Positions 1 through 5,524 of a stretch of 5,524 nucleotides of DNA are shown here, piece after piece (the first letter of the stretch is position 1; the number at the start of each line of letters is the position of its first letter). The position numbers and the translations under genes are program-made. The notes under the pieces were generated by a model. That model had not been told where the DNA came from, did no database searches, and saw only the letters and a program-made list of their open reading frames with translations. The DNA is from Candidatus Iainarchaeum sp. (GTDB lineage Archaea > Iainarchaeota > Iainarchaeia > Iainarchaeales > 0-14-0-20-30-16), in NCBI GenBank assembly GCA_903916665.1, contig CAIWXP010000023.1, positions 1-5,524 on the forward strand, read 5' to 3'.

Positions 1-166
1 AATTTTTTCAGATAAAAATTTATTTCTAAAATGATTTCGTAATTAATCTAGTTCTAAAATTATATATTATTATACAAAGAATGAAGAATTAGTATGAAAA
101 TTTAAAACGACCTATTTAAATTCAAACTAAACATATTATTATAAAAAAATTAAGAATTCTAATTTT

Positions 167-173
167 GGAAGTG
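167..173 (+). promoter_or_regulatory. Shine-Dalgarno-like site (GGAAGTG) for the 182 ATG
   Basis: GGAAGTG lies 8 nt upstream of ATG 182 and has one mismatch to GGAGGTG. The background is AT-rich, so a purine/G cluster stands out. Confidence 0.35.
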
Positions 174-181
174 TTATTTTT

Positions 182-442
182 ATGGTTATTGAAAAGCTTA
201 CTGACAGATTTGAAAATCTATTTAGGTATGATACTTTTATCTTGGTTGGGCTATTAATGACCATTGGAACATTGGCTAAGTTATTGGGTTTTTGGAATAT
301 ATCATCAGATTGGTTTTGGTTATTGGCAGGTATTGGTTTAACTGTTGAAGGTACTATTTCAATGATTAAACAAAGACGCTTTGATCAGAAATTCAAGATT
401 GTTGATAGAAACGGTAATGAATTAAATAAGAATAAACTTTAG
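182..442 (+). CDS. Small hypothetical membrane protein (86 aa, two predicted transmembrane helices)
   Basis: ORF-track ORF. It has two hydrophobic stretches, FILVGLLMTIGTLAKLLGFW and WFWLLAGIGLTVEGTISMI, followed by a basic tail (KQRRFDQKFK). There is an SD-like site upstream and a tandem stop TAG-TAA. I recognise no family. Confidence 0.5.
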   Translation: MVIEKLTDRFENLFRYDTFILVGLLMTIGTLAKLLGFWNISSDWFWLLAGIGLTVEGTISMIKQRRFDQKFKIVDRNGNELNKNKL

Positions 443-445
443 TAA

Positions 446-464
446 TTGTGATTAACTATCACAA
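446..464. terminator. Short perfect inverted repeat (TTGTGAT-TAACT-ATCACAA) between convergent genes
   Basis: The 7-bp arms at 446-452 and 458-464 are exact reverse complements around a 5-nt loop. The repeat sits in the 16-bp gap between the stop of the + gene (440-442) and the stop of the - gene (459-461) and overlaps the latter. The stem is weak, with only 2 G:C pairs. Confidence 0.2.
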
Positions 465-1118
465 AACTATTTGTTCACCAATTTTTAAAACCTTAACTTT
501 AGTTTTTGTTTTAGTTTCAACTTGGGTTTTAAAATCATTAACATCTGCATTTATTTTTGCGAATGTGTTGTAGTGCATAGGGATACAAAATTTAGGTTCA
601 ACAAATTCAACTGCTTTAATAGCTTGCTTTATGTCCATTGTATATCTTCCACCAATTGGCAAAAGCAAAACATTTGGAGCATAGAGTTCTTTATATAATT
701 TCATGTCACTAAATAATCCTGTGTCGCCAGTATGATATAAAACTAACCCATCTTTTTCTAATATTACACCAACAGGATTTCCACTGTGATGTGCTTGAAC
801 AAAAGTAATTTTCCAACCAGCAATTTCTATTGAACCACCAATATTTAGGTCTTCATGTTTAAATTTAAATAATTCAGATGCATGTAGGTTTTCGCCAGTT
901 CCAATTACTGTTGCACCTGTTTTTTCAGCAATGGTTTTTGCTCCTTGGAAATGATCGGCATGGCCATGAGTTATAACAACAACATCAACGTTTTCTAAAT
1001 CTTCTTGTTTTAAAGTGTAAGGTGCTTCTAATCCCCAATGTTCTATTCTTTCAACAAAAGGATCAATAATTAAATTATCAATTTTAAAACCCGCATGTCC
1101 TAACCATTTAATATTCAT
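459..1118 (-). CDS. Metal-dependent hydrolase, metallo-beta-lactamase fold, UPF0173 (YtkL-like) family
   Basis: The 219-aa product starts MNIKWLGHAGFKI, which is typical of the family N-terminus. It carries the HxHxDH metal motif (ITHGHADH), then YHTGDTGLFSDM, LLPIGGRYTM and PMHYNTF, all collinear with UPF0173 proteins as I remember them. A strong SD lies upstream. Confidence 0.85.
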   Translation of the reverse strand: MNIKWLGHAGFKIDNLIIDPFVERIEHWGLEAPYTLKQEDLENVDVVVITHGHADHFQGAKTIAEKTGATVIGTGENLHASELFKFKHEDLNIGGSIEIAGWKITFVQAHHSGNPVGVILEKDGLVLYHTGDTGLFSDMKLYKELYAPNVLLLPIGGRYTMDIKQAIKAVEFVEPKFCIPMHYNTFAKINADVNDFKTQVETKTKTKVKVLKIGEQIVL

Positions 1119-1123
1119 AGCAA

Positions 1124-1130
1124 CACCTCT
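1124..1130 (-). promoter_or_regulatory. Shine-Dalgarno (AGAGGTG on the minus strand) for the MBL-fold hydrolase gene
   Basis: The plus-strand cacctct reads AGAGGTG on the minus strand, 5 nt upstream of ATG 1118. It lies inside the 18-bp spacer after the fen stop (1137-1139). Confidence 0.6.
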
Positions 1131-1136
1131 GTATAA

Positions 1137-2180
1137 TTAACCCCACAAAGTCTTTTGAGCTTTCTTTTCAGTTAATGTTTTTTCTAATTCATTTAATGTA
1201 TTATTAACTCGATCTTCATTAAATTCATATTTACTAATTAATAAATCTTTAATCTTTGGAAAATTTGGTAATTGTGGTTTGTTAATTTCAATATCTTTTG
1301 CTTTGGGTTTCCAAAATATATCAAATACTTCCTGAGGATCATAGTCTGGTTTATATTCTAATTTTGCAAATATGTTTTCCAAAGAATCATTTTCTTGCAC
1401 CAATTTAATTGCTGTTTTTGGTCCAACCTTAGGAACCTTTTCATTAAAGTCTGTACCAATTAACATACCAATCCAAATTAGTTTTTCTCTTGTTAATTGC
1501 ATTTTATCTAAGGTTTTTTCCAAATTAATGTGTTCTGGTTTAACCTGTATATAGTAATCTTTACCCATTGCTTTTTTCTTTCCAGATATTGCAATATTCT
1601 TGTAAAGATCTTTTCCTCCAAGCAATAAAACATCGTAATCCTGTGAAACAATTCCATCTAATTTTCCTTGCATGTTCATTACACTTAATTGTGCTTCTCC
1701 ATCATGCAAAGCATCAAAGTGTTGAATATTAAAAGCATCTAATAATTCTTTTGCATTTGAAATCATTTCAGGAGTTATTTTTGCAGTTCGTTTCATTAAT
1801 TGCGCAGAGCCTTCTAAATCTCCGGCTAACTTTTTTATTTCTGCATTTTTACTTGCTTCAATTTTAATGTCATGCCTTTTTGTAATTGTATCTTTCTTTA
1901 GATCTAAACTTTTACCATCAAAAACAAAAGCTAAATTAATATTTTCTTGTAATAACTTAGACATTCTATAAAATAATCCTATAATATGACTTGTAACAAT
2001 ACCTTGTGAATTAGTTAGATATTCACCATTTAGGTCTCTAATAGTAGTAAGAAATTGATAGGTAATGTTATGACCATCCACACCAAGAGTTTTGTTCTTC
2101 AAGCTACTTAGCTCGATTTCTTCTTTCCAAATTAAATCGCCAATCGGTGTTCCCATAATATCACTTATATATAATGTCAT
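1137..2180 (-). CDS. fen: Flap endonuclease 1 (FEN1, archaeal/eukaryal XPG-family 5' nuclease)
   Basis: The product is collinear with archaeal FEN1. Matching blocks include MGTPIGDLI..KEEIEL, GVDGHNITYQFLTTIR, TSHIIGLFYR and FVFDG. They also include DGEAQ, SQDYDVLLLG, LTREKLI..GMLIGTDFN, and a C-terminal Q-containing PCNA-type tail. The acidic active-site residues are present, and the first Glu of the usual EGE is Asp here. The longest ORF starts at 2180 (MTLYISDIMG...). Homology favours the internal ATG at 2156 (MGTPIG...) as the true start. Confidence 0.93.
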   Translation of the reverse strand: MTLYISDIMGTPIGDLIWKEEIELSSLKNKTLGVDGHNITYQFLTTIRDLNGEYLTNSQGIVTSHIIGLFYRMSKLLQENINLAFVFDGKSLDLKKDTITKRHDIKIEASKNAEIKKLAGDLEGSAQLMKRTAKITPEMISNAKELLDAFNIQHFDALHDGEAQLSVMNMQGKLDGIVSQDYDVLLLGGKDLYKNIAISGKKKAMGKDYYIQVKPEHINLEKTLDKMQLTREKLIWIGMLIGTDFNEKVPKVGPKTAIKLVQENDSLENIFAKLEYKPDYDPQEVFDIFWKPKAKDIEINKPQLPNFPKIKDLLISKYEFNEDRVNNTLNELEKTLTEKKAQKTLWG

Positions 2181-2189
2181 TAAGATATA

Positions 2190-2197
2190 TTTATATA
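2190..2197 (+). promoter_or_regulatory. Candidate archaeal TATA box (TTTATATA) for the giant + strand gene
   Basis: This is an exact match to the archaeal box-A consensus TTTATATA. It lies about 40-47 nt upstream of ATG 2237. A start site about 25 nt downstream would give a short leader containing the GGGG SD-like element. TATA-like strings are common in DNA this AT-rich. Confidence 0.3.
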
Positions 2198-2199
2198 CT

Positions 2200-2207
2200 A
2201 TTATAAA
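2200..2207 (-). promoter_or_regulatory. Candidate TATA box (TTTATAAT on the minus strand) for fen
   Basis: The minus strand reads TTTATAAT at 2207..2200. A start site about 25 nt downstream falls near 2178-2180. That implies either a leaderless transcript from ATG 2180 or a roughly 24-nt leader for ATG 2156. The AT-rich background makes this weak. Confidence 0.2.
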
Positions 2208-2224
2208 GTAATATAATTGAATTT

Positions 2225-2231
2225 AAAGGGG
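2225..2231 (+). promoter_or_regulatory. SD-like purine/G run (AAAGGGG) upstream of ATG 2237
   Basis: This is the only G cluster in the intergenic region and it ends 5 nt before the ATG. Confidence 0.4.
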
Positions 2232-2236
2232 TTTTA

Positions 2237-2314
2237 ATGGTAAATAAATTGGTTTCAATTTTTATATTATTTTTTAGTTTATTATTTATTTTATCATTAA
2301 CATATGGTACTGCT
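2237..2314 (+). other. N-terminal Sec-type signal peptide (or signal anchor) of the giant protein
   Basis: MVNK is the basic n-region, LVSIFILFFSLLFILSL is the h-region, and TYG-TA has small residues in the c-region. The exact cleavage site cannot be determined by eye. Confidence 0.6.
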
Positions 2315-5300
2315 TGGCCTGGAAGTAATGCAACGGAAATTCAACAAAATTTGCCAGGAGGGTATGAGCCATCAGGTGTTATTTGGCATCCCTATTATAA
2401 TGCTTTATTTACAGTAAGTGATGGTGGGACATTAAGTAAAATGGATTTAAATGGGGACAATGTAACTAATTGGTCTGTGCCTGGTGATTTAGAAGGAGTA
2501 ACAATAATTGATTCCAAATCAAAATATGTTTATATTGTAGTAGAATACCCCTATGCAATAATTCAATTTGATCCATCAAAAGGGGAAATAGTAAAAACAA
2601 TTTCTTTAACTGGAGTTATTCCTGCAACAGTTGCACCAAACCAAGGAATTGAAGGAATTGCATATGTTCCCAATGGTTATCATCCTTACGCAAATAGTTT
2701 AAATGGTGGTTTATTTTATTTTGGGGTTCAAGAAAATGGAACAATTTATGTTGTTGATATAAATTTTGATTCTGAATTAGCAACATTAGATGCAAATTTT
2801 ATTCCTGTGTCTAATCCTTTGAGAACTGATATTTCAGATTTATTTTTTAGTACAGATACTAATACATTGTATGTTTTATATGATAGTGCAAATAAGTTAA
2901 GAGAAATAACTACAACTAATAATCTTATTAAAGAATATGATGTTCCAGGAACAGAACAAGAAGGCATCACAATTTTATCATTGTGTCCAAATGCAACAAC
3001 CAATATTTTTATTGCAGAAGATACTCCTGCAAAATTAACAAAATATAATGGCTATCCTGAAACGTGTAAGTTTGTGGATTTAAGTGTTGATGGAATATAT
3101 CCTAACCAAAATAATTTAATAAAAGGAGATCCACTAAATTTAATTCTGTATATTGTTAATAATGGAACTATTAGTACAGATCAGAATTTTTTTGTAAAAT
3201 ATTATATTGATAATATAGAGCAAACATTGTGTACTTTAAATATAAGCAATAGTTTAAGTGCAGGTTCTGGTAGTATTTATGGTTGTGGTAGATTAGATAT
3301 TTCAAATTTATCATTTGGTGATCATAATATTATGGGACTTGTTGATTATCAAGGGCCTGATGAAAATGAAGATAACAATTTTTTGATTAGTCAAATAAAT
3401 ATATACTATGATTTTCCTGGAGATAGTAATGGTTCTTCCGAAAATCCATATCAAATTAGAGATTTAAATGATTTAGATGCAATAAGATATTATTTAGATG
3501 CAAATTTTATTTTGATGAATGATATTAATGCCTCTGATACAATTAATTGGAATGATAATAATGGTTTTGAACCAATAGGTTATGATTGGGATAATTTGTT
3601 TTCAGGATCATTTGATGGAAATAATTATGCAATAAATAATTTGTATATTTATAGATCAAATGAAAGTAATGTGGGATTATTTGGTATAATTGGTTCAACA
3701 GGTAGAATTTCAAATTTAAATTTGAATGATTTTAATATAACTGGTAATAATAATACAGGTGCTTTAGCAGGATATTCTTTAGGAGATATAAATAATTCAC
3801 ATTTTAGTGGAACAGTTAATGGTACAAATAATATTGTTGGTGAACTAGTTGGTTATAATAGAGGCAATATAAATTATTCTTCTGGAAATGGAATTGTTAA
3901 TGGAACATATAATCAAACAGGTGGTTTAGTTGGTTTTATGAATTTAGGTAGCATTGATAATTCTTATTTTATTGGAAATGTAAATGGAGATAGTGAATTA
4001 GGTGGTTTAGTTGGAGAATTAGATGGCCAAGATTTAAATAATTCTTATTCTATTGTAAAAGTAAATGGCATAGGTCATAATATAGGTGGATTAGTTGGAA
4101 AAAATAACGGGCATATAAACAATTCTAACTCAGATTCAAATGTAAATGGTCAATATACTATTGGTGGTTTAATTGGTCTTAATGAATCTTTAGGAATAAT
4201 ATTTAATTCTCATTCCAATGGTTTTGTTATAGGATCAGATGGTATTGGTGGTTTATTAGGAACTAATTTAGGAATTGTTTCAAATTCATATTCAAGTTCA
4301 GATACAAATAACTCTGGCAATACAAATGGTGGTTTAATAGGCTCTAACTATGGTTTAGTTTCTGAATCCTATGCAAGTGGAAATGTATATTCTGAAGGAT
4401 CAAGTGTAGGCGGCTTAATTGGTTTTAGTGATGTAAATAATATTTCAAATTGTTATTCTATAGGCAATGTAATTGGTGACTCTGGTGTTGGTGGTTTAAT
4501 AGGAGCATTAAGCACTGGTGAAATTATAAATTCTTATTCTATTAGTGATGTTAATGGATCAGGAAATCATGTTGGTGGTTTAGTAGGAGAATGTGATGAT
4601 ACAATAATTAATTCATTTTGGGATATTAATACATCGCATCAATTAGATAGTAATGGAGGAATTGGAAAAACAACAGAACAAATGAAAGATATTAATACTT
4701 TTACAGATGCCAATTGGAACTTTGATAATATTTGGAAAAAAAATAATATTGATAATAGTGGTTATCCATATTTGCAATGGCAAAGTTATGAACAATATAT
4801 TGATTTAAATGTAGTTATAAATGATATTCCAGATGTAAATGTAGGACATTATGTTTCATTTCAGTGTACAGTTTATAATTTTGGAAATATTACCGCAAAT
4901 CTTATAGAAGTTGCAACTGTTATTGATGGTGAATCTAGCAGTTCAACATTTGGATCTCAAGAAAATTTATTGCCAGGGCAATCTATGAATTTTGATTTTG
5001 GATTTTCTCCTTCTTTTAAAGAAGATGATGCAAATATTGGTTGTGTTGTAAAGAATTATTATACTTATAATGATTATATGGACGATAATTTTAATGATCG
5101 CAATTCAAATAATAATTTTGTTTACGCAATAAAATCAATAGGATCAGATACAAATGTTGATTTAGCAGTAACAAATATTAGATTAAATAAAAACACATCA
5201 GGATCAAATACAATATATGTTGATGTAAATAATTTGGGTACAGAAATCTCAAGTCATGATTTTAGATTAAATCTTAGTGATAGCTCAAGACATTATAGAG

Positions 5301-5524
5301 GTTATAGTTTAATTTTAGATGAAAATATTTTTTTAGATATTAATGAAGGAATTACAATTTCTATTCCTTGGGATTTTAATGCTGGCGAAACAATTTTGAA
5401 TATTGGTGTTGATTATAATGTTTTGGGTTTTAATGGTCCAGAACCAACTGGTTATGATTCAAATATATTAAATAATAATTATGATAAAGATTTTAATATA
5501 TTTCAAGCTTCAACTGAAACGCAC
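2237..5524 (+). CDS. Giant secreted modular surface/adhesin-like protein, 3'-partial (at least 1,096 aa; runs off the window)
   Basis: This ORF is not in the ORF track. I translated every codon from ATG 2237 (codon starts at positions congruent to 2 mod 3) to 5524 and found no stop. An in-frame TAA at 2204-2206 bounds the 5' end, and ATG 2237 is the only ATG after it. The product begins MVNKLVSIFILFFSLLFILSLTYGTAW, which is signal-peptide-like. It then shows recognisable propeller, CARDB and GLUG beta-helix sequence signatures. Composition is Asn/Gly/Ser/Ile-rich. Confidence 0.9.
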   Translation, partial: MVNKLVSIFILFFSLLFILSLTYGTAWPGSNATEIQQNLPGGYEPSGVIWHPYYNALFTVSDGGTLSKMDLNGDNVTNWSVPGDLEGVTIIDSKSKYVYIVVEYPYAIIQFDPSKGEIVKTISLTGVIPATVAPNQGIEGIAYVPNGYHPYANSLNGGLFYFGVQENGTIYVVDINFDSELATLDANFIPVSNPLRTDISDLFFSTDTNTLYVLYDSANKLREITTTNNLIKEYDVPGTEQEGITILSLCPNATTNIFIAEDTPAKLTKYNGYPETCKFVDLSVDGIYPNQNNLIKGDPLNLILYIVNNGTISTDQNFFVKYYIDNIEQTLCTLNISNSLSAGSGSIYGCGRLDISNLSFGDHNIMGLVDYQGPDENEDNNFLISQINIYYDFPGDSNGSSENPYQIRDLNDLDAIRYYLDANFILMNDINASDTINWNDNNGFEPIGYDWDNLFSGSFDGNNYAINNLYIYRSNESNVGLFGIIGSTGRISNLNLNDFNITGNNNTGALAGYSLGDINNSHFSGTVNGTNNIVGELVGYNRGNINYSSGNGIVNGTYNQTGGLVGFMNLGSIDNSYFIGNVNGDSELGGLVGELDGQDLNNSYSIVKVNGIGHNIGGLVGKNNGHINNSNSDSNVNGQYTIGGLIGLNESLGIIFNSHSNGFVIGSDGIGGLLGTNLGIVSNSYSSSDTNNSGNTNGGLIGSNYGLVSESYASGNVYSEGSSVGGLIGFSDVNNISNCYSIGNVIGDSGVGGLIGALSTGEIINSYSISDVNGSGNHVGGLVGECDDTIINSFWDINTSHQLDSNGGIGKTTEQMKDINTFTDANWNFDNIWKKNNIDNSGYPYLQWQSYEQYIDLNVVINDIPDVNVGHYVSFQCTVYNFGNITANLIEVATVIDGESSSSTFGSQENLLPGQSMNFDFGFSPSFKEDDANIGCVVKNYYTYNDYMDDNFNDRNSNNNFVYAIKSIGSDTNVDLAVTNIRLNKNTSGSNTIYVDVNNLGTEISSHDFRLNLSDSSRHYRGYSLILDENIFLDINEGITISIPWDFNAGETILNIGVDYNVLGFNGPEPTGYDSNILNNNYDKDFNIFQASTETH
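2357..3055 (+). other. YjiK / SdiA-regulated-like beta-propeller domain (aa ~41-273)
   Basis: Several blocks match my memory of E. coli YjiK and are collinear with it. EPSGVIWHPYYNALFTVSDGGTLSKMDLNGD resembles EISGLTW...TLFS...IVEM..NGD. DLEGVTII and EYPYAII resemble DLE.IEY and ERDYAIY. NQGIEGIAY resembles NCGFEGLAY. DTNTLYVLYDSANKLREIT resembles QKNTLLVLSHESRALQEVT. EQEGITI...NIFIAEDTP resembles QAEGVAMD..NIYIVSEPN. Confidence 0.6.
3077..3403 (+). other. CARDB-like Ig-fold domain 1 (aa ~281-389)
   Basis: The segment follows the CARDB pattern: DLSVDGIYP..NLIKGDPLNLILYIVNNGTISTDQNFFVKYYIDN......LSAGSGS......LSFGDHNIMGLVDYQGPDENEDNNF. That is DL-V, a single-strand N-x-G-T motif, f-V-x-yy-d, L-x-aG, G-x-H-x-i-x-x-vD and E-x-nE-x-NN. 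Confidence 0.7.
3419..4780 (+). other. Right-handed beta-helix module with GLUG-type turns, including N-terminal lead-in and C-terminal cap
   Basis: The lead-in reads GSSENPYQIRDLNDLDAIRYYLDANFILMNDINASD..W....FEPIG....FSGSFDGNNYAINNLYI......VGLFG. It is followed by repeated xGGL[VIL]G turns. The cap reads NSFWDINTSHQLDSNGGIGKTTEQMKD..TF.DANWNFDNIWK......GYPYLQW. I recognise this ordered set of motifs from bacterial and archaeal GLUG-motif surface proteins. Confidence 0.75.
3659..4621 (+). repeat. About 12 tandem in-frame coding repeats of about 81 nt (27 aa), the GGLVG/GLUG turns
   Basis: The G-G-L-x-G pentapeptide (variants VGLFG, GALAG, GELVG) starts at 3671, 3758, 3839, 3920, 4001, 4085, 4163, 4247, 4328, 4409, 4490 and 4574. 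The spacings are 87, 81, 81, 81, 84, 78, 84, 81, 81, 81 and 84 nt. The DNA core ggtggtttaNttgg recurs nearly identically in 9 units, and the units are otherwise diverged. Confidence 0.85.
4802..5140 (+). other. CARDB-like domain 2 (aa ~856-968)
   Basis: DLNVVINDIPDVNVGHYVSFQCTVYNFGNITANLIEVATVIDGE......LLPGQSMNFDF......ANIGCVV......DDNFNDRNSNNNF. The strand order and the terminal acidic/NN motif fit CARDB. It is more diverged than domain 1. Confidence 0.55.
5159..5500 (+). other. CARDB-like domain 3 (aa ~975-1088)
   Basis: DLAVTNIRLNKNTSGSNTIYVDVNNLGTEISSHDFRLNLSD......INEGITISIPWDFNAGETILNIGVDYN......YDSNILNNNY. It shows the DL-V-x-I start, V-x-V-x-N-x-G-T, the W-x-x-x-x-G-E middle, the i-x-V-D strand and the terminal E/D-x-N-x-x-NN-like motif. 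Confidence 0.55.

Follow-up and report, generated by a model that had tools for sequence, protein, structure and literature searches.

An open-ended gene from a DPANN archaeon encodes a probable adhesin-like surface protein with a YjiK-type propeller, a GLUG β-helix and CARDB domains

What does a reading frame encode that is still open where its contig ends? In the 5,524-nucleotide stretch analysed here (the window), one plus-strand frame begins at an ATG at position 2237, the first after an in-frame stop at 2204, and continues uninterrupted past the window end, as the original prediction had claimed. Its 1,096 codons contain 0 stops against an expectation of 8.5% per codon from base composition (a probability of around 3 × 10⁻⁴³), whereas the remaining five frames over the same span contain 58–166 stops each. 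GC content falls from 38% and 35% at the first and second codon positions to 9.7% at the third, a clear coding signature, and an AGGGG motif 5–9 nt upstream of the ATG is a candidate ribosome-binding site. The frame is thus a real gene, broken off by the assembly where a short metagenome contig stops; the window appears to cover that 5,524-bp contig in full, and no extension of it was found. Its absence from the ORF list was correctly reported but carries no biological meaning, because the listing omits ORFs that run off either end of the sequence and gives only short antisense ORFs in this span. One of these, with a TTG start, had been dismissed as an artefact, and rightly so: it lies opposite propeller residues ~170–256, a stretch that is 50–66% identical to homologues and modelled with an AlphaFold2 pLDDT of >90, and is therefore a side effect of the sense frame. 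The description of the product as giant was overstated, with 1,096 residues visible (Table 1).

Table 1 Features of the window and the evidence for each
Feature	Residues	Position	Strand	Evidence
MBL-fold metal-dependent hydrolase		459..1118	-	NF001911, 201 bits (cutoff 144)
Archaeal flap endonuclease FEN-1		1137..2180	-	TIGR03674, 341 bits
AT-rich divergent intergenic region, FEN-1/surface-protein gene		2181..2236	.	Sequence read directly
Open-ended coding sequence, 1,096 codons		2237..5524	+	No stop codon; 3′ end cut at contig end
N-terminal leader: MVNK, 17-residue hydrophobic core, TYG (followed by T)	1–24	2237..2308	+	Hydropathy, homologues, AlphaFold2
YjiK/SdiA-regulated-type β-propeller	~30–276	2324..3064	+	Pfam, AlphaFold2, Foldseek, alignment
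Antisense 85-aa ORF (artefact within propeller coding region)		2746..3003	-	ORF list
D2 linker domain (unassigned, probably Ig-like)	277–396	3065..3424	+	Weak BLAST matches to P0240
Self-contained GLUG β-helix module	397–850	3425..4786	+	PF07581, regex, AlphaFold2, Foldseek
GLUG N-cap	~400–473	3434–3655	+	PF05342, below threshold
12 GLUG coils, ~27 aa each	474–796	3656–4624	+	Motif copies
Helical GLUG C-cap	797–850	4625–4786	+	
CARDB Ig-like domain D4	853–948	4793..5080	+	PF07705; alignment to P0240 3522–3630
Second CARDB domain D5 (probable)	~969–1090	5141..5506	+	phmmer to P0240

The neighbouring FEN-1 gene places the locus in an archaeon. FEN-1 matches the archaeal equivalog and is 54% identical to its counterpart in Ca. 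Iainarchaeum and 43–48% identical to those of Diapherotrites; judged by these nearest named relatives (Iainarchaeota/Diapherotrites), the host is a DPANN archaeon, and a GC content of 28% agrees with its earlier description as AT-rich with compact gene spacing. Close FEN-1 homologues are 339 aa long, and translation probably begins at 2156, which would give that length. In relatives with FEN-1 71–77% identical, the surface-protein gene is not conserved beside it.

Several features of the product are those of an extracellular protein. Residues 1–27 are the sole hydrophobic segment by hydropathy, with a helix modelled at residues 2–18, and the same segment is present in the homologues P0001–3, P0005 and P0008. 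On hydropathy and this conservation, the leader is probably a cleaved Sec signal peptide, although it could serve as a signal anchor instead. The eight cysteines fall into four pairs, one per domain, of which Cys250/Cys277 is conserved among propeller homologues and Cys877/Cys936 is likewise conserved in relatives. The composition is strongly acidic (120 Asp and Glu versus 37 Lys and Arg); N-glycosylation sequons are not enriched (28, compared with 23 ± 4.3 in shuffled sequences).

The three domain families that had been anticipated, PF06977, PF07705 and PF07581, all match above their curated cutoffs, and structure prediction by domain returns confident models (pLDDT >90) of propeller and GLUG module alike, each with matches among solved structures. 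The propeller scores 36–43 bits against PF06977 (cutoff 21), and its 20 modelled strands are compatible with five four-stranded blades. Its best PDB match is the C-terminal domain of Escherichia coli YjiK, of the same Pfam family (3qqz; Foldseek E = 8 × 10⁻¹⁰, TM-score 0.70 on the target, 20% identity). In bacteria, YjiK is an envelope protein that consists of a single domain, whereas in the archaeal protein the domain forms the N-terminal head of a long chain with several domains; regulation by SdiA is irrelevant to this host. The closest relatives of residues 1–330 (50–66% identity) are DPANN double-propeller proteins related to 'YjiK' and MopE (P0001–P0005 and P0010, the last labelled '[Nanoarchaeota archaeon]'), which share the leader and the conserved cysteine pair but carry two tandem propellers and MopE/TSP3 calcium-binding repeats, with neither a GLUG module nor a CARDB domain. 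Elsewhere the propeller is found with MopE/TSP3 repeats, CBM_4_9, cadherin-like, LamG or peptidase C1 domains. Many acidic residues (Glu44, Asp84, Glu86, Glu103, Asp198 and Asp216) are invariant across the aligned homologues. Neither YjiK-family proteins nor the GLUG motif have a known biochemical function (PMC1084347, PMC9723798).

The GLUG module matches PF07581 in nine stretches with 54–69 bits. Ten canonical copies of G[GA][LIVF][VIAL]G found by regular expression and two degenerate coils read from the translation, spaced ~27 aa apart, make up the capped 12-turn helix first proposed. Its best solved matches are the β-helices of the IgA1 proteases of Bacteroides ovatus (putative; BACOVA_03286, 3n6z) and Streptococcus pneumoniae (6xja), in which GLUG repeats also form a right-handed β-helix; the N-cap matches PF05342 (Peptidase_M26_N) below its cutoff. 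Identity as an IgA1 protease was rejected, as the 1,096 residues seen contain neither an M26 zinc-protease domain nor HExxH. The module is present in 50,097 library proteins, the longest of 7,476 aa, at 1 to >20 copies each and in many with an Ig-like domain next after it. In Methanimicrococcus, an adhesin role has been proposed for GLUG proteins (PMC9723798).

Assignment of the domains flanking this helix relies in part on an uncharacterised 3,955-residue metagenomic protein (P0240; JGI 3300013138). D4, directly after the helix, matches PF07705 itself, as predicted (residues 856–937; 30.2 bits, cutoff 22.7), and its cysteine pair is conserved in P0240. D5, which ends six residues before the window does, has no Pfam match of its own, so that the last of the predicted CARDB domains stands by homology: it aligns to P0240 3613–3743 (phmmer E = 4.7 × 10⁻⁹), a segment that passes PF07705 at 29.6 bits, and as part of a region homologous to a Pfam-positive tandem CARDB pair it is a probable CARDB domain. 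The domain originally called the first CARDB, D2, fared less well, with no Pfam match at E ≤ 10, no phmmer match and a pLDDT of <50 (AlphaFold2 likewise gave no confident model for residues 852–1096); one-subject BLAST searches link it weakly to P0240 3300–3408 (E = 2 × 10⁻⁶) and 3087–3184 (E = 8.5 × 10⁻⁵), the latter passing Pfam CARDB. D2 is probably Ig-like.

Of the relatives found, P0240 alone has, as here, a tandem CARDB pair behind a GLUG module (32% identity over residues 854–1088). It has several GLUG modules, CARDB domains and a C-terminal transmembrane anchor; past the CARDB pair come a poly-Asp linker, a small domain, a transmembrane helix (3891–3917) and a basic tail. It lacks the YjiK propeller, is far larger than the part visible here and is probably bacterial rather than archaeal, because its contig carries a bacterial-type AlaRS. 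None of the relatives found combines a propeller with GLUG, in keeping with the initial impression that this exact set of domains was unfamiliar; each module is, by its relatives, a common extracellular part with many different partners.

We consider it reasonably probable that the 1,096 residues seen are the start of a modular DPANN protein that is exported through Sec, is either surface-bound or secreted, and has an adhesin role, for which the propeller would be the likely binding head. The leader would take the protein across the membrane, leaving at the mature N terminus a compact propeller whose invariant acidic residues suggest that a site for metal or ligand binding has been conserved. 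Behind it, the small, probably Ig-like D2, the rigid GLUG helix, which would be ~6 nm long given 12 coils at the standard rise of 4.8 Å, and at least two CARDB domains could serve as stalk and spacer. Further spacer domains probably lie in the missing C terminus together with an anchor, which is modelled here on the acidic linker, small domain and single transmembrane helix of P0240; if anchored in this way, the protein would hold its propeller several nanometres off the cell, within binding reach of a partner cell, a polymer or a surface. That the leader is cleaved, that the protein is anchored and adhesive, and what it adheres to are inferred rather than shown. The protein may instead be released, because the closest propeller homologues (P0001–P0005) lack a C-terminal transmembrane helix.

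Two other extracellular roles appear unlikely, to a similar degree. The protein could be a structural S-layer-type component, either the principal unit of the wall or an accessory one, and not a specific adhesin: archaeal S-layer proteins mix β-propeller, PKD/Ig-like and β-helix domains (Jing et al. 2002, Structure 10:1453, as cited in PMC5498576), the Methanosarcina surface-layer propeller–PKD protein 1l0q is among the Foldseek matches, and the export leader and acidic composition would suit such a role. A core wall protein would, however, be expected to be conserved in its lineage, whereas this gene is not conserved beside FEN-1 in relatives, no orthologue of the same architecture was found, and Pfam and NCBIfam give no S-layer match. 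Alternatively, it could be a secreted or tethered enzyme, either a phytase- or esterase-like propeller hydrolase or a polysaccharide-acting β-helix (as in tailspikes, pectate lyases and mannuronan epimerases) with CARDB spacers. The invariant acidic residues and a score of 29.7 bits against PF13449 (Phytase-like; cutoff 27.6), obtained when the N-terminal piece was scanned alone, would be just as compatible with an enzyme; among the fold matches are glutaminyl cyclase and regucalcin/SMP30 for the propeller and tailspikes and the AlgE4 epimerase for the helix, and in the relative P0034 a papain-like peptidase is joined to the propeller. Yet TM-scores to enzymes are low (0.2–0.5), the PF13449 match drops to 25.8 bits, under its own cutoff, on the whole protein and overlaps the stronger PF06977 match (residues 45–235), GLUG modules have no known activity, and neither HExxH nor any other recognisable catalytic motif occurs in the 1,096 residues.

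Far less probable is a tail-fibre-like receptor-binding protein of an integrated virus or mobile element. The helix does match predicted viral proteins (a siphovirus 'putative IgA1 protease', giant-virus proteins and tailspikes), residues 407–532 match one PHROG of unknown function, and gene order at the locus differs from that in relatives, one of which carries an integrase on the equivalent side of FEN-1; but the adjoining genes, for FEN-1 and the MBL hydrolase, have housekeeping roles, the window shows no other viral genes, a Sec-type leader is atypical of virion proteins and the propeller homologues lie in ordinary archaeal chromosomal contexts. Slightly more remote still is the idea that the long frame is a pseudogene remnant or the artefact of a chimeric assembly, for which one could cite the contig end falling inside the gene and the absence of the exact protein from a collection of 5.8 billion that holds both neighbours from the same contig. 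Against it stand the intact codons with their strong bias, two large, confidently folded domains, coherent domain boundaries and the lack of DNA-level tandem repeats that would promote misassembly.

The preferred reading, an adhesin-like surface protein, makes this real gene an ordinary one, as descriptions of archaeal surface proteins that combine propeller, β-helix and Ig-like domains go back to 2002 and the kind is already well known. In the DPANN archaeon 'ARMAN' Mia14, strain-specific secreted propeller–CARDB surface proteins have been proposed to act in cell–cell interaction (Golyshina et al., PMC5498576). Such proteins are, like this one, large, exported, archaeal and lineage-specific, with propeller, Ig-like (CARDB/PKD) and β-helix domains; their propellers are of the Kelch or YVTN type, in contrast to the YjiK/SdiA-regulated type combined here with a GLUG-type β-helix, and the likeness shown is one of architecture, not of sequence-level orthology. 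A role in attachment or episymbiosis would be plausible for the present protein.

One plus-strand frame of the window runs through 1,096 codons with zero stops on translation and has not closed where the window ends, whereas the other five frames carry 58–166 stops over the same interval; at 28% GC and a stop chance of 8.5% per codon, a frame open for so long would arise by chance with a probability of about 3e-43. GC contents at codon positions 1, 2 and 3 are 38%, 35% and 9.7%, a pattern typical for real coding sequence in an AT-rich genome. The first ATG, at 2237, is preceded by AGGGG, and the closest in-frame stop upstream lies at 2204. The original prediction of an open-ended ORF of at least 1,096 codons is thus borne out by the stop-free translation and the codon-position GC. 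The prediction also described this ORF as missing from the ORF track; it is indeed absent from the list, which holds only short antisense ORFs across this interval (for example, 2746..3003 on the minus strand, 85 aa). The listing leaves out ORFs that run off a sequence end, so the 'uncalled' status of the gene is a bookkeeping effect.

Coordinates of the genes in the window and of the modules of the surface protein (residues of the 1,096-codon translation)
Feature	Window position	Strand	Residues	Evidence
Small ORF, 86 aa	182–442	+		
MBL-fold hydrolase	459–1118	-		profile match
Archaeal flap endonuclease FEN-1	1137–2180	-		TIGR03674, 341 bits
Surface-protein gene	2237–5524	+		stop-free translation
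Leader			1–24	
YjiK-type propeller			about 30–276	PF06977 SdiA-regulated, aa 45–235; 36.1 bits (whole protein), 43.5 bits (N-terminal piece), cutoff 21
D2, putative Ig-like domain			277–396	
GLUG beta-helix			397–850	PF07581 Glug, nine HMM stretches; 53.6–68.9 bits, cutoff 20.5
D4, putative Ig-like domain			853–948	PF07705 CARDB, aa 856–937; 30.2 bits, cutoff 22.7
D5, putative Ig-like domain			about 969–1090	

The gene is truncated by the assembly. The exact surface protein is absent from a 5.8-billion-protein collection in which both neighbour proteins are present, and exact-protein look-ups of those neighbours returned a 1,720-bp overlapping contig and the window's own contig of 5,524 bp, nothing longer. 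A protein-pattern scan of GTDB genomes recovered distant bacterial GLUG proteins only, and JGI metagenomes gave no match either with protein patterns or with a 23-mer of the 3′ end matched exactly. The C terminus, with any anchor, lies beyond the contig end, for which the GTDB and JGI scans yielded no extension.

Export of the surface protein is probable. Its putative leader comprises MVNK, a K-containing n-region, followed by a 17-residue hydrophobic core and TYG|T; the hydrophobic segment (aa 1–27) is the sole one in the 1,096 residues, and the nearest homologues have the same kind of N terminus. The protein is acidic in composition and shows no enrichment in N-glycosylation sequons. Its eight cysteines form four pairs, one per domain (250/277, 332/350, 739/786 and 877/936), at least two of which are conserved among homologues, which suggests intradomain disulfides. 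For an archaeon whose habitat is probably anoxic, such pairing would be notable; it fits an extracellular location.

The N-terminal module was predicted to be a propeller of the YjiK/SdiA-regulated type, and both profile and structure comparisons agree, PF06977 scoring above its cutoff. AlphaFold2, run with a 16-sequence alignment, gave pLDDT >90 over aa 40–275 or so and a model of 20 strands, compatible with five four-stranded blades. In the PDB, Foldseek ranks E. coli YjiK first (3qqz; E 8.3e-10, TMt 0.70), ahead of generic NHL/WD40 propellers, glutaminyl cyclase and regucalcin. Many acidic residues (E44, D84, E86, E103, D198 and D216) are invariant across homologues. The family owes its name to regulation by the LuxR-type SdiA in some enterobacterial members only (PMC1084347) and has no bearing on a metagenome contig of archaeal origin.

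The central module had been described as a capped GLUG helix of 12 turns. We count 12 coils with a period of about 27 aa, ten of them canonical (regular expression G[GA][LIVF][VIAL]G) and two degenerate on translation; with PF07581 above cutoff and AlphaFold2 pLDDT >90 over residues from about 400 to 850, the description stands. The model places helices in the C-terminal cap, and the cap consensus is common to 20 homologous modules in an alignment. These results fit a right-handed beta-helix with conserved N- and C-caps, like that of other GLUG proteins. Beta-helices rise 4.8 Å per coil, and the 12-coil helix would be about 6 nm long. Its best solved structural match is 3n6z (BACOVA_03286, a putative IgA1 protease; Foldseek E 4.9e-7), then the S. 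pneumoniae IgA1 protease (6xja), then phage tailspikes; predicted viral beta-helices are also among the matches. PF05342 (Peptidase_M26_N) covers the N-terminal cap at 20–21.5 bits, below its cutoff of 27.7, and neither HExxH nor HxxEH zincin motifs occur in the 1,096 residues. An M26 IgA1 protease was set aside on these grounds: lacking HExxH, the module would correspond to the beta-helix part only and not to a protease. The GLUG region contains no DNA tandem repeats, and the coils would thus be old and diverged. GC skew is very strongly positive over this region (window 3250–4750, up to +0.50), probably reflecting codon composition and not a replication signal, because it overlaps the Gly/Asp/Asn-rich repeats.

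Three CARDB domains had been proposed, one before the helix and two after it, and the evidence differs among them. D4, directly after the helix, is confirmed by PF07705. The last, D5, has no direct Pfam match of its own. It matches residues 3613–3743 of P0240, a 3,955-aa metagenomic protein with GLUG and CARDB domains, at phmmer E 4.7e-9; the CARDB score of these P0240 residues is 29.6 bits. Over aa 854–1088 the surface protein aligns to P0240 3522–3743 at 32% identity, conserved cysteine pair included, and because both P0240 domains pass the Pfam CARDB cutoff, D5 is probably a CARDB domain by transitive homology. D2, the first, fared worst: it gave no Pfam match even at E ≤ 10 and no phmmer match among the 343 collected relatives, and its AlphaFold2 pLDDT is <50. 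Weak BLAST links to two P0240 segments (E 2e-6 and 8.5e-5, each a one-subject comparison), one of which passes Pfam CARDB, and CARDB-like motifs seen by eye serve as a lead, not a test; small-profile hhalign against a CARDB set gave a probability of 33% over 15 columns. The CARDB assignment of D2 is not confirmed. Compared internally, the three domains show no significant similarity. Searched by themselves, the C-terminal 248 aa returned zero homologues; a PDB sequence search returned zero matches, and the AlphaFold2 models of D2, D4 and D5 are not usable. The identities of the propeller, the GLUG helix and D4 are well supported, and the three module types that make up the protein are all usual in extracellular proteins.

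Relatives were collected by a word-indexed search and an exhaustive HMMER search of 1.84 billion representatives, and they split cleanly into those matching residues 1–330 and those matching residues of about 395–850. The first group consists of DPANN-type proteins at 50–66% identity; one is annotated 'MopE-related protein [Nanoarchaeota archaeon]' and one has an archaeal gene neighbourhood that includes NreA and Trm5b. The closest propeller homologues (P0001–P0005 and P0258; for example, contig L005 8001–10424) carry two tandem YjiK-type propellers followed by MopE/TSP3 calcium-binding repeats. The tandem copies are 45–60% identical to each other and to the window copy, which looks like a lineage-specific domain expansion in DPANN-type archaea. 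The propeller homologues are without a C-terminal transmembrane helix. In other proteins the propeller is joined to CBM_4_9, cadherin-like or LamG domains or to a papain-like peptidase; its extracellular partners are many and varied.

For the second group, HMMER finds the GLUG module in 50,097 proteins, the longest of 7,476 aa, at one to >20 copies each, and in many of them an Ig-like domain comes after the module. Propeller and GLUG occur together in none of the 72 + 150 best matches, below which distant single-copy carriers would rank, in agreement with the first impression that the combination is unfamiliar. P0240 is the sole relative found with the same GLUG–CARDB–CARDB tail, and it continues into a poly-Asp linker, a small domain, one transmembrane helix and a basic tail at its C-terminal end; this helix is the sole analogy for an anchor of the surface protein. 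Its gene (contig L010, 281–13986; 33% GC) adjoins a 591-aa AlaRS of bacterial type (PRK01584, 823 bits; TIGR00344, 610 bits versus 211 bits for the archaeal TIGR03683). P0240 is probably bacterial because its contig carries this bacterial-type short AlaRS. The closest known relative of the GLUG–CARDB stalk sits on this probably bacterial contig with a small-genome look; the source may be a small-genome bacterium, in which case surface modules might be shared across domains.

Assignment of the host to DPANN is well supported by the remainder of the window. The FEN-1 score falls slightly below the TIGR03674 equivalog cutoff of 352. Among named relatives of this FEN-1, Ca. Iainarchaeum (54% identity) comes closest, with 'Diapherotrites' MAGs at 43–48%; metagenomic relatives reach 71–82%. 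Together with 28% GC and intergenic gaps of 16–80 bp, these relatives support a DPANN member and match the earlier picture of an AT-rich archaeon with compact gene spacing. The longest FEN-1 ORF starts at 2180 (347 aa); because the nearest homologues are 339 aa and residue 9 is the first to align with the NCBIfam model, the ATG at 2156 is probably the true start. In two contigs with 71–77% identical FEN-1 genes (L007 3915–8115 and L008 1549–5390), a Hef-like helicase/ERCC4 nuclease gene lies upstream, with an integrase or thioredoxin between it and FEN-1 and no large surface-protein gene. As the flanks differ, the large gene is not a conserved neighbour; either the window locus was rearranged, or the large gene may be a lineage-specific insertion. 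The small 86-aa ORF has two hydrophobic stretches by eye, VGLLMTIGTLAKLLGF and WFWLLAGIGLTVEG. It belongs to no significant Pfam or NCBIfam family (best YgaP-like_TM, E 0.097) and is probably a small membrane protein; the overlapping ENA contig L001 likewise has a gene called there. Searches of the window found no tRNA genes or Rfam families, and the promoter and terminator scan used bacterial models, which are uninformative for an archaeon.

The layout is adhesin-like, with a globular propeller at the N terminus, a rigid beta-helix and then Ig-like spacers; given an anchored C terminus, the binding head at the far end would be the propeller. We infer an anchor, a binding function and a target on this basis. 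Methanimicrococcus GLUG proteins have been proposed to be adhesins (PMC9723798). Rival readings are an S-layer-type structural role and an enzymatic one. The enzymatic role would draw on a Phytase-like match of 29.7 bits to the isolated N-terminal piece, on the invariance of the acidic residues across propeller homologues and on the match of the GLUG helix to enzyme-like beta-helices. Much less likely are a viral receptor-binding (tail-fibre) protein, which the tailspike matches might suggest and next to which stands an archaeal FEN-1 gene, and a pseudogene or chimera, set against an uninterrupted frame with the GC pattern of real coding sequence.

A more specific version of the attachment reading, which we consider quite unlikely, takes the YjiK-type propellers, expanded and tandemly duplicated in this DPANN lineage, as dedicated host-recognition heads, here mounted as a new chimera on a GLUG–CARDB stalk. 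Were it true, it would suggest that ultra-small episymbionts exchange attachment machinery across domains, and it would provide a concrete candidate for a DPANN–host contact molecule.

The propeller–GLUG–CARDB combination was not found in any relative collected, its parts are common modules of many architectures, and proteins of this kind have been well described. On present evidence, the surface protein is another reshuffling of extracellular modules that are very common; it opens no new question and leaves the understanding of such proteins unchanged. Given that the biochemical function of YjiK propellers (PMC1084347) and GLUG modules (PMC9723798) is unknown, the locus inherits that uncertainty and does not resolve it. 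Its YjiK-type propeller offers a concrete N-terminal domain, well folded and suited to expression and binding assays. DPANN archaea are believed to spend their lives attached to other cells, by contact molecules few of which have been identified; every large exported protein is therefore worth considering, and the surface protein, from a truncated gene, is a sound candidate DPANN attachment protein.
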